DNA of 64,000 nucleotides from Bacteroidota bacterium (GTDB taxonomy: Bacteria > Bacteroidota > Bacteroidia > UKL13-3): positions 10,503-74,502 of the forward strand of contig CANLLM010000002.1 of NCBI GenBank assembly GCA_947491825.1, given 5' to 3'. The translations under genes and the position numbers were made by a program. Numbering within the stretch: position 1 is the stretch's first letter; each line of letters begins with the position of its first letter. Shown piece by piece: positions 1 through 64,000 of the stretch. Below the pieces are notes generated by a model, which saw only the letters and a program-made list of their open reading frames with translations, made no database searches and was not told the DNA's origin.

Positions 1-2829
1 AACCGCAAAAACCACATTAGGGTTAAACATACTAAGGGTACTATCTGGCCAATTATTGGTTACGGTATTTTATGTGTATTTGCATCAGATGCGGTATTTA
101 ATGCCATTAAAAGTTTAACTATCGACTCTCAAATATCGTTTGATATTACCCAAATATACTCCATAAACATATTTACTTATTTTGCTATTACAGTTTGTAT
201 TTTACAATTATTGGTGGTGTATTTTATTAGCAGAAATTTCACACGTGCTGTCAAAAAATATGAAGGTACGCCACTTAATATTTGGCTAATTATAGTAAGC
301 ATCGAATTATTATATTTACTTGTAGCCAATAAAGTTTTTGAGCAAGATATTTTCAGATATTGGTCAGTGCTCACACTAGCGTCAGTATTTGTTATTTTTA
401 AATTATTTACGCCTAAACTCAACCGTTTTCAGCAATACTTTATTGTAATTGTAATTATATCTAGTTACAGCGCATGTAGCATATGGCATTGGCATAATTT
501 GCGCGAGCGGGATAACAGAAAACTATTTGCAGTAAAACAAATTTCACAAAACGACATAACCAACGACTACTTCTTACGTGGTATTGATAGAAAGATTAAA
601 CGAGACAATTACATCAAAATATATTTCGAGAGTCCATTTATAATTAAATCACAGTTTGAAAAACGCATACGTCAATTATACTTTACCGGATACTTAAGTA
701 AATTTGATGTACAGTTACTAGATTATGATTCATCTGGAAATCACTTTAAAGAACGTAATGAATTAAGCTACTATCAAGTCAATAAACTTTACAATCAGCA
801 ACGCCTAAAATCTTTTGCAGAGTCGTTTAGGTACATGCAAAACAGTGGCGACATAAAAGGCTACATTGGTAAATTTATTATTAGGGATGAAAAAAAAAGA
901 ATCGGGTATTTATTTGTTATTCTTAAACCCAAATTAATACAAAACGAAAATAGGTTTGACGAGATTTTAGTAGAAGGAAATACTGTAAATAGAACTAAAA
1001 ATAACGAATATTCTTACGCAGTTTATAAAGATAAAAAACTAGTTTATCAGAGTGGAGATTACGCATACAGCATCATCAATACTTGGGGTGAAACTGATAA
1101 TAAATTTAAGTTTTTTGACGAAAATAATTATAGCCACTTATTACTTACGGATGCGCAACCATTAACCGTGGTGGTAAGTAAACCCGCCAATAACTTAAGC
1201 CAGCTTATTGGTTTGTTCTCGTTTATTTTCACATGTTGCACAGTAGTATTAATTATGGTACTGGTGCTATTTATTTTCTTGAATGCACAAGTGCTAAAAC
1301 GCTCTTCTTTTGCCAATAACAATATTATTTCTTGGCTTAGAAATAGTTTACTCAAATTAATGATGATGGATGCCAATCAAATTATTTTGATTAGAACACG
1401 CATTCAAACATCTATTATCTTTATCGTTTTCACCACACTTATATTCAGCTCCTATTTTACCATACGCTTTACAATTGATAAGTATAATATGCGCCAAACC
1501 GACCGTTTAATGAAGAAGTTGCGCAACATTGTTATCAATATAGAAAACGAACGTATAACCAATTCCAAAGGAAGAATTATCGAGGGCGAAATCGAAGCTT
1601 TTATCAATCAAATTGCAGACTTTTACGATACTGATATTTCTTTGTATGATACCAAAGGCGAGTTAATTGCTTCTAGCATAAGCAAACTTTATGATGAGCA
1701 AATTATAGGTCCGAAAATGCATCCAAATGCTTATTTTCACCTGAATCAACTACGCGAATCACAATATAGCCAAAATGAAAAAATTGGAGACCTTGTATTT
1801 CAAGCAGCTTATGCTCCTACATTTAACTCCCGTAGCGAAGTGGTAGGTTATTTGCAACTCCCTTACTTTAGCAAACAAATTGATTTATTAAGCGAAATTT
1901 CATCGGTAGTAATTGGATTTATTAATCTTTACGTATTGCTCTTTATTATAATAGTAGTGATAGCATATTGGGTTTCAAGGAATATTTCCTATCCGCTTAC
2001 ATTAATTCAACAACGATTGTCAAGCACTACTTTAGGGCATAGTAACGAGCCAATTTTATGGCAGCGTGATGATGAGATTGGTGAATTGGTTAAACAATAC
2101 AACCGTATGATTAAAGAGCTAGATGCCAGTGCGCGTAAACTTGCCGAAACCGAACGACAAGGTGCTTGGAGAGATATTGCAAGACAAATTGCGCATGAAA
2201 TTAAAAACCCGCTAACACCAATGAAACTTAGCGTTCAGCATCTACAACGTGCTTATGCTAATAATGATAATAACATCGGAGATAAGATAACACGTACCGC
2301 CAACTTATTAATTGCTCAAATTGATGTGCTGTCTGAATTAGCCAATGAGTTTTCATCCTACGCAAAGATGCCTGCTCCTTCTTATGAAAATATTAAGCTA
2401 AAAAATACCTTAACGCAATTGGTTGATTTATACTCGCAGGGTAATGAGCATAAAATAAGTTTATATTGTGCCGAAAACTTAAGCATATCTTTTGATATAG
2501 GATACTTTAATCGTACCATATCAAACTTATTAAAGAATGCAATACAGGCTATGCCTGAGAATAAAATTGGTGAAATACAAATTGATGTGATAGACCACAA
2601 TGAAAACATCAAAATTTTCGTTAAGGATAATGCATCCGGAATGACAGAAGAACAAGCTAAAAATGTATTTACACCTTATTATAGCACTAAAATTAGTGGT
2701 ATGGGACTTGGCTTGCCTATTGTAAAAAACATGATAGAAAGTGGTGGTGGTGGAATCTCATTTACAACTCAACTAGATGTAGGCACTGAATTTTGTATTA
2801 CTTTACCAAAACAACAACATGTTGCATGA
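1..2829 (+). CDS. Multi-pass membrane sensor histidine kinase (HAMP-HisKA-HATPase_c), 5' partial
   Basis: Frame 1 is open from base 1, with no stop before the TTG at 211 used by the ORF track, so the gene enters from upstream. H-box 'AHEIKNPLTPM', N-box 'LLKNAIQA', G-boxes 'VKDNASGM' and 'GMGLGLPIV'. Multiple hydrophobic TM stretches and two large loop regions lie N-terminal of the kinase core. Confidence 0.9.
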   Translation, partial: NRKNHIRVKHTKGTIWPIIGYGILCVFASDAVFNAIKSLTIDSQISFDITQIYSINIFTYFAITVCILQLLVVYFISRNFTRAVKKYEGTPLNIWLIIVSIELLYLLVANKVFEQDIFRYWSVLTLASVFVIFKLFTPKLNRFQQYFIVIVIISSYSACSIWHWHNLRERDNRKLFAVKQISQNDITNDYFLRGIDRKIKRDNYIKIYFESPFIIKSQFEKRIRQLYFTGYLSKFDVQLLDYDSSGNHFKERNELSYYQVNKLYNQQRLKSFAESFRYMQNSGDIKGYIGKFIIRDEKKRIGYLFVILKPKLIQNENRFDEILVEGNTVNRTKNNEYSYAVYKDKKLVYQSGDYAYSIINTWGETDNKFKFFDENNYSHLLLTDAQPLTVVVSKPANNLSQLIGLFSFIFTCCTVVLIMVLVLFIFLNAQVLKRSSFANNNIISWLRNSLLKLMMMDANQIILIRTRIQTSIIFIVFTTLIFSSYFTIRFTIDKYNMRQTDRLMKKLRNIVINIENERITNSKGRIIEGEIEAFINQIADFYDTDISLYDTKGELIASSISKLYDEQIIGPKMHPNAYFHLNQLRESQYSQNEKIGDLVFQAAYAPTFNSRSEVVGYLQLPYFSKQIDLLSEISSVVIGFINLYVLLFIIIVVIAYWVSRNISYPLTLIQQRLSSTTLGHSNEPILWQRDDEIGELVKQYNRMIKELDASARKLAETERQGAWRDIARQIAHEIKNPLTPMKLSVQHLQRAYANNDNNIGDKITRTANLLIAQIDVLSELANEFSSYAKMPAPSYENIKLKNTLTQLVDLYSQGNEHKISLYCAENLSISFDIGYFNRTISNLLKNAIQAMPENKIGEIQIDVIDHNENIKIFVKDNASGMTEEQAKNVFTPYYSTKISGMGLGLPIVKNMIESGGGGISFTTQLDVGTEFCITLPKQQHVA

Positions 2830-5800
2830 TGAAGCTCTTGTGGTTATGGGTAGTATTGGTGCTCACCATATATGTTAGTAAAGCACAACAAAACGGAAGC
2901 TTCCGTGCAAAAATTATTACAGTAAATGTAGATAGTTTACTAGTTGACACCCTAGTTATTGTGCAAAGCAGTGTAATTATTTTTACAGATAACAATAACC
3001 TATTAAAAGAGGGCATTGATTATCAAATCAATTATTTTAATGGCTATATAAAAATTAATCAGGCCTATAAAAATAAACCCCTGAAGGTAAGTTATAAAAT
3101 ACCCAATATTAACTTAAAACAAGTATATGGGAACAAATCTAGAAGCCTTCAAATACCTGAAATTAAAGGGAATCGTTATGATTTAGGATACTCCCCTACC
3201 GCAAATAAGAGAATAGATTTATTTAAAAATGATGGTTTAAAGTTAAATGGATCAATAAGCCGTGGATTAGGTTTTGGCAACAACCAAGATATTGTATTAA
3301 ACGCTAATTTAAATTTACAAATGGCAGGTAAACTAAACAATGATATTGATGTGCTTGCCGCCATAAGTGACGATAATAACCCAATACAACCAGAAGGGAA
3401 TACGCAACAACTGCAAGACTTCGACCGCGTGTTTGTGCAATTAGCAAAGGATAATACCACCTTAACTGTAGGTGATTTTGAAATGATAAGACCAACAGGT
3501 ACTTACTTCATGAATTATTACAAGAAATCAAGAGGTGCACAATTTAAAACCATATTTAGTGCAGGTAAAAAAGGCTCTATCAATATAGGTGTAGATGGTG
3601 CATCAAGCAGAGGTAGATTCTCACGAAACATCATAAATGGTATTGAAGGAAACCAAGGTCCTTATCGACTAAACGGAACAAATGGAGAGTTGTTTATCAT
3701 AATTATATCAGGTACAGAAGCGGTGTATTTAGATGGGCAGAAATTAACCCGTGGCGAACAGAATGATTACGTAATAGATTACAACACGGGAGAAATAACG
3801 TTTATGCCGCGTAGACCTATTACACAATATAGCCGAATAGTGGTAGAGTTTCAATTTGCAGATAGAAATTATGCTAGAACCGTATTTAATACCCAAACTG
3901 ACTTTGAAATGCCAAAGTATAAAATTCGTATAAACTATTTTACCGAACAAGACAGTAAAGACCAACCCTTTTTGCAGAGCCTTACCGATAGCAGTAAAAA
4001 AATATTAGCTGATGTAGGAGATCATATTGATGCTGCAATTATTAACAGTGAAGTAAAAGTAAGCTACGATAGCAAAAAAGTTTTATACCGAAAAATAGAT
4101 ACATTAGCCTATCAAGGGGTTTACGTTTATTCACCAAAGCAAGGTAACGATAGTGTGTTTTATGAAATACGTTTTAGTTTGGTTGGACAAGGTTTTGGTA
4201 ACTACAAACAGATTAACAGCAATGCCAACGGCCGAGTATATGCTTGGGTTGAACCAATAGGCGGAGCTCCGCAAGGAGATTATGAACCTGTTATCAAATT
4301 AATTAGCCCAAAACGCAAGCAAATGCTAACCGTGGGGACAGAAATAACTGCGATAAAAAATACAATTATAAAAATAGAAGCAGCAAATAGTATTAACGAT
4401 ATCAATACGTATGCTAACCAAGATAAAAGTAACGATGCCGGGTATGGACTTAAAGCATCTATTGAAAATACCGCGAACTTGTCGTCAATTAAAAACAACA
4501 ATAAATGGACACTAAAAAGCAGTGTAAATTATGAGCATGTTAATGAAAATTTTAGGTACATAGAACGATACCGAAATGTAGAATTTGATAGAACATGGAA
4601 TAGGTTATTAAGTAATCAAAACAACAACTTAGATACGGGGTATGAAGAAAACATAACATCCATAAGAACCGCCTTAAACCACAACAATAATTTCCAATTA
4701 TATTATCAATTAGGGAGCTATAACCGACAAAAACAATTTAATGGATTACAACACCAAGCTGGAACATTTTTACTATTGGGTAAAAGTACTTTTACCGCAG
4801 AAATCGAATGGTTAAAAACATTAAACAATACACTTGGCTCGCAAACAAGTGACGTAAGAAGGTACAAAGGAGAGGTTACAAGAAAAATATGGAAACTTAC
4901 CGGTGCTATAAATGCCGAAACTGAACAAAGTTATTTTAAGCGAAACAGCGATACATTGCTTGGTGGTAGTTATGGATATCAGCAATATGGCGCATTTCTG
5001 CGTAATACAGACTCCACAAAAATACGCTACCATTTGGCATACAACAAGCGTGTAGATTTATTGCCAAGAAATACTGAAATGGCACAGTCAACAATAGGGC
5101 ACAACTTTAATACAGGTGCAGATATCAGGCAAAAAAATGGAAATAGGTTATCGGGTAGCTTTACTTACCGCGAATTTTTAATTAGCGATACCAACATTAC
5201 TAGGCTAAAGCCAGAGCGCACCTTATTGGCAAGAATAGAATATGATTACGCTTTTTTAAGGCGAGTATTTGTGGCAAATACTTATTATCAAATTGGTTCG
5301 GGTCAGGAATTAAGACGAGATTTTCAATATGTAGAAGTATTGGTTGGACAAGGTATTTATGTATGGAGAGATTTTAATGATGATGGCGCACAACAGCTAA
5401 ATGAGTTTGTTTTAGCAGGCATTACCGATAAGCCCATGGCCAATTACATCCGTGTTTTTTTACCCACCAATTCATACATCAGCACCAACGCCAACCAGTT
5501 TAACCAAACATTAAATATAAATCCTGCAGCGGTATGGAATGGCAAAAAGGATTTTAGGAAATTGGTGAGTAAATTTAGTAATCAATCGGCATTAAAAATT
5601 GATAGAAAAACAACACAGATAAACACCCAAGATTTTTTGAACCCATTTTTTTTAAATGTGAATGATACCTCTTTAATATCGTTAAACTCAATTTTTAGAA
5701 ACACATTATTTTTCAATCGCAGTAACCCCACTTTTGGGGCCGAAATAACATACTCAAACCAAAGAAGCAAAACGTTTTTAACAAATGGATTTGAGGCAAG

Positions 5801-6329
5801 GAACCGCACTGAGCAAGGCATTAATATTCGCTGGAATGTGACTTCATCATGGAGTATTACCAATACAATAAACACGGGGGTACGCATTTATACTAGTGAT
5901 TTTTTTAGTGACAATAATTTTAACTACACATTTATTGAGTTTAAACCCCGTTTAAGTTACCAATTAAATACACGTTTACGTCTTACTGCATTGTTCAGTT
6001 ATTTTGAAGGAAATAATTTAGATGAATTAGGAAATCAGCATAGCAATAACCGGGAATTAGGTGCAGAATTTAGGTACAGTTTAGTAAAACAAGGTGTTAT
6101 TAATGCCAAAATTAGCTCCTATCAAATTAAGTTTAATGGCGATGCCCAAAGTCAGTTAGGTTATGATATGTTACAAGGTTTAGCAGTAGGACAAAATGCG
6201 GTATGGAATATTAACTACCAGCAACGCTTGGGGAGTAACTTACAAATCACCATTAACTATGATGGTAGATCAGCTGATGCACAACGTACACTTCATATTG
6301 GCAGAATGGAGGCGCGATACTTATTCTAA
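2826..6329 (+). CDS. Very large secreted protein, probable outer-membrane beta-barrel, function unknown
   Basis: ORF track gives 2793..6329. The ATG at 2826 yields a classic signal peptide (MMKLLWLWVVLVLTIYVSKAQQ) and overlaps the kinase stop as ATGA. The sequence is Gly/Asn/Tyr/Thr-rich with an alternating beta-strand-like pattern throughout. The aromatic C-terminus (...EARYLF) is typical of OM barrels. Confidence 0.65.
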   Translation: MMKLLWLWVVLVLTIYVSKAQQNGSFRAKIITVNVDSLLVDTLVIVQSSVIIFTDNNNLLKEGIDYQINYFNGYIKINQAYKNKPLKVSYKIPNINLKQVYGNKSRSLQIPEIKGNRYDLGYSPTANKRIDLFKNDGLKLNGSISRGLGFGNNQDIVLNANLNLQMAGKLNNDIDVLAAISDDNNPIQPEGNTQQLQDFDRVFVQLAKDNTTLTVGDFEMIRPTGTYFMNYYKKSRGAQFKTIFSAGKKGSINIGVDGASSRGRFSRNIINGIEGNQGPYRLNGTNGELFIIIISGTEAVYLDGQKLTRGEQNDYVIDYNTGEITFMPRRPITQYSRIVVEFQFADRNYARTVFNTQTDFEMPKYKIRINYFTEQDSKDQPFLQSLTDSSKKILADVGDHIDAAIINSEVKVSYDSKKVLYRKIDTLAYQGVYVYSPKQGNDSVFYEIRFSLVGQGFGNYKQINSNANGRVYAWVEPIGGAPQGDYEPVIKLISPKRKQMLTVGTEITAIKNTIIKIEAANSINDINTYANQDKSNDAGYGLKASIENTANLSSIKNNNKWTLKSSVNYEHVNENFRYIERYRNVEFDRTWNRLLSNQNNNLDTGYEENITSIRTALNHNNNFQLYYQLGSYNRQKQFNGLQHQAGTFLLLGKSTFTAEIEWLKTLNNTLGSQTSDVRRYKGEVTRKIWKLTGAINAETEQSYFKRNSDTLLGGSYGYQQYGAFLRNTDSTKIRYHLAYNKRVDLLPRNTEMAQSTIGHNFNTGADIRQKNGNRLSGSFTYREFLISDTNITRLKPERTLLARIEYDYAFLRRVFVANTYYQIGSGQELRRDFQYVEVLVGQGIYVWRDFNDDGAQQLNEFVLAGITDKPMANYIRVFLPTNSYISTNANQFNQTLNINPAAVWNGKKDFRKLVSKFSNQSALKIDRKTTQINTQDFLNPFFLNVNDTSLISLNSIFRNTLFFNRSNPTFGAEITYSNQRSKTFLTNGFEARNRTEQGINIRWNVTSSWSITNTINTGVRIYTSDFFSDNNFNYTFIEFKPRLSYQLNTRLRLTALFSYFEGNNLDELGNQHSNNRELGAEFRYSLVKQGVINAKISSYQIKFNGDAQSQLGYDMLQGLAVGQNAVWNINYQQRLGSNLQITINYDGRSADAQRTLHIGRMEARYLF

Positions 6330-6360
6330 AAAGAAAAAACATACTTAAATCTCCACTAAT

Positions 6361-6399
6361 AAAAAACGCCTTCATTCCAAATTAGAATGAAGGCATTTT
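6361..6399. terminator. Bidirectional rho-independent terminator between convergent genes
   Basis: Perfect 10-bp stem gccttcattc (6368-6377) / gaatgaaggc (6385-6394) with a 7-nt loop, flanked by an A-run upstream and a T-rich run downstream. Confidence 0.8.
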
Positions 6400-6421
6400 A
6401 GTAACGATTAACTTAAGGACA

Positions 6422-7810
6422 CTATAAGTGAATACACTCACCATACGCTTGTGCAGCTGCTTCCATAATAGCTTCACTCATAGTTGGATGCGGGTGTACC
6501 GACTTTATAATTTCCATACCAGTAGTTTCTAATTTACGCGCAACCACAACCTCAGCAATTAATTCGGTAACATTTGCACCTACCATGTGGGCTCCTAAAA
6601 ACTCACCATATTTAGCATCAAAAATCACTTTAACAAAACCTTCTTTTACCCCAGCGGCACTTGCTTTACCACTAGCAGAGAATGGGAATTTACCTACTTT
6701 AATTTCATAACCAGCCTCTTTAGCTGCTTTTTCTGTATAACCAACCGAGGCAACCTCAGGAGAGCAATAAGTACAACCTGGAATGTTGTTGTAGTTTAAT
6801 GCTTCAGGGTGATGACCTGTAATTTTCTCTACACATATAATACCTTCTGCACTTGCTACGTGGGCCAAAGCAGGACCTTTCACAATATCACCAATCGCAT
6901 AAACACCTTTAATGTTGGTTGCATAAAAATCATCAACCAATACTTTTCCTTTATCGTGTTTAACACCAACAGTTTCTAAACCTAAGTTTTCTAAGTTGGT
7001 TTGAATTCCCACAGCAGATAATACTACATCAGCCTCCAATTCAATTACACCTGTTTTGGTTTTAACTTTTACTTTACAACCAACACCACTTGTATCAACA
7101 GATTCAACGGCAGAATCAGTCATAATTTCTATGCCTGATTTCTTAAATGATTTAGCAACTTCTTTCGATACATCTTCATCTTCAATAGGAAGAATGGTAG
7201 GTAAAAATTCAACGATGGTAACTTTGGTCCCCATCACATTATAGAAGTAAGCAAACTCGCAACCAATAGCACCACTGCCCATTATAATCATAGACTTAGG
7301 TTGTTTGTCCATAACCATGGCATCGCGGTAACCTAAAATCTTTTTGTTATCTACTTTTACATTCGGTAACTCGCGGCTGCGTGCACCTGTTGCTAAAATA
7401 ATTGATTTGGCTTCATATATTTTTTTCGAACCTGCAGCATCGGTAACTTCTACTTTACCCGCAGCAGCCAATTTACCAGAACCCACAAGCACATCAATTT
7501 TATTCTTCTTCATCAAGAAGGCAATACCTTTACTCATGCCATCAGCAACTCCACGGCTGCGTTTAATAACTGCATCAAAATCGTGAGTAGCATCTTTAAC
7601 ACTAATACCATAATCACCTGCATGTTTAATGTACTCAAATACTTGAGCCGATTTTAACAACGCTTTTGTAGGAATACAGCCCCAGTTTAAGCAAATACCG
7701 CCTAAATTTTCGCGTTCAACAATAGCCGTTTTCAATCCTAACTGGCTGGCACGGATGGCAGCTACATAACCACCAGGTCCGCTACCTATAACTATTAAAT
7801 CGTAATTCAT
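6422..7810 (-). CDS. lpdA: Dihydrolipoyl dehydrogenase (E3 component)
   Basis: FAD-binding 'VIGSGPGGY', redox-active disulfide 'GGICLNWGCIPTK', C-terminal 'HPHPTMSE' interface motif. The ATG at 7810 (MNYDLIVIG...) is preferred over the TTG at 7831 in the ORF track. Confidence 0.95.
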   Translation of the reverse strand: MNYDLIVIGSGPGGYVAAIRASQLGLKTAIVERENLGGICLNWGCIPTKALLKSAQVFEYIKHAGDYGISVKDATHDFDAVIKRSRGVADGMSKGIAFLMKKNKIDVLVGSGKLAAAGKVEVTDAAGSKKIYEAKSIILATGARSRELPNVKVDNKKILGYRDAMVMDKQPKSMIIMGSGAIGCEFAYFYNVMGTKVTIVEFLPTILPIEDEDVSKEVAKSFKKSGIEIMTDSAVESVDTSGVGCKVKVKTKTGVIELEADVVLSAVGIQTNLENLGLETVGVKHDKGKVLVDDFYATNIKGVYAIGDIVKGPALAHVASAEGIICVEKITGHHPEALNYNNIPGCTYCSPEVASVGYTEKAAKEAGYEIKVGKFPFSASGKASAAGVKEGFVKVIFDAKYGEFLGAHMVGANVTELIAEVVVARKLETTGMEIIKSVHPHPTMSEAIMEAAAQAYGECIHL

Positions 7811-7921
7811 TGCTTTCTTAATTTGGTGCAAAATAAATGTTTATTTCTAAATAGGTATATTTTTTTGGCTGTGCCACTTCTGTAGCACCAAACAAGATAT
7901 TAAAAACAGAGGATTAACCTT

Positions 7922-10135
7922 TTAAACCAATGCTTTAACAAGCTTATTATCACCTACAATCCATAAGGTATCATTCAGTTCAAATTTCATACTGGAATCT
8001 GGATTTAATATGCGCTCTCCATTTCGCTCTATACCTACAATCATTCCGTTAATACATTTCCTAAAATTTGATTCTCGTATGGTTTTACCAAGATAAATAA
8101 ACCCCGGATGAACAGTAAGTTGCGTTAAGGTAACATCACCATTGGCTTGCTCAAACACTTGTGCACTGTTGGCCGTTTCGATGGTATTTTTAAAATTTAA
8201 GATTTGTTCATCGGTTCCAATTACCGTAATTCTATCATATGGGTAGAGTTTATCTTCTTTGTTTGGCATCATAATTTTTCTGGCACCACGTTCAATCATG
8301 GCTAAGTTAATCCCAAACTTTTCTCTGAGCATTAGTTCCTCAAGTGGTATTCCAACCAATGTACTATCTATATCTATATCAAAGTTAGCCATGTGGGCGT
8401 CCCAAGGAAGCAAATGGCCTATTGGCGATTTAGCATGCATGGTTTCCCTTAGGTATAAATTATCCATAAACCTCTTCTCTATTCTATTTGAGAAAGCTGT
8501 TAAACGTCTCCTAAAAAGTACCGTTACTATCACTATAACGAATACGCCAATAGTTAAAGCTGTAAACGTTGAAAAAAGCTGGTCGAGTATGAAACCAATA
8601 AAAAAAACACCCAAAGCCACACGGGCTATTTCCATTCCTATTATTGGCCCACGGTTGTATCTGTTTAGCCAAAGCTCGGTATATGATTGGCGATTAATTT
8701 TGCGAACAGAGAGCATATATAAAAAAGGCCCCAGGGCACTTATTGCAATAAATGTTGTGAATACAGTTCCCCATTTACCCCAAATGGTGAAAAAGGGATC
8801 TATAAAATTGGTAACAACTAAGATAATAGCTAAACAAATTACCCCATTAAATACAATAACTTGAAAGAATTCATGTAGTACTTTTTTCCAATCACTTTCG
8901 GCATTAATATGCTGCGCTCCGGTTGAATAATCGTTTATCACTTGAAGCCATTTTGGGGGAAACAACCTGTTTAAAAAACCATACAAGGGTTCGGCAAATC
9001 TGATCATGTATGGAGTAGTAAAAGTTGTAATTACCGATACACCGACAGCAATAGGGTATAGAAAATCGCTGGTTACACCCAACGTAAGTCCAAGTGTGGC
9101 GATGATAAAACTAAACTCCCCAATTTGCGATAAACTTGTGCCTGCTTGTACGCTTTGTTTTAGTGGTACACCACTTATTAGTGCACCACTAGTAACAAAA
9201 AATGTTTTACCCAACATCACAATAAAAGTAAGTAAAATAACAGGGCCTATGTAGGTTATCAATATCCCCGGATTGATAAGCATACCTACCGACACAAAAA
9301 ACACAGCCCCAAACAAATCTTTAACCGATTTAAGAACCTGTACTATGCGCTCTGCTTGAGTTGTTTCGGCTAAAATACTACCCATAATAAAAGCACCTAA
9401 AGCCGCGCTAAAACCAACATTAGCCGCAAACAATACCATGCCTAAACACAATGCAATTGAAATTATTAACAAAGTTTCATCGCTAATGTGCTTACTTAAT
9501 TTTTTAAGCAAACCAGGTAACAAGTAAATGCCCATTAAAAACCACAACACCAAGAAAAACCCTAGCTTAAAAACAGAGGCCAACATTTCTCCCCCTTGAA
9601 ACTTTTGGCTAACAGCTAATGTAGATAAGAGTACCATTAATAAAACTGCAGCTAAATCTTCAATCACTAAAATGCCAATTACTGTTCCAGTAAACTTCTT
9701 TGCTTTTAAGCCCAATTCATCAAAGGCTCTGAATATAATGGTGGTAGATGATATGGCAATTATTCCGCCTAAGAAAATACTATCCATTTTACCCCAACCT
9801 AACAATTGCCCCGCGAAATATCCTGAAATAAGCATGGCTGTTACCTCAAACAAGCCAGTTATTGCTGCAGTACTCCCAACCTTTACTAACTTCTTAAAAC
9901 TAAACTCTAAGCCTAAGCTAAAGAGTAGAAAAATAACACCAATTTCAGCCCATATTTTAATACTATCAACTTCGGTTACCGTTGGGAATAAAGAATAGTT
10001 TGGACTAACCAACAATCCCGCAATGATATATCCCAAAACCACTGGCTGATTTAACTTTTTAAAAAGAAGCGAAACTACACCTGCAGAGAAAAGTATAAGC
10101 GCTAAATCTGTTATAAGATGAGGAACGTGGGCCAT
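7922..10135 (-). CDS. Cation:proton antiporter (CPA2/Kef-type) with C-terminal RCK_C/TrkA_C-like domains
   Basis: About 12 hydrophobic helices of the Na+/H+-exchanger type, followed by a ~200-aa soluble C-terminus with two repeats resembling TrkA_C (…RITVIGTDEQI…, …LWIVGDNKLV…). Confidence 0.85.
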   Translation of the reverse strand: MAHVPHLITDLALILFSAGVVSLLFKKLNQPVVLGYIIAGLLVSPNYSLFPTVTEVDSIKIWAEIGVIFLLFSLGLEFSFKKLVKVGSTAAITGLFEVTAMLISGYFAGQLLGWGKMDSIFLGGIIAISSTTIIFRAFDELGLKAKKFTGTVIGILVIEDLAAVLLMVLLSTLAVSQKFQGGEMLASVFKLGFFLVLWFLMGIYLLPGLLKKLSKHISDETLLIISIALCLGMVLFAANVGFSAALGAFIMGSILAETTQAERIVQVLKSVKDLFGAVFFVSVGMLINPGILITYIGPVILLTFIVMLGKTFFVTSGALISGVPLKQSVQAGTSLSQIGEFSFIIATLGLTLGVTSDFLYPIAVGVSVITTFTTPYMIRFAEPLYGFLNRLFPPKWLQVINDYSTGAQHINAESDWKKVLHEFFQVIVFNGVICLAIILVVTNFIDPFFTIWGKWGTVFTTFIAISALGPFLYMLSVRKINRQSYTELWLNRYNRGPIIGMEIARVALGVFFIGFILDQLFSTFTALTIGVFVIVIVTVLFRRRLTAFSNRIEKRFMDNLYLRETMHAKSPIGHLLPWDAHMANFDIDIDSTLVGIPLEELMLREKFGINLAMIERGARKIMMPNKEDKLYPYDRITVIGTDEQILNFKNTIETANSAQVFEQANGDVTLTQLTVHPGFIYLGKTIRESNFRKCINGMIVGIERNGERILNPDSSMKFELNDTLWIVGDNKLVKALV

Positions 10136-10254
10136 AGTAATGAAGTTAAAATTAGGCTAAATATAGCAATTATCAGGAGATAGTAAAAGTTAATACATTT
10201 TAAACATGAGGGCGATACCGTACAATTCACTATTTATTATATCATGTAAAAGTG

Positions 10255-10262
10255 TAGTTTTG
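10255..10262 (+). promoter_or_regulatory. Possible Bacteroidota-type -7 promoter element (TAnnTTTG)
   Basis: 'TAGTTTTG' matches the TAnnTTTG -7 consensus of sigma-A promoters in Bacteroidota and lies 22 nt upstream of the PPIase ATG. No convincing -33 TTTG element was seen. Confidence 0.3.
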
Positions 10263-10283
10263 CACTCCTTAATGTAAAAATTT

Positions 10284-10721
10284 ATGAATAAAACAGCTGA
10301 AATACACACCGCTAAAGGTGTAATGAAAATTGAATTTTTCGAAAACGATGCCCCTAATACGGTTGCCAACTTTACAAAGTTAGCCCAAAGTGGTTTTTAC
10401 AATGGTTTGACATTTCACCGCGTATTACCAGATTTTGTAATACAAGGCGGATGCCCAAATGGTATTGGTAATGGTGGACCTGGGTACAAAATTGATTGTG
10501 AATTAACAGGAGAAAACCAACACCACGATAAAGGTGTTTTGTCTATGGCACATGCAGGACGCAACACAGGAGGCTCGCAGTTTTTCATTTGCCACAGCCG
10601 CACAAACACTGCTCACCTTGATAGAAATCATACTTGCTTTGGTAAAGTAATTGAAGGGTTAGAAGTAATCGATGCCATTCGTCAAGGTGATGTGATGGAG
10701 AAAGTAATTATCAACGAATAA
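10284..10721 (+). CDS. Peptidyl-prolyl cis-trans isomerase, cyclophilin type
   Basis: Cyclophilin signatures '[13 protein letters not shown]' and 'GGSQFFI'. Size is 145 aa. Confidence 0.93.
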
Positions 10722-10760
10722 GTAATTGCTGCTTACCCAGCGCACATACCAACATTTTAT

Positions 10761-12032
10761 ATGTTACAATTAACGGTTTTAAGAGAAAACACCCAAGAGG
10801 TTAAGGAACGTTTAAACAAACGCAACCCTGCATTTTCATCTATAGTTGATGAGGTACTTGTGCTTGATGAAAAAACACGTTCCGCCAAACAAGAAATGGA
10901 AAATCAACAAGCCGAGGCAAATAAAATTGCCAAACAAGTTGGTGAGCTGATGAAAAATGGTAAACGTGAAGAAGCCGAAGAGGTAAAGAAACAATCATCA
11001 AGCTTAAAAGAACAAGCAAAACATCTAGAGGAAATAGTAAAACAACTTGAGGAAGATTTGTTTGCCAAATTAGTTACAATTCCAAACACACCAAATGAAA
11101 TAGTACCTGAGGGTAAAACACCTGAAGAAAACTTAACCATCTTTCAAAATGGAGAAATACCAACACTTGCTGAAGGTGCGATGCCGCATTGGGACTTAAT
11201 TACAAAATACAATTTAATTGATTTTGAATTAGGCACCAAAATTACAGGAGCTGGATTTCCGGTTTACCGTGGTAAAGGTGCCCGCATGCAACGTGGCTTG
11301 GTAAATTTCTTTTTAGACGAGGCCTTAAAAGCCGGTTATGAAGAAATTGTACCCCCATTTCTGGTAAATGCTGAAAGTGGTTTTGGAACTGGACAGTTAC
11401 CCGATAAAGAAGGTCAAATGTATCATGCACAGGTTGATGATTTATATTTGATACCAACAGCAGAAGTGCCAGTTACCAATATGTACCGTGATGTAATTTT
11501 AAAAGAAGAAGAGCTGCCAATTAAAAATGTGGCCTACTCTCCTTGTTTTAGAAGAGAAGCTGGAAGTTGGGGTGCACACGTTCGTGGATTAAACCGATTA
11601 CATCAATTTGAAAAAGTAGAAATTGTACAAATTGCAACACCTGAGCAATCGTATGCTATTTTAGATGAAATGGTAAAGCACGTACAAGGTTTGTTAGAGA
11701 AACTAGAATTGCCTTACCGTATACTTCGTTTATGTGGTGGCGATATGGGCTTTACATCAGCACTTACCTACGATTTTGAAACATACAGCACGGCACAACA
11801 ACGTTGGTTAGAAGTAAGTTCCACATCAAACTTTGAAAGTTTTCAGGCCAACCGTTTAAAGTGCCGTTACAAAAACAAAGATGGTAAAAACCAACTGGTA
11901 CACACTTTGAATGGAAGTGCTTTGGCATTGCCACGTATTTTGGCCACCATTTTAGAAAACAACCAAACACCTGAAGGCATTAAAATTCCAAAAGCATTGG
12001 TACCTTATGTTGGGTTTGAAATGATTAACTAA
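10761..12032 (+). CDS. serS: Seryl-tRNA synthetase
   Basis: N-terminal coiled-coil arm and class II motifs, including 'CFRREAGS' and 'TLNGSALALPR'. Size is 423 aa. Confidence 0.97.
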   Translation: MLQLTVLRENTQEVKERLNKRNPAFSSIVDEVLVLDEKTRSAKQEMENQQAEANKIAKQVGELMKNGKREEAEEVKKQSSSLKEQAKHLEEIVKQLEEDLFAKLVTIPNTPNEIVPEGKTPEENLTIFQNGEIPTLAEGAMPHWDLITKYNLIDFELGTKITGAGFPVYRGKGARMQRGLVNFFLDEALKAGYEEIVPPFLVNAESGFGTGQLPDKEGQMYHAQVDDLYLIPTAEVPVTNMYRDVILKEEELPIKNVAYSPCFRREAGSWGAHVRGLNRLHQFEKVEIVQIATPEQSYAILDEMVKHVQGLLEKLELPYRILRLCGGDMGFTSALTYDFETYSTAQQRWLEVSSTSNFESFQANRLKCRYKNKDGKNQLVHTLNGSALALPRILATILENNQTPEGIKIPKALVPYVGFEMIN

Positions 12033-12051
12033 ACATCACCATTGTAAATTT

Positions 12052-12078
12052 AAAAAAGCTACACAGTGTGGCTTTTTT
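12052..12078 (+). terminator. Rho-independent terminator after serS
   Basis: Stem agctac/gtggct (one G-U pair) with a short loop, preceded by an A-run and followed by TTTTTT (12073-12078). Confidence 0.6.
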
Positions 12079-12157
12079 AATATTGATTTTATGGCGTTTT
12101 TATAAACACAATAACAAGAAGTTAATGGTGTACACTTAACTAAGTATACTTGCATAA

Positions 12158-12730
12158 ATGCTTAATGATAGAGAGTTAATTAAAGCTATTTTAGGTGGTA
12201 ACGAAGCCGCTTTTAAAACGCTTTATACCATATATAAAGATATGGTATATAACACCGCTTTAAGTATACTGCAACAACAAATAGAAGCAGAAGATATTAG
12301 CCAAGATGTATTTATAGAAATACATAAATCAATCGGGAAATTTAGACACAATTCGTCCTTAAAAACCTGGATATACAGAATAACCATAACCAAATGTTAC
12401 GATTATTTAAAGAGACAAAAAACTAAGAAGAGGTTTGCCCAACTTACCTCCCTGTTTAATAGTGAAAACAAGTTGGTTTATGATAAACCACATTTCGAAC
12501 ACCCAGGTGTTACGCTTGAAAACAAAGAACATGCAAGTGTATTGTTTTTGGCAATTAGCAAGCTCCCTATTAAACAACAAACTGCATTTACTTTAAGTAA
12601 AATTGAACATTTATCTTATAAAGAAATAGCAGAAATAATGAACACCACAACCTCAAGTGTAGAATCGCTAATTTTTAGGGCAACTAGAAATTTAAGAGTC
12701 ACGTTATCTGAATATTATAAAAACGAATAA
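12158..12730 (+). CDS. ECF-type RNA polymerase sigma-70 family factor
   Basis: Region 2 'DISQDVFIEIHKSIGKFRHNSSLKTWIYRITITKCYDYLKR' and region 4 HTH 'SYKEIAEIMNTTTSSVESLIFRATRNLR'. Size is 190 aa. Confidence 0.9.
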   Translation: MLNDRELIKAILGGNEAAFKTLYTIYKDMVYNTALSILQQQIEAEDISQDVFIEIHKSIGKFRHNSSLKTWIYRITITKCYDYLKRQKTKKRFAQLTSLFNSENKLVYDKPHFEHPGVTLENKEHASVLFLAISKLPIKQQTAFTLSKIEHLSYKEIAEIMNTTTSSVESLIFRATRNLRVTLSEYYKNE

Positions 12731-12774
12731 ACAGTTAACGCAAGTATTGATGCTGTTAATCTTCTAAATAATTG

Positions 12775-13089
12775 ATGGGAACTTTAAATAATAAGTTAAT
12801 TGACGAAACTGTAAATAGCATACACAGTATTCAACGAGCGGAAATGTCTCCCTTTTTGTTCAATAAGATTATTAATCGAATTAAAGCGGGAATACCAGAG
12901 CCAATTTATTATACGGGAGCATGGTTTTTGCGCATCGCTGTTACGGGAGTAGTTATTATTTCGCTAAATGCAATAACCATTTGGTCTGTAACAAAACAAC
13001 CCCAAAAACAGGTAAATGAACAAATGGAATTGCATAAGATAGCACAAGAATATTTTGGCAACGATAATGTAACAAGTTACTTCTATTAA
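12775..13089 (+). CDS. Putative anti-sigma factor (single-pass membrane protein)
   Basis: Small protein directly downstream of the ECF sigma gene with one TM helix (WFLRIAVTGVVIISLNAITIW). The call is by position and architecture only. The ATG at 12775 follows the TTG at 12772. Confidence 0.5.
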   Translation: MGTLNNKLIDETVNSIHSIQRAEMSPFLFNKIINRIKAGIPEPIYYTGAWFLRIAVTGVVIISLNAITIWSVTKQPQKQVNEQMELHKIAQEYFGNDNVTSYFY

Positions 13090-13098
13090 TTCATAATC

Positions 13099-13638
13099 AT
13101 GAGAATAAACAAAACTAAACTCTTGCTTACTTTGGTTATTTTATTATCTATACTAAATGTAAGCACTATTGCTAGCATTTGGAGATATATCGACTTCAGT
13201 ACGTTATCTATAATAACAACACCTGCCCCAATGGGTGGGCCGAAAGATTTTATCATTAGTAAACTTGATTTAAACGAAGAACAACAGAAAGTTTTTGAAG
13301 AACTTCGTCAGGAGCATTTTCAAGAAATGAAAAACCTACAAGAGAATATACGTGTAGAAAAAGATGCCATGTACGACTTGTTAAAAAGTGACCAACCAGA
13401 TACAACTGCTTCATACCAACACATAGCTCGCATAATGAAAAATGAAGAGAAACTTGAGCACATCACATTTAATCATTTTAGGAAAGTGAGGGCTATCTGT
13501 AATGCCGAGCAACAACAACATTTTGATGTAATCATAGATGAGGTAATGCGCATGCTAATGAGACCACCGCGTCCGCTAGCACCAGGTAAAATGCACCAAA
13601 ATAACCACGCCAAAGATCAACATTACCACTTACCATAA
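13099..13638 (+). CDS. Spy/CpxP/ZraP-like periplasmic protein (heavy-metal-sensor-like)
   Basis: N-terminal signal-anchor (LLLTLVILLSILNVSTIASIW), a helical E/Q/K-rich body with the LTxxQ-like motif 'LNEEQQKVFEELRQEH', and a His-rich tail 'HQNNHAKDQHYHLP'. Confidence 0.6.
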   Translation: MRINKTKLLLTLVILLSILNVSTIASIWRYIDFSTLSIITTPAPMGGPKDFIISKLDLNEEQQKVFEELRQEHFQEMKNLQENIRVEKDAMYDLLKSDQPDTTASYQHIARIMKNEEKLEHITFNHFRKVRAICNAEQQQHFDVIIDEVMRMLMRPPRPLAPGKMHQNNHAKDQHYHLP

Positions 13639-13653
13639 AACCACTTAACTGAT

Positions 13654-13902
13654 ATGAAGTTATTAAAGAATATCGCCCTAAGCGATACAGGATTTGTATT
13701 TAATCCCGGTACTGGAGATTCTTTTTCGGTAAACCCAATAGGATTAAGTATCCTAAAGGATTTACAAGAAGGCAAATCTGAAGAAGCTATTAGAAACAGG
13801 GTAATTGAAGATTACCAAACTGATAAAGAAACCATAGAAAAAGATTTATATGATTTTTTGAAAATGATTGAGCAATTTAACCTTACTGATTACCATGAGT
13901 AA
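13654..13902 (+). CDS. PqqD-family (RRE-fold) small protein, 82 aa, C-terminal ...DYHE
   Basis: The pattern 'GFVFNPGTGDSFSVNPIGLSILKDLQEGKSEEAIRNRVIEDYQTDKETIEKDLYDFLKMIEQFNL' follows the PqqD consensus. That consensus is a beta-strand, 'tg..f.lN..g..iw..l.g.s..ei', then 'dv..fl..l...gl'. Confidence 0.8.
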   Translation: MKLLKNIALSDTGFVFNPGTGDSFSVNPIGLSILKDLQEGKSEEAIRNRVIEDYQTDKETIEKDLYDFLKMIEQFNLTDYHE

Positions 13903-14941
13903 GCGTAAGATTACTGTTGCTGTATCAGGTTTAAATAACATTGACAGTCCTGGACCCGGCATACCCGTTATTCGTGCACTCAAAGACAGTGAACTTTTTG
14001 AAATTCGAATTATCGGTTTATCGTACGACACAATGGAGCCGGGAATTTATATGCACGATTTGGTAGATAAAACTTACCAAATACCGTTGCCTTCAGCTGG
14101 TCAACAAAGTTTACTCATGCGTTTATCATACATACATCAGCAAGAGAAAATTGATGTGCTAATCCCCAACTTTGATGCAGAATTATTTAACTTCATAAAA
14201 CTGCAAGACACCTTAAAAAAAATGGGTATTCATACCTTTTTGCCCACACTAGAGCAATTTGAAGAAAGGCAGAAATGGGCATTAAATACTTTTGGAGAAA
14301 AGTATGGAATTAAGGTGCCAAGAAGTAAACAAATTAATAGTACAGCCGAAATACATGCATTAACACATGAGTTTGGATACCCATTTGTAGTTAAAGGCAA
14401 ATTTTATGATGCAACAGTTGCTTATTCACCGGATCAAGCCATGGCGGCATTTAACAAGATTAGTGGCAAATGGGGCTTACCTATTATAATACAACAATAT
14501 ACGCCCGGAACAGAAGTTAACCTTACAGGAATTGGCGATGGAAAAGGCAATTTAATAGGTGCAGTACCTATGCGTAAAACATATATTACCGATAAAGGCA
14601 AAGCATGGGCTGGTATAGCATTAGAGGACGAAACGCTCATGAATATTGCTCGCAACATGGTAAAAGGAAACAATTGGAGAGGGGGATTTGAACTGGAAAT
14701 GATAAAAACGGACAAGCGAGAATATTATTTGATTGAGATTAATCCGAGGTTTCCTGCATGGGTATATTTAGCAGTAGGTACAGGGCAGAATCATCCCGAA
14801 GCACTGGTTAGGTTGGCACTTGGCGAAGAAGTCAAGCCTTATGAAAGCTATGAGTCAGGTAAAATGTTTATTCGTTACTCATACGATAAAATTGTTGAAC
14901 TCAAAGAATTTGAAACTATTTCTACCCTAGGAGAATTATAA
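13895..14941 (+). CDS. ATP-grasp family ligase
   Basis: ATP-grasp motifs 'YPFVVKGKF' (Lys strand), 'IIIQQYTPGTEVN' (hinge) and 'YLIEINPRFPAW' (Mg/ATP E-x-N). The ATG at 13895 (MSKRKITVAVSG...) overlaps the PqqD-like stop by 8 nt (ATGAGTAA). The ORF track starts at 13868. Confidence 0.85.
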   Translation: MSKRKITVAVSGLNNIDSPGPGIPVIRALKDSELFEIRIIGLSYDTMEPGIYMHDLVDKTYQIPLPSAGQQSLLMRLSYIHQQEKIDVLIPNFDAELFNFIKLQDTLKKMGIHTFLPTLEQFEERQKWALNTFGEKYGIKVPRSKQINSTAEIHALTHEFGYPFVVKGKFYDATVAYSPDQAMAAFNKISGKWGLPIIIQQYTPGTEVNLTGIGDGKGNLIGAVPMRKTYITDKGKAWAGIALEDETLMNIARNMVKGNNWRGGFELEMIKTDKREYYLIEINPRFPAWVYLAVGTGQNHPEALVRLALGEEVKPYESYESGKMFIRYSYDKIVELKEFETISTLGEL

Positions 14942-14960
14942 CCTATAATTAAAATTACAG

Positions 14961-16337
14961 ATGAAAAAGCAAATATACGAGCGCCCCTTAATACACAGAA
15001 TCAATACTGGTATGATGAATAAATTCGGTACCAAAACAGAATATGCGCCCGTTAGTCATATTGATGGTTTGGCAGTAAAAGATTTGATAAAGGAATACGG
15101 ATCTCCCCTATTTGTGCTGAGTGAGGATACCATTAGAAACACATATAGAGAAGCTGTTCGTGCGTTTAAAACAAGATATCCCAAAATACAATTTGCATGG
15201 AGTTATAAAACCAATTACATCAATGCTGTGTGTAATATATTCCATCAAGAAGGATCATGGGCAGAAGTTGTTTCGGGATTTGAATACCAAAAAGCGATTA
15301 ATAACGGAGTACCAGGACCAAAAATTATTTTTAATGGCCCTGATAAAAGTGATGATGATTTAAGACGTGCGATTACCAACAACTCCCCAATCCATATAGA
15401 CCATCTTGACGAGCTATATCGTTTAACAGAATTAGCCGAAGAAATGAACAAACGGCCGAATGTTGCTATTCGCGTTAATATGGATACGGGTATTTATCCA
15501 ATGTGGGATCGTTTTGGATTTAACTACGAAAACGGACAAGCATGGGATGCTATCAATAAAATAATTTTAGGTAATCGCCTTGAGTTGATTGGTGTTCATT
15601 GTCACATCGGAACTTTCATGTTATCACCTCAAGCGTATGCTACAGCAGCTTATAAATTATCTGATTTAGCATTGGGGATAAAAAAGAAATTTGGCAAAAC
15701 AATTCACTATATCGATATGGGTGGAGGATTCGCATCTAAAAATACATTGAAAGGATCTTTCCTTCCAGGTGCCGACACCACTCCTACCATTGATCAATTT
15801 GCGGAATCTATCACCACTGCACTATTAAATGCCGGATTCACCGAAAAAGACCTACCACTTCTGGTTTTAGAAACAGGCAGGGCACTAATTGATGAAGCTG
15901 GTTATTTATTGGGAAGCGTAATTGCAAACAAACGTTTAAGTGATGGAAGAAGAGCCACCATTATGGATTTTGGCGTAAATATATTGTTTACCTCTTTTTG
16001 GTACGACCATAAAATTAGTCCTGCACAAGAGTTTAGTTCTTACACAGAAGATACGGTAATGTATGGCCCATTGTGTATGAATATTGATGTAGTTAGAAGC
16101 CATATTACCTTACCCCCATTAAAAAAAGAAGACCATGTAGTTGTTCATACAGTAGGGGCCTACAACATGACGCAATGGATGCAGTTTATTGCCATGCGAC
16201 CTGCTGTAGTATTAATTGGCACAGATGGCAAATCGCACTTAATTCGGAATAAAGAAACCATAGAAAATATTGAATCGAGTGAAGTAATGCCAGATTTTTT
16301 AAAAAAGCATGCACTTGCATCTGGTATTTTAAAATAA
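14961..16337 (+). CDS. Fold-type III PLP-dependent decarboxylase (Orn/DAP/Arg decarboxylase family)
   Basis: PLP-Lys context 'FAWSYKTNY', 'GVHCHIGT' (HxHxG[ST]), phosphate-binding 'IDMGGGFA', 'LETGRALI' (EPGR-like), 'YGPLCMNIDV' and C-terminal 'VGAYNMT'. All catalytic signatures appear intact. Confidence 0.85.
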   Translation: MKKQIYERPLIHRINTGMMNKFGTKTEYAPVSHIDGLAVKDLIKEYGSPLFVLSEDTIRNTYREAVRAFKTRYPKIQFAWSYKTNYINAVCNIFHQEGSWAEVVSGFEYQKAINNGVPGPKIIFNGPDKSDDDLRRAITNNSPIHIDHLDELYRLTELAEEMNKRPNVAIRVNMDTGIYPMWDRFGFNYENGQAWDAINKIILGNRLELIGVHCHIGTFMLSPQAYATAAYKLSDLALGIKKKFGKTIHYIDMGGGFASKNTLKGSFLPGADTTPTIDQFAESITTALLNAGFTEKDLPLLVLETGRALIDEAGYLLGSVIANKRLSDGRRATIMDFGVNILFTSFWYDHKISPAQEFSSYTEDTVMYGPLCMNIDVVRSHITLPPLKKEDHVVVHTVGAYNMTQWMQFIAMRPAVVLIGTDGKSHLIRNKETIENIESSEVMPDFLKKHALASGILK

Positions 16338-16343
16338 CAACCA

Positions 16344-18533
16344 TTGAAAAGCCAAATTCAATTATTCGGAAAAGGATTTATAAATAGTTATTCGCAATTA
16401 TTTTTCGCTGATAATAAAACATTTGCGTGGTTGCTATTGCTATCTTCCTTTGTTAATCCCGTTATGGGAATTAGCGGGGCGTTAGCAACCATTTCTAGTT
16501 TGGTTTTTTCATATTGGATCGGATTAAATAGGACACACATTGGCCACGGTGTATATAGTTATAATGCATTAATGATTGGCCTCGTTTTAGGGGCGCAATA
16601 CCAAATAACACCATCATATCTACTCCTGTTGTTGGTTGCTGCAATTCTTAGTGTAATTATTGCTGTTTGGTTCAATACAATTTTGGCCAAATACCAATTA
16701 CCTTCATTAAGTTTATCTTTTTTATTCAGTCTTTGGTTAATAACTATTGGGCTGCGCACATATAACAACATCACACTTAACGAAAACGGCATCTACAGGT
16801 ACAACGATTGGTATTTGATAGGTGGTGATCATTTAGTAAACTTCATGCACAAGATGGAGGAAATTCAAATTCCTGAAGTGATTGATGTATATTTAAAATC
16901 ACTCTCCGCAGTATTCTTTCAATACAACATCATTGCAGGCTTTCTTATTTTAGTTGGATTAATCATTTGGTCGAGAATAGCATTTATACTTTCCATCATT
17001 GGATTTAGTATGGGATACCTATTTTATTTTGGCTTGTCGGGAGAATTCTCTCAACTTTACTACAGTTACATCGGATTTAACTTCATCATGACAGCAATAG
17101 CATTAGGAGGTTTTTATCTTATACCTTCACGTGCCTCATTTATTTTAGCTATCATATCAATGCCCATTATTGGCATATTGATAAGTGGTTTAAACGGGAT
17201 TCTAATTATATATCAACTTCCATTGTATTCGTTACCATTTGTTATAACAGTCTTAATTGTACTGATGTTGTTAAGTCAAAGAACTTACCTGCACAGATTA
17301 ATTCCTGTAACCTTTCAGCATTTTTCGCCCGAAAAAAACAAGTACAACTATTCCAATAATGCCATACGATTCAAAAACAGTAAATGGGTTAATATTCAAT
17401 TACCATTTTTCGGAGAGTGGTTTGTTTCCCAGGGATATCATGGCAAAATAACACATAAAGAAAATTGGAGTGAGGCATTAGATTTTGTAGTAGTTGATGA
17501 AACTAAGCACACTTTTAAATCACTTGGTACATCTGTAACAGACTTTTACTGCTATAATTTACCACTACTAGCGCCTGCAGATGGGTATGTAGTAGAAATT
17601 GCTGATGGCATAGAAGATAACAAGATTGGAGATGTTGATTTGATAGAAAACTGGGGAAATACAATTGTAATTAAACATGCTGATGGCATATATAGTAAAC
17701 TATCACACCTAAAAGCGAATTCTATACTGGTAAACATAAATGATTATGTTAGGGCAGGACAAATATTGGCAAGCTGCGGAAGCTCCGGCAGATCGCCAGA
17801 ACCACATTTGCATTTCCAAATACAAAAAACTCCTTTTATTGGATCTGCAACTATAAGTTATCAGATCAACCATTTTATAAGTAGGGTAAACGAAAAATAT
17901 CAATTTCACGAAAACGAAATACCACAAGAAGGGGCTCAAATTCATCAACCAATAAAAACTCCGTTATTAAGTAGCGCTTTTCATTTTACACTGGGACAAA
18001 TAATCACATTCGAAACAGATATTAATTCAGGAAATAAACATAGCATAACTTGGGAATGCATGGTTGATTCATGGAATAAAACCTATTTGTATTGCCGTCA
18101 AACTAAAGCTTATGCCTACTTTATAAATAATGGTACAACATTTTATTTCACAAGTTACCATGGTTCAAAAAAATCCTTATTATTTGATTTCTATTTAGCG
18201 GCATACAAAATCCTCTTGGGCTATTATCCTGATCTAACAATAAAAGATAGCATTGATATTGGGTTATTTAAACACCCTATCTCTTCGTGGTTTCAAGACA
18301 TTATTGCTCCATTTTATCTATTTAAAAAGGTAAGTTATCAAGTAAATTTTAAACAAATAGACGATATGATTGCACCTACATACATAGTAATAGAAAGTAA
18401 AATTGAAGCATACAACTTTAACTCAAAAACCAAAGAGCGTAACTATAAATTAGTAATACAAGATGGAAAACTCATGCAAATTGTTATTAACCCAAACCAT
18501 AAATCAGCACTAACAATAACATGCACAAACTAA
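16344..18533 (+). CDS. Fusion protein: urea-transporter (UT) family channel domain + M23 (LytM-type) metallopeptidase domain + ~190-aa unassigned C-terminal domain
   Basis: The N-terminal ~320 aa is polytopic and carries both UT half-signatures ('SYNALMIGLVLG' and 'GFNFIMTAIALGGFY'). The M23 domain shows 'ITHKENWSEALDF', 'NWGNTIVIKHADGIYSKLSHL' and the HxH motif 'EPHLHFQIQ'. The TTG start at 16344 is the only in-frame start after the upstream stop. Confidence 0.75.
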   Translation: MKSQIQLFGKGFINSYSQLFFADNKTFAWLLLLSSFVNPVMGISGALATISSLVFSYWIGLNRTHIGHGVYSYNALMIGLVLGAQYQITPSYLLLLLVAAILSVIIAVWFNTILAKYQLPSLSLSFLFSLWLITIGLRTYNNITLNENGIYRYNDWYLIGGDHLVNFMHKMEEIQIPEVIDVYLKSLSAVFFQYNIIAGFLILVGLIIWSRIAFILSIIGFSMGYLFYFGLSGEFSQLYYSYIGFNFIMTAIALGGFYLIPSRASFILAIISMPIIGILISGLNGILIIYQLPLYSLPFVITVLIVLMLLSQRTYLHRLIPVTFQHFSPEKNKYNYSNNAIRFKNSKWVNIQLPFFGEWFVSQGYHGKITHKENWSEALDFVVVDETKHTFKSLGTSVTDFYCYNLPLLAPADGYVVEIADGIEDNKIGDVDLIENWGNTIVIKHADGIYSKLSHLKANSILVNINDYVRAGQILASCGSSGRSPEPHLHFQIQKTPFIGSATISYQINHFISRVNEKYQFHENEIPQEGAQIHQPIKTPLLSSAFHFTLGQIITFETDINSGNKHSITWECMVDSWNKTYLYCRQTKAYAYFINNGTTFYFTSYHGSKKSLLFDFYLAAYKILLGYYPDLTIKDSIDIGLFKHPISSWFQDIIAPFYLFKKVSYQVNFKQIDDMIAPTYIVIESKIEAYNFNSKTKERNYKLVIQDGKLMQIVINPNHKSALTITCTN

Positions 18534-19681
18534 CTACACTTTTTATACTATGTTTTGCGTTTGCTGGTGCCAACTCACAAGTGTATTATATATCAGGTGC
18601 TGATAGCCTTCTTAAGGAGGAATACAATAAAGGTAGTTGGAAAAATGTAATGCAGATTACAGATAGTATTCACAAAATAGGCATGGGCTACCATGAGGCA
18701 TTTGAAATGGCTGCAGAAGCCGCATACATTTTAAACAAACCATTTAAACAACATACCTACTTACAACATGCATTACAAGATTTTCCAACGGATAGTGCAG
18801 TTTTATTGAAATTAGCTTATTGCTTTTGGACAACAAAACAATATAGTCATGGTAATAAAATACAATATAAATTATTAAAGAAAAGATTGCTAAATGAACA
18901 GAATAAGGTTAAAATCAATGTTGTAAACTTTGATATTGGAAGTAAAATTAGCAGCAATACCAGCCTGTATAATAATTTAAACTTTGTTTCTGTTGGTACA
19001 ACTTTCCCCATAAAGTTTATACTTACTTACCATGGGATAACTTATCTTAGACAAAAAAGCTTCTATGGAGATATAGCGCAAATACAATATTACCTGAATA
19101 GCTCAATAGCACTAAGAAAAGGATGGAAGATTAGTGGAATTCTGCATTTAGCAGAATATAATCTAACCAACTATCCTGCAGATTTAATAGGTAATCAAAT
19201 TTTATCAGGCGATCAATACATATTGGGTTTAGGAACAAGTAAACTTTACAAAAATTGTTTGTTTGGAGTCGATGTCATAAAATCTAACTTAAACTATAAA
19301 GATCAACTTCAAATAGTCTCGGGAATAATATACTACCCATTAAACAATACAAAACTTATACTTAATATAGATGCTAACTACCTTACCGAAAAATCACACA
19401 CCATTGCTTCTTATAGACTTACTTACTCACCAATTAAATCATTAAATGTAAGTTTAAGTTATTTACAAGCCAATACACGTAACTTTACCGAGCAGAACGC
19501 ATTTTTGGTTCATAATTCTTTTGATATTACCCGTAATAAATATGCTTTATCCGTAACACAACATATTTCAAAAAACATACGTATAATCGGAATATTTCAA
19601 TTAGAAAATAAAATAGAAACAATAAGTAACACCAATTATCAATACACAATACTAGGTTTAGGAGTAAAAAATATATTTTAA
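18521..19681 (+). CDS. Secreted protein: N-terminal helical/TPR-like region + C-terminal beta-barrel-like region (putative outer-membrane protein)
   Basis: Signal peptide MHKLTTLFILCFAFAGANSQ. A helical segment covers roughly residues 20-115. Alternating hydrophobic beta-strand pattern follows, ending '...GLGVKNIF' with an aromatic terminus. The start overlaps the upstream gene by 13 nt. Confidence 0.55.
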   Translation: MHKLTTLFILCFAFAGANSQVYYISGADSLLKEEYNKGSWKNVMQITDSIHKIGMGYHEAFEMAAEAAYILNKPFKQHTYLQHALQDFPTDSAVLLKLAYCFWTTKQYSHGNKIQYKLLKKRLLNEQNKVKINVVNFDIGSKISSNTSLYNNLNFVSVGTTFPIKFILTYHGITYLRQKSFYGDIAQIQYYLNSSIALRKGWKISGILHLAEYNLTNYPADLIGNQILSGDQYILGLGTSKLYKNCLFGVDVIKSNLNYKDQLQIVSGIIYYPLNNTKLILNIDANYLTEKSHTIASYRLTYSPIKSLNVSLSYLQANTRNFTEQNAFLVHNSFDITRNKYALSVTQHISKNIRIIGIFQLENKIETISNTNYQYTILGLGVKNIF

Positions 19682-19690
19682 GAAACACAT

Positions 19691-20296
19691 ATGAAAATTT
19701 TAACTGTAATATTATTAACAATAGGCATAAGTCCACTATTTGCTCAAGAAACAAGCCTCCAAACCGCATTCGAGAAAAGTTATCCATCAGAGAAAAGTGC
19801 GAATTATAACGAAGCTTCCCAAGCATTAATGCAGGTATACAGTGAGAAGTCATATGAATTAAATTTACGTTTGGGGTATTTAAAATACATGGCGGGTGCA
19901 TATAATGATGCCATTATTTTTTATAAAAAAGCAATACAAATAATGCCTTATGCCATTGAACCGCGATTAGGTTATGTATACCCAGCAGCGGCACTAAATA
20001 AATGGGATGATGTGATTATACAATATCAAGCAATACTAAAAATTGACCCGAATAATAGCAGTGTTAATTATAAGTTAGGTATTATATACTACAACCGTAA
20101 AAAATATACACAAGCATATAATTTGTTCGAAAAGGTAGTGAATCTTTACCCTTTTGATTATGATGGATTGTTGATGTATGCATGGAATAATTATCGCATG
20201 GGCAAATTACCTCAAGCTAAATTATTATTTAAAAAGGTGTTGTTAATTTCCCCTAATGATAAATCAGCATTAGAAGGATTAGCCCTCATAAAATAA
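19691..20296 (+). CDS. Secreted TPR-repeat protein
   Basis: Signal peptide MKILTVILLTIGISPLFAQ. Several 34-aa TPR-like repeats are visible (…AYNDAIIFYKKAIQIMPYAIEP…, …YTQAYNLFEKVVNLYPFDYDG…, …LPQAKLLFKKVLLISPNDKSA…). Confidence 0.75.
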   Translation: MKILTVILLTIGISPLFAQETSLQTAFEKSYPSEKSANYNEASQALMQVYSEKSYELNLRLGYLKYMAGAYNDAIIFYKKAIQIMPYAIEPRLGYVYPAAALNKWDDVIIQYQAILKIDPNNSSVNYKLGIIYYNRKKYTQAYNLFEKVVNLYPFDYDGLLMYAWNNYRMGKLPQAKLLFKKVLLISPNDKSALEGLALIK

Positions 20297-20526
20297 AAAC
20301 GCAATAAATAATTGAATATATGTTGTCCTTTGTATTCAATATGTTATCACCAATATAACACCTATTGTTTTTGCAGCTATCAAATCGTTGACATCAATAT
20401 TCTACTAACTGTAATTATCAAATAACCAATAAATACAGCCGTTTTACAAATTTAGTTTTTACAACCTTTTAGCTAAAAATTACGTTCATTTTTAACGCTT
20501 TGCAAGCAATGTGTTACCTTAGCGTT

Positions 20527-21141
20527 ATGTTAGTTGAATTACATCCTCAAAATCCAAACCTGCGTGACCTAAAAAAGGTGATGGACATATTACAAAAAGA
20601 TGGGATAATTATTTTACCTACAGATACCATTTATGCCATGGCTTGCAGATTAGACAGTAAAAAGGCAATTGAACGCATGGCACGTGTATCAGGTAAGAAA
20701 TCCGAAAAGATTAACTTCTCCCTTATTTGCTCTGATTTGTCAAACATATCTGATTATACGGCTGTTATTGATAGGGCTGTGTTTCGCTTGCTCAAAAATA
20801 ATTTACCTGGACCATTTACATTTATTTTAAAAGTAAATAATAATGTAACCAAATACTTTAGCGGCAATAAAAAAACAATTGGTATACGGGTACCTGATAA
20901 TGCAATTGCACAAACTATAATAAAAGAATTAGGTACTCCATTAGTAGTAACAACGATTCATCATGATGATGAAATTTTAGAATACATGACTAACCCTGAA
21001 GAAATTCATGAAAAGTTTGAACATATAGTTGATTGTGTTATTGGTGGAGGTGCTGGAGGTAATATCCCTTCAACAATTATTGATTGCAGCGAAAATGAAG
21101 TTAATATAATACGTCAGGGTAAAGGTCAATTAAATTCGTAA
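20527..21141 (+). CDS. L-threonylcarbamoyladenylate synthase family protein (YrdC/YciO/Sua5 domain)
   Basis: YrdC-domain motifs 'ILPTDTIYAMACRL', 'LPGPFTFIL' and 'IGIRVPDN'. The ATG at 20527 (MLVELHPQNP...) is preferred over the upstream start at 20500. Confidence 0.85.
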   Translation: MLVELHPQNPNLRDLKKVMDILQKDGIIILPTDTIYAMACRLDSKKAIERMARVSGKKSEKINFSLICSDLSNISDYTAVIDRAVFRLLKNNLPGPFTFILKVNNNVTKYFSGNKKTIGIRVPDNAIAQTIIKELGTPLVVTTIHHDDEILEYMTNPEEIHEKFEHIVDCVIGGGAGGNIPSTIIDCSENEVNIIRQGKGQLNS

Positions 21142-21146
21142 AACTA

Positions 21147-22013
21147 TTGATTGGTATTAGAAATATCGCTGTTATTTGTAATCCCCAATCGGGGAAAGGC
21201 AAACCATTGAAGCTTTTACCTTCATTTGAAATTTTCATTAAACAGTATGGCTTCAATTATCAGTCATTTACAAATAACCTGCCTCAACATCTGAATAATT
21301 TCACAGATTTGGTAATCATGGGTGGCGATGGTACAATTAACTATACCCTCAATCATTTTAAAAATATTACCATACCAATTGGAATCATTAGTTGTGGAAC
21401 AGGTAATGATATTGCTACCTTACTAATTGGTAAGCAACCAATCCAACATCAATTTGAAACCGCATTGTTTGCAACTCCACAAAAGACAGATGCAGGAGTT
21501 TGTAATAAAAAACTTTTTATAAACGGAGTTGGTATTGGCTTTGATGGTTGGGTAGTTAAAAAGTTAATGGCTAAAAATTTGTTGTATGGAAAGGCGGCAT
21601 ATTACAGTACCGTTATCAGTTTATTGCTTTTCTATAAAGAAACTAAAGTGAAAATTGTTTTAGATGGGGAATGCCATGAGACAAATTTATTTATGCTAAG
21701 TGCTGCTAATGGCAAAACATACGGGGGCGGTTTTAAAGTAGCGCCATTTGCTGAGGTAAATGATGGTTTGCTTGAATTAATCATAATTAATAAGTTACCC
21801 CTTTTAAAACGATTAAAGTATTTGCCAGTAATTGAAAACGGTAAACATTTAGATAAACCCCTTTCATTTTTAAAGTACAAAACGTGTAAAAAAATATCCT
21901 TACAATCAACTCAAAAACTAAAAGCTCATTTAGATGGCGAGTACATGGAAGCCAATAGTTTTGATATAGAAATATTACCTCAGTTTTTAAGCATAAGAAC
22001 AACACTTGGGTAA
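21147..22013 (+). CDS. Diacylglycerol/lipid kinase family protein (YegS/BmrU-like)
   Basis: 'VICNPQSGKGK', 'GGDGTIN' and 'GTGNDIA' motifs of the DAGK catalytic domain. TTG start. Confidence 0.8.
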   Translation: MIGIRNIAVICNPQSGKGKPLKLLPSFEIFIKQYGFNYQSFTNNLPQHLNNFTDLVIMGGDGTINYTLNHFKNITIPIGIISCGTGNDIATLLIGKQPIQHQFETALFATPQKTDAGVCNKKLFINGVGIGFDGWVVKKLMAKNLLYGKAAYYSTVISLLLFYKETKVKIVLDGECHETNLFMLSAANGKTYGGGFKVAPFAEVNDGLLELIIINKLPLLKRLKYLPVIENGKHLDKPLSFLKYKTCKKISLQSTQKLKAHLDGEYMEANSFDIEILPQFLSIRTTLG

Positions 22014-22051
22014 TTTAAATTTTAACCACAATAATTTTACATTTGTAGTTT

Positions 22052-23080
22052 ATGAATCCAATTTTAGTTGAAGTATACAGAGGTGGTTTATTAGAAAGCT
22101 TTCACCGAGGTGTGGTTTGTATAGTTAACCACCAAAATGAGATCGTATTTAGCATAGGTGATACGGAGCAATTATGTTACCCAAGAAGTGCAATGAAACT
22201 GCTTCAGGTAATTCCACTTATAGTTAATGGTGGAATCGAAAAATTCAACTTTACTTTAGAAGAAATTGCCGTAATGTGTGGCTCACACAATGCAGAAAGC
22301 GAACACTTGCGTGTGATAAACTCAATTTTACAAAAAATTGGATTAAGTCCCAATAACTTAAACTGTGGACCACAATACCCAAGTAGTAAAAAAGATGCCA
22401 ATGAATTAATAAAAGCTGATGTTAAGCCGCATGATATTCATAACAATTGCAGCGGTAAACATGCTGGCATGTTGGCCACTTGTGTATTGATGAATTGGCC
22501 AACAGAAGATTATATTAACCCAAACCACCCGCTGCAAAAAACCATTAAAGAAGTTTGTGCCTTAATGTATGAATACCCCGAACAACAAATGATTACTGCC
22601 ATAGATGGTTGCAGTGCACCTATTTTTAGTGTGCCGATAAAAAATCAAGCTGTAGCGTATAAGAATTTGGCGAGCAACAACCATCTACCTCATGCCATAA
22701 AAGCTGCTTGTGAGATTGTAATTAAAGCAGTTAGTGAATTTCCTTTTATGGTGGCAGGAAGTAAAAGATATTGCACCGACATGATGCAAATTACTGCTCC
22801 TGAAATTATAGGTAAAACAGGTGCCGAAGGTGTTTTTTGCATGACATTTACCGAGCAAAAACTTGGCGTATGTATTAAGATTGATGACGGAAAAATGTTA
22901 CCACAATACAATGTTGCACAAGCATTGGTAAATGCAAGCGGATTATTTAGCACTATTGATTTGGCTCCGTTACAACACCATTTGCAGGCACCCATTACCA
23001 ATTTTAACAAACTTACCACAGGAGAAATTAAAGTGAGCGAAACATTGCTGAAGCAATTAGTAACTTTAAAAATTGCATAA
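22052..23080 (+). CDS. Asparaginase family protein (Rhizobium-type L-asparaginase II-like)
   Basis: The N-terminus 'VEVYRGGLLESFHRG' and 'PRSAMKLLQ' resemble the PF06089-type asparaginase family. Size is 342 aa. Recognised from memory of the family, not searched. Confidence 0.7.
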   Translation: MNPILVEVYRGGLLESFHRGVVCIVNHQNEIVFSIGDTEQLCYPRSAMKLLQVIPLIVNGGIEKFNFTLEEIAVMCGSHNAESEHLRVINSILQKIGLSPNNLNCGPQYPSSKKDANELIKADVKPHDIHNNCSGKHAGMLATCVLMNWPTEDYINPNHPLQKTIKEVCALMYEYPEQQMITAIDGCSAPIFSVPIKNQAVAYKNLASNNHLPHAIKAACEIVIKAVSEFPFMVAGSKRYCTDMMQITAPEIIGKTGAEGVFCMTFTEQKLGVCIKIDDGKMLPQYNVAQALVNASGLFSTIDLAPLQHHLQAPITNFNKLTTGEIKVSETLLKQLVTLKIA

Positions 23081-23083
23081 CAC

Positions 23084-23120
23084 AAAAAAGCCGCTCACAA
23101 GTTATTGAAAGCGGCTTTTT
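23084..23120. terminator. Bidirectional rho-independent terminator (asparaginase / lepB convergent pair)
   Basis: Stem aaaagccgct (23086-23095) / agcggctttt (23110-23119) with a 14-nt loop and A/T runs on both sides. Confidence 0.75.
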
Positions 23121-23138
23121 AATATCAAATCGAAGTAA

Positions 23139-24386
23139 TTAATTAATCCCTCTAAAAATTCTGTTCCAACGAATTTTCTTGAAAATATTGGTTTCATTAG
23201 GGTCTAAACTCATCCAAGTAAATAATGCCTTGCCCACTATATGGTCTTCGGGTACAAAGCCCCAAAAACGCGAATCAGCTGAGTTGTGGCGGTTATCACC
23301 CATCATAAAATAATAGTTTTGTTTAAAAGTATATGATGAAATTTCTTTCCCCTCTAAGTAAACTTTATTGTCTTTCATGTCTAGCGTTGGGTTATTTTCA
23401 TAAATCTTAATAGCACGCTCATAAATGAAATAAGATACGGTATCTAGTTTAATTACATCACCTTCTTTGGGTATGTATACGGCACCAAAATTATCTACGT
23501 TCCAACCCCAATTTTCCTTAAACGGAAAGATGTATGCAGCTCCTGCACCTTTGGCTTGTAAAGTATTTTCTACTTTTTTAACCCAACTTTGCTGTAATAA
23601 ATCTTCTTTAGCATTTTTAGTTAACAACAATTCAAAATCACCTTGATCGCTTACACGACCTCCCTCGGTTACATCATTACGTTTAGCAACCTTTTCATCA
23701 AACGAACCATCTGTTTGTACGTAATATTTAAACTGCATTTTAGGCGGATTTTCCGCGGCTAAACCATTAATAAAGACTTGCTGATTAATTACGGCTAAGC
23801 TATCACCTGCAATACCTAAACAACGTTTAATGTAATTTTCTTTTTTATCTAAAGGTCGTCCGTCTTCTGCCGGATAATTAAATACCACTACATCATTATT
23901 TTTAATTTTTTGGAAACCGGGCAAACGCATGTATGGCATATTTGGCCACTCAATATAAGAGTTCCCACCCACTAAAGGCATGGTATTGTGGGCAAATGGA
24001 AAACTAACAGGTGTAATAGGTGCACGAGCACCATAGTTTACTTTACTTACAAACAAAAAATCGCCAACTAGTAACGATTTTTCCATTGATGAGGTAGGTA
24101 TGGTATATGCTTCAATAAAAAATGTACGAATTAAAGTAGCAGCAACTACTGCAAATGCTATAGCATCAATCCACTCACGTGATTTGGTTTTACGTTTAAA
24201 ACGATTAACAAAAATGTAGTAGCCAATTATGGCTGATTGTATCAATATAAAAAACAGAATATTGGTTACAAAAGATGAGCCCAATACAAAGCTCATGATA
24301 ATAAAGAAGAACAAGTTGATGCCGCTCATTAGCCAAAAACTATATTGTTCGCGCTTATTAAGCATGGCAAAAAATTTATTGTACAT
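23139..24386 (-). CDS. lepB: Signal peptidase I
   Basis: S26 motifs 'IPTSSMEKSLLVGD' (catalytic Ser), 'IKRCLGIAGD' (catalytic Lys) and 'GDNRHNSADSRFWGFVP'. Confidence 0.93.
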   Translation of the reverse strand: MYNKFFAMLNKREQYSFWLMSGINLFFFIIMSFVLGSSFVTNILFFILIQSAIIGYYIFVNRFKRKTKSREWIDAIAFAVVAATLIRTFFIEAYTIPTSSMEKSLLVGDFLFVSKVNYGARAPITPVSFPFAHNTMPLVGGNSYIEWPNMPYMRLPGFQKIKNNDVVVFNYPAEDGRPLDKKENYIKRCLGIAGDSLAVINQQVFINGLAAENPPKMQFKYYVQTDGSFDEKVAKRNDVTEGGRVSDQGDFELLLTKNAKEDLLQQSWVKKVENTLQAKGAGAAYIFPFKENWGWNVDNFGAVYIPKEGDVIKLDTVSYFIYERAIKIYENNPTLDMKDNKVYLEGKEISSYTFKQNYYFMMGDNRHNSADSRFWGFVPEDHIVGKALFTWMSLDPNETNIFKKIRWNRIFRGIN

Positions 24387-24497
24387 GTTTTTTTATTTGA
24401 TTAATGTGATGAATGACTTACTTGTTTAAATAACGAGCAAACCTTCATTGTCTGTTTATATATTGTTAAACGGATTAAATTAATTATGGAAGGGCAA

Positions 24498-25241
24498 TTA
24501 AAGATTTAAAATATCTTCCATGGTATAAATACCTTTTTTACCCATTAACCACTCTGCCGCAAGCACAGCACCTTTTGCAAAACCATAACGCGATTTAGCT
24601 ACATGGCGAATTTCTATGCCATCAATAACCGACTCGTATTTCACAAAATGGTCGCCTGTCACATCGGCAACACGTTTTGATTCAATAAGCAATTCGTTAG
24701 GTTTTAAACTTTGTGAAGGCATGTTTTCATTATAAATTAATCGGCCTTTATAACTGTCTTTAAGTTTACTTTCTGCTAATATTTGATTAACCAAAGTTAA
24801 AGCCGTGCCGCTTGGATGGTCTTTTTTCTCGGTATGATGAATTTCCTCAATCATTACATCATAATCTTCTTGTTCGGCCATCATTTTTGCCAACAATTTA
24901 TTTAATTTAAAGAAGATATTTACACCAACACTAAAGTTAGTGCTGTAAACCATGCTTTGTTCTTCAGATAAACAGCGGCTTTTAATCGCACCAAACTGAT
25001 CATACCAACCCGTGGTGCCAATAACTAAAGGGACTTTTGCTTCAAAACATTTATTGATGTTTTCTACTGCAGCATCTGGCATACTAAAGTCTATTGCAAC
25101 ATCAACATTTTGCAAGCTAATTGGCATAAAATCGAAGGAGTTTTCCAAGCTAACTTTGTATACAATTTCGTGACCTTTAGCAAGTGCAATTTTTTCAACT
25201 GCTTTACCCATTTTGCCGTAACCTAATAATGCAATTTTCAT
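24498..25241 (-). CDS. dapB: 4-hydroxy-tetrahydrodipicolinate reductase
   Basis: N-terminal Rossmann 'MKIALLGYGKMGK' and DapB signature 'EIHHTEKKDHPSGTA'. Confidence 0.93.
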   Translation of the reverse strand: MKIALLGYGKMGKAVEKIALAKGHEIVYKVSLENSFDFMPISLQNVDVAIDFSMPDAAVENINKCFEAKVPLVIGTTGWYDQFGAIKSRCLSEEQSMVYSTNFSVGVNIFFKLNKLLAKMMAEQEDYDVMIEEIHHTEKKDHPSGTALTLVNQILAESKLKDSYKGRLIYNENMPSQSLKPNELLIESKRVADVTGDHFVKYESVIDGIEIRHVAKSRYGFAKGAVLAAEWLMGKKGIYTMEDILNL

Positions 25242-25335
25242 CTGATAATGTTGTTATTGAGTTGGAATTGGTTGTGAGGATTAATGTTTATGCGGATTAA
25301 AATTCGTAGTAAAAATACACATTCTCCGCATTTTT

Positions 25336-25962
25336 TTAAAACTTAAACGTAAATAAAATTTGAGAACTTGGTATTGAGCCAACAAATTGATAGGTGGGTT
25401 GTACGTTTAACGATAAATCATCGGTAATTTTAAAATCAAAAAAATGAGCATCAACTGTGGCATCAATAATTTGCAAAATGTAAATAGCACCCAATCCAAT
25501 AAAGGATAAATCACGGTAATAACGGTAATAATCACGGTAACTTTTTAATGTTGGGGTTTGAAACTGATTGTAGTAATTATCTGCATTATTGCCCCTTGTT
25601 AAACGCTCGGAGTATGCCGATTTGAAATTGTTGTATTGTTTGGAGTAAAAGATAATTCCATAAACTGCTGTTCCACCAGCTGCATATACAATAGGCATTT
25701 TCCAGTACTTTTTATTGTATGCTTGTCCAGCACCTGGCAAAAAAACTGATAACAAAGTTGCTTTTTTAGGTGAATGTTTTACAAAAATAGAGGTGTCGTT
25801 TTTAGCTGCTGTATTACGCTTGATACTTCTATATGATGTATCGTTGCTAAAGCCAGCAGGAGTTGAAGTTAAACTATCGTTGATAGGCCCTTGAGCTAGC
25901 ACTCTTTTGCTTACAAAAAACAGCAAAATCGTCATAACACCTAAAATATACTTACTATTCAT
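25336..25962 (-). CDS. DUF5683-like membrane/secreted protein
   Basis: Signal peptide and the motif 'LPGAGQAYNKKYWKMPIVYAAGG'. It sits in the conserved position between dapB and parB seen in Bacteroidota. The ATG at 25962 is preferred over the TTG at 25977. Confidence 0.65.
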   Translation of the reverse strand: MNSKYILGVMTILLFFVSKRVLAQGPINDSLTSTPAGFSNDTSYRSIKRNTAAKNDTSIFVKHSPKKATLLSVFLPGAGQAYNKKYWKMPIVYAAGGTAVYGIIFYSKQYNNFKSAYSERLTRGNNADNYYNQFQTPTLKSYRDYYRYYRDLSFIGLGAIYILQIIDATVDAHFFDFKITDDLSLNVQPTYQFVGSIPSSQILFTFKF

Positions 25963-26240
25963 TTTTAACAATGGCAAATGTAAACAAATTAGGGTGGATT
26001 ATTAAATGTACCAAAAGGTACTTAACAATTGGTACATTAACCAAAGCAGAATCTGTTTGGAGTAATAGCCAAAGTTGGCATAAAAGATATGAAGGGTATA
26101 GTGGCTGCCTGTAAAAGAATTAAATCCCAAATGGACGTAATCAACTTATTTAAATATTCATCAACCAAAGCATTTGAAAATCTTAGAGAACGCTGAGGTA
26201 AAACACTTCCACCTTTATAACGCAGTATCTGAACGAAAGA

Positions 26241-26280
26241 AAACAAAAAACGCCAAACGCGCAATGCGTTTGACGTTTTA
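26241..26280 (-). terminator. Rho-independent terminator after parB
   Basis: On the minus strand, stem gtcaaacgc/gcgtttggc has one mismatch and a 5-nt loop, followed by TTTTTTGTTTTC. Confidence 0.75.
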
Positions 26281-26299
26281 TAATTATAGTTCAAACCAA

Positions 26300-27205
26300 T
26301 TAGTTTTCGTCTAATTGCATCAAGTCTAAAATACGTTGTAATTCAGCTTGCGAACGAAATGGAATTTTAATATTTCCACGTCCTTTGTCATCAGCTTTGA
26401 TGCTAATTTTGGTGTTAAACATATCACTTAAACTTTTTTGATACTCCACCAATGTTTCAGATTTATTAGGCTTAGCAGCAGGTTTATTTGCTTTTGTATC
26501 GTTAGGCTTGTTGTTCTCTTCACGTACCAAGTGCTCTACACTGCGCACGCTTAGTTCGTTGGCCAACATTTGCTCCAACATCCACTCCTGCTTTTTGGGA
26601 TCGTCAACGTTAATAATCGCACGCGCGTGGCCCATAGTAATTTTGCCTTCTTTAAGAGCTAGCTGAACAGAGTCGGGTAATTTTAATAAACGTAAATAAT
26701 TAGTAACAGTGCTTCTGTTTTTACCAACCCTATCTCCTACTTCATCTTGTTTTAAACTGCATTCTTCCATTAAACGCTTGTAGCTTAATCCAATTTCAAT
26801 GGGGTTTAACTCTTCACGTTGTATGTTTTCTATCAATGCCATTTCTAGCATTTCTTGGTCGTTGGCTACACGTATGTAAGCAGGAATCCTAGATAATCCT
26901 GCCAAAATACTGGCACGTGTTCTGCGTTCACCAGATATAATTTGGTAGCTATCGTAACCCATTTTACGAACTGTAATGGGCTGAATAACTCCATGTATTT
27001 TAATCGACTCTGCTAATTCTGCTAAAGCCACTTCTTCAAACTCTGTACGAGGTTGGAATGGGTTAGCTTGTATTTGGCTTATTGATATTTCACTAATTGA
27101 ATTAGCCGGTCTTGCTTCTGTTGCTGTATTGGTAATATCCGTGCTGGCATCAGAAAGTAATGCGCTTAATCCACGACCTAGTCCACTTTTTTTAGGTTGA
27201 CTCAT
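26300..27205 (-). CDS. parB: Chromosome partitioning protein ParB/Spo0J
   Basis: ParB box 'IISGERRTRAS', HTH region 'LKQDEVGDRVGKNRSTVTNYLRLL', N-terminal 'GLGRGLSALL'. Confidence 0.95.
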   Translation of the reverse strand: MSQPKKSGLGRGLSALLSDASTDITNTATEARPANSISEISISQIQANPFQPRTEFEEVALAELAESIKIHGVIQPITVRKMGYDSYQIISGERRTRASILAGLSRIPAYIRVANDQEMLEMALIENIQREELNPIEIGLSYKRLMEECSLKQDEVGDRVGKNRSTVTNYLRLLKLPDSVQLALKEGKITMGHARAIINVDDPKKQEWMLEQMLANELSVRSVEHLVREENNKPNDTKANKPAAKPNKSETLVEYQKSLSDMFNTKISIKADDKGRGNIKIPFRSQAELQRILDLMQLDEN

Positions 27206-27240
27206 AAGTTAATGTTCTTTATATTTTTGTGAGTAAACAA

Positions 27241-28044
27241 TTAATTGAGTGTGCTAGACTCAAACATGTTCATTTTCGTTAAACCATTTTTTTGCAACAA
27301 CTCTTTGGCTAAATTTAAGTAGTTGATTGTACCCTTACACTCAGCATCGTAAGCAATAACTGGCTTCCCAAAACTAGGAGCTTCACTTAAACGAGTATTA
27401 CGCTGTATAATGGTATCAAACACCATTTGTTGGAAGTGCATTTTCACTTCTTCAACAACTTGGTTACTTAATCGTAAGCGCATATCATACATGGTTAATA
27501 ACAAACCTTCTATTTGCAACTCGGGGTTAATGCTGCTTTGAACAATTTTTATCGTGTTCAATAATTTGCCCAAACCTTCCAAAGCAAAATATTCGCACTG
27601 CACTGGAATAATTACACTATCGCTTGCTGTAAGTGAGTTAGTGGTAATAATACCCAATGATGGTGAACAATCAACAATAATAAAATCGTAATCTTTTTTA
27701 ATAGAACTTAAAGCATGGCGTAAAACACGCTCACGATTAGGCACATTAATCAATTCAATTTCGGCACCTACTAAGTCAATATTAGATGGAAGTAAATCTA
27801 AAAAGTCAACTTCAGTTTTTATAATGGCTTCGCGAGCTGATATATCGTTAATCATTACCTCATACAAACCCAACTCAACATTTTTAGGATCGAAACCTAA
27901 GTGAGATGTTGTGTTAGCTTGAGGATCTGCATCTACCACTAATGTTTTGTATTCTAACACGGCTAAACTTGCGGCCAAGTTAACGGCAGTTGTAGTTTTA
28001 CCTACACCACCTTTTTGATTTACTACTGATATTATTTTTCCCAT
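27241..28044 (-). CDS. parA: Chromosome partitioning ATPase ParA/Soj
   Basis: Deviant Walker A 'NQKGGVGKTTT' and Walker B 'DFIIVDCSPSLG'. Confidence 0.95.
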   Translation of the reverse strand: MGKIISVVNQKGGVGKTTTAVNLAASLAVLEYKTLVVDADPQANTTSHLGFDPKNVELGLYEVMINDISAREAIIKTEVDFLDLLPSNIDLVGAEIELINVPNRERVLRHALSSIKKDYDFIIVDCSPSLGIITTNSLTASDSVIIPVQCEYFALEGLGKLLNTIKIVQSSINPELQIEGLLLTMYDMRLRLSNQVVEEVKMHFQQMVFDTIIQRNTRLSEAPSFGKPVIAYDAECKGTINYLNLAKELLQKNGLTKMNMFESSTLN

Positions 28045-28070
28045 GATTATGATAGTCGTTTGTTAAATAA

Positions 28071-28757
28071 TTAAATGGTTATAATGCTGCCCACAGCTGG
28101 AATAATTAATGTTTTTTCGTGCTTTTCGAAATAGTTTTTAGCCTTTTCGTGATCAACTTTAATAAGGTCAAATGTATCAAAATGCATAGCAACTACTTTT
28201 TCACAACCTAACATATCTGCAGCCCTGGTCGCATCTACATACCCCATTGTGAAATTATCACCTATTGGTAAAACTGCTAAATTTATGCGGTACTGTTCGC
28301 CTATATAGCTCATATCGCTATACAATCCAGTATCACCCGCGAAATAAATGGCTTCATTGTTGGCTTCGTTTGATAGCACAAATCCAACAGCTGTGCCTCC
28401 ATAGCTACCGTCAGGCAATGAACTTGAATGAGCAGCATAAACCATTTGTACAGTTCCAAAATCAAAAGTCCATTTACCACCAATATTCATCGGGTGTGTT
28501 TTGGTAATACCTTGCTTGTTTAACCATGCATGAATTTCCCAGTTTGCCACCACGGTTGCACCTGTTTGTTTAGCTAAGTCAACCAAATCTGCAGTATGAT
28601 CTTCATGCCCGTGCGATACCATGATATAATCAGCTTCAAGTTCTGAAAATACTATTTTAGCAGCCAATTCATTTCCCCTTATAAATGGATCAAATACAAT
28701 AAGCTTACCGCTCATCTCCATCTGGAAACATGAATGACCTAAGTATGTTAAACGCAT
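28071..28757 (-). CDS. Metal-dependent hydrolase, metallo-beta-lactamase fold (UPF0173-like)
   Basis: 'HGHEDH' zinc motif, 228 aa, 'MRLTYLGHSCF' N-terminus typical of the UPF0173 family. Confidence 0.8.
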   Translation of the reverse strand: MRLTYLGHSCFQMEMSGKLIVFDPFIRGNELAAKIVFSELEADYIMVSHGHEDHTADLVDLAKQTGATVVANWEIHAWLNKQGITKTHPMNIGGKWTFDFGTVQMVYAAHSSSLPDGSYGGTAVGFVLSNEANNEAIYFAGDTGLYSDMSYIGEQYRINLAVLPIGDNFTMGYVDATRAADMLGCEKVVAMHFDTFDLIKVDHEKAKNYFEKHEKTLIIPAVGSIITI

Positions 28758-28827
28758 AATTTATTCCAACCTATTGTATCAAATAAAATGTTTCACGACA
28801 TCAACATATATACAACCTTACTTTATT

Positions 28828-28849
28828 GTATCCACATAGGTGTGGATAT
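28828..28849. promoter_or_regulatory. Head-to-head pair of DnaA-box-like 9-mers
   Basis: GTATCCACA (28828-28836) and TGTGGATAT (28841-28849, reverse complement ATATCCACA). Each differs from TTATCCACA only at position 1, and they are separated by 4 bp. A third one-mismatch box, TTATCAACA, lies at 28919-28927. Confidence 0.3.
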
Positions 28850-29134
28850 TTTTTATATACTATTTACCAAATACTTATGTTGTTCGCAGGGCGTGAAACA
28901 CCCCGATTTTTTCCCATATTATCAACATAAAAAACAAAATTTCACGCTATTTTTTGGAATGGAAATTCTTGCTGCGGCCATCATTCCTTATTTTTATTCA
29001 TTTTTTCGTTTTGTCATTATACTTACAAGTATTTGGTGGCGGCTTTTTTAGGCGATGAATACTAGCCACTTAGGTTATACATCACAATTACCCATATTTC
29101 TATTAATTTCACCCCAATAAAAAAGATTAATTAC

Positions 29135-30130
29135 TTGAAATCACTGCACATTATAGCTCAATTCTTATCCAATAAATCAATACTTTGGCTAAGCCTAGTT
29201 ACATTAATTTTATTTGTAACCATAACTGGTGTTCGCTTTAATCGAAACAACGCAATAGTTAATAGACCACTTAACGATGCAAGATATTTTATCGCTTATG
29301 TAGAGCATTTTAGAGGCGAAACACCTTCGGATGTAATTCGTCCAGCCTCTAATTGGCGAATGTTGGTTCCATTTATAGCAGCTAGTTTGCCTTTAGAGCC
29401 ACTTACTGCCATTAACATAATAAATCAAATATTACTGCTTCTTAGTATGTTTATGTTATACCATAGCATGTTGTATTTAAAAATTAGTAAAGGTTATATT
29501 TGGCTAGGGTTGATGTTGTTTTCGGTTTCGTTTCCTGCTTTTTATTACACCACGATTGGTTATGTAGATGCAGGTGTAATGTTTTTTGTGAGCACATGTA
29601 TTTATGCTACACTTAAACTATCGTGGTGGTTATTTATGGTTTCTTTTGTTTTGGGTTTTTTAGCAAAAGAAAGTATTGCGGTAGTAATGCCATTTGCGGT
29701 AGTTTATCTGTTTGTGCAAGGCAAGAGGGAACATGCATTTGCGTTGGGTTTAATTTTAATCACCACATATTTAGCCGAAAGCTATTGGGTTAGGCAATAC
29801 GCATACCTTACACCAGGCGAAAAAAACAACATGTTTTGGGTCATTAACCCTGAAAATATAGGACTTAATTTAAAGCGTATCAACTCCCTATTAGCCCCAA
29901 TTTTAACGCTGGGTTTGGTTGGATTAATTTACCTATTCAGCATTAAATCGGCTATTAAAACCAACAAAGCATTAACCTGGGCATCTATGATTTTATTGGC
30001 AACCACATTAGCCATGTATGCTTTTGCGTTTATCACAACTTATGCCGATGGCCGGCCATTTTGGTTAGCCTACTTCGCCATGATCATGGTAAGTATGGTT
30101 GGGTTACAGAACAAAGCAAAAAAAACTTAA
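29135..30130 (+). CDS. Polytopic integral membrane protein, function unknown (possibly GT-C-like)
   Basis: 8-9 predicted hydrophobic helices, TTG start, no recognisable catalytic motif. Confidence 0.5.
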   Translation: MKSLHIIAQFLSNKSILWLSLVTLILFVTITGVRFNRNNAIVNRPLNDARYFIAYVEHFRGETPSDVIRPASNWRMLVPFIAASLPLEPLTAINIINQILLLLSMFMLYHSMLYLKISKGYIWLGLMLFSVSFPAFYYTTIGYVDAGVMFFVSTCIYATLKLSWWLFMVSFVLGFLAKESIAVVMPFAVVYLFVQGKREHAFALGLILITTYLAESYWVRQYAYLTPGEKNNMFWVINPENIGLNLKRINSLLAPILTLGLVGLIYLFSIKSAIKTNKALTWASMILLATTLAMYAFAFITTYADGRPFWLAYFAMIMVSMVGLQNKAKKT

Positions 30131-31323
30131 GCTTTTTTCCTACGAGCTACTTCCCTGCTGATCAAGGTAAGCTCCCTTCCGGCTTGACCTTTCACTGAGG
30201 TATTTTCTGCTGCACGCCTAAACAAATAGGGCATTACTGCTTTAACTGGGCCATATGGCAAATATTTAGCTACGTTATATCCTGCACTTGATAAGTTAAA
30301 ACTAATGTGATCACTCATACCGAATAACTGCGAAAAATAAATACGTTGGTCGTTGTTGGCTAAACTTTTTTGTGCCATTAATTCAGTTAAAAACATACTG
30401 CTTTGTTCGTTATGTGACCCTGCACAAACACTAATTCTATCTATATGATCGATGCAAAAACCTAGTGCATTGTTGTAATCTTTATCAGTGCTTAACTTAT
30501 CAGGTTGTATTGGGCTTGGGTAGCCCATTTTAGATGCGCGTGCTCTTTCTTTTTCCATATAAGCACCGCGCACCAATTTTAATCCTAGGTAATAGTTGTG
30601 TTTAATAGCACCATTAAAACTATCTTTTACAAAATCTAATCTATCGTGGCGGTATAATTGAATGGTATTGTATATAACACATTTTTGTTTATTAAACTCA
30701 AGCATCATATCGTGTGCCAAATCATCAATAGCGGGTTGAATCCAAGATTCCTCCGCATCAATAAAAACACGCACATCTTTCAGGTATGCCATTTTACAAA
30801 TTTGATGTATACGATTTCTCACAAGCCCCCACTCACTTTCTTCATTCATTGTCAAGATTTCTTTGGCCGACACTTTTGCCAATAAATCAAACCTAGCCAA
30901 GCCGGTCACTTTAAAAACACAAAATGGTATCTTAGGATTGTTTTGGGCTTTGGTTATGGTTTCTAGCGTTTCGGTAACAGTGGCATTAAAACTTTCCTCT
31001 TTTTCTTCTCCTTCCACACTATAGTCTAAAATAGTACCTACGCCATAACCATACAATTGCTCAATGGTTTTGTTACAATCTTCCATGCTTTCGCCACCAC
31101 AGAATTGTTTAAAAACAGTGCTTTTAATTAGCCCTTTTATGGGCAAACCTATATTAAATGCACCATTTACCATTTGCGGACCCAACTTTACTAACCAGTT
31201 ATATCCAATCGCTTTAAACAACAAGTATGAATGAGTTAAGTCGTTGTTGCTTTTGGACTTAAAAGCAATTTCAGTGTTATCGAAACTTAAGGCAGCGGGC
31301 TCACTTTGTATATTGGTTTGCAC
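30127..31323 (-). CDS. Proline dehydrogenase family protein
   Basis: Length and sequence (…FKQFCGGES…, …LKLVRGAYMEKER…, …FSQLFGMSDHISF…) match monofunctional PRODH of Bacteroidota. GTG start. The stop overlaps the convergent gene's stop. Confidence 0.8.
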   Translation of the reverse strand: MQTNIQSEPAALSFDNTEIAFKSKSNNDLTHSYLLFKAIGYNWLVKLGPQMVNGAFNIGLPIKGLIKSTVFKQFCGGESMEDCNKTIEQLYGYGVGTILDYSVEGEEKEESFNATVTETLETITKAQNNPKIPFCVFKVTGLARFDLLAKVSAKEILTMNEESEWGLVRNRIHQICKMAYLKDVRVFIDAEESWIQPAIDDLAHDMMLEFNKQKCVIYNTIQLYRHDRLDFVKDSFNGAIKHNYYLGLKLVRGAYMEKERARASKMGYPSPIQPDKLSTDKDYNNALGFCIDHIDRISVCAGSHNEQSSMFLTELMAQKSLANNDQRIYFSQLFGMSDHISFNLSSAGYNVAKYLPYGPVKAVMPYLFRRAAENTSVKGQAGRELTLISREVARRKKA

Positions 31324-31435
31324 AGTTTTTATTACTTAATTATTAATTTAACCGAAAATACCACAAATTTGTTTGCGCAAAAATAATCGCACCTAGCTAT
31401 TTTTTGTCATAAACCAATTATTAATTTTTATTCGC

Positions 31436-32494
31436 TTGAAAGAATACAACCTAAAGGATTATAGTATTTACATAGGCCCTGAAGTATTTGATTTACTGTT
31501 AGAACAGTTAATTGAACGCTCGTACTCGCAGGTATTTGTGCTAGTTGACGAAAATACCGAAAAGTATTGTTTACCCATTTTAACCAAAACTCTTTTTGAC
31601 GTTAAGGTGATAAAAATAGCAAGTGGTGAAGAACACAAAACGGTTAACAACTTACAAATTATTTGGGATGAACTAATAAAAAATCAAGCTGATAAACAAA
31701 CAGCTTTAATTAATTTAGGTGGAGGTGTTATTGGAGATATTGGTGGTTTTGCAGCAGCAACTTTTAAACGTGGAATTGATTTCATAAATGTTCCAACAAC
31801 ACTTTTAGCCATGGTTGATAGTAGCATAGGTGGGAAGTTAGGAATAGATTACCTGGGCATTAAGAATGCGGTTGGCATCATAAAAAACCCGAGTTCGGTA
31901 TTTGTAAGTGCTGATTTTTTGGCCACTTTACCCAAAAGAGAATTACTAAATGGTTTTGCCGAAATTATTAAACATGGCCTAGTAGCTGTGGAAGAATATT
32001 GGGAAAAGGTAATCCGTGTAAAAAATATTGATGTAGAAAGCATGAGCCAACTTATTCATGGTTCTATCAAGGTTAAAACTCAAATTGTTAAAAAAGACCC
32101 CGAGGAAGACGGCTTACGTAAAGTGCTAAACTTCGGCCATACTGTTGGTCATGCTATTGAATCTTACTCTTTATTACACGATAAGAATCCACTAAAGCAT
32201 GGCGAAGCAATTGCCATTGGTATGATTTGCGAGGCGTTTTTATCTAAAGAAAACAATGGATTAAGCGGGAGAGAATTGAGATTAATTAGTGAAGTGATTT
32301 TACAGCACTTTCCTAAATATTCGTTGCGAAATATTTTATCGCCCGAACTTATTAAGTTTATGCGCCAAGACAAAAAGAACAGCAACCAAAACATCAACTT
32401 TAGCTTACTAAAACGTATTGGCAAAGCAGGATTCGATTACACTTGTACTGATGCTCAAATAGCACTTGCTTTAAATTATTACGATGGGTTATGA
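31436..32494 (+). CDS. aroB: 3-dehydroquinate synthase
   Basis: 'GGGVIGDIGGFAAATFKRGI', 'GHTVGHAIE' and 'HGEAIAIGM' motifs. TTG start. Confidence 0.92.
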   Translation: MKEYNLKDYSIYIGPEVFDLLLEQLIERSYSQVFVLVDENTEKYCLPILTKTLFDVKVIKIASGEEHKTVNNLQIIWDELIKNQADKQTALINLGGGVIGDIGGFAAATFKRGIDFINVPTTLLAMVDSSIGGKLGIDYLGIKNAVGIIKNPSSVFVSADFLATLPKRELLNGFAEIIKHGLVAVEEYWEKVIRVKNIDVESMSQLIHGSIKVKTQIVKKDPEEDGLRKVLNFGHTVGHAIESYSLLHDKNPLKHGEAIAIGMICEAFLSKENNGLSGRELRLISEVILQHFPKYSLRNILSPELIKFMRQDKKNSNQNINFSLLKRIGKAGFDYTCTDAQIALALNYYDGL

Positions 32495-33729
32495 GTAACC
32501 TTCGAATAAAACATCCAACCAAACAATTAACAGGTAACATCACACTACCTGCATCAAAAAGCATTTGCAACCGAGTACTGGTTTTAAACAAAGTGCTTTC
32601 ATCTAATACCGTTATTCAGAACATGTCTACTGCCGATGATTGTCTAATCATGCAACATGCATTGCAACAAACACAAGGTTCAGTTGATGTAAAAAATGCA
32701 GGAACTTGCATGCGATTTCTAACCGCATATTATGCTTCTACACCCCATACAAATGTAATTTTACATGGCAGTGAACGCATGCACAACAGGCCCATTGGGG
32801 CATTGGTAAATGCATTAATTCAACTAGGTGCCGATATTGATTACATCGATAAAGAAGGATTTCCACCCCTTCGAATCAAAGGCAAAAACCTTCATGGCGG
32901 TGTTGCTACTGTTGATGCATCAATAAGTAGTCAGTTTGTGAGTGCGTTGATGTTGGTAGCCCCAAATTTTAAAAATGGTTTATCCATTCGATTAGGTAAA
33001 CATACCGTGTCAAAGCCATATATTTCTTTAACATCCGATGTATTGAAACAATTTGGAGTTGATGTAACATTACAAGATGATGTAGTAATTAGGCCATATC
33101 ACACACTAACAAAAACAGAAACTTTTTTTATTGAACCAGATTGGAGTGCAGCAGCTTTTTGGTATCAATTATTAGCTATGGCCGTAAGCGGAAACATCCA
33201 ACTAAATAACATTAAACCCAAAAGTGCACAAGGTGATGCCATGATAGCAGAGTACATGGAAAGTTTAGGTGTAAATACGATATACACCAAGCAAGGATCA
33301 ACACTAGACAAAAACAACAATATACTAGAACAGGCACACTACGATATGTTAAACTATCCCGATATGGTACCTGCCATGGCTGTATTGATGTGTGCGTTAA
33401 ATATTCCTTGTACTTTTGTAAATGTGGCACATTTACAAGCAAAAGAAAGCAAACGATTAACAGTACTTTGCAAGGAGTTGGTTAAGTGCGGATTTGATAT
33501 TTCGAACAATGGCAACGAACTTCTGATAAACAAAATTGAAAAGGAAAGCCTCATAAAACCAATTTCGATTAACACCTATCAAGACCACCGCATGGCAATG
33601 GCATTTGCTCCGCTCGCATTGTTGTTTAATGATTTAGTAATTAATGATAGCCAAGTTGTAGAAAAATCATATCCCCATTTTTGGGACGATCTACGTAAAG
33701 TTGGTTTTGAAATTACCACTGAACCATAA
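32491..33729 (+). CDS. aroA: 3-phosphoshikimate 1-carboxyvinyltransferase (EPSP synthase)
   Basis: 'LPASKSICNR', 'NAGTCMRFL' and 'DHRMAMAFA'. The ATGA overlaps the aroB stop. Confidence 0.93.
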   Translation: MSNLRIKHPTKQLTGNITLPASKSICNRVLVLNKVLSSNTVIQNMSTADDCLIMQHALQQTQGSVDVKNAGTCMRFLTAYYASTPHTNVILHGSERMHNRPIGALVNALIQLGADIDYIDKEGFPPLRIKGKNLHGGVATVDASISSQFVSALMLVAPNFKNGLSIRLGKHTVSKPYISLTSDVLKQFGVDVTLQDDVVIRPYHTLTKTETFFIEPDWSAAAFWYQLLAMAVSGNIQLNNIKPKSAQGDAMIAEYMESLGVNTIYTKQGSTLDKNNNILEQAHYDMLNYPDMVPAMAVLMCALNIPCTFVNVAHLQAKESKRLTVLCKELVKCGFDISNNGNELLINKIEKESLIKPISINTYQDHRMAMAFAPLALLFNDLVINDSQVVEKSYPHFWDDLRKVGFEITTEP

Positions 33730-33784
33730 GCAATTAAACTTACCCTTTATTTAAAAATAAACCTCACAATTTATAAATACATAC

Positions 33785-34861
33785 ATGGCAGGAAATACAT
33801 ACGGACAACTCTTTCGCATTACTACTTTTGGTGAAAGTCATGGATCAGCTTTGGGCGTTGTTATTGATGGTTGTCCCAGTAATTTAAGTATTGATATAGA
33901 TCTTATTCAGGCCGAGTTAAATAAGCGCAAACCAGGACAAAGCGCGATTACCTCAGCAAGAAAAGAAGACGAGTCGTTCGAAATTTTATCTGGAGTATTT
34001 GAAGGAAAAACCACTGGAGCACCTATTTGTATGATGGTGCGCAACAAAGATCAACGCAGCCAAGATTACTCGCATTTAAAAGATGTTTTTCGTCCATCGC
34101 ATGCTGATTATGCCTATCAAACCAAATATGGCATACGCGATTACCGTGGTGGAGGACGATCATCGGCACGTGAAACTGTAGCACGTGTTTTAGCGGGTGC
34201 AGTTGCTAAATTATTTTTAACAGAAAAAGGCATATCTATCCAAGCCTATGTTAGTCAGGTTGGACCAATAAAATTATTAACCTTACCTGAAACAATAGAC
34301 ACATCATACATTGAAAAAAGCATGGTACGTTGCCCAGATGAAAAGGTATCAAACCAAATGATTGATTTGATTACCGAAACCGGTAAAAAAGGGGATAGTG
34401 TTGGTGGAGCAATTACCTGTATAATCAATAATGTAACTGCTGGCTTGGGCGAACCCGTGTTTGATAAACTACATGCCGAATTAGGTAAAGCCATGTTAAG
34501 TATAAACGCTTGTAAAGGATTTGAAATTGGCAGTGGTTTTGACGCAGCGCAATCGTTTGGAAGTGCGCACAATGACGAATTTTTTATCACTGAGACCGGG
34601 ACACATACCCGCACCAATAATAGTGGTGGTGTGCAAGGCGGCATAAGTAATGGAGAACCGATATATTTTAGATGCGCATTTAAACCAGTTGCCACGATTA
34701 GAAGCGAGCAACAAACTATATCAAACCAAGGAGAAGAAGTTACCTTAGCAGCAAGCGGAAGGCACGACCCATGTGTGGTGCCACGCGCGGTACCTATTGT
34801 AGAAGCTATGGCAGCCTTGGTTTTAGCTGATTTTTTGCTTAGAAATAATGCCATTAATTGA
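33785..34861 (+). CDS. aroC: Chorismate synthase
   Basis: 'TFGESHG', '[12 protein letters not shown]' and '[12 protein letters not shown]' signatures. Confidence 0.96.
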
Positions 34862-35033
34862 TAAGTAAAACTTATAACTAATTCTAACCATATTAAATTT
34901 GTTTCAAACCACTGTATACCAAGACCTATGATGTAAAAGTTTGGCAAGTTGATAAGTGACATGGCACTATTTTTAAATATTTTAGCGCTATCTTGCAGCT
35001 TAAATAACAATAAAAGTTGATCAACATATTCAG

Positions 35034-36878
35034 ATGAAAAAAATCTTATTAGCAAGCATCTTCTCATTAGCATTTATAAATACACAAGCTCAGGAAATTA
35101 TTCCTTGTGCAACTGACCAAGTTCATTACCAAATGAAACAAGCCAATCCGTTATTGGCTATAGAAGAAGAGAGAGGGAACCAAGAAGCAAGTAAAATTGC
35201 TGAAGCGTTATTGGCTAACAAAAGTTTTGCTAAACAAGGTACTGTAAGATACATTCCTGTTGTATTCCATGTGATACATAATGGTGGGTCAGAGAACATC
35301 ACCCAAGCACAAATCATGGATCAAATGCGTATTTTAAATGAAGATTTTCGCAAAAAGTCTGGAACTAATGGAGATAAAAGTACCAACCCTAATGCGACTG
35401 ACATGGAGTTTGAATTTAGGTTGGCACAAGTTGACCCTAATGGTATTCGACATGATGGTATCAACCGCATACAAAGCACGGCCACAGAAAATGCGAGTGA
35501 CAATGTAAAAGCATTGAGCAGGTGGAATAGTGCTAAATACCTGAACATTTGGGTTGTAAAAAGTATCAGCCTTGGAGGCACAAGTGGTGGAACTGTTCTA
35601 GGTTATGCGCAATTTCCTTCATACATGTCATTTGCACCTAATAATGATGGTATCGTTATTCGTGCCGATTATGTGGGAAGCATACAATCGGGTAACACAA
35701 GCCACATGGGGCGTACTTTAACGCACGAAGTTGGACATTGGGTAGGTTTGTATCATCCTTTTCAAGATGGCTGCGCAGGCCAGTCAGTATCAAACTGCTC
35801 ATCAGCAGGTGATCGTGTTTGTGATACACCACCTGTAGCTGAAGCTAATTATGGTTCGGTATGTGATGCAACATTAAACTCATGTACAGGCGATAATCCT
35901 GATTTACCGGATATGATCAATAATTATATGGATTATTTAGATGGTAAATGCGCCAATACCTACACACTTGGTCAAAAGGCACGAGCCATTGCACAAATGA
36001 GTCTTTACAGAGCATCTATTTACTCTAATGCTAATTTAGCAGCTGCAGGAGTTTTACCAGATGGTAGTTATGCAACAGTTGCCCAATCCAACATTAAAGC
36101 ACCTTATAGCTATGGATTTGAAGATGCAAATATCACTTCGGCAGGATGGCGCATACAAAACCTACAAAACGGAGTAAACGGATGGAAATTAGACAACGTA
36201 GGCTATGGCGGAACAAAAAGTATAGCGTTTCGCAACTATAATTATACGGCAACTACACACACTCGAGATGAATTTAACTCTCCATTAATTGATATTTCTG
36301 CATTAGCTAACCCAGTATTAAAAGTACGTTTGGCAAATGCACGAAAAAATTCTGGAGATGTTTTAGAAATTGGGATTAGTGGTGATTTTGGCAGAAATGA
36401 AACTAAAATTTATTCAGCAACACCATCATTAAGCATGGCAACAACAGAATTAGTTCCAACCGAAACATCGCAATGGACAACACTAATTTTTGACTTAACT
36501 CCATACCGCAACATGACTAATGCACGCATACGCTTTGAGTTAAGAAATTTAAGGGGTAACAACACCTTTATTGATGATTTTTCAATCACTTCATCAACAG
36601 GATTATTAGATAATTTAAAACAAGAAATGGCATTTAATGTATATCCTAACCCTATGGAAGGTTATACTTATACACAGTTTGAGTTGAAACAAACACAACA
36701 CATTGAAATTAATATTTGTGAAGTAACAGGTCGTAAAGTAAGCACACTCCAACAAGGCGAAATGCAAGCGGGTATGCATAGCTTGGCCATAAACCGTAGT
36801 GATTTAAAAGCAGGCATTTACCTGATAAATGTTACCACACAAAATGGAACATTTGCGCACAAACTTGTTGTAAACTAA
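35034..36878 (+). CDS. Secreted M43-type (pappalysin/cytophagalysin-like) zinc metalloprotease with T9SS type-A C-terminal sorting domain
   Basis: Signal peptide, zinc motif 'HEVGHWVGLYHPF' (HExxHxxGxxH), and a C-terminal ~80 aa 'FNVYPNPMEG…GIYLINVTTQNGTFAHKLVVN' typical of the T9SS CTD. Confidence 0.85.
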   Translation: MKKILLASIFSLAFINTQAQEIIPCATDQVHYQMKQANPLLAIEEERGNQEASKIAEALLANKSFAKQGTVRYIPVVFHVIHNGGSENITQAQIMDQMRILNEDFRKKSGTNGDKSTNPNATDMEFEFRLAQVDPNGIRHDGINRIQSTATENASDNVKALSRWNSAKYLNIWVVKSISLGGTSGGTVLGYAQFPSYMSFAPNNDGIVIRADYVGSIQSGNTSHMGRTLTHEVGHWVGLYHPFQDGCAGQSVSNCSSAGDRVCDTPPVAEANYGSVCDATLNSCTGDNPDLPDMINNYMDYLDGKCANTYTLGQKARAIAQMSLYRASIYSNANLAAAGVLPDGSYATVAQSNIKAPYSYGFEDANITSAGWRIQNLQNGVNGWKLDNVGYGGTKSIAFRNYNYTATTHTRDEFNSPLIDISALANPVLKVRLANARKNSGDVLEIGISGDFGRNETKIYSATPSLSMATTELVPTETSQWTTLIFDLTPYRNMTNARIRFELRNLRGNNTFIDDFSITSSTGLLDNLKQEMAFNVYPNPMEGYTYTQFELKQTQHIEINICEVTGRKVSTLQQGEMQAGMHSLAINRSDLKAGIYLINVTTQNGTFAHKLVVN

Positions 36879-36901
36879 AAAAAATTGTAACGTGCGTACC
36901 G

Positions 36902-36935
36902 AAACAGTGAGCTTTTACTCACTGTTTTTTGTTTT
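36902..36935 (+). terminator. Rho-independent terminator after the M43 protease gene
   Basis: Stem acagtgag (36904-36911) / ctcactgt (36918-36925), 6-nt loop, followed by a T-run. Confidence 0.8.
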
Positions 36936-36959
36936 TATATAAGTTAGTAATATTGCCGT

Positions 36960-39515
36960 ATGACAAAGAACCTTGTGATAGTTGAGTCGCCTGCAAAGGC
37001 AAAAACCATAGAGAAATTTCTAGGTAAAGACTTTATCGTAAAAAGCTGTTATGGCCATATACGAGATTTGGCGAAAGGTGACGAAGCCATTAGAATTGAT
37101 AAGAATTTCGAACCTCAATATGAAGTGCCTGCAGAAAAAAAAGCTGTAGTAAGTGAATTGAAAAAACTAGCCGCGCAAAGTGATATGGTTTGGTTAGCAT
37201 CCGATGAAGACCGTGAGGGTGAAGCCATTTCTTGGCATCTAAGCGAGGTGCTAAAATTAACACCAGAAAACACCAAGCGTATTGTTTTTCATGAAATTAC
37301 TAAGCCTGCTATTTTACGCGCAATAGAGAATCCTCGAGGAATAGATTATAACCTAGTAAATGCACAACAAGCAAGAAGGGTTTTAGATAGGTTAGTAGGT
37401 TTTGAATTATCACCAGTACTCTGGAAAAAAATAAAAGGTAACTTAAGTGCCGGGCGCGTGCAATCCGTTGCGGTTAGGTTAATAGTGGAGCGTGAAAGAG
37501 AAATTAATAACTTCAGCCACACTTCTGCTTTTAAAATAGTTGCACACTTTAATGTAAGTGGCAAACAAATGGATGCAGAATTATCAAAACGTTTTGATAA
37601 GGAAGCTGATGCAATGGTGTTTTTACAAAAATGTATTAATGCCGATTTTACCATTAATAATTTAGAGGTTAAACCCGCAGAAAAATCTCCTGCTCCACCC
37701 TTTACCACATCAACACTACAACAAGAAGCAAGTAGGAAACTAGGCTACGGAGTAAGTACAACTATGAGTATAGCACAAAAACTATACGAACATGGATTCA
37801 TTACATACATGCGTACTGACAGTGTAAACTTAAGTGAACTAGCAATTGGTGCGGCCAAAAATTATATTACTAATAACTTTGGTGCACAATACAGCAATCC
37901 TAAACGTTATACTACTAAAAACGATAGCGCCCAAGAAGCTCACGAGGCTATACGTCCTACCTATTTTGAAAACGTAGATATTGATGGTACCCCTCAAGAA
38001 AAAAGACTGTACGATTTAATTTATAAACGCGCTATCGCCTCGCAAATGAGCAAAGCGCAAATAGAACGTACCATTGCACAAATTGGTGTAAGTACTTTAT
38101 CCGATACCTTAACTGCAACAGGTGAGGTATTAAAGTTTGACGGTTTCTTAAAAGTATACTTAGAGAGTACTGATGATGAAACCGAAAACGAAAACAGTAA
38201 AATGCTGCCTCCATTAAAGGTCGGTGAGAAACTTACCCTAATTAATATGGATGCTACCGAGAGGTACACTCGTCCTGCACCAAGATACACAGAGGCCAGC
38301 TTGGTAAAGAAACTTGAAGAATTAGGCATTGGCCGTCCATCAACCTACGCACCAACAATTAGTACCATACAAAAACGTGGTTATGTGGTAAAAGAAGACC
38401 GTGACGGGAAAGACCGTAAATTTAATACCTTGACTTTAGAAAAAGGCGATATTAAACATGAAGTAAAAGCAGAGAAATTCGGAAGCGAAAAAGCAAAACT
38501 TTTCCCGAGTGATATTGGAATGATTGTAACTGACTTCTTATCGAAACACTTTGATAAAATTATGGATTACAACTTTACAGCTAATGTAGAAAAAGAGTTT
38601 GATGAGATTGCTCGCGGCCAAATACAATGGAATACAATGATTGCGGATTTCTATAAACCATTTCATGAAGACGTAGAAAAAACAACTGAAACAGCCGAGC
38701 GTCAAAGTGGCGAACGTACCCTTGGTATAGATCCGTCAACGGGTAAAAATATCTACGCTAAGGTGGGTAAATTTGGTCCTTATGTACAATTAGGCGAAGC
38801 TACCGAAGAGGAAAAACCACAATACGGTAAGTTATTACAAAGTCAGCGTATCGATTCAATATCATTGGAAGAAGCGCTAGAATTATTTAAATTACCCCGT
38901 ACACTTGGCGAATATTTAGGCAAGGAAGTATCGGTTAATGTAGGCCGTTACGGGCCTTACGTGAAGTGGGGAGATGATTTTATATCTTTGCCCAAAGGCG
39001 AAGAGTTAATGGAAGTTGATTTAGCACGTGTTGCCGAAGTAATTAATGCTAAACAAACAGCAGATGCTCCGGTTGGTACTTATAAAAACAAACCTATTAC
39101 CAAAGGTAAAGGTCGCTTTGGACCATTTATTAAATGGAATGATTTATACATAAACGTACCACGTAATTATGATTTTGATGAACTTACCCAGCCACAGATG
39201 GATGAGTTGATTGGAAAGAAAATAGATAAGGAAGCCAACCGTTTTATACAACAATGGGAAGAAGAAAAGATTAGCCTTGAAAACGGCCGATGGGGACCAT
39301 TTATACGCTTTGGTAAAAAGATGATTAAGATAGCGCGCAAGAAAGATGGCGAAAAATATAATGCAGAAGACCTTGCAAGCATTACTTTAGATGAAGTAAA
39401 AAAACTAATTGAAATAGAAGAACCAGACGCATTTGCAAAAAAGGCACCTAAAAAAACTGCTGCTAAAAAAATAGCCGCAAAGAAAACACGCGCTAAAAAA
39501 ACGGCAAAAAAATAG
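36960..39515 (+). CDS. topA: DNA topoisomerase I
   Basis: TOPRIM 'LVIVESPAKAKTI…SDEDREGE' and active-site Tyr region 'ITYMRTDS'. Four C-terminal repeat modules carry 'G(K/R)(F/Y/W)GP(Y/F)(V/I)'. The tail is Lys/Ala-rich. Confidence 0.97.
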   Translation: MTKNLVIVESPAKAKTIEKFLGKDFIVKSCYGHIRDLAKGDEAIRIDKNFEPQYEVPAEKKAVVSELKKLAAQSDMVWLASDEDREGEAISWHLSEVLKLTPENTKRIVFHEITKPAILRAIENPRGIDYNLVNAQQARRVLDRLVGFELSPVLWKKIKGNLSAGRVQSVAVRLIVEREREINNFSHTSAFKIVAHFNVSGKQMDAELSKRFDKEADAMVFLQKCINADFTINNLEVKPAEKSPAPPFTTSTLQQEASRKLGYGVSTTMSIAQKLYEHGFITYMRTDSVNLSELAIGAAKNYITNNFGAQYSNPKRYTTKNDSAQEAHEAIRPTYFENVDIDGTPQEKRLYDLIYKRAIASQMSKAQIERTIAQIGVSTLSDTLTATGEVLKFDGFLKVYLESTDDETENENSKMLPPLKVGEKLTLINMDATERYTRPAPRYTEASLVKKLEELGIGRPSTYAPTISTIQKRGYVVKEDRDGKDRKFNTLTLEKGDIKHEVKAEKFGSEKAKLFPSDIGMIVTDFLSKHFDKIMDYNFTANVEKEFDEIARGQIQWNTMIADFYKPFHEDVEKTTETAERQSGERTLGIDPSTGKNIYAKVGKFGPYVQLGEATEEEKPQYGKLLQSQRIDSISLEEALELFKLPRTLGEYLGKEVSVNVGRYGPYVKWGDDFISLPKGEELMEVDLARVAEVINAKQTADAPVGTYKNKPITKGKGRFGPFIKWNDLYINVPRNYDFDELTQPQMDELIGKKIDKEANRFIQQWEEEKISLENGRWGPFIRFGKKMIKIARKKDGEKYNAEDLASITLDEVKKLIEIEEPDAFAKKAPKKTAAKKIAAKKTRAKKTAKK

Positions 39516-39531
39516 CTGCACCAAATAAAGC

Positions 39532-40473
39532 ATGATGGAGCGGGAAATTCATTCGTTAATTGCTTTGCTTGATGATGATGACCAAGAGGTACTTGACCAT
39601 GTGGAAAGTAAACTTTTATCATTAGGCAAAGAAGCTATTCCAATTTTGGAAAGCGGGTGGAGTAAACTGCAAAATAAAACCCAACAACATAGACTTTTAC
39701 AAGTAGTTCACCGTATACAATATACAGAACTATTAAAGGAATTTGGTGATTGGTACTGCTCATCTGAACAAGATCTGCTAAGGGGTATTTGCTTAATCGC
39801 ACGTTACCGGTATCCAAATTTAAATACACAAGATATTATTAACCAAATAGATAAAATCCGCTTAGATATTTGGCTAGATATGAACCACGATTTAAGTCCG
39901 TATGAAAAAGTACGCATTATAAACAGTGCTGTATACCACGAGTTAGGATTTAAGGGTAATACAGACAACTACCACGCACCTGAAAATTCGTTTATAAATG
40001 TAGTTTTAGAAACACGAAAGGGTAACCCCATTATGTTGGCGGTTATCTATATTTTGCTAGGACAAAGACTACACCTGCCCATTTTTGGAGTAAACCTACC
40101 TCAACATTTTGTTTGCGCATATAAAGAAGAGAATAAACTGCTGCTAATTAACGATCCATTTAACTTAAAAACGCAACACGATTACCGCGAAGGACGCGTT
40201 CTGTTTTACATTAATGCATTTAATAATGGTGCTGTTTTTAGTAAAGCCAATCTTGAACAGTTTTTAAGGCAAATTAAAATCGAACCACAACCCGATTATT
40301 TTGAAGCCTGTGGTAATTTGTCTATCGTAAAAAGAATTCTAAGAAACCTAGTGGTAGCATTTGAAAAACAACAAGACTCCGACAAGGCAAATGAAGTGAA
40401 AGAATTGCTATTAGCTATTGGCGAAACTTACTTTAGCTATAACGAAGAGGCACCACCAGAAGAAGAAGACTAA
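39532..40473 (+). CDS. Transglutaminase-like/TPR family protein (SirB1/UPF0162-like)
   Basis: 'RKGNPIMLAVIYILLGQRLHLPIFGVNLPQHFV' resembles the SirB1-type transglutaminase-like core. Acidic C-terminal tail. Confidence 0.6.
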   Translation: MMEREIHSLIALLDDDDQEVLDHVESKLLSLGKEAIPILESGWSKLQNKTQQHRLLQVVHRIQYTELLKEFGDWYCSSEQDLLRGICLIARYRYPNLNTQDIINQIDKIRLDIWLDMNHDLSPYEKVRIINSAVYHELGFKGNTDNYHAPENSFINVVLETRKGNPIMLAVIYILLGQRLHLPIFGVNLPQHFVCAYKEENKLLLINDPFNLKTQHDYREGRVLFYINAFNNGAVFSKANLEQFLRQIKIEPQPDYFEACGNLSIVKRILRNLVVAFEKQQDSDKANEVKELLLAIGETYFSYNEEAPPEEED

Positions 40474-40707
40474 AAACCAGTTAAGATCGTATTGTCGAGC
40501 GTTAGACCACTTAAATTGTATTCTGTTAGATTGTCTTTGTACCGTTTTAACTGCAAATGGATTTGAACGTTTCACTGGATTTATTTAATCATAAACTTAG
40601 CTCATTTATTACTGGGCTTAAGCTTATCGCCCAGTTAATTAACCTCTAAAACTTAATCTTCACAACATTAAACTCTTTTTCGTACTTTCGCGCCCTCAAA
40701 TTTGTAA

Positions 40708-42330
<1,623 letters not shown>

Positions 42331-42331
42331 T

Positions 42332-42360
42332 AAAAACGCCCCGAAAATCGGGGCGTTTTT
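42332..42360. terminator. Bidirectional rho-independent terminator
   Basis: Perfect 12-bp stem aaaaacgccccg / cggggcgttttt with a 5-nt loop between convergent genes. Confidence 0.85.
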
Positions 42361-44969
42361 TATGGATGTATTACTTCAATTTTTTTAACCGTAGTCCGCT
42401 GATTTATAGTTATTTTTACCAGATAAATACCCTGTTCCCAAGTTTTTGTTTCGCACTGGTGCAAGGTGTTTTCTGCTGTGGCCTCTAGTATTTTTGTACC
42501 CAATAAATCATATACAACAATAGTTGATGGTTGTTGGGTTTCTACAATGAGTTTTTGATTTGCAGGATTGGGATAGATAGAAGTATTGGAATTAACTTCA
42601 AAAGTATTTAATCCAACAGGAGGAACTGTTTGAAACCAACGAGGCGTAGACCAAGCACCAATAAGGGTATCAAGTCGGCCTCTTACACGCCACCAATATT
42701 TGGTACCAGGTTGTTGTCCCGAAAAATAAACCCCATTTGCAATGGTATTACCACTAGCTACTATGGCCGTATATTGTTCGTCAGTTGCTACTTGTGCATC
42801 ATAACTAGATGCATTTGCAGACGAGCCCCAACTTAAAGTAAGCTGCGTAAGTGGAATGTTTAATTGGCCATTTGCAGGCGATACCAAAATTGGTGTTCCA
42901 ATAACTGGCCTACCCACTGTGGTAAATGCACTGTATGCCGACCAACGGCTGGTATCGCGCGAGTGAAATGCACGTGCACGCCAATAATATTTCATAGAAA
43001 ATCCGCATAATGCAGTATCACCAGCTTGTTCTGTTCCTATTAAAGTTTTGGTTTGTGGTGTACCAAGCAGCGTATCGTTTAGTAATTGGTATTGATATCC
43101 AAAATCGCTAACAGAACCTTGAATACTCCAGCTTAAGTAAGGACGAATAGAAACAGCCGTTGCATTATTAACTGGAGTAAGTAACTGCATTTATGTGGTA
43201 GTTGAAAAACTGAATGAATTGGTCCACTTGGAGGTATCCATCCTATTAATGCATCTTGCACGCCAGTAATACGTTTTTTCAAAAAGTCTGTCGGTTGGCA
43301 AGTTTAAATTTACATACTGAGGTGTGAAATCATCTGGCATATGTAAATCGGTTCCTTGGGCTAACTCAGGCGAGTTAAATTGTGTTGTTGTATCTAATTG
43401 CCACTGCACCCGCTCAGAGCCGTTTATACCTATTATTAAAGCACCGGTACTTGTACCAATTCCTATCATACCATTTGGCGGGAAATAAAGTGAAGGCACT
43501 GTTTTGGTTTTAAAAACTCGAGCTAAAGAACGCTCAGCAGTATCATTTCCCATGATTTGGTAGGCACGCCACACAAATGTACCACCATATCCAACAGACG
43601 TATCTAGATAATAGTAAAAAGTTCCATCATATTTTAACGAATCGCTGCTAATAAAAAACCTTGTTGGATTAGCACTAAATACCGAGCCCGAATCAATTTC
43701 AATTACAACTTTATCAGCCCAAGTATCTTTGCGTACATAAAAACGCAACCTCACATCTTGATTAACTACATTATTACTTGGCTGACCTAAATTTATTTGC
43801 CCGGTATACGTTTTGAACCAAGTGTTACTCCATGCTGTTGTATCTAATGCATGCATGTGGCGCAAGCGCGTATAATACTTAGTATTTAGCTTTAAATTAT
43901 TAGGATATAAAATTGAGTTAGGCGTAGTTAAGGTATCTAATAACAGCAAGGTTAAAGCCGAATCGGCATAAAGTTGTAATTGACTGCTTGCACCTGTCCG
44001 TAATGCCCAATAAATGCTAGGTTTTAAAATAACCGTACTAAGTGCATTACCTGGCGATGTTATAGCTCCAACTCCATATACCAATGCATTGCGCACTAAC
44101 GACCATGCCGAAACATGATTACCAAACTTTGCTCTAATTCTAAAATAGTAGCGCCTATCAAACAATAAATTATACTGTGTATCTTGTGTGTTTACCGGAG
44201 CCAAAAAATTTGTTTGCAACCTCACCGATGAAAAATCTGCTGCAGTATCCCACTGTAACTCGACCATAGCCAAACTGGTAGTTGGCCAAGTTAAAATATT
44301 CCTAGGGTAGATATTTGCCGAAATGTTATTAAGTAATGGTTGCGTGTAAATAGTATAATTGGTTACATCAGACCAGTCAAGCGTATCGCCATCAATGTTA
44401 ATTGCTGTGCATGTCCAATAAAGTTTTCGTCCGAATTGAAATAAGGGAGTATCAATAAAATACGCATTAGGTTGTGTTTTAAAGACATACAATGGAGAGT
44501 TAAAAGTAGGTGATGTATCCACTTTAAATAAGTATGTTGCTTGTTTAAGTATGGTTACTGGATATGCGTTGAGCGTCCTGAGCGCTCCTGTAGTATTTGA
44601 TGCTGGGCTATTATTGATCATTTTAACACCAGTTGTAAAGTTGTATGTATCAGACCAGGCTGATGTATCTCCTGATTTGTATGCTCGTGCTCGCCAATAT
44701 ACTTTTAAGCCCTTACGGCATGAAGGGGAATAAGCACTAATGGTAGCCGAATGAACTGATTCCAAATATAGGCTAGAAAAAGTGATAACAGAATCAAATT
44801 GAAATTGATAACCCGTTGCTTGTGATACAGTATTTACTGCTACTGAAACTTAAAAAACTTTTAACTGCACACCTGATGTTGGCGACAATAAATAAGGTTG
44901 AGGCAAAAAAGCCCAACTAAAATTTAAAAAATAAGATATGCAAAAAACAGTGCCTATTAATCTTTTCAT
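42360..44969 (-). pseudogene. Repeat-rich (FN3-like modules) T9SS-sorted surface protein gene interrupted by two in-frame TAA codons
   Basis: One continuous frame of 870 codons runs from the ATG at 44969 to the stop at 42360-42362. It has a signal peptide (MKRLIGTVFCISYFLNFSWA) and at least 8 modules sharing 'Y(Y/W)WRAR…DTS.WS…F.T'. It ends in a T9SS CTD (…IYPNPANQKLIV…GIYLVKITINQRTTVKKIEVIHP). In-frame TAA codons lie at 44850-44852 (codon 40) and 43191-43193. The ORF track splits the gene into 43191..44765 and 42360..43190. Confidence 0.6.
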
Positions 44970-45045
44970 GATATTCGAAAGTACCGAAACTTTTAAGAGT
45001 TTATACTATTGTGAACAATGGTTTTTTGAATACATGATATCGTCA

Positions 45046-46932
45046 TTAACTTACCACACTGCCAAACTCAAATTGCATGTCGTTTAGTTTGCGGTAAAGG
45101 CCGTTGTTGGCCATTAACTGCTCGTGTGAGCCTTGCTCGGCTACCGTGCCTTTATCTATTAACACAATCTTGTTCGCGTTGCGTATGGTGCTTAAACGGT
45201 GGGCAATTACAAAACTGGTTCTGTTCTTCATTAAATTATCTAATGCTTCTTGCACCAATTGTTCACTTTCGCTATCCAATGATGAGGTGGCCTCATCCAA
45301 AATTAAAATAGCGGGGTCTTTTAAAATCGCTCTTGCGATGGCGATACGTTGACGTTGGCCCCCGCTTAATTTTATACCACGCTCTCCTACTATGGTTTCA
45401 TATCCTTCAGGAAACTTGCAGATAAAATCGTGGGCATTGGCTTTGCTTGCCGCATCGGCAATTTCTTCGGCAGTAGCGCCTAATTTACCGTAAGCTATAT
45501 TTTCTGCAATGGTGCCCCCAAATAATATTACATCCTGAGGCACAAAAGCCATTTGCTTACGCAATTGTGTTAACGGAAAGCTGATACCATCTTTATCATC
45601 AAACAAAATACTACCCGATGTTGGTTCGTAAAACTTTAACAACAAACTGGCTATGGTGCTTTTACCTGCACCGCTAGGACCAACCAAGGCTATTTGCTCA
45701 CCATTACTAGCCGTTAAGGTAATGTCTTTTAATACACTCACATCATTACGGCTTGGGTAACTGAATGCCACTTGTTTAAACGACACATTCCCTTTTAACA
45801 CATATTGCGAATCAATGGCAATTTGAGTAAGCTCTACAGGTTCGCCATCTGCACGTAATATTTCACGAACACTTTGGGTGGCTCCTAATGTTTTTTGCAA
45901 TTGACTAAACATATCTGCAAAGCCTGCAAAAGTGCCACCCACAAACATACTGAAGATAACAAACATGGTTAACGAACCCATGGTGAGTTCCCCGGTTTGA
46001 ATCATGTTTGCACCATACCACATTACAAAGGCAATGGCTCCAAACACACTAAAAATCATAAACGAAATAAATGCCCCACGATAACGTGCGTTGGCTATTG
46101 CTGTATCAACCACAGCATATACACTTTTTACATAACGTGAAATTTCGTATACCTCGCTGGTAAATGCTTTAACAATACTGATACCCTGAAACGTTTCTTG
46201 CACAATGGTTCCACTCTCGGCCAATTGATCTTGTGCTTTACGGGCCATTTTTCGAATACGCATGCCAAATACCACAGCCAAAACTGCAATTACAGGAACA
46301 ACAGCCAACATCACCAATGCCAATTTGGTACTGATCCAAAATATAAATCCTAAGCCAATTATTAGTGTGAAAATCCCCCTTAAAAACTCTGCAAGCGTAA
46401 ACGAAATGGCATCTTGTATTTGAGACAAATCTGAGGAGATGCGATTACTTAACTCGCCTACACGTTTTTCGGTAAAATAACTCATGGGCATACTCAGCAA
46501 TTTACTGTACACATCCCTGCGCATGTCTGCCAACGACTTCTCTCCCACTTCAGTTAACAAATACACCCGTAAAAAAGAAAATATAGTTTGAAAACCTAGC
46601 TGTACAAAAATTAAAATCAAGGTGAAATTTAAAGTCCATTTCACCTCTTTTAATCCTAACCCTTCAATCATACTTGGTGCACCACCCATCATTCCTGTTG
46701 AACTTCCGGGTGAAGCGGCATCAATCATTTTACCTAAAAAAAATGGGAACAAACTAGTTGTAAAAGCTGATAGTGCAATAAACACCATGCTTAATATAAA
46801 TTTGGTACGGTATGGTTTTAGGTAAGTAAATAAAACCAAAGCTTGCTTTAAACTCTCTTTGGATATTTTCACTTTCTCCCCTTCGTCTTTTTGTTTTCCG
46901 TTGCTATTAAAATTACCTCTTCCGCGTGCCAT
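45046..46932 (-). CDS. ABC transporter permease/ATPase fusion (MsbA-like exporter)
   Basis: Six-helix ABC exporter TMD, then an NBD with 'GPSGAGKST', 'LSGGQRQRIAIARA' and 'ILILDEATSSLD'. The ATG at 46932 (MARGRGN...) is preferred over the TTG at 46962. Confidence 0.88.
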   Translation of the reverse strand: MARGRGNFNSNGKQKDEGEKVKISKESLKQALVLFTYLKPYRTKFILSMVFIALSAFTTSLFPFFLGKMIDAASPGSSTGMMGGAPSMIEGLGLKEVKWTLNFTLILIFVQLGFQTIFSFLRVYLLTEVGEKSLADMRRDVYSKLLSMPMSYFTEKRVGELSNRISSDLSQIQDAISFTLAEFLRGIFTLIIGLGFIFWISTKLALVMLAVVPVIAVLAVVFGMRIRKMARKAQDQLAESGTIVQETFQGISIVKAFTSEVYEISRYVKSVYAVVDTAIANARYRGAFISFMIFSVFGAIAFVMWYGANMIQTGELTMGSLTMFVIFSMFVGGTFAGFADMFSQLQKTLGATQSVREILRADGEPVELTQIAIDSQYVLKGNVSFKQVAFSYPSRNDVSVLKDITLTASNGEQIALVGPSGAGKSTIASLLLKFYEPTSGSILFDDKDGISFPLTQLRKQMAFVPQDVILFGGTIAENIAYGKLGATAEEIADAASKANAHDFICKFPEGYETIVGERGIKLSGGQRQRIAIARAILKDPAILILDEATSSLDSESEQLVQEALDNLMKNRTSFVIAHRLSTIRNANKIVLIDKGTVAEQGSHEQLMANNGLYRKLNDMQFEFGSVVS

Positions 46933-47260
46933 GTATAAGTTATTTATATTAAAGTGCAGCAAAAAAACAGTATAATCAGTTAACCGTGAAACTTATTTTT
47001 AAAATAAGCATCAATATGTGCAATATTGAGCAGATTATGGTAGGCTTAAAAAAGATTGATGTTGTTCATTCAAGTCCCGTAATTCAATCCGATTAACGAT
47101 AATTCAAATGCTAATTATCTGTTTTTCGTTTAAAATAACAACCTACTAATTACTTTAAAAAATAACGACTAATTTTATTACGTTTAGTGTTATAATATAG
47201 AAATAAAAAATGCCTAGCAAGTTTTTAAAATGCAATTATTGTTAGTATGAATAATTCATA

Positions 47261-48460
47261 TTAATCGACATAATCCTGTAAGTAGCTGTATTTATCCATT
47301 AATTTACCTGCATGGGCAATGGTGGCATTTTCAATAATGTGTTCTTTGTCATCAATCAATAAGAATGGCAATACATGCCGTATTAGTTGTTCGCCAAATT
47401 CTCTTGATGCATCAATTGGTAACTCGCAGGGTAAATTACCCACTGCTTGTACATCAATGCTTTCTTTCCTGAAGGGGTCAACCTGGGCATTTAAAAATGG
47501 ATTGTAACCAAAATAGGGATCTTCAATGGTTGTACTTTTTATGGTGCTTGGTAAAGGGCCTGGAACATCGCAACTAATGTCAGAAATTACTTTGATATTA
47601 AAGTCGTTACCTTTCATTTCTTCGCGGGTAAAAAAAGGCTCAATACCTGCATGCCAGAAAACGGCATTAATAAATACATCGGCTATTTTGTAGTAAGGAG
47701 CAAACTTACTGCGGTAATCTTCGGGATGTTTGTAAAAATCAGATTTATCCCATTCTCGTCCGTCTTTACGTTCATAATAGTCTTCGCTGCGCAATTGCAC
47801 ATATACAGGGTGGTCGTATTGATTTTCTAAAAACTCCTCAGGGGTTACATGATGTATTTTTAGTTTTTTCATCACTTCTAATACCCCATGCGCAACACGT
47901 CCGTCACCACACAATACAATTTTCATGACTGGCAAAGTAATCTCGTTGTATTGCGCATACATGTCATTCATATCCGCACATTTATTGGCAGGCTTTAAAT
48001 AATAGGTGCCATATTTTTTACCCCACATTAATAAGGCGTAATGCGCACCAACGATGCCCGCATATCGACCAAAGCCAATGATACGGTTACCAACATCCCA
48101 CACCAATATTTCATAGTCAACAAGGGTTATTTTTTTCTCTAAAATAGCACGCAACAACTTACGATTATAGGCTTGTTTTTTAATGGTATGTGAAAAGAAC
48201 AAATACGTTTTGTTAGCAATCAACGCTTCTTGTGGCACTTCTTTTACGCCTAATAAAATATCTGCTTCAGTAATATCCTCCTTCACCTCAATACCCATAT
48301 TGCGGTATGATTCATCACTAAAACAACGTGAATCAGAGGTTTGAACAATAACTTTAACCCCTGGAAATTTCTGTTGAACTTCCACACAAGCTTGCGGTAT
48401 TAAAGGCGTACGCAAATCAGCAGGTTGCTTTTGTTCACGTATAATTGCGATAGTTTTCAT
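47261..48460 (-). CDS. Lysine-ketoglutarate reductase / saccharopine dehydrogenase-like (AlaDH/PNT family) oxidoreductase
   Basis: '[33 protein letters not shown]…LVDYE…[13 protein letters not shown]' matches the LKR-type N-terminal domain pattern. Size is 399 aa. Confidence 0.65.
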
Positions 48461-48545
48461 GCATTGCGAAAGTAATGGAACTACAACTCAATACAAAAAA
48501 AGTTCTCCATTTGTGTTCCATACAAAAAGCTTATTTTCGCAACCA

Positions 48546-49841
48546 ATGATGAGTACTATAAATTTTGCTGAAGAGATGCGCTGGAGAGGCATGTTACAAG
48601 ACATGATGCCTGGAACCGAAGAATTACTGACCAAAGAAATGGTGAGCGGTTATATTGGCTTTGATCCTACCGCAGACTCGCTTCATGTGGGGCATTTAAT
48701 GCAAGTAATGACCCTTATACATTTTCAACGCGCAGGTCATAAACCATTTGCGTTGGTAGGCGGTGCTACAGGAATGGTGGGCGACCCCAGCGGGAAAAGT
48801 GCAGAAAGAAATTTACTAAACGAAGAAACTTTAAACCACAATGTGGCTTGTATACATGCGCAACTCGAAAAGTTTTTGAACTTTAATTGTGGCGCCAACA
48901 GCGCTGTTATGGTTAATAATTATGATTGGTTTAAAAACTTTAACTTTTTAGCGTTTATACGTGATGTAGGTAAACATATAACCGTAAACTATATGATGGC
49001 TAAAGATAGCGTTAAAAGACGATTAGAGGGCGACAACGGACTATCATTTACTGAATTTACTTACCAATTGGTGCAGGGTTACGATTTTTATTACTTGTGG
49101 AAAAACCATGGTATCAAAATACAAATGGGTGGCAGCGACCAATGGGGCAATATTGTAACGGGTACAGAGTTAATAAGAAGAAAGGATAGTGGTGAAGCAT
49201 TTGCATTAACTACACAACTCATCAAAAAATCAGACGGGACTAAATTTGGCAAAACAGAAGGCGGAGCAGTTTGGTTAGATCCTAAAAAAACATCTCCATA
49301 TAAATTTTACCAGTTTTGGTTAAATGCAAGTGATGATGACGCTAAAAATTGGATACGAATTTTCACCCTGTTACCTAATCAAGAGATTGAAAGTATAGAG
49401 ATTGAGCAAGCTGCTGCTCCTCAAACACGTACTTTACAAAAAGCGTTGGCTAAAGATATCACCACACGTGTACATGGTGAAGTTGAGTATAACAATGCAG
49501 TAGAAGCCAGCAATATATTATTTGGTAACTCAACTGCAGAAGTATTTGCACAATTAAACGAAGCAACTTTCTTAGATATATTTGATGGTGTACCTCAATT
49601 TAATGTTAGTAAAGCAGAATTGGAAGAAGGAATACTACCTATTGATTTTTTAGCCGAAAAGACAAAAGTATTTCCTTCTAAGGGTGAAGCTAAAAAAATG
49701 ATACAAGGTGGCGGTGTAAGTATAAATAAAGAAAAAATTGAGAATATGGACACCCCAATACATACTTCGTTTTTAATAAATGGCAAATACTTGATAGCAC
49801 AAAAAGGAAAGAAGAATTATTATTTGATAATTGCTATTTAA
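48546..49841 (+). CDS. tyrS: Tyrosyl-tRNA synthetase
   Basis: HIGH-type 'DSLHVGHL', KMSKS-type 'KFGKT', C-terminal S4-like domain. The ATG at 48546 ([10 protein letters not shown]...) is preferred over the ORF-track start at 48459. Confidence 0.95.
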
Positions 49842-49854
49842 TAAAATTGTTTGA

Positions 49855-49893
49855 AAAGACGCTTTAGTAGTATTAACTGCTGGAGCGTTTTTT
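49855..49893 (+). terminator. Rho-independent terminator after tyrS
   Basis: Stem acgctttag (49859-49867) / ctggagcgt (49879-49887) includes two G-U pairs, with an 11-nt loop, followed by TTTTTT. Confidence 0.55.
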
Positions 49894-49943
49894 ATACAAG
49901 CCCAATAACCAATGTTCAATAACCATCTAAAAAACATCACAAA

Positions 49944-50855
49944 TTACTTCATCTTATTTCGTTTGACTAAAAATGGCAATAAAACTTGGCTAAAATTATT
50001 ACCTACATTAGCTTCAATAAATTCAATTTTATACTGTGCACACTTTAATTTCAGTTGCTGTTGATGCTCATTTAATGCAGCTAAGTATTGTTGTTTAACT
50101 TGTGCAGGAAATAGCTTCATTTGTTCACCTGTTTCACTATCCACAAATAAATAAGGTCTGTTTACAAAGTCGAATTCGTTTTCGGTTTTATTATCCAATA
50201 CATGAAATAATACCACCTCATGCTTGTTGTATTTTAAATGTTGTAATGCAGCAAACAATTCATCTTTTTTTGATGCATCACCAAACATATCACTAAAAAC
50301 AATCACTAGCGATCTGCGCTGCAAACGTTCGGCTAAGCGATGTAAACTTTGAGCAATATTTGATATAGTTGGTTTATGGGCAGGCTTTAAAAGTTCTTCC
50401 ATTTTAGCATACAACATGCGTACATGAGTTTGTGAAACTTTACACTCACTTTGGTAATATAAATCTTCGTCAAATAATGAAAGTCCACAAGCATCACGTT
50501 GTTTACGAAGTAATTGCATCAGAGATGCTGCAGCAAAAACACTGAAACGCATTTTATTTAAACCCTCGGCAGGGTAAAACATACTGCCTGATGTATCAAT
50601 AACCAAATGACAACGTAAATTGGTTTCCTCCTCATAGCGTTTTACAAACAATTTATCTGTTCGTCCATATAATTTCCAGTCAATGTGTTTAGTGCTTTCT
50701 CCGCTATTATATATCCTGTGTTCTGCAAACTCAACCGAAAAACCATGAAACGGACTTTTGTGCAAACCAGTAATAAACCCTTCAACCACTTGAGTAGCCA
50801 ATAACTCAAGATTGTTCGTATTTAAAAGTGTTTCGGGCGATAACATATGTTGCAT
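49944..50855 (-). CDS. DUF58 (vWA-like) domain protein
   Basis: 'HKSPFHGFSVEFAEHRIYNSGESTKHIDWKLYGRTDKLFVKRYEEETN' is the canonical DUF58 N-terminal block, followed by a vWA-like region. Confidence 0.8.
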   Translation of the reverse strand: MQHMLSPETLLNTNNLELLATQVVEGFITGLHKSPFHGFSVEFAEHRIYNSGESTKHIDWKLYGRTDKLFVKRYEEETNLRCHLVIDTSGSMFYPAEGLNKMRFSVFAAASLMQLLRKQRDACGLSLFDEDLYYQSECKVSQTHVRMLYAKMEELLKPAHKPTISNIAQSLHRLAERLQRRSLVIVFSDMFGDASKKDELFAALQHLKYNKHEVVLFHVLDNKTENEFDFVNRPYLFVDSETGEQMKLFPAQVKQQYLAALNEHQQQLKLKCAQYKIEFIEANVGNNFSQVLLPFLVKRNKMK

Positions 50856-50964
50856 GACTGATAATTACTAGGCAAAATAAGACAAAGAAGTGAATTTATG
50901 CTTAATTAATACAAAGGTAACATAGGGTTAATCTGAAGCTAACAATTTCGTACAATTAATAACC

Positions 50965-52734
50965 ATGACTATGCCAACCAAAAAACTGATTAGCAACGAA
51001 GCAGTGAGCAAAGGATTAAAACTGCAAAAACTGAAGTTAACCTCGCTAGCTCCATTGATTATAAAAGCATTGAAACTTGAGAAAGTAAATCAATTATATG
51101 CAAACCATGCTGATACAAAAGGAATGGAGTTTGCTGATGAAATATTAAACGAACTCAAGGTAGCTTATGAATTTAATCCCGAAGAGCTAAAAAATATACC
51201 ACAGCATGAACCATTTATTGTAGTAGCTAATCACCCATATGGTGGTATAGATGGTTTGATGCTATTGCGTTTACTTACGCAAGCTAGGCCTGATTTTAAG
51301 ATTATGGCCAATTTAATATTGCAACTTATACCCGCATTAAAAGAAAACTTTATAACAGTTAACCCTTTCGAAACAAGCAATAAAACTGGGATAAACATTA
51401 GTGGCATTAAAAAATGTTTACAAGCTTTAAAAGAAGGTCATCCGATAGGTATATTTCCAGCAGGTGAGGTTTCATCACTGAAATTAAACACTTTGAAAAT
51501 TAGCGATAAACTATGGAATCCTGTTGTAGGTAAAATGATTTTAAAGGCGCAAGTTAAAGTTGTTCCTGTTTATTTTAGCGGGCATAACAGCATCGCATTT
51601 AATTTACTTGGATTAGTTCATCCAGCTTTGCGTACAGCCAAATTACCATCAGAATTATTCAATAAGACCAACGAAAAAATACAAATACGCATTGGAAAAC
51701 CAATAAATGTAAAAACCATTAATGAATTAAATAATCCAAGTGAATTGCTGCGATTTTTACGTGCAAAAACATATGCTTTAGAATCATCATTAGAAATTGA
51801 ACACCAATCTTTTATTTCTAAATTAAAATTTAAGAAACCTGATGAGCCTCATCCAATCATTAGTGAAACACCAACGCAACTTATTGAGCAAGACTTAGCG
51901 CAATTAACTGAGAAGAGCTTGCTATTAACCCATGATCATTTCAAAGTATACATTACCGGGGCAAGAAATATACCAAGTGTATTAAGGGAGATATCGAGAT
52001 TAAGGGAAATTACTTTTAGAGAAATAGGTGAAGGCACAAACCAAAGTTGCGATACAGATGAATATGACTTAACCTACAAACACTTGTTTATTTGGGATGA
52101 AGAACACAAAAAAATTGCAGGAGCATACCGTATTGGATTAGGTGATGTATTGCACAGACGTTACAAGAAAAAAGGATTTTACCTGAATGAATTGTTTAAA
52201 ATACATAAAAACTTTAGCCCAATATTAAAAAATAGTTTAGAGTTAGGAAGATCATTTATTACAAAGGAATACCAACGTAAACCTTTTAGTTTGATGTTAC
52301 TTTGGAAAGGTGTTACAACCTTTTTAAAGCGTAATCCCAATCGGTATCAATACCTGATAGGACCAGTAAGTATAAGCAATAGTTTTTCGTCTTTATCAAA
52401 GGATTTATTGGTAGATTTTATCAGTAAAAACCATCATGATAAGAAATTATCAGAATATGTAAAACCACGTAAAATATACAAATATTTGCATAAAGGTGAA
52501 GGTGAGGCATTAAAAGACATGTCGAATAACGATATTAAAGTTCTTGATAACATAATATCTGATATTGAAGTGGCCCAGACAAAAATTCCGGTATTACTTA
52601 AAAAGTATTTAAAGCAAAATGCCAAAATCATAGCGTTTAACATAGACCCTAAATTTAATAACTCACTTGATGGTTTTTTGGTGATGAAGATTAGTGATAT
52701 ACCTGAAGATACTTTTGAAATGATGATGAGGTAA
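50965..52734 (+). CDS. Bifunctional acyltransferase: N-terminal PlsC-type lysophospholipid acyltransferase + C-terminal GNAT/OlsB-like N-acyltransferase (OlsF-like aminolipid synthase)
   Basis: The N-terminal 'VVANHPYGGIDG' and 'IFPAGEVS' are acyltransferase blocks. The C-terminal ~300 aa resembles hemolysin-like GNAT N-acyltransferases. The domain order matches OlsF-type enzymes. Confidence 0.65.
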   Translation: MTMPTKKLISNEAVSKGLKLQKLKLTSLAPLIIKALKLEKVNQLYANHADTKGMEFADEILNELKVAYEFNPEELKNIPQHEPFIVVANHPYGGIDGLMLLRLLTQARPDFKIMANLILQLIPALKENFITVNPFETSNKTGINISGIKKCLQALKEGHPIGIFPAGEVSSLKLNTLKISDKLWNPVVGKMILKAQVKVVPVYFSGHNSIAFNLLGLVHPALRTAKLPSELFNKTNEKIQIRIGKPINVKTINELNNPSELLRFLRAKTYALESSLEIEHQSFISKLKFKKPDEPHPIISETPTQLIEQDLAQLTEKSLLLTHDHFKVYITGARNIPSVLREISRLREITFREIGEGTNQSCDTDEYDLTYKHLFIWDEEHKKIAGAYRIGLGDVLHRRYKKKGFYLNELFKIHKNFSPILKNSLELGRSFITKEYQRKPFSLMLLWKGVTTFLKRNPNRYQYLIGPVSISNSFSSLSKDLLVDFISKNHHDKKLSEYVKPRKIYKYLHKGEGEALKDMSNNDIKVLDNIISDIEVAQTKIPVLLKKYLKQNAKIIAFNIDPKFNNSLDGFLVMKISDIPEDTFEMMMR

Positions 52735-52920
52735 TTATTGTTGTTTTGATTGAATCAAGTTAAAATGGCATAAAGCAAACCAAAATGAATAGTATCAAAA
52801 TCAGCGAAAATCAATTCAATAACTTAGACTTGGTTTTAGGCTATACGCGCCATACTTTCATGAAATTAATAATCAGCATATCGTTTTAATTATTCAATTT
52901 GATTAAATAAGAAAGGTCGG

Positions 52921-52944
52921 TAAAAACCGACCTTTATAAAATAT
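52921..52944 (-). terminator. Rho-independent terminator after the aldolase gene
   Basis: Perfect 10-bp stem aaaggtcggt / accgaccttt with a 4-nt loop, 14 nt beyond the stop of the minus-strand gene. Confidence 0.7.
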
Positions 52945-52957
52945 GCTTCATCAAAAA

Positions 52958-53614
52958 TTAGCTGTTCGCTTTTTTGTGATCGGCCAAAAATTGTGCTAAG
53001 CCTTTATCCGTTAACGGATGGTTTAACAATGCTAAAATAGCGCTTAATGGGCTAGTAATAACATGTGCACCATATTGTGCCGATTTAATAATATGAATTG
53101 GATTACGGATAGATGCCGCTAAAATTTGCGTTTGATAACCTTGCACTGCAAATATTTGAGAAATCTCCGCAATTAACTGCATACCATCATAGCTAATATC
53201 ATCTAATCTTCCAACAAATGGAGAGATGTAAGTAGCTCCAGCTTTTGCAGCTAAAATGGCTTGCCCAGAGCTAAAAATTAAAGTACAGTTGGTACGAATA
53301 CCTTTTGATGAAAAATACTTAATGGCTTTAATCCCATCTTTAATCATAGGGATTTTAACCACAATGTTTTGGTGCAATGCTGCAAGTTTTTCGCCTTCAG
53401 CAATCATACCTTCATAATCAGTGCTAATCACTTCTGCACTTACATCACCATCAACAATATTACAAATATCAACATAGTGTTTTAAAATGGCTGCTTCGCC
53501 CGCAATGCCTTCTTTAGCCATTAAAGAAGGATTGGTGGTAACACCATCTAAAATCCCAAGGTCGTTTGCCTCAGTTATTTGAGCTAAATTGGCTGTATCA
53601 ATAAAAAATTTCAT
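52958..53614 (-). CDS. Fructose-6-phosphate aldolase / short transaldolase family protein
   Basis: '[10 protein letters not shown]', 'GVTTNPSL' and a Schiff-base Lys context 'IVVKIPM'. Size is 218 aa. Confidence 0.92.
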
Positions 53615-53675
53615 TCAGATTAAATTTGCATGCAAGATTAAGGTATTTAGACGTATAATTATAATTATTTTGAAC

Positions 53676-54257
53676 ATGACAGATAAAGCGTTTTGGGAAA
53701 CCAAGTGGCAACAAGGCCAAACTGGGTGGGATTTAAAAGGCGTTTCGCCCGTTATAAAAGTTTACATTGATCAATTAACCAATAAAAATTTACGGATATT
53801 AATTCCGGGATGCGGCAATGCATACGAGGCTGAATATTTGCTGCAACAAGGATTTAATCAGGTTTCGGTAATTGATATTGCCCCTACCTTAACCCAACAA
53901 CTTAGTGCAAAACTAAAGGAATTTATTAAAGCTGATAAACTCCACGTTTTTTGCAATGATTTTTTTGAGCACAAGGCACAATATGATTTAATTATTGAAC
54001 AAACATTTTTTTGTGCCATCAACCCAAAATTAAGAGCCGATTATGCAAAGCACATGCATGAACTGCTTACACCCAAAGGCAAACTAGTAGGTTTATTGTT
54101 TAACACCAACTTTGATGGTGGCCCACCATTTGGTGGCAATACCACAGAATACGAAACCTATTTTAAACCTTACTTCAAGCAGATCAGTTTTATACCAAGT
54201 TTAAATTCTGTAACGCCACGTGCAAGTAAGGAAGTTTGGATGGAAGTAGAAAAATAA
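53676..54257 (+). CDS. SAM-dependent methyltransferase, TPMT-like family
   Basis: 'FWETKWQQGQTGWDL' is a Trp-rich TPMT-type N-terminus, and 'ILIPGCGNAYE' is SAM motif I. The ATG at 53676 avoids overlap with the divergent gene. Confidence 0.75.
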   Translation: MTDKAFWETKWQQGQTGWDLKGVSPVIKVYIDQLTNKNLRILIPGCGNAYEAEYLLQQGFNQVSVIDIAPTLTQQLSAKLKEFIKADKLHVFCNDFFEHKAQYDLIIEQTFFCAINPKLRADYAKHMHELLTPKGKLVGLLFNTNFDGGPPFGGNTTEYETYFKPYFKQISFIPSLNSVTPRASKEVWMEVEK

Positions 54258-54303
54258 AAAAAACGAACCTAATTTTCCAGATTCGCTTTTTAATAAAAAC
54301 TAA

Positions 54304-56685
54304 TTATAATTTAACTCCCAACCCAATATACCATATACGTCCTTCAGCAGGTAATAACCCAGGACCTGGATATCCACCAGATCTGCGTGTGAAGTATTTG
54401 ACATTAAAAATATTATTTATACCTCCACTAATTTGATAAGATTTTTTAATCATCAATTGAAACGACCAATCAGCCACTTGGTAACTTGGTATTAAACCTG
54501 CTGTAGCAATCGCATTGGGTTTAGTTGTATTGAATGCATCAGCAAACGCATCACCCACCATACTATATTGTACTGATGTAGTTAATATTTTGTAACGGTA
54601 AGTTATGCCAAAACGGTGAATGTACTTTGGAGCGTTCTCAACACGTTTTCCGATAAGATTTTTACTCAAGTCTGGATCATTCCATGTAATATACTCAGCT
54701 TGCGTAAAGGCCAATGCTGCAAATACATTAATATGACCTCCTTTAAAAGATTTAAATAAATTTGTTGGCGATCCTTCTACGTAACCCTCAATACCTTTAC
54801 TTTCTGAAGCACCAATATTGGTGCGGTAATTTTTACCATTAACGGTATAACTTCCAATTCTGTCTCCGTAACACATAAAATAAGTACTCACATCAAAACT
54901 TACTAATCTACCTAAGCTACCACGATATCCTAAATCGAAGTTATAACCTGATGCATCCTTTAGATTAGGGTTAATAGAATCGGTTGTAGTTACAGATATA
55001 TCGCTAAATAATACAGGACGGTAACCTTGCGTAATATTTACATATACATTAGTATTACTAGTAACTTTATACTGTAAACCTATGCCTAACAATACTAAAC
55101 TGCGGTTACTTTCGCGATTAACATTTTTAGCATCTAATATACCAGATGCTTTATTTTTTAAATACTCGTAACGTAATCCTGGAGTAATGATTAACCGTTT
55201 ATTGATGTTAAATAAATGCTCGGTAAAAAAGGCCACATTTTGGGTGTTAAAAGTTAAGTCACGGCTTAGTGTACTTTGTTCTATCGACAAACTGTATTCA
55301 GTTCCGTGGTTACCAAACTTATTTTGAATTCTATCCGTATTGCCTTCATAATATCTGGCACCAATAGCAAGTGATTGCTTTTGTTTACCAATACGGTACG
55401 TAAACAAATGACGGGCTTCAAGACCATTATTGTAGTACTTATCCTGATCAACCACACGCAGCGCATACAGACTATTAGCGTCTATGCCATCAACTGTATT
55501 TATGGCATTCATAAAACCAATACTTGATCGTTCACCCATTAACCCAAAAGCTTTTATATTTAATTTGTTGTTGCTATTTATTTGATAATCGAAATTTAAT
55601 GCAGCAATGTTCCATATCAATTTAAACCAATTTCGGCTACGGATGGATTGTTGGGCATCCGCTTGATACATTGAATCGGTTAGTCCACCGGGTTGTTGCA
55701 CCAGTTGATCCATACGCGTATACTCGACATTAATGGTGCTTTTTTTGGTGAGTTGGTAACCTAAATTAACATACCCATTCCAAGTTTCATACTCATTATT
55801 TTTTCTCCAACCATCAGACCTGCGGTAATTCATATTAGTATAATAGCTAAACTTTTTATAGTTACCACCTATGGCATTAAAAGAACTATACATACCGAAA
55901 CTTCCAAGCGTTTGTATACTTTCAACACCAAACTTTTTTCCACTAATCGATCGTTTTTTAATGTAATTAATTACCCCACCAAATTGGGGGCCATACTGTA
56001 AAGATGCAGCTCCTCTAATCACTTCAATTCTATCTAGCGATTCAACAGAAGGAGTGTAATAGGATTCTGGATATCCGAAAGGATCGGCTGCTATATCATA
56101 ACCATTTTGCCGGGTATTAAACTCCCACATTCTATTTGGGCTCAATCCCCTTGAAGCAACACCCATTTGCACACCACTACCATCACTCTCCCAAATATGC
56201 ATCCCAGGTACTTTTGCAAATAATTGTCGCGAGTTGTTTTGCGCAAGGTTGGCAGTCGCATTAGATAAGCGAATAACCTCTGTTTTTTTTCCAGCATAAA
56301 TCACATTATCTTTTATTTCGGGCATACGCTCAATGCCTTTGTTTATGATTTGATCTTTTATTTCCACTTCAGGCAATTGAATATTACTTCGTAAAACAAT
56401 ATTCCCTAAGTCTATATCCTTAGTTTCATCTTTTATCGTAAAAAAACTCAAAGTAACCAACTGTCCACCTACTTCTGTTTTTAACTCGTAGTTTCCTTTT
56501 AAAAGATATTGAAACACAAATACGCCAAAAACATTTGTTATGGTTTGAACACCATTAGTCAAGTACAACATTTTGTTAGGCTGCGCCACTAAACTGTCGT
56601 TAACCAAAATGCCTTTAACATTGGCAGCATTTATTGAACTAAATACCAATGCCAATAGTACGAGAACAAATACACCTTTCTTCAT
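54304..56685 (-). CDS. TonB-dependent receptor with CarboxypepD_reg-like N-terminal domain
   Basis: Signal peptide, then an N-terminal ~85-aa Ig-like region (…GNYELKTEVGG…). Plug domain 'IEVIRGAASLQYGPQFGGVINYI', followed by a long beta-barrel region. Confidence 0.9.
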   Translation of the reverse strand: MKKGVFVLVLLALVFSSINAANVKGILVNDSLVAQPNKMLYLTNGVQTITNVFGVFVFQYLLKGNYELKTEVGGQLVTLSFFTIKDETKDIDLGNIVLRSNIQLPEVEIKDQIINKGIERMPEIKDNVIYAGKKTEVIRLSNATANLAQNNSRQLFAKVPGMHIWESDGSGVQMGVASRGLSPNRMWEFNTRQNGYDIAADPFGYPESYYTPSVESLDRIEVIRGAASLQYGPQFGGVINYIKKRSISGKKFGVESIQTLGSFGMYSSFNAIGGNYKKFSYYTNMNYRRSDGWRKNNEYETWNGYVNLGYQLTKKSTINVEYTRMDQLVQQPGGLTDSMYQADAQQSIRSRNWFKLIWNIAALNFDYQINSNNKLNIKAFGLMGERSSIGFMNAINTVDGIDANSLYALRVVDQDKYYNNGLEARHLFTYRIGKQKQSLAIGARYYEGNTDRIQNKFGNHGTEYSLSIEQSTLSRDLTFNTQNVAFFTEHLFNINKRLIITPGLRYEYLKNKASGILDAKNVNRESNRSLVLLGIGLQYKVTSNTNVYVNITQGYRPVLFSDISVTTTDSINPNLKDASGYNFDLGYRGSLGRLVSFDVSTYFMCYGDRIGSYTVNGKNYRTNIGASESKGIEGYVEGSPTNLFKSFKGGHINVFAALAFTQAEYITWNDPDLSKNLIGKRVENAPKYIHRFGITYRYKILTTSVQYSMVGDAFADAFNTTKPNAIATAGLIPSYQVADWSFQLMIKKSYQISGGINNIFNVKYFTRRSGGYPGPGLLPAEGRIWYIGLGVKL

Positions 56686-56692
56686 AAAGATA

Positions 56693-56777
56693 AATTCGAT
56701 TTAAGTAGGGCAAATATATCTAAAATAGATTTAGTCTAAATAAGAGCAGGCGTGATATTTATCAGTTAAATCGAATT
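56693..56777 (-). repeat. 12-bp perfect inverted repeat bracketing 61 nt in the TonB-dependent receptor leader
   Basis: AATTCGATTTAA (56693-56704) is the exact reverse complement of TTAAATCGAATT (56766-56777). The proximal arm ends 7 nt upstream of the receptor ATG at 56685. Confidence 0.8.
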
Positions 56778-56791
56778 CCCGGAAATAAATA

Positions 56792-56821
56792 AAGCCGCGA
56801 ATAACAAGTTACTCGCGGCTT
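56792..56821 (-). terminator. Rho-independent terminator after the TerB-like gene
   Basis: Stem aagccgcga / tcgcggctt (9 bp) with a 12-nt loop, followed on the minus strand by TTATTTATTT. Confidence 0.7.
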
Positions 56822-56845
56822 AACTAAAAGAAATAAAATATATGC

Positions 56846-57211
56846 TTATTCAATATCCCAAGTATCGTATAAGATGTTAATCAATTTATTTTCTATTGAT
56901 TGCATATCGTCATCAGCCATCGCAACTTCCATTGCAAAGTGAGTAAGCGTATGACGTTCATCTTGGTTGCTGATGGTATAAAAATGTTCAGCAGTTTCAC
57001 AGAAATGTTTCTCATGCTCCTCTGCAGGCAGTGCCCTTAAAAAAGCTTGCTCTCTTATCAAATCTAATTGTCCATCAAAATGATCATTTAAAAAATCTAT
57101 CACAACAGCACTTTCTGATTGTTGCACTTTTCCATCGGCCAATGACAATAGCATCAACATATGAAATCCTGCCTCTACTTTACTCATTTTATTTATAAAC
57201 TGCGTTTGCAT
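56846..57211 (-). CDS. Small helical protein, TerB-like (weak call)
   Basis: 'GFHMLMLLSLADGKVQQSESAVVIDFL' resembles the TerB-type 'aDG.....E' helix pair. Size is 121 aa, with no other motif. Confidence 0.4.
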   Translation of the reverse strand: MQTQFINKMSKVEAGFHMLMLLSLADGKVQQSESAVVIDFLNDHFDGQLDLIREQAFLRALPAEEHEKHFCETAEHFYTISNQDERHTLTHFAMEVAMADDDMQSIENKLINILYDTWDIE

Positions 57212-57274
57212 AACTGTACTTTTAAACCAAGAAGGAAGGTAAAATATAATTTCTAATCAAACAAATTAATGCGA

Positions 57275-57709
57275 TTAATTTTTGGTTGTATGAATAATAA
57301 TTTCAGCTTTTCGGTAATTAATAACGGCTTTAAACTTCATGAAAAAATCACTGCCAAGAACACCATCAATTGCTGGTAAATTTATTTGTTTGTAGGTTTG
57401 ATTTACATGGCCAATTGGCAAAACTGCAACATCTAATTTATTTAAAGAGAGTTTACCAATAGTTATATTTTTTAATTTAACAACTTTGGTTTCCATTTCG
57501 GCCACTCCTAAACCGACAGATTTACTATCGTTATTTTTGATCTTTTTCTCATGAACGAATTGCAAAACACGTTCACTATCAAAAACAGTTTTACTTGCTC
57601 CGGTATCTATCAGTAAACGTGCAGTTTGATTGCCAATTTTGAGTGTAACAAACAAGTGATAGTTCTTCTTCTCCAACTCACATATCTCTATTTTAATTTT
57701 ATACTTCAT
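57275..57709 (-). CDS. Retropepsin-like (clan AA) aspartic protease
   Basis: Single 'LLIDTGASKTV' (D-T-G-A) active-site motif and a later 'GVLGSDFF' flap/dimer motif. The 144-aa size fits a homodimeric retropepsin fold. Confidence 0.7.
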   Translation of the reverse strand: MKYKIKIEICELEKKNYHLFVTLKIGNQTARLLIDTGASKTVFDSERVLQFVHEKKIKNNDSKSVGLGVAEMETKVVKLKNITIGKLSLNKLDVAVLPIGHVNQTYKQINLPAIDGVLGSDFFMKFKAVINYRKAEIIIHTTKN

Positions 57710-57732
57710 ACATTAACCGCAGTGTTAAAAAC

Positions 57733-57763
57733 AAAGAGACGCTTCATATTGAAACGTCTCTTT
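57733..57763 (-). terminator. Rho-independent terminator after mdh
   Basis: Stem aaagagacg / cgtctcttt (9 bp) with a 13-nt loop, followed on the minus strand by GTTTTT. Confidence 0.7.
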
Positions 57764-57796
57764 AATAATGATTAGTCAAATAATTTATTTTTAGTA

Positions 57797-58738
57797 TTAC
57801 AAAATACCTGTTTCGGTAAGTACTGCATTCATACTGCGAACTGCATCAGCGCTTTTAGCAAATTCAGCTTTTTCAGCATCATTTAGGTTGTAATCAACTA
57901 TTGCTTCCCAACCGTTTTTACCAATAGTAACAGGAACGCCCAAGCAAATATCTTTTTGACCGTATTCGCCATCTAGGTATACACAGCAAGGCATTACACG
58001 TTTTTGATCGCGCACAATACTCTCTACCAAAAAGGCACTTGCCGCTCCTGGTGCATACCATGCAGAGGTACCTAATAATTTAGTTAAGGTAGCACCACCA
58101 ACCATCGTTGCATCACTGATTTCTTTTAATTGATCAGCGCTTAATTGGTTTGAAACCGACACACCGTTTAACGTAGCTAAACGAGTTAATGGAATCATTG
58201 TAGTATCGCCATGGCCACCAATAACTGTACCTTGAATATCAGCAGTTGGTTGGTTTAAAGCTAAACCCAAATAACCTTTAAAACGTGCGCTATCCAATAA
58301 ACCACCCATACCAATGATGCGATTTTTTGGTATACCACTTGCTTTAAGTGCAAGGTAAGTCATCGTATCCATTGGGTTTGATACCACTACTATAATTGCA
58401 TTTGGAGAATGTTTCAACACGTTTTCAGTAACGGTTTTAACAATATTAGCATTCGTACCGATTAACTCTTCACGAGTCATACCCGGTTTACGAGGAATAC
58501 CCGAAGTAATAACTACCACATCCGAGTTAGCTGTTTTGCTATAATCATTTGTGGTACCGCTAACGCGTGTTTTCATGCCTAATAAAGAAGTGGTTTGATA
58601 AATATCTAAAGCTTTACCCTCAGCAAAACCTTCTTTCACATCTAATAATATTACTTCGTCTGCTAACTCGCGGTAAGCAATAACATCAGCAGTTGTGGCA
58701 CCAACTGCACCTGCTCCGATAACTGATACTTTTGTCAT
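57797..58738 (-). CDS. mdh: Malate dehydrogenase (LDH-like family)
   Basis: 'KVSVIGAGAVG' NAD fold, 'GIPRKPGMTREEL' substrate loop with Arg, 'GGHGDTM'. Confidence 0.93.
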   Translation of the reverse strand: MTKVSVIGAGAVGATTADVIAYRELADEVILLDVKEGFAEGKALDIYQTTSLLGMKTRVSGTTNDYSKTANSDVVVITSGIPRKPGMTREELIGTNANIVKTVTENVLKHSPNAIIVVVSNPMDTMTYLALKASGIPKNRIIGMGGLLDSARFKGYLGLALNQPTADIQGTVIGGHGDTTMIPLTRLATLNGVSVSNQLSADQLKEISDATMVGGATLTKLLGTSAWYAPGAASAFLVESIVRDQKRVMPCCVYLDGEYGQKDICLGVPVTIGKNGWEAIVDYNLNDAEKAEFAKSADAVRSMNAVLTETGIL

Positions 58739-58903
58739 GTTTTATATATGATTATTTAAATTGTTTAACTTTTAAAGTGCTGCGAAAATACGCATGCTAA
58801 GCAGAATCCAAAATGATAGTTTTCAGTATTTAAAGTATTTTCGTTTGCGTGTTTTTAAGTTGATGGATACCAAGCAAAATAAAGTTTTGATCATCCATAC
58901 TTA

Positions 58904-59560
58904 CTAATCAATGCTCATTTCTTTCACATCATCGGCAACAACCAAGCGGCCTAACGTTTTTTCTTTAATGTAGTCTAAACTTACACCCGTAGCGTATTCA
59001 ATACATTTAAATCCTACTGATGTGATATCAAACACCCCTAACTCGGTAACTACTTTTTTTACGCAACCTAAACCGGTAATGGGTAAACTGCATTTACTTA
59101 GCAATTTACTTTCGCCTGATTTGTTTACATGTTGCATGGCTACAATAATATTTTTCGCACTGGCTACCAAATCCATAGCACCACCCATTCCTTTAACCAT
59201 TTTACCCGGAATTTTCCAATTGGCAATGTCTCCATTATCTGCCACTTCCATAGCGCCTAACACGGTTAAATCTACACGTCCGCTACGAATCATACCAAAA
59301 CTCATGGCACTATCAAAAAAGCTGGAGCCTTTTGCAATAGTCACGGTTTGTTTGCCTGCATTAATTAAATCGGCATCTACATCTTCTTCAAAAGGAAAAG
59401 GACCAATACCCAATAAACCATTTTCTGACTGCAAGATTACCTCAATACCTTGGGGTACATAATTGGCCACCAATGTAGGAATACCAATACCCAAGTTTAC
59501 ATAGTAACCATCTTGTAATTCTTTTGCGATACGTTTCGCTATACCAAATTTATCCAGCAT
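58904..59560 (-). CDS. scoB: 3-oxoacid CoA-transferase subunit B
   Basis: Catalytic-Glu motif 'LQSENGLLGIGP'. Size is 218 aa, adjacent to subunit A. Confidence 0.92.
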   Translation of the reverse strand: MLDKFGIAKRIAKELQDGYYVNLGIGIPTLVANYVPQGIEVILQSENGLLGIGPFPFEEDVDADLINAGKQTVTIAKGSSFFDSAMSFGMIRSGRVDLTVLGAMEVADNGDIANWKIPGKMVKGMGGAMDLVASAKNIIVAMQHVNKSGESKLLSKCSLPITGLGCVKKVVTELGVFDITSVGFKCIEYATGVSLDYIKEKTLGRLVVADDVKEMSID

Positions 59561-59578
59561 GTTATTGTTTGTTAATAT

Positions 59579-60277
59579 TTAGCGTTTGGTTACGGTAACT
59601 TGCTCAATGCGTTTTTCGTAATGAACACCTTTAAAAATTCGGTTGACATAAATACCGGGTGTATGAATCATATCGGGATCTAAATCTCCAGGCTGAACCA
59701 ACTCCTCTACTTCTACAATGGTGATTTTTCCTGCCATTGCCATAAGTGGATTAAAATTACGTGAGGTAGCGCGGAAAATTAAATTCCCATTTGTATCACC
59801 CTTCCATGCTTTAACTATAGCAAAATCGCTTTTAAAGGCATGTTCCATTAAATAGGTTTTACCATCAAACTCACGCGTTTCTTTGCCTTCGGCCACTTCT
59901 GTACCAACTCCAGCTGGTGTATAGATTGCAGGTATTCCATAGCCTGCAGCCATGCAACGCGTTGCTAAGGTTCCCTGGGGGATTAACTCCACTTCTAGCT
60001 CACCACTTAACAACTGCCGTTCGAACTCCGCATTTTCGCCAACATAAGAAGCAATCATTTTTTTTACTTGACGTGTTTTGAGCATCAATCCAATTCCGAA
60101 ATCATCAACCCCAGCATTGTTACTTATGCAGGTTAAGTTTTTTACGCCTTTATTAACCAATGCCTTTATACTATTCTCCGGTATACCACACAAGCCAAAT
60201 CCACCCAGCATAATGGTGGCTCCATCAGTAATATCTACAATTGCCTCTTCAGCATTTTTTACAACTTTTTTTAACAT
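59579..60277 (-). CDS. scoA: 3-oxoacid CoA-transferase subunit A
   Basis: 'GGFGLCGIPEN' motif. Size is 232 aa. Confidence 0.92.
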   Translation of the reverse strand: MLKKVVKNAEEAIVDITDGATIMLGGFGLCGIPENSIKALVNKGVKNLTCISNNAGVDDFGIGLMLKTRQVKKMIASYVGENAEFERQLLSGELEVELIPQGTLATRCMAAGYGIPAIYTPAGVGTEVAEGKETREFDGKTYLMEHAFKSDFAIVKAWKGDTNGNLIFRATSRNFNPLMAMAGKITIVEVEELVQPGDLDPDMIHTPGIYVNRIFKGVHYEKRIEQVTVTKR

Positions 60278-60334
60278 GTGTTTTGTTTTAAAAACCTATA
60301 ATGACGAATAATTATGCCATTGAAATATGGGTAA

Positions 60335-60613
60335 TTAATCGCCTATGGTTGCGTTTAAACCTTCATCAAGTAATGCTTGGCACATAGCTATTAAATCGCC
60401 ACGAGCACCTGTTTTAACAGTGGCTTTACCCTTGGTGTGAACCAACAAAGCACATTGTTCTGCTTGCAACTCATCGTGTTTGCAAATACGCACCAAACAA
60501 TCAATTACATGATCGAAAGTATTGATATCGTCATTATGTAAAACTAACTTCTGACGATCGGTAACTTCGTCTAAAACTTCAGCTAATTCTTCTTCAATTA
60601 AAAACTCTCTCAT
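60335..60613 (-). CDS. clpS: ATP-dependent Clp protease adaptor ClpS
   Basis: 'LVLHNDDINTFDHVIDCLVRICKH…EQCALLVHTKGKA' is the ClpS core pattern. Size is 92 aa. Confidence 0.88.
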   Translation of the reverse strand: MREFLIEEELAEVLDEVTDRQKLVLHNDDINTFDHVIDCLVRICKHDELQAEQCALLVHTKGKATVKTGARGDLIAMCQALLDEGLNATIGD

Positions 60614-60619
60614 AATGCA

Positions 60620-61267
60620 CTAACTTTTTACCTGCGTAGGTTTTTTGGCCAAAGAAAAGCGGCTTTCTTCCCCTTTTCTTAATCGTTTAATATTGCTGCG
60701 ATGGGTGTATACAACCAACACGCCAACAACCATGCAAAAGTACACTAAATTTTTTTCCTCCCAATGGTGTATCAACCCAGCATAAAGCGGACTAATTAAA
60801 CCAGACAACATAGAACCTACTGATATGTATTTGGTTATGGCTACAATAACTACAAAAGTAAAAAAGCATGCTAAAGCCAACATCCAATCCATTCCTGCCA
60901 CTACACCAATTACTGTTGCAATTCCTTTGCCGCCCCTAAAACCAGCAAAAACTGGATAAATGTGTCCTAATACAGCCAAAGCGCCAAACAACATTTTGTA
61001 TTCCATCATGTGGTTGGTATTAAATATCAATCCTGGCCAAAACACCAAACTTGCTGCTAAAAATCCTTTCAAAAAATCGAGAAATAAAACGGTAAATCCG
61101 GCAGGTTTACCTAAAACACGTAAAGTGTTGGTCGCGCCTGCATTTCCACTTCCATGTTCACGCACATCAACCCCAAAAAATGCTTTGCCGATCCATACAC
61201 TATTAGGTATTGAGCCCAATAAATACGAAATTAAACAGGCGATAGCAATTAAAATTTGTTCGTTCAT
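60620..61267 (-). CDS. plsY: Glycerol-3-phosphate acyltransferase PlsY
   Basis: 'GSGNAGATN' and 'FRGGKGIAT' PlsY motifs. About 5-6 TM helices. Confidence 0.93.
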   Translation of the reverse strand: MNEQILIAIACLISYLLGSIPNSVWIGKAFFGVDVREHGSGNAGATNTLRVLGKPAGFTVLFLDFLKGFLAASLVFWPGLIFNTNHMMEYKMLFGALAVLGHIYPVFAGFRGGKGIATVIGVVAGMDWMLALACFFTFVVIVAITKYISVGSMLSGLISPLYAGLIHHWEEKNLVYFCMVVGVLVVYTHRSNIKRLRKGEESRFSLAKKPTQVKS

Positions 61268-61268
61268 C

Positions 61269-64000
61269 TTATTTTTTATTGGAGGCGCGTAAAAACTGAT
61301 TCTTAGCCGATATGTTGGCTAAGCGAAGTTTGTAATCATCCTTTTTAGAAATTTTATCAATATTATCCTTTATCAATTTATTATACAAGGCATCAGAACC
61401 AACAGTATACATTACTCCTTTTTGGAATTTAAAATAATACCAGCCACCTGCTATACTTTGTATGTATAAGGTAAAGTCATCCCCACTTCTACGTTTTACC
61501 AATTCCATTTTCCCTTTAACCTTACGTTCAAGCTTGAATCTATCAAATGAATTAATTCCTATATCACCTTCTGATTGCAGCGATTTAGTAATTGGATTCC
61601 ATTTCATATTTAACTCTGAAATGAAAATAGTTTTCTCTAGGTTATTAATCAACTTAATGGTGTTGTCTTCTTGAATCTCTTCCACTACACGTTTTATATT
61701 TTTTTCATCTACTAACTCGGCCAAAGCCTTACTTAAAAATGGCGCATCAAACTTTGGTGTTTCTGCAGCTAAAGATTGATCTGTTAAAGAATCATGCATA
61801 GCCCTTAAAGCAGGTTGTGGGAAAGGGAAATTAAGTAACATCACCAAATTCATTCTGAAACTGGTATCCACTAAACTATAGTATAATTGGCCTGCACTAT
61901 TTACTTCAAACTTGGTAGTTTCATAACCCAAATTAACCCTCCCTTCTCCATTAATGCTTCTCTTTTCTTCGTTTACCACCATTAAGTTTCCTTTGTAGGA
62001 GTTGTTAAATAGTTTTTCAAAACTACCCATCTTAAACTCACTATTTTTTTCATCGTAAAACAAGGTACCTTCTACTTTAAGTAATTCCGGATCGCTCTGG
62101 TTACGCTTGCGTGTAAAGAACATGGTGTATACATGTGACGAGTCGTTGCTCATATTAAATCCGTTATAAATGGTTTGCTGGTTCATGTTTTTAGTAGGCG
62201 ATTTTACATTGATATAAACCGAATCGGGATTTACTACAGCGGCATTTCTAAACCACTCGGTTTTAGGCAAGGGTAAATTATGAATAGGTAAGAAATAACC
62301 ATCATATTCTAAGTTTTTAACTACCGAGGTTAACACGGCATTTCCTCTAAATTGAATTTTAGAACCAACATAAAATTTAATGGTATCAGGTATATATGAT
62401 TTACCAATAAGTTGGTGTGCTTTGTTGATGTATATTTCGTTCATAAAAAATTTCTGAACGTTTTTCTTCTTATCAACGTATTCATATTTACCTGTACCCA
62501 ATACATTAAACTTACCTGCTATTTTAATACTTACATTATCGATATTATGAAAACGGTTAATAGTATCTGCCTGAATTTTAGCGCGATTCAACACATCCAT
62601 ATCGGCATTGCCTCTAATGGTTGTATTATTATTATCAGGAAAAACTTGCGCATCGCCCACTGCAATAAAAGGTACCTTTTTAGCATACATGGTAAAATCT
62701 TTTATGGCTAAAGTAGTAACCGATGTAGTAAACTTTAATGAATCTTGTTGCGGATGGGTAGATACCAAATAGGTGTTATTACCATCGGGCATAGCCGATT
62801 TAAAATCAATTATTTTGGGATCCATGCGCCAGAAAAATTCATCAAAAGAACCAGCATATAAGTTATAATCAAAGAAAGAATTTAGGACGCCTTTTTTATT
62901 GTATTTAAAATCGCCTATCCTGTTCTCTAAATCAACCCTAGCATTAACAGATGATGAGCTGAAGGCAAACTTGCTTGAATCTTTTAAATCGTATAACTTA
63001 AAGTAGGCTTCCTCACTTAAAATTTGATCCGGTTGTAACCAAAAATCAGACGAAGTTAATTGTGCTTCTTCTACATTAATTGCTCCTTTGGCGTGCATGC
63101 TACCCGGTGTATAAATGATAGTACCATCAAGTGTGGCTCTTTTATTACTGAACGGAATTAAGGATTCCGTGCGCGTAATCAACATGGTATCTTGGTAGGG
63201 TATCCAATGGTTGTATGTGTTTGTAGCAACTACATCAGGATAAATAGCAGTTCGCTTGTTATCAAATGTTTTACACTGCCCATTTAAAGAATCAAGTAAC
63301 ATAACAAACTGATCTGATTTAGAAACTGATGCCAGATAATTAATTTCTCCTGTTCCAAAAAATCCTTCGTCACTTAATGATAAATCAACAAAACCTCGTC
63401 CTTTACCTCCATACATTGGATAACCCACATCGTTACGCTTTAATTTAAAACCTAACGACTTATCAGATTGTAGGTACAAAGCATATTTTAAATCGGGAAT
63501 AATACCTCCAGAAACTAAGGTTCCAGCCAACGACATTTTTTCCAAGTCCAACTCATTCAAACTATCCATGGTAAATGGTTCTACGTCAAAATAAAACCGG
63601 TTTCTATCATACACTCCATTTTGGGTTGATGGCTTGTCATAATAAACTTTAGAACCTACATCGGATTTAAAAATAGGGTATCCAGGAAATTTCTTTCGCC
63701 CACTTTTGTTATACGGATGATCAATTGCCAATGTACCATAAATGTTTTGAAGCGCACTTTTAATAGGTAAATCAACCCCTAGTTTTGAATCACGAAACAA
63801 AAACTTCATCGAATCCACATTATTTAAACGTACTTGAAAAGAACTGTAGTCGAAACTAAAACCGTTGCCATAAAAATCAGCCTTACCTGCACGCAATTTG
63901 CCCGAAAAATCCATGTTACGATTTTTCTTTAATGTTACCCGTTGATCACGTGGAATGATGTAAACATTTTGCGAATCGCTAAAATAAAACTGAGGCACAC
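61269..64000 (-). CDS. Very large conserved hypothetical protein, 5' partial (continues beyond the window end)
   Basis: The open frame runs to the window edge; the GTG at 63998 in the ORF track is not a real start. More than 909 aa, beta-rich, with no motif I recognise. The stop lies 1 nt from the plsY ATG. Confidence 0.7.
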   Translation of the reverse strand, partial: VPQFYFSDSQNVYIIPRDQRVTLKKNRNMDFSGKLRAGKADFYGNGFSFDYSSFQVRLNNVDSMKFLFRDSKLGVDLPIKSALQNIYGTLAIDHPYNKSGRKKFPGYPIFKSDVGSKVYYDKPSTQNGVYDRNRFYFDVEPFTMDSLNELDLEKMSLAGTLVSGGIIPDLKYALYLQSDKSLGFKLKRNDVGYPMYGGKGRGFVDLSLSDEGFFGTGEINYLASVSKSDQFVMLLDSLNGQCKTFDNKRTAIYPDVVATNTYNHWIPYQDTMLITRTESLIPFSNKRATLDGTIIYTPGSMHAKGAINVEEAQLTSSDFWLQPDQILSEEAYFKLYDLKDSSKFAFSSSSVNARVDLENRIGDFKYNKKGVLNSFFDYNLYAGSFDEFFWRMDPKIIDFKSAMPDGNNTYLVSTHPQQDSLKFTTSVTTLAIKDFTMYAKKVPFIAVGDAQVFPDNNNTTIRGNADMDVLNRAKIQADTINRFHNIDNVSIKIAGKFNVLGTGKYEYVDKKKNVQKFFMNEIYINKAHQLIGKSYIPDTIKFYVGSKIQFRGNAVLTSVVKNLEYDGYFLPIHNLPLPKTEWFRNAAVVNPDSVYINVKSPTKNMNQQTIYNGFNMSNDSSHVYTMFFTRKRNQSDPELLKVEGTLFYDEKNSEFKMGSFEKLFNNSYKGNLMVVNEEKRSINGEGRVNLGYETTKFEVNSAGQLYYSLVDTSFRMNLVMLLNFPFPQPALRAMHDSLTDQSLAAETPKFDAPFLSKALAELVDEKNIKRVVEEIQEDNTIKLINNLEKTIFISELNMKWNPITKSLQSEGDIGINSFDRFKLERKVKGKMELVKRRSGDDFTLYIQSIAGGWYYFKFQKGVMYTVGSDALYNKLIKDNIDKISKKDDYKLRLANISAKNQFLRASNKK

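Follow-up and report, generated by a model that had tools for sequence, protein, structure and literature searches.

The six genes at positions 13654-20296 of the window (the whole 64,000-nucleotide stretch of DNA that was analysed) form one co-conserved gene cluster whose order is kept across at least six phyla, the phyla being counted from the source names. Our tentative reading is that the cluster could be a new kind of biosynthesis-plus-export module, in which an amine-bearing cytoplasmic product would be passed through the cell envelope. The first-pass annotation had claimed that the set has no characterised counterpart, and none was found in the literature or database comparisons made here; the combination of a urea-channel (UT) and an M23 domain has been mentioned, without a function (PMC12998343). 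The genes are as follows, with the basis of each assignment in brackets.

13654..13902, + strand: gene 1, PqqD-like RRE protein, 82 aa (ORF and Pfam)
13895..14941, + strand: gene 2, ATP-grasp carboxylate-amine ligase, 348 aa (Pfam and NCBIfam)
14961..16337, + strand: gene 3, fold-type III PLP decarboxylase, 458 aa (Pfam and PDB profile match)
16344..18533, + strand: gene 4, urea-channel::M23 fusion, 729 aa (Pfam UT and Peptidase_M23)
18521..19681, + strand: gene 5, exported protein, probable outer-membrane barrel, 386 aa (family profile, signal peptide)
19691..20296, + strand: gene 6, exported TPR protein, probable periplasmic adaptor, 201 aa (TPR Pfam matches)

All six open reading frames claimed from the sequence are present on the + strand, and the junctions of -8, +19, +6, -13 and +9 nt were verified, the first being the overlap ATGAGTAA between genes 1 and 2 and the fourth a 13 nt overlap between genes 4 and 5. 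The motifs FVVKGKF, LIEINPRFPAW, SYKTN, HCHIGT, MGGGF, ETGR, VGAYN and HLHFQ were all recovered in the translations, and the domain identities assigned by eye (PqqD, ATP-grasp, PLP decarboxylase, UT, M23 and TPR) were upheld by Pfam and NCBIfam profiles. No catalytic residue of the enzymes is missing. For the ligase gene, the ATG at 13895 was taken as the start, the open reading frame listing beginning upstream at a TTG at 13868. The fusion gene begins with TTG; this start is supported because residues 13-40 are conserved in homologues, and public gene calls place it 40 codons further downstream. As regards expression of the six genes, the evidence behind the operon reading is at the level of sequence.

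The same gene order on the same strand recurs in more than 140 independent loci across phyla, an arrangement far beyond chance, and the proposal that the genes belong together beyond this genome is therefore decisively borne out. With the fusion as seed, the PqqD, ATP-grasp and decarboxylase genes lie directly upstream of it in 57 of 61 loci; with the ATP-grasp as seed, the fusion directly follows the decarboxylase in 45 of 51. The PqqD gene directly precedes the ATP-grasp gene in 70/71 loci, and in 58/63 the fusion has a TPR gene no more than 3 kb downstream. The first three genes are an obligate trio, sometimes fused together, as in a natural PqqD and ATP-grasp fusion (P0219) and a natural ATP-grasp and decarboxylase fusion (P0155). 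Together with the overlapping starts and stops, this synteny and these fusions refute the notion that the genes are unrelated neighbours or artefactual reading frames, the probability of which is close to nil. Hosts include Bacteroidota (among them the isolate Labilibaculum antarcticum), Campylobacterota, Verrucomicrobiota (Prosthecobacter), Marinimicrobia, Desulfobacterales and Acidobacteriota, with a GC range of 0.24-0.73. Some lineages carry the trio without the fusion (L086, L130 and L156), and four genomes carry the fusion, barrel and TPR set without an adjoining trio, so that the two halves can work apart, a point against the biosynthesis-plus-export reading. Searches for riboswitch and defence-system matches in the cluster found none.

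Three co-directional genes stand immediately upstream in this genome, all assigned by Pfam.

12158-12730, + strand: ECF sigma factor
12772-13089, + strand: putative anti-sigma factor
13099-13638, + strand: LTXXQ/Metal_resist Spy-like protein

The gaps that follow these genes are 41, 9 and 15 nt. As a strong terminator-like hairpin is predicted at 12050-12080 and no terminator is predicted between 13638 and 13654, the transcript here may start at 12158 and include all three. Their suggested functional link to the cluster is not supported, because they adjoin it only in the closest relatives (L001, L149 and partly L005). They are lineage-specific and lie outside the conserved module, AraC, LytS/LytTR or OmpR-type regulators taking their place in other lineages; an AraC regulator with an HMA-like N-domain is near the cluster in 25 loci.

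The 82-aa protein matches Pfam PqqD at 41 bits against a cut-off of 23 (E=2e-10), among solved structures it is closest to TbiB1, a lasso leader-binding protein (E=2.7e-7), and it scores below the cut-offs of the NCBIfam lasso PqqD models. Domains of the PqqD type are known to bind peptides. Its tail is variable among homologues and across phyla holds no invariant Asp, Glu, Lys, Ser or Cys, so that a role as a covalent LysW- or ACP-like carrier, proposed earlier, is not supported. Since the protein resembles TbiB1 and lacks a conserved attachment residue, it is predicted to be a peptide- or protein-binding adaptor for the ligase. The ligase itself matches Pfam ATPgrasp_Ter and ATP-grasp_3 and falls in the ATPgrasp_Ter/PRK12767-like family, with identities to orthologues of 58-86% within Bacteroidota and 36-48% across phyla. 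In profile searches of the PDB it matched carbamoyl-phosphate synthetase (CPS), 2pn1 and biotin carboxylase no better than at E 1e-10 to 1e-5. CPS and biotin carboxylase, its closest though weak solved relatives, use bicarbonate, and the enzyme could therefore catalyse carboxylation rather than acyl-amine ligation.

The 458-aa decarboxylase, with Pfam domains Orn_Arg_deC_N and Orn_DAP_Arg_deC, is best matched in the PDB by FslC/FigC (7kh2, 1e-54), followed by DAP decarboxylase (DAPDC, 1e-41) and BtrK (5e-27). It scores below both the lysA and the FslC cut-offs (228 bits against 500 for FslC). The catalytic Lys, His, GGG, ETGR, Cys and GAY motifs are retained, the DAP-binding Arg and Glu are replaced by Thr and Met, and the citryl-binding H357 and R387 of FigC are replaced by Ile and Gln. 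FslC shares the Thr for the DAPDC Arg and the Met for the CES Glu. Because substrate-recognising residues are replaced and catalytic ones kept, the enzyme is neither LysA nor FslC, in agreement with the earlier claim that it is not a plain lysA product; it belongs to the DAPDC/FslC/SbnH/BtrK/MccE clade, with a predicted new specificity. FigC has been placed in one clade with SbnH, AcsE, MccE, BtrK, DAPDC and D-ODC, and FslC/FigC, SbnH and AcsE take amino acids with an acylated side chain as substrates (PMC7857480). With the exception of the DAP and D-ornithine/lysine decarboxylases, the characterised members of this clade act on a side-chain-tethered alpha-amino acid.

In the biosynthesis-plus-export reading, the PqqD-like RRE would keep a segment of a peptide or protein in place for the ATP-grasp ligase. 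The ligase would activate a carboxylate as an acyl-phosphate and link it to a free diamino acid (of Orn, Lys, DAB or DAP type) through the side-chain amine of the latter, whose alpha-amino and alpha-carboxyl groups would remain free. The PLP decarboxylase would then strip the alpha-carboxylate, giving a terminal primary amine on an amide tether. The M23 zinc peptidase, located at the cytoplasmic mouth of the urea-channel-fold pore, would cleave an amide bond, either freeing a small amine or amide product or removing the recognition segment. The product would cross the inner membrane by way of the UT pore or next to it, and would be carried across the outer layers by the periplasmic TPR protein and by the outer-membrane protein with its TPR region and barrel.

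This retains part of what had been proposed from the letters, namely one co-conserved unit and the succession of a ligase, a decarboxylase for a tethered substrate and a release peptidase, the logic that fits best; the carrier, the RiPP-like and peptidoglycan models and the ECF/Spy-like link were not supported. Butirosin biosynthesis by BtrI/BtrJ/BtrK (with BtrG) is similar in pairing an ATP-grasp with a DAPDC-clade decarboxylase for a side-chain-tethered amino acid, in encoding a small partner protein alongside and in its later hydrolytic release step. It differs in that BtrI is a phosphopantetheinyl carrier, whereas the 82-aa protein has a PqqD/RRE fold and no invariant Ser or Cys, and in that the butirosin pathway lacks a UT channel, an M23 domain, a TPR protein and an outer-membrane barrel; the decarboxylase of the cluster is also closer to FslC than to BtrK. 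In the LysW/LysX system an ATP-grasp attaches the substrate to a small protein, on which it is modified before a metallopeptidase releases it. A conserved C-terminal Glu is needed there, whereas the C-terminus of the 82-aa protein is variable, and the ligase of the cluster is not of RimK/LysX type (18.7 bits against a cut-off of 143). LysW systems also block the alpha-amine of the substrate, and a fold-III decarboxylase could therefore not act.

The kinship of the decarboxylase to FslC/FigC, its nearest characterised relative, and the presence of the siderophore-pathway enzymes SbnH and AcsE in the same clade also speak for a peptide-free small-molecule pathway, for example to a metallophore-like or polyamine-like amide, which we consider rather unlikely. 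The ligase would couple Orn, Lys or DAB with a small acid and the decarboxylase would trim the product as FslC and SbnH do; PqqD would be a structural subunit of the ligase only, and the M23 domain would activate the product or be inert towards it. Metal-related neighbours fit this pathway, namely the Metal_resist/LTXXQ protein here, the HMA-like AraC regulators noted above and a multicopper oxidase inside one cluster (L035). However, the citryl-binding residues of FigC are not conserved, and the NIS synthetase, TonB-dependent receptor and usual exporter are absent from the clusters. A pathway without a peptide is also at odds with the general peptide-binding role of PqqD-type domains, and it leaves the near-constant PqqD-ligase pairing and an invariant M23 active site unexplained.

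That active site lies in the gene 4 protein, which is divided as follows.

16344..17297, + strand: urea-transporter-fold channel domain, residues 1-318 (Pfam UT, AlphaFold, Foldseek)
17298..17408, + strand: basic linker, residues 319-355, with a conserved SPEKNxY...R motif (charge, alignment)
17409..17843, + strand: M23 (LytM-type) zinc metallopeptidase domain, residues about 356-500 (Pfam, Foldseek)
17844..18533, + strand: C-terminal beta-rich domain, residues 501-729 (confident model)

The channel domain matches Pfam UT at 179 bits (E=1.5e-52), and in the confident AlphaFold model (pLDDT 88.6) it resembles dvUT (3k3f) with a Foldseek TM of 0.83. The ten-helix fold and the LPxxTxPF signature in both repeats are shared with dvUT and UT-A/UT-B, but the pore Thr is Ser in each repeat, some 400 C-terminal residues of M23 and beta domain are added, and the NCBIfam urea-transporter equivalog model gives a score of 108, short of its cut-off of 275. 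The M23 domain matches Pfam Peptidase_M23 at 57 bits (E=2e-15) and LytM/M23 domains in Foldseek (TM 0.7-0.77), and is predicted to be active, with H371, D380, H455, H488 and H490 invariant in 28 cross-phylum sequences. The beta-rich domain, which has no Pfam match and no sequence relative in the PDB, occurs in homologues of all phyla and is weakly conserved. The linker residue P329 does not vary between phyla, and E330 and R342 hardly do.

The linker and, behind it, the M23 domain come after the last UT helix. As the UT fold puts both termini on one side and the linker is strongly basic (its net charge is +3.9, that of the central loop -1.5), both linker and M23 domain are predicted to be cytoplasmic, by homology and the positive-inside rule. 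This bears directly on the model of envelope or peptidoglycan remodelling, in which a periplasmic M23 domain would cut peptidoglycan while the enzymes in the cytoplasm edit precursors of the stem peptide. M23 domains typically hydrolyse peptidoglycan or regulate the enzymes that do, relatives of the ligase and decarboxylase act in peptidoglycan and DAP chemistry, a TPR protein and an outer-membrane protein would suit an envelope complex, and this genome has an ECF/Spy-like stress module upstream of the cluster. Nevertheless, with the peptidase predicted inside the cell, a ligase that matches Ddl only at E about 5e-3 and has no Mur ligase match in profile comparison, a decarboxylase that has lost the DAP-binding residues, and ECF/Spy neighbours that are not conserved, this model is disfavoured and appears very improbable.

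The joining of a peptidase to a membrane protein is reminiscent of exporters that cleave leaders: in peptidase-containing ABC exporters (PCATs) the membrane protein that lets the product out carries a cytoplasmic peptidase domain, although the fusion here has a urea-channel fold without an ATPase and a zinc M23 rather than a Cys C39 peptidase. The analogy favours a classical RiPP pathway with its precursor encoded elsewhere, in which the RRE would bind a leader, the ATP-grasp and decarboxylase would modify the core, and M23 would act as leader peptidase before export of the mature peptide. The relation of the RRE to lasso B1 proteins points the same way, as do the fusion of RRE to ATP-grasp (P0219) and the P450, O-methyltransferase and GNAT of the Bryobacteraceae variant L156, which resemble a tailoring cluster. 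The lasso B1/B2/C machinery likewise combines RRE, peptidase and ATP-dependent amide-forming roles, but its protease is transglutaminase-like and its ligase Asn-synthetase-like, and the present cluster has no precursor gene but includes a decarboxylase and envelope components besides. Nearly all RiPP clusters encode their precursor, whereas a conserved small ORF, inside the cluster or next to it, was found in none of the lineages among more than 140 loci. In addition, identities of 60-90% for the decarboxylase within Bacteroidota are unusually high for secondary metabolism, a UT-type pore is too narrow for a peptide, and a fold-III decarboxylase requires the free alpha-amine and alpha-carboxylate that ordinary peptide residues lack. 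We regard such a pathway as unlikely. Microcin C maturation (MccD/MccE) provides a precedent for decarboxylating an appended group, its DAPDC-clade decarboxylase removing the carboxylate of an amino-acid-like group on a peptide-derived intermediate (PMC7857480), but there the group is appended by a SAM-dependent transferase rather than an ATP-grasp, a precursor is encoded and the exporter is different.

In the biosynthesis-plus-export reading, the pore, narrow in solved structures, would pass nothing but a very small product, for which a dedicated outer-membrane barrel seems superfluous; this counts against the reading. Gene 6, with multiple TPR Pfam matches and a signal-peptide-like N-terminus, probably encodes a periplasmic adaptor. 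PgaA, BcsC and AlgK/AlgE systems likewise have an outer-membrane protein with TPR and beta parts and a separate periplasmic TPR protein, but the gene 5 protein is much smaller, the cluster has no synthase or glycosyltransferase, and its proteins have no sequence match to these families in Pfam, NCBIfam or family-profile comparisons. Gene 5 has no Pfam match; in its family profile a TPR region at the N-terminus gives way to an all-beta C-terminal part, and the protein has a signal peptide and a hydrophobic C-terminal beta-signal. Its low-confidence model (pLDDT 45.6), with about 14 beta strands over residues 131-384, points to a probable outer-membrane barrel. The family, homologous across phyla, was found in 68 loci and aligns with the 283-aa barrel family of Campylobacterota-type loci at an HHalign probability of 89.7%.

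The six genes at 13654-20296 form a real, widespread and uncharacterised cluster, in which known folds occur in an arrangement without a described counterpart. All six open reading frames lie where the first-pass annotation had placed them, as matched in the ORF list, and the junctions of -8, +19, +6, -13 and +9 nt were confirmed by reading the sequence, the -8 overlap of genes 1 and 2 being ATGAGTAA. Every motif quoted at that stage is present in the translations, and with a largest intergenic space of 19 nt the operon indeed has no room for a precursor-peptide gene. The cluster and its upstream region are laid out as follows (window positions).

12050-12080: strong terminator-like hairpin (14-bp stem plus T-run), 3' of serS
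12158-13638: genes for an ECF sigma factor, a probable anti-sigma factor and an LTXXQ/Metal_resist (Spy/CpxP-like) protein, directly upstream of the cluster, with gaps of 41, 9 and 15 nt
13654-20296, plus strand: six cluster genes, encoding a PqqD-like protein (82 aa), an ATP-grasp ligase (348 aa), a decarboxylase (458 aa), a fusion of a urea-channel (UT) fold with an M23 peptidase (729 aa), a probable outer-membrane barrel protein (386 aa) and a TPR protein (201 aa)

Two of the gene starts depend on the caller. The ligase gene is taken to start at the ATG at 13895, and the mechanical ORF list opens it at a TTG at 13868. Public gene calls on the identical contig place the start of the UT::M23 fusion 40 codons downstream, leaving out window positions 16344-16463 and giving a protein of 689 aa; as residues 13-40 of the longer form are conserved in homologues, the TTG start at 16344 is preferred.

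In order to establish whether these genes belong together, a scan of one genome per species was seeded on the fusion and yielded relatives in at least 533 species. The best 80 of these loci were taken; all carry MAG labels, with titles mostly from Bacteroidota lineages. Throughout these best 80 loci the order PqqD-ligase-decarboxylase-fusion-(barrel)-TPR recurs on one strand, and clustering of all their ORFs returned exactly the six cluster families, with an AraC-type regulator (25 loci) as the sole other recurrent neighbour. Among loci with enough flanking DNA, the PqqD-ligase-decarboxylase trio lies directly upstream of the fusion in 57 of 61 and the TPR gene downstream of it in 58 of 63. 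A second, independent scan of metagenome contigs, seeded on an ATP-grasp motif, gave 80 loci with GC contents of 0.24-0.73, whose source names include Nautiliaceae/Campylobacterota, Marinimicrobia, Prosthecobacter (including the isolate P. fluviatilis), Desulfobacterales and Bryobacteraceae. Here the PqqD gene directly precedes the ligase gene in 70/71 loci (by family HMM) and the fusion follows the decarboxylase in 45/51. Distant contexts were drawn from this metagenome scan; a profile search with distant ATP-grasp relatives gave almost only orthologues. The full gene set is also present in the complete genome of Labilibaculum antarcticum, and natural fusions of PqqD with ligase (P0219) and of ligase with decarboxylase (P0155) were found among 1.8 billion protein cluster representatives. 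The co-conservation proposed from the single sequence thus holds from both seeds, and the cluster is one unit. Because four genomes (L006, L013, L050 and L062) have fusion, barrel and TPR genes without the trio alongside, and in a few lineages the trio lacks the fusion, this unit is made up of two sub-modules, which in most cases occur side by side.

The upstream ECF/anti-sigma/Spy-like genes had been read as an envelope module tied to the cluster, a connection that does not extend past its closest kin: it is only in L001, L149 and partly L005, the nearest relatives, that they adjoin it, and other lineages have AraC, LytS/LytTR or OmpR-type regulators at the cluster. The hairpin at 12050-12080 is the probable upstream boundary of the transcription unit. 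Since it follows serS and no terminator was predicted before gene 1, the upstream genes may share the cluster transcript in the window genome. A promoter scan was uninformative (48 sites, 44 expected), and neither the window region nor six diverse loci yielded a riboswitch or other RNA clue to a ligand.

Pfam and NCBIfam searches bore out the domain calls, namely PqqD, ATP-grasp (ATPgrasp_Ter/PRK12767-like), fold-type III PLP decarboxylase, UT plus M23, and TPR, and none of the cluster proteins reached a curated equivalog cut-off in these collections. For the decarboxylase, the closest solved relative is the N-citrylornithine decarboxylase FslC/FigC (1e-54), followed by diaminopimelate (DAP) decarboxylases (DAPDC; 1e-41) and BtrK (5e-27). 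Its catalytic motifs SYKTN, HCHIGT, MGGGF, ETGR, GPLCMNID and VGAYN align to the equivalent FslC and DAPDC positions, supplying the PLP lysine, the stacking His, the Gly-rich phosphate loop, ExGR, the cross-dimer Cys and the GAY motif of a fold-type III enzyme. In alignment with the M. jannaschii DAPDC structure 1twi, the Arg of NDxxRPxxY is replaced by Thr (NILFTSFWY) and the Glu of CES by Met (CMNID), and FslC carries the same two replacements. Both residues bind the distal amino-acid end of DAP in DAPDC structures. Together with a score of 212.3 bits against the LysA equivalog TIGR01048 (cut-off 297.9), this agrees with the earlier view that the enzyme is not a plain LysA, and no decarboxylase paralogue was found within the window. 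Against the FslC/FigC model NF041039 it scores 227.7 bits (cut-off 500), and the alignment places Ile and Gln at FigC positions H357 and R387, which bind the citryl group (PMC7857480). Because both scores fall below their cut-offs and both the DAP and the citryl binders are replaced, the decarboxylase is neither LysA nor FslC and has a new, probably less polar pocket.

A fold-type III decarboxylase requires a free alpha-amine and a free alpha-carboxylate, as established for the PLP mechanism, which means that in the product of the ligase an amino acid has to be attached by its side chain. FigC, SbnH, AcsE, MccE, BtrK, DAPDC and D-ODC form one clade (PMC7857480), several of whose members work on an alpha-amino-acid moiety held by its side chain. 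These relatives also bear on a rival explanation, a peptide-free small-molecule pathway of a metallophore-like or polyamine-like kind: the kinship with FslC/FigC would suit it, and the replaced citryl binders and the PqqD-type RiPP recognition element (RRE) encoded by the first gene would not be features that it calls for.

The ligase itself is without a close solved relative. Its family profile reaches CPS, biotin carboxylases and the uncharacterised protein 2pn1 only at E values of 1e-10 to 1e-5, making bicarbonate chemistry a possibility; the corresponding value for Ddl is about 5e-3. A score of 18.7 bits against rimK_fam (cut-off 143.4) sets it apart from the RimK/LysX type. The family is large, with 225 representatives at E<1e-30, tandem double-domain forms among them; P0132, P0140, P0148 and others are such tandem double ATP-grasp proteins of ~710 aa.

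The 82-aa protein scores 41.2 bits against Pfam PqqD (cut-off 23.4), which marks it as a PqqD-type RRE, and among solved structures it comes nearest to TbiB1, the RRE that binds the leader in a lasso pathway (2.7e-7). It had been proposed as a covalent carrier, either of the LysW type or as an analogue of the BtrI acyl carrier protein (ACP), and neither version survived the comparison of homologues. Residues 1-70 are highly conserved and the tail is variable or absent; the last residue may be E, N, D, K, A, Q, L, F, S, G or I, so the C-terminal Glu of LysW is not conserved, and the fold is that of PqqD, not of an ACP. No candidate attachment residue, Ser included, is invariant across phyla. 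A covalent carrier role was rejected on the variable C-terminus and tail and on the 'GEL' end of the ATP-grasp protein, which is not terminal in other phyla. Given this tail and the lack of an invariant attachment residue, the 82-aa protein is read as a putative non-covalent binder attached to the ligase. The presence of an RRE is also the part of the proposed RiPP-like pathway that stood; the precursor gene was not found in or beside the cluster. In 80 loci, ORFs of 12-75 aa lying no more than 700 nt from the cluster were sorted into families, which gave no conserved candidate, only antisense artefacts inside the AraC gene; very short or hypervariable ORFs could escape such a search. By eye, the 500 nt upstream of the cluster in 20 divergent loci showed no shared small ORF. 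A classical RiPP pathway would consequently need a remote precursor, which is a rival to the reading developed below.

The AlphaFold model of the fusion is confident (pLDDT 88.6, pTM 0.80). Foldseek pairs the first 310 residues with urea channels (TM 0.83 to dvUT) and the middle part with LytM/M23 domains (TM 0.7-0.77). The UT assignment is supported by a Pfam score of 179 bits and by the LPxxTxPF motif, present in both repeats with Thr replaced by Ser (LPSLSLSF and LPLYSLPF); against the yut equivalog the protein scores 108.1 bits (cut-off 274.6). In the M23 domain, H371, D380, H455, H488 and H490, which make up the His...Asp zinc-ligand pair, the catalytic His and the HxH motif, are invariant in 66 Bacteroidota and 28 cross-phylum sequences, with a His-Asp spacing of x8 in place of the common x3 and a 20-residue insert after the Asp. 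Degenerate LytM factors would lack such invariant metal and catalytic residues, and by its residue set the domain appears to be an active-type metallopeptidase. The C-terminal domain has no Pfam match and no PDB sequence relative, and whole-model Foldseek results were dominated by UT and M23.

The termini of UT proteins are intracellular in known structures. Because of this, and because the net charge of the linker that follows the last UT helix is +3.9 and that of the central loop -1.5, a cytoplasmic location beside the soluble enzymes is predicted for M23 and for the C-terminal beta domain of 230 residues. This placement speaks against a periplasmic peptidoglycan function, the rival in which the cluster would edit stem peptides. 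That proposal drew on the kinship of Ddl-type ligases, DAP decarboxylase and M23 endopeptidases with peptidoglycan chemistry; the M23 catalytic set is intact here, and the predicted topology puts it on the other side of the membrane. A family profile detects a TPR region in the probable barrel protein (gene 5), which also has a signal peptide, is predicted to form ~14 beta strands and carries a hydrophobic beta-signal at its C-terminus. Its AlphaFold model, built with 9 close sequences as input, is of low confidence (pLDDT 45.6), and its beta part is homologous to a 283-aa barrel-like protein in the same place in Campylobacterota-type loci (HHalign probability 89.7%). Gene 6 encodes an exported TPR protein.

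The cluster shares its logic with BtrI/BtrJ/BtrK, LysW/LysX, lasso B1/B2/C, FslA/FslC and MccD/MccE; of each of these it lacks at least one defining feature testable here. The butirosin side-chain pathway (BtrI/BtrJ/BtrK) pairs an ATP-grasp enzyme with a DAPDC-clade decarboxylase acting on a tethered amino acid; the cluster has such a pair of enzymes, sometimes fused, and its decarboxylase may likewise take a tethered substrate. The LysW/LysX system combines a carrier ending in Glu with a RimK/LysX-type ATP-grasp enzyme, and the cluster has neither. Lasso clusters encode a transglutaminase-like protease (B2) and an Asn-synthetase-like cyclase (C), families that do not occur among the conserved neighbours, and lasso PqqD models score 31.9 (cut-off 70) and 17.4 (cut-off 80) on the 82-aa protein. 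No PADLOC anti-phage defence model matched any of the six proteins. The first-pass statement that no characterised system with this gene set is known is matched by the literature, in which no paper was found that combines these families or describes the set; the UT and M23 pair alone is mentioned, in a 2026 survey that gives neither its function nor its context (PMC12998343).

What the analysis shows is the linkage of the genes, their natural fusions, active sites that are intact, the clade to which the decarboxylase belongs and a predicted topology; the best-supported scheme is inferred in every step. In this scheme, the RRE would present a peptide or protein segment, the ligase would form an amide between a carboxylate and a diamino acid's side-chain amine, and the decarboxylase would convert the appended residue to a terminal amine; the M23 domain at the pore mouth would then cleave an amide bond, releasing or trimming the product, which would exit by the UT pore, the TPR adaptor and the barrel. 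Among the main weaknesses of the scheme are the narrowness of known UT pores and the possible bicarbonate chemistry of the ligase. Extended to the whole distribution, the proposal would be a new trans-envelope system in many diderm phyla. An RRE-guided ligase and a decarboxylase that takes tethered substrates would build an amine product on a scaffold, either a protein or a peptide, that has no precursor gene of its own; this product would feed a UT-fold pore with its own cytoplasmic zinc peptidase, and release at the pore mouth would pass it to the TPR adaptor and the outer-membrane barrel. We put this forward tentatively, considering it rather doubtful that all of it is correct. If true, it would represent a new way to couple biosynthesis to secretion and a new function for the UT and M23 folds, with the first UT-fold role outside small-solute conduction and the first M23 peptidase acting inside the cell. 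It would likewise mean an RRE functioning without a dedicated precursor gene, a new substrate class for the DAPDC/FslC/BtrK decarboxylase clade, and a widespread pathway with an unseen product in environmental Bacteroidota, Campylobacterota, Verrucomicrobiota, Marinimicrobia and other phyla. Even with an ordinary product, such as a diamine, the export route would be new. As cultured carriers exist (Labilibaculum antarcticum and Prosthecobacter fluviatilis), the question is directly testable.

Individual loci show further variation. The gene immediately ahead of PqqD in 25 Bacteroidota loci (L002:6729-7340 and 24 others) encodes the AraC-type regulator, whose N-terminal domain resembles the heavy-metal-associated (HMA) fold but has one Cys only; L. 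antarcticum has an AraC-type gene (HTH_18) in the same position (L083:8974-9570). At L035:3759-5456, a 565-aa ORF that is multicopper-oxidase-like by sequence appearance separates the PqqD and ATP-grasp genes. This ORF, the Metal_resist neighbour and the HMA-like AraC regulators are hints of a link to metals. In two loci labelled as Bacteroidales and Bacteroidetes MAGs, an IF-2B-family gene (eIF2B/MtnA-like) stands between the decarboxylase and fusion genes (L031:9010-9915 and L053:9033-9950). A Bryobacteraceae contig (L156:12440-20070) has the trio without the fusion, continuing with a cytochrome P450, a TylF-like O-methyltransferase and a GNAT protein (Acetyltransf_3) and then with CysRS and a Cys/Met PLP enzyme, which resembles a version of the pathway with tailoring and self-resistance functions. 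Finally, a Prosthecobacter contig encodes a second protein that joins half a UT domain to TPR repeats, two genes downstream of the fusion gene (L160:16923-18419).

Follow-up and report, generated by a model that had tools for sequence, protein, structure and literature searches.

A widespread Bacteroidota membrane protein fuses a urea-transporter-fold channel to an M23 peptidase domain within a cassette that probably makes and exports a small amide compound

The window, that is, the whole 64,000-nucleotide stretch of DNA that was analyzed, carries a conserved six-gene cassette that encodes a PqqD-like protein, an ATP-grasp ligase, a DAP-decarboxylase-like enzyme, a fusion protein referred to here as UT-M23-X, a TPR plus beta-barrel protein, and one or more periplasmic TPR proteins. 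The genes lie on the same strand and are tightly spaced, with overlaps or a gap of 6 bp between cassette genes. A scan for promoters and terminators returned signal at chance level. The features of the locus are as follows.

12158..13638, + strand: variable regulatory/stress module, comprising an ECF sigma factor, a 105-aa single-TM protein and a Spy/CpxP/Metal_resist-like protein
13654..13902, + strand: PqqD-family protein, 82 aa (PF05402, 2e-10; 8-nt overlap with the start of the ATP-grasp gene)
13895..14941, + strand: ATP-grasp ligase, 348 aa, CPS-like/PRK12767 type
14961..16337, + strand: PLP decarboxylase of the DAP-decarboxylase fold, 458 aa, closest to FigC/FslC
16344..18533, + strand: UT-M23-X fusion gene, intact ORF with a TTG start, 729 aa
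16380..17276, + strand: UT-fold channel domain, aa 13-311 (Pa,1a-5a; central loop, aa 138-177; Pb,1b-5b)
17277..17417, + strand: conserved basic linker, aa 312-358, with invariant R313 and an SPEKN.Y motif
17418..17843, + strand: M23 zinc-peptidase domain, aa ~359-500 (Pfam, Foldseek, invariant residues)
17844..18530, + strand: predicted C-terminal beta-rich domain X, aa 501-729 (~230 aa), with a weak LolA/YmcC/RseB-like fold match
18521..19681, + strand: outer-membrane protein, 386 aa, with a signal peptide, N-terminal TPR and a predicted C-terminal beta-barrel
19691..20296, + strand: periplasmic TPR protein, 201 aa, with a signal peptide

UT-M23-X consists of four parts: a UT-fold domain, a conserved linker, an M23 domain, and a beta-rich domain of about 230 aa. 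All the motifs cited in an earlier note on this DNA were located, namely SYNALMIGLVLG (aa 72-83) and GFNFIMTAIALGGFY (aa 244-258) in the UT part and ITHKENWSEALDF (aa 369-381) and HLHFQIQ (aa 488-494) in the M23 part, and the architecture described there, a UT domain followed by M23 and an unassigned C-terminal domain, is borne out by Pfam, by an AF2 model (pLDDT 88.9, pTM 0.81), and by homologues. The possibility raised in the same note, that a frameshift or assembly error had merged two genes in this assembly only, is refuted by the recurrence of the ~730-aa architecture in hundreds of independent assemblies at 38-91% identity, by a conserved linker with invariant residues, and by shorter homologues that begin within the UT helices, as expected of truncated calls of the fusion. 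Both domains are present in every one of the best 120 homologues (~725-735 aa); homologues fall into 599 clusters at 50% identity (E<1e-30), and 80 additional metagenome loci encode the protein. A contig scan with the single UT-M23-X protein recovered only four near-identical loci. Stand-alone M23-X proteins with signal peptides were also considered, and all shorter matches proved to be truncated calls of the fusion. UT-M23-X is a widespread but unstudied Bacteroidota membrane protein; literature searches on the domain combinations of the cassette and on two related topics found no report of the architecture or the cassette.

The N-terminal 311 aa constitute a complete, presumably trimeric, UT-type pore. 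Pfam UT (PF03253) matches aa 13-309 (E 1.5e-52; 179 bits against a cutoff of 25; profile positions 5-290 of 292), the domain aligns end to end with dvUT (24-310 of 340) and hUT-A2 (57-377 of 397), and Foldseek comparison of the AF2 model with dvUT and UT-A2 gave TM-scores on the target of 0.83-0.86, which removes the earlier reservation that this domain might not be UT-like. As in the UT/SLC14 proteins dvUT (3K3F), UT-B, and UT-A2, the fold comprises two inverted halves (Pa,1a-5a and Pb,1b-5b, each P plus 5 TM), the second of which cross-aligns to the first half of UT-B. Both signature motifs, the aromatic pore wall (F21, Y/F73, F245, and F299), the cytoplasmic-side Gln (Q18), and the PE.N..Y motif of the C-tail are all retained.

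The pore residues are Q18, Y73, S123, A189, F245, and S296. Urea is recognized in UTs by the relay Q(Pb)-T(5b)-T(5a)-Q(Pa), and the Q231A substitution in hUT-A2 impairs urea permeation (PMC11589576). In the UT-M23-X family, the relay reads A189-S296-S123-Q18: both Thr are Ser, and the outer Gln, at the Q231 position of hUT-A2, is Ala in 74 of 75 sequences. The label "urea transporter" is doubtful because of this replacement; the earlier description of a urea-transporter-family channel therefore holds for the fold and fails for the canonical relay, one of whose four residues is missing. The protein scores 108.1 bits against TIGR03441, the equivalog model for the bacterial urea transporter Yut, where the cutoff is 274.6, and it differs further from UT/SLC14 proteins in its attached 410-aa enzyme module, predicted to be cytoplasmic, and in a genomic context that lacks urease or urea metabolism genes. 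Judged by its residues, the pore is UT-fold but probably not a canonical or dedicated urea channel.

Peptidase_M23 (PF01551) matches aa 405-495 (E 2.1e-15; 57.1 bits against a cutoff of 28.7), and Foldseek returned the M23/LytM proteins DipM, EnpA, EnvC, ShyA, and lysostaphin with a probability of 1.00. Lysostaphin, LytM, MepM, ShyA, DipM, and EnvC have in common with this domain the fold, the catalytic His, the HxH motif, and the presumed Asp ligand. H371, D380, H455, H488, and H490 (H488xH490) are invariant in 75 sequences, a residue set preserved as in active enzymes and unlike that of degenerate LytM factors. Non-catalytic LytM domains typically lose catalytic or ligand residues; here the putative ligand set is conserved in homologues, and the suggestion that the domain might be a degenerate LytM can be set aside. 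The first motif is Hx8D instead of HxxxD: the canonical His at D-4 is absent, the invariant H371, a candidate zinc ligand, stands at D-9, and [TS]Hx8D is found in 219 of 220 members. A longer spacing of the first motif is known from the M23A enzyme LasA. With 63% identity, compared with 37-47% elsewhere in the protein, M23 is the most conserved domain. We tentatively regard it, with slightly less than even confidence, as a catalytically competent but atypical zinc amidase that would form a cytoplasmic extension of the UT tail. To our knowledge, every characterized M23 domain acts outside the cytoplasm, and the solved M23 relatives matched here are all cell-wall enzymes or activators; by contrast, this domain is channel-fused, predicted to be cytoplasmic, devoid of a signal peptide, and linked to biosynthetic enzymes rather than cell-wall genes.

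For the last ~230 aa, no Pfam relative was found even at E<=5, and a 36-sequence profile retrieved no sequence relative from the PDB. The best fold match, LolA (8cgm) of the LolA/LolB/RseB superfamily with its unclosed beta-barrel, is weak (E 5e-3, TM 0.30-0.35, rmsd >10 A). Domain X, a novel beta-rich domain, probably serves to bind a ligand. Cysteines are conserved at C403 (100%), C478 (95%), and C584 (100%), with C727 or C721 present in 65 of 75 sequences, and these residues could form disulfides.

The placement of M23 and domain X depends on membrane topology. The helix order of UTs is Pa,1a-5a, a long extracellular loop, and Pb,1b-5b (PMC11589576); K+R residues were tallied by this order, in which Pa and Pb open their respective halves. 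The cytoplasmic side carries 9.64 K+R and the outside 4.28, the inside count exceeds the outside count in 75 of 75 sequences, and the short outside loops hold 0-0.27. There are 0 K/R before the last UT TM helix and 2.2 after it, the invariant R313 among them. Query aa 312-337 align with the cytoplasmic C-tail of solved UTs, and the linker motif SPEKN.Y aligns with the C-tail YPE.NRIYY of mammalian UTs. Across 220 family members, the sequence beyond the final UT helix contains no hydrophobic stretch resembling a TM segment, which excludes the option, considered earlier, of an extra TM that flips M23 outward. In one lineage of 73% GC (L091), the ORF is joined in frame, across a Pro/Ala linker, to the outer-membrane protein, beginning with its signal peptide (RR...AGLLALALTLLPAALA|AQ); 10 of the 12 members of this cluster have the fused ORF at a length of 1305 aa. 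M23-X would have to be cytoplasmic for such a fusion to work. From UT homology, charge bias, the lack of an extra TM helix, and this natural fusion, we strongly infer that M23-X is cytoplasmic, one of the two topologies considered in the earlier note. Only the 40-aa central loop would then be exposed to the periplasm, and because this loop is the least conserved region (34% identity), it offers the TPR proteins no evident place to dock.

In 53 of 59 loci, UT-M23-X is directly preceded on its own strand by the PqqD, ATP-grasp, and decarboxylase genes; in the remaining six, the three enzymes are not beside it, and the outer-membrane partner is still always present. The earlier note had recognized the ATP-grasp and decarboxylase genes correctly and had missed the PqqD, outer-membrane, and periplasmic TPR proteins. 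PqqD reaches 41.2 bits against PF05402 (cutoff 23.4), a profile also matched in homologous loci, and scores below the cutoffs of the NCBIfam PqqD-family chaperone models. The search for ATP-grasp homologues returned only orthologues (>=69% identity), and no other genomic context was seen among the homologues retrieved. Within 900 bp upstream of PqqD, no conserved precursor peptide or small ORF was found across ~55 loci; a peptide could be encoded elsewhere. Only antisense shadows of neighboring genes were seen in this region.

The closest PDB relative of the decarboxylase is the N-citrylornithine decarboxylase FigC (7kh2, 1.2e-54); BtrK was also matched (5e-27). The enzyme scores 227.7 bits against the FslC model NF041039 (cutoff 500) and 212 bits against lysA TIGR01048 (cutoff 297.9), and on these profile scores it is a distinct subfamily of the FigC/FslC/LysA fold. 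The substrate of FigC is a side-chain-tethered amino acid made by a ligase (PMC7857480). BtrK, whose identity is taken from the PDB molecule name, likewise has a side-chain-tethered amino acid as its substrate. Across loci, identity is 61-86% for the decarboxylase and 53-81% for ATP-grasp, compared with only 38-53% for the membrane protein, and, if M23-X is indeed cytoplasmic, this strong constraint on the enzymes would suggest an important Bacteroidota metabolite.

On the downstream side, the start of the outer-membrane protein gene overlaps the UT-M23-X stop, and this gene follows in 72 loci, including those without the enzymes; a TPR gene lies downstream in 46 of 50 loci. The TPR region of the outer-membrane protein was confirmed, and the barrel is predicted from its sequence pattern, together with a weak match to BBP2 in one homologous locus (L009). 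A signal peptide, an N-terminal TPR, a predicted C-terminal barrel, and accompanying periplasmic TPR protein(s) recall PgaA, BcsC, AlgK/AlgE, PelB, and Slam. However, the cassette protein has no detectable sequence homology to the barrels of these proteins, its own barrel region is small at ~250 aa, and, unlike synthase-dependent secretion systems, the cassette contains no recognizable glycosyltransferase or polymerase.

Taken as a whole, the cassette probably makes and exports a small amide compound. We lean, a little short of an even chance, toward a reading in which UT-M23-X is the inner-membrane component of the cassette and M23, docked beneath an export pore, acts as a cleave-and-release amidase, in line with the amidase or release role suggested in the earlier note. 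The PqqD-family protein would present a peptide or carrier, the ATP-grasp ligase would form an amide (isopeptide-type) bond with an amino acid, and the DAP-decarboxylase-like enzyme would strip the free alpha-carboxylate of the ligated amino acid. The channel-tethered M23 would then hydrolyze an amide bond and free a small uncharged product at the pore mouth, which would cross the inner membrane and exit through the TPR plus beta-barrel outer-membrane protein, aided by the periplasmic TPR protein(s). The proposal extends to the substrate, the product, the transport direction, and any coupling of hydrolysis to permeation; under it, with the same slightly sub-even confidence, UT-M23-X would not be a cell-wall hydrolase.

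The putative ligate-then-decarboxylate logic follows that of FigA/FigC (rhizoferrin), SbnE/SbnH (staphyloferrin B), and BtrJ/BtrK, each of which pairs a carboxylate-amine ligase with an enzyme of the DAP-decarboxylase fold whose substrate is a side-chain-tethered amino acid. BtrJ and BtrK serve the butirosin side chain on the carrier BtrI, and BtrJ is an ATP-grasp enzyme that uses a small carrier protein. In the present cassette, the small partner is instead of the PqqD family rather than an ACP, the ligase is a CPS-like ATP-grasp rather than an NIS synthetase, downstream tailoring or acceptor genes are absent, the decarboxylase falls below the FslC and LysA model cutoffs, and the membrane/export parts resemble none of these systems. 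For the hydrolase, glutathionylspermidine synthetase/amidase (GspSA) offers a parallel: its CHAP-family domain, best known from cell-wall hydrolases, acts in the cytoplasm as an amidase and cuts the very amide bond that its ATP-grasp ligase makes. There the hydrolase is CHAP, the two activities are fused to each other, and no export apparatus is involved, whereas here the hydrolase is M23 and fused to a channel.

Several observations count against cleavage and release at the pore. The UT pore is very narrow, which limits the range of possible solutes; the fold hints for domain X point weakly to mostly periplasmic LolA/RseB-type proteins; the conserved cysteines could be disulfides; the enzymes are not adjacent in 6 of 59 loci; no precursor peptide was found upstream of PqqD; and both the extracytoplasmic action of the characterized M23 domains known to us and the poor conservation of the central loop weigh in the same direction.

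The best surviving alternative, which we nevertheless consider unlikely, is a functional UT that passes urea, ammonia, or another small amide, with M23 and X serving as a cytoplasmic metabolite sensor or gate. The complete UT fold, the conserved aromatic wall, and the highly conserved linker would fit such a channel, and the pTM of the model suggests that M23-X may be docked on it. However, a sensor accords poorly with an M23 that is the most conserved part of the protein and keeps all five presumed catalytic or ligand residues, and urea permeation accords poorly with the Ala at the outer relay position and the TIGR03441 score.

Somewhat less likely again is an inverted UT (N-out/C-out) that places M23 and a LolA-like domain in the periplasm, within a trans-envelope complex with the TPR and barrel proteins; as joint parts of this scenario, M23 would act on peptidoglycan or as a LytM-type scaffold, and the LolA-like domain would ferry hydrophobic or lipidated cargo to a Slam-like barrel. 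The tight coupling to the secreted partner, even at loci without enzymes, would be explained, as would the weak LolA/RseB/MucB fold matches of domain X, cysteines able to pair, and the cell-wall roles of the solved M23 relatives. Against this stand the charge bias, the short outside loops without K/R, the basic flank straight after the last TM helix, and the cytoplasmic termini of homologous UTs; moreover, the L091 fusion would mislocalize the outer-membrane protein if M23-X were periplasmic, and M23 is conserved like the cytoplasmic enzymes, whereas the secreted partners evolve fast (outer-membrane protein identity 24-30%, counting loci where it is detectable).

A metallophore route appears improbable, although the decarboxylase's closest solved relative is a rhizoferrin enzyme. 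ATP-grasp and the FigC-like decarboxylase would build a rhizoferrin- or staphyloferrin-like acyl-diamine compound, and, jointly with this, UT-M23-X and the outer-membrane and TPR proteins would export it, or would serve uptake and hydrolytic metal release. Metal_resist/Spy-like neighbors occur in the window, in L005, L008, and other loci; YHYH and SCO1 are inserted within the cassette in L005, and SCO1 and DUF420 lie near L010. However, metal genes are found at a minority of loci (6-8 of ~85), the cassette has neither a TonB-dependent receptor nor an NIS synthetase, the decarboxylase falls below the FslC cutoff, and a UT pore could hardly pass polycarboxylate metallophores, whose size and charge are far in excess of what it would admit. 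More speculative, and in our estimate very improbable, is an apparatus that secretes a nylon-like polyamide chain free of side chains, in which iterated ATP-grasp ligation of the Glu/Asp side-chain carboxyl followed by alpha-decarboxylation (BtrJ/BtrK logic) would yield, on a primer that PqqD binds, poly-GABA or poly-beta-alanine, the UT pore, slot-shaped and amide-recognizing, would thread the chain through the inner membrane, a Gly-Gly-type M23 would cut or free it at the pore mouth, and the TPR proteins and the TPR plus barrel porin would carry it over the outer membrane, as PgaA/BcsC/AlgK/AlgE do with polysaccharides.

Should the cytoplasmic placement hold, UT-M23-X would give the first demonstrated case of an M23 peptidase that acts intracellularly, tethered to a channel in a "cleave at the gate" arrangement with no characterized precedent. 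The UT fold, so far associated only with urea/amide channels, would have been recruited for a different solute in a very abundant environmental lineage. Thousands of database entries that bear the name "urea transporter" or "murein DD-endopeptidase MepM/NlpD" probably carry a wrong annotation. The ECF/single-TM/Spy-like module upstream of the cassette is present in some loci only. The cassette is carried by Bacteroidota plus a few other lineages.

The open reading frame at 16344-18533 on the forward strand is intact, begins with TTG 6 bp past the stop codon of the preceding gene, and encodes a 729-aa product, here called UT-M23-X, in which a urea transporter (UT)-fold channel, a linker, an M23 peptidase and a beta-rich C-terminal region (domain X, aa ~501-729) follow one another. 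The earlier note had read this protein as a UT-family channel fused to an M23 metallopeptidase with an unassigned C-terminus, and the motifs it quoted are all present at the positions it gave. Profile searches bear out this reading: UT (PF03253) covers aa 13-309 (E 1.5e-52, profile positions 5-290 of 292) and Peptidase_M23 (PF01551) covers aa 405-495 (E 2.1e-15), both far above the curated Pfam cutoffs, and the last ~230 aa have no Pfam match even at E<=5. The AlphaFold2 model built from 75 homologues is confident (pLDDT 88.9, pTM 0.81); in Foldseek comparisons it matches all solved urea transporters, with a TM-score on target of 0.83-0.86, confirming the UT-like N-terminus, as well as the M23/LytM domains of DipM, EnpA, EnvC, ShyA and lysostaphin. 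Known families account for every domain but X.

Modelled separately, domain X is confident (pLDDT 89.4) and beta-rich, with three short helices. A 36-sequence profile of the C-terminal region found no match among PDB sequences, and Foldseek against the PDB, the structural comparison that the earlier note had proposed, returned nothing stronger than weak matches to half-barrels of the LolA, YmcC-like, RseB/MucB and nitrobindin types (best E 5e-3, TM 0.30-0.35). In our view domain X is new and may be a half-barrel that binds a ligand. Cytoplasmic enzymes with LolA-like folds are also known, VioE being one.

Both domains are present in all of the best 120 homologues, which are ~725-735 aa long, share 44-91% identity, and come from many independent assemblies, including Bacteroidota, Chitinophagales, Flavobacteriales and Sphingobacteriales MAGs. 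When the M23 and C-terminal regions alone served as query, a full HMMER scan recovered, at E<1e-30, 599 clusters defined at 50% identity, of which nearly all match at positions ~320-730 of ~730-aa proteins; shorter homologue matches begin within the UT helices and represent truncated gene calls of the fusion. The metagenome scan added a further 80 loci at 38-49% identity. The recurrence of the ~730-aa fusion in independent assemblies refutes the artefact considered in the earlier note, a frameshift wrongly joining two genes in this assembly only. Databases name the homologues “urea transporter,” “peptidase M23,” or “urea transporter/murein DD-endopeptidase MepM/NlpD,” and our literature search found no paper on the UT-M23-X architecture or its gene cassette. 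UT-M23-X is a real, widespread and uncharacterised fusion.

The cassette comprises six genes on one strand, separated by a few bp or overlapping, in the following order:

PqqD-family protein, 82 aa (PF05402 above cutoff)
ATP-grasp ligase, 348 aa (ATPgrasp_Ter / PRK12767)
DAP-decarboxylase-fold PLP enzyme, 458 aa (closest PDB relative FigC/FslC 7kh2, 1.2e-54)
UT-M23-X, 729 aa, fourth in order
Outer-membrane protein, 386 aa (signal peptide, TPR region, predicted beta-barrel), its start overlapping the UT-M23-X stop
Periplasmic TPR protein, 201 aa (signal peptide)

The nearest profile matches of the ATP-grasp are carbamoyl-phosphate synthetase, in its second ATP-grasp, and stand-alone 2pn1. The decarboxylase also matches archaeal LysA (2.7e-41) and BtrK (5e-27), and scores too low to reach either the FslC or the LysA cutoff of NCBIfam. 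The survey suggested in the earlier note, of whether the fusion always neighbours an ATP-grasp/decarboxylase pair, gave a frequent but not constant association: PqqD, ATP-grasp and decarboxylase genes lie directly upstream in 53 of the 59 non-redundant loci that offer 3.2 kb or more of upstream sequence. The other six (L010, L035, L045, L046, L061 and L075) carry UT-M23-X and its outer-membrane/TPR partners without these three genes nearby; L075 has two other genes upstream, one glycosyltransferase-like and one coding for a membrane protein with a Gate domain (nucleoside recognition). Downstream, ORF clustering places the outer-membrane partner after UT-M23-X in 72 loci, the TPR gene is present in 46 of the 50 loci that extend 2.3 kb or more, and at L035 and L075, the exception loci examined, a TPR-containing protein still overlaps the UT-M23-X stop. 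Anatomy, conservation and linkage are matters of observation.

Mean identity to the window across the 53 loci is 69% for the decarboxylase, 64% for the ATP-grasp, 49% for PqqD and 43% for UT-M23-X, and that of the outer-membrane protein is 24-30% in more distant loci; the cassette halves differ greatly in evolutionary rate. At L009 (10118-11301), two ORFs make up the outer-membrane partner, a 204-aa TPR ORF and a 184-aa ORF with a weak BBP2 (beta-barrel porin-2) match; this split supports reading the 386-aa protein as two modules, TPR and barrel. Three additional genes are inserted in the ATP-grasp/decarboxylase gap of L005 (4544-6516), YHYH (PF14240), SCO1/SenC and one for an unassigned 189-aa protein, and SCO1/SenC and DUF420 lie directly downstream of the L010 locus; these SCO1 neighbours may reflect a copper link or coincidence. 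Strongly conserved and of uncharacterised chemistry, the cassette may prove a new pathway as a whole.

Within the peptidase, H371 (the putative third zinc ligand), D380, H455, H488 and H490 are invariant in 75 homologues, and the [TS]Hx8D spacing is found in 219 of 220 family members. The canonical M23 His four residues ahead of the Asp is missing; a longer His...Asp spacing is known in the M23A enzyme LasA. When 55 more distant members were compared with the window sequence region by region, the M23 domain was the most conserved part (63% identity, followed by UT 47%, linker 46%, domain X 37% and central loop 34%), a pattern that fits an enzyme rather than the degenerate LytM scaffold the earlier note had allowed for. 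Conserved cysteines at C403 (75/75), C478 (71/75, 95%) and C584 (75/75), with a partner-like Cys at aa 727 (52/75) or aa 721 (13/75; 65/75 together), could serve this predicted-cytoplasmic module as metal ligands, catalytic residues or disulfides.

We compared family residue counts in 75 sequences with the urea recognition motif of hUT-A2 (PMC11589576).

Pore positions of hUT-A2 and their UT-M23-X family equivalents
Q67 (Pa): Q18, 73/75
F70 (Pa): F21, 75/75
Y123 (3a): Y/F73, 71/75
T176 (5a): S123, 69/75
Q231 (Pb): A189, 74/75
F287 (3b): F245, 75/75
T338 (5b): S296, 73/75
F341 (5b): F299, 73/75

The family shares the aromatic walls and the cytoplasmic-side Gln with hUT-A2, whereas both Thr are replaced by Ser and the outer-side Gln by Ala. 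In hUT-A2 that outer-side Gln, Q231, captures urea, and permeation is impaired in Q231A (PMC11589576). With the Yut urea-transporter equivalog, UT-M23-X reaches 108 bits, short of the cutoff of 274.6. The UT fold probably retains a working narrow polar pore; it is asymmetric and, given the Ala at the Q231 position and the sub-cutoff Yut score, likely not tuned for urea. It is unlikely that the protein is a regulated urea/ammonia channel with a non-catalytic M23-X, since the M23 catalytic set is invariant and the urea relay carries the Q to A change.

The earlier note left two options for the side on which M23 lies: cytoplasmic, if UT topology holds, or turned outward by an extra TM helix. No hydrophobic segment was found past aa ~318 of UT-M23-X, and beyond the last UT helix all 220 long family members lack a TM-like segment up to the C-terminus, their last TM window ending 46-85 aa ahead of the TH motif; the outward option is therefore excluded. 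The cytoplasmic prediction is favoured by homology, charge bias and a natural fusion. The alignments of the UT domain to dvUT (24-310 of 340) and hUT-A2 (57-377 of 397) run from end to end, and aa 312-337, with an invariant SPE.N.Y, align to the cytoplasmic C-tail YPEANRIYY of mammalian UTs. With sides set by the hUT-A2 cryo-EM helix order (Pa,1a-5a, long extracellular loop, Pb,1b-5b; PMC11589576), mean K+R over 75 homologues is 9.64 on the cytoplasmic side versus 4.28 outside, with an inward excess in 75/75 sequences (minimum +1, mean +5.4). The five short outside loops average 0, 0.27, 0, 0 and 0, most outside K+R falling within the net acidic central loop of 40 aa; the last UT helix has 0 K/R before it and 2.2 after, among them the invariant R313.

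At L091 (3358-7275), a locus of a 73% GC lineage with the same cassette, the UT-M23-X ORF lacks a stop codon and continues in frame past M23-X through a ~55-aa Pro/Ala-rich linker, a signal peptide, and the TPR and barrel of the outer-membrane protein; 10 of 12 members of its cluster, from several assemblies, are 1305 aa long. The internal signal peptide is classic and intact-looking (RR..PR-AGLLALALTLLPAALA|AQ). Because a Sec signal requires its basic n-region on the cytoplasmic side, such a fusion would be harmless only if M23-X is cytoplasmic; we give it moderate weight because it represents a single lineage in which an internal GTG start may also serve. From the combined evidence we strongly infer the topology of UT-M23-X: M23-X is very probably cytoplasmic, which most likely puts the M23 domain on the “wrong” membrane side for its family. 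A periplasmic envelope complex with an inverted UT would suit the close coupling with secreted partners and the weak resemblance of domain X to LolA, yet all topology evidence speaks against it, making it quite unlikely.

The BtrJ/BtrK pair acts on the carrier BtrI, and BtrK was identified by PDB molecule name among the decarboxylase relatives. Like FigA/FigC and SbnH, this system combines a carboxylate-amine ligase with a DAP-decarboxylase-fold enzyme, the same pairing found in the cassette. FigA/FigC convert N-citrylornithine to N-citrylputrescine (PMC7857480), and that paper also names SbnH of staphyloferrin B. These systems are clear precedents for a decarboxylase taking an amino acid whose side chain was tethered first; the PqqD-family protein suggests that the tether may be a peptide or small protein. 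In glutathionylspermidine synthetase/amidase, a CHAP domain of a “cell-wall” family is a cytoplasmic amidase on an ATP-grasp-made amide, which gives a precedent for this kind of activity. Drawing on these precedents, we propose that M23-X would hydrolyse an amide of the cassette product at the pore's cytoplasmic mouth, and that a small uncharged product would exit via the UT pore and then the outer-membrane barrel. By the same analogies we infer substrate, product and direction, and we offer the mechanism as a whole as a tentative but credible reading.

A metallophore pathway, suggested by the FigC relationship of the decarboxylase and by the metal genes that a minority of loci carry, is incompatible with the pore size and very unlikely. 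Iterative ligation and decarboxylation to a side-chain-free polyamide, threaded via an amide-selective slot, cut by a Gly-Gly-type peptidase and exported by TPR and barrel, a last step modelled on polysaccharide secretion, would be a long shot.

Two features precede the cassette in the window:

10761-12080 (+), seryl-tRNA synthetase gene
12158-13638 (+), triad of an ECF sigma factor (190 aa), a 105-aa one-TM-helix protein and a Spy/CpxP/Metal_resist-like protein (179 aa)

The 105-aa protein, without Pfam matches, is a possible anti-sigma factor. All three triad members occur together in the window, L005, L008 and L011, with the ECF sigma factor in 8 loci and the Spy/Metal_resist-like protein in 6; an upstream AraC-type HTH gene, present in 27 loci, replaces the triad in most. 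No precursor-peptide-like conserved small ORF was found upstream of PqqD. Only 15 bp separate the triad from PqqD, and the only convincing intrinsic-terminator-like hairpin on the forward strand between 12000 and 20700 lies at 12050-12080, at the seryl-tRNA synthetase gene's end, which suggests that the genes at 12158-20296 form one or two transcription units.
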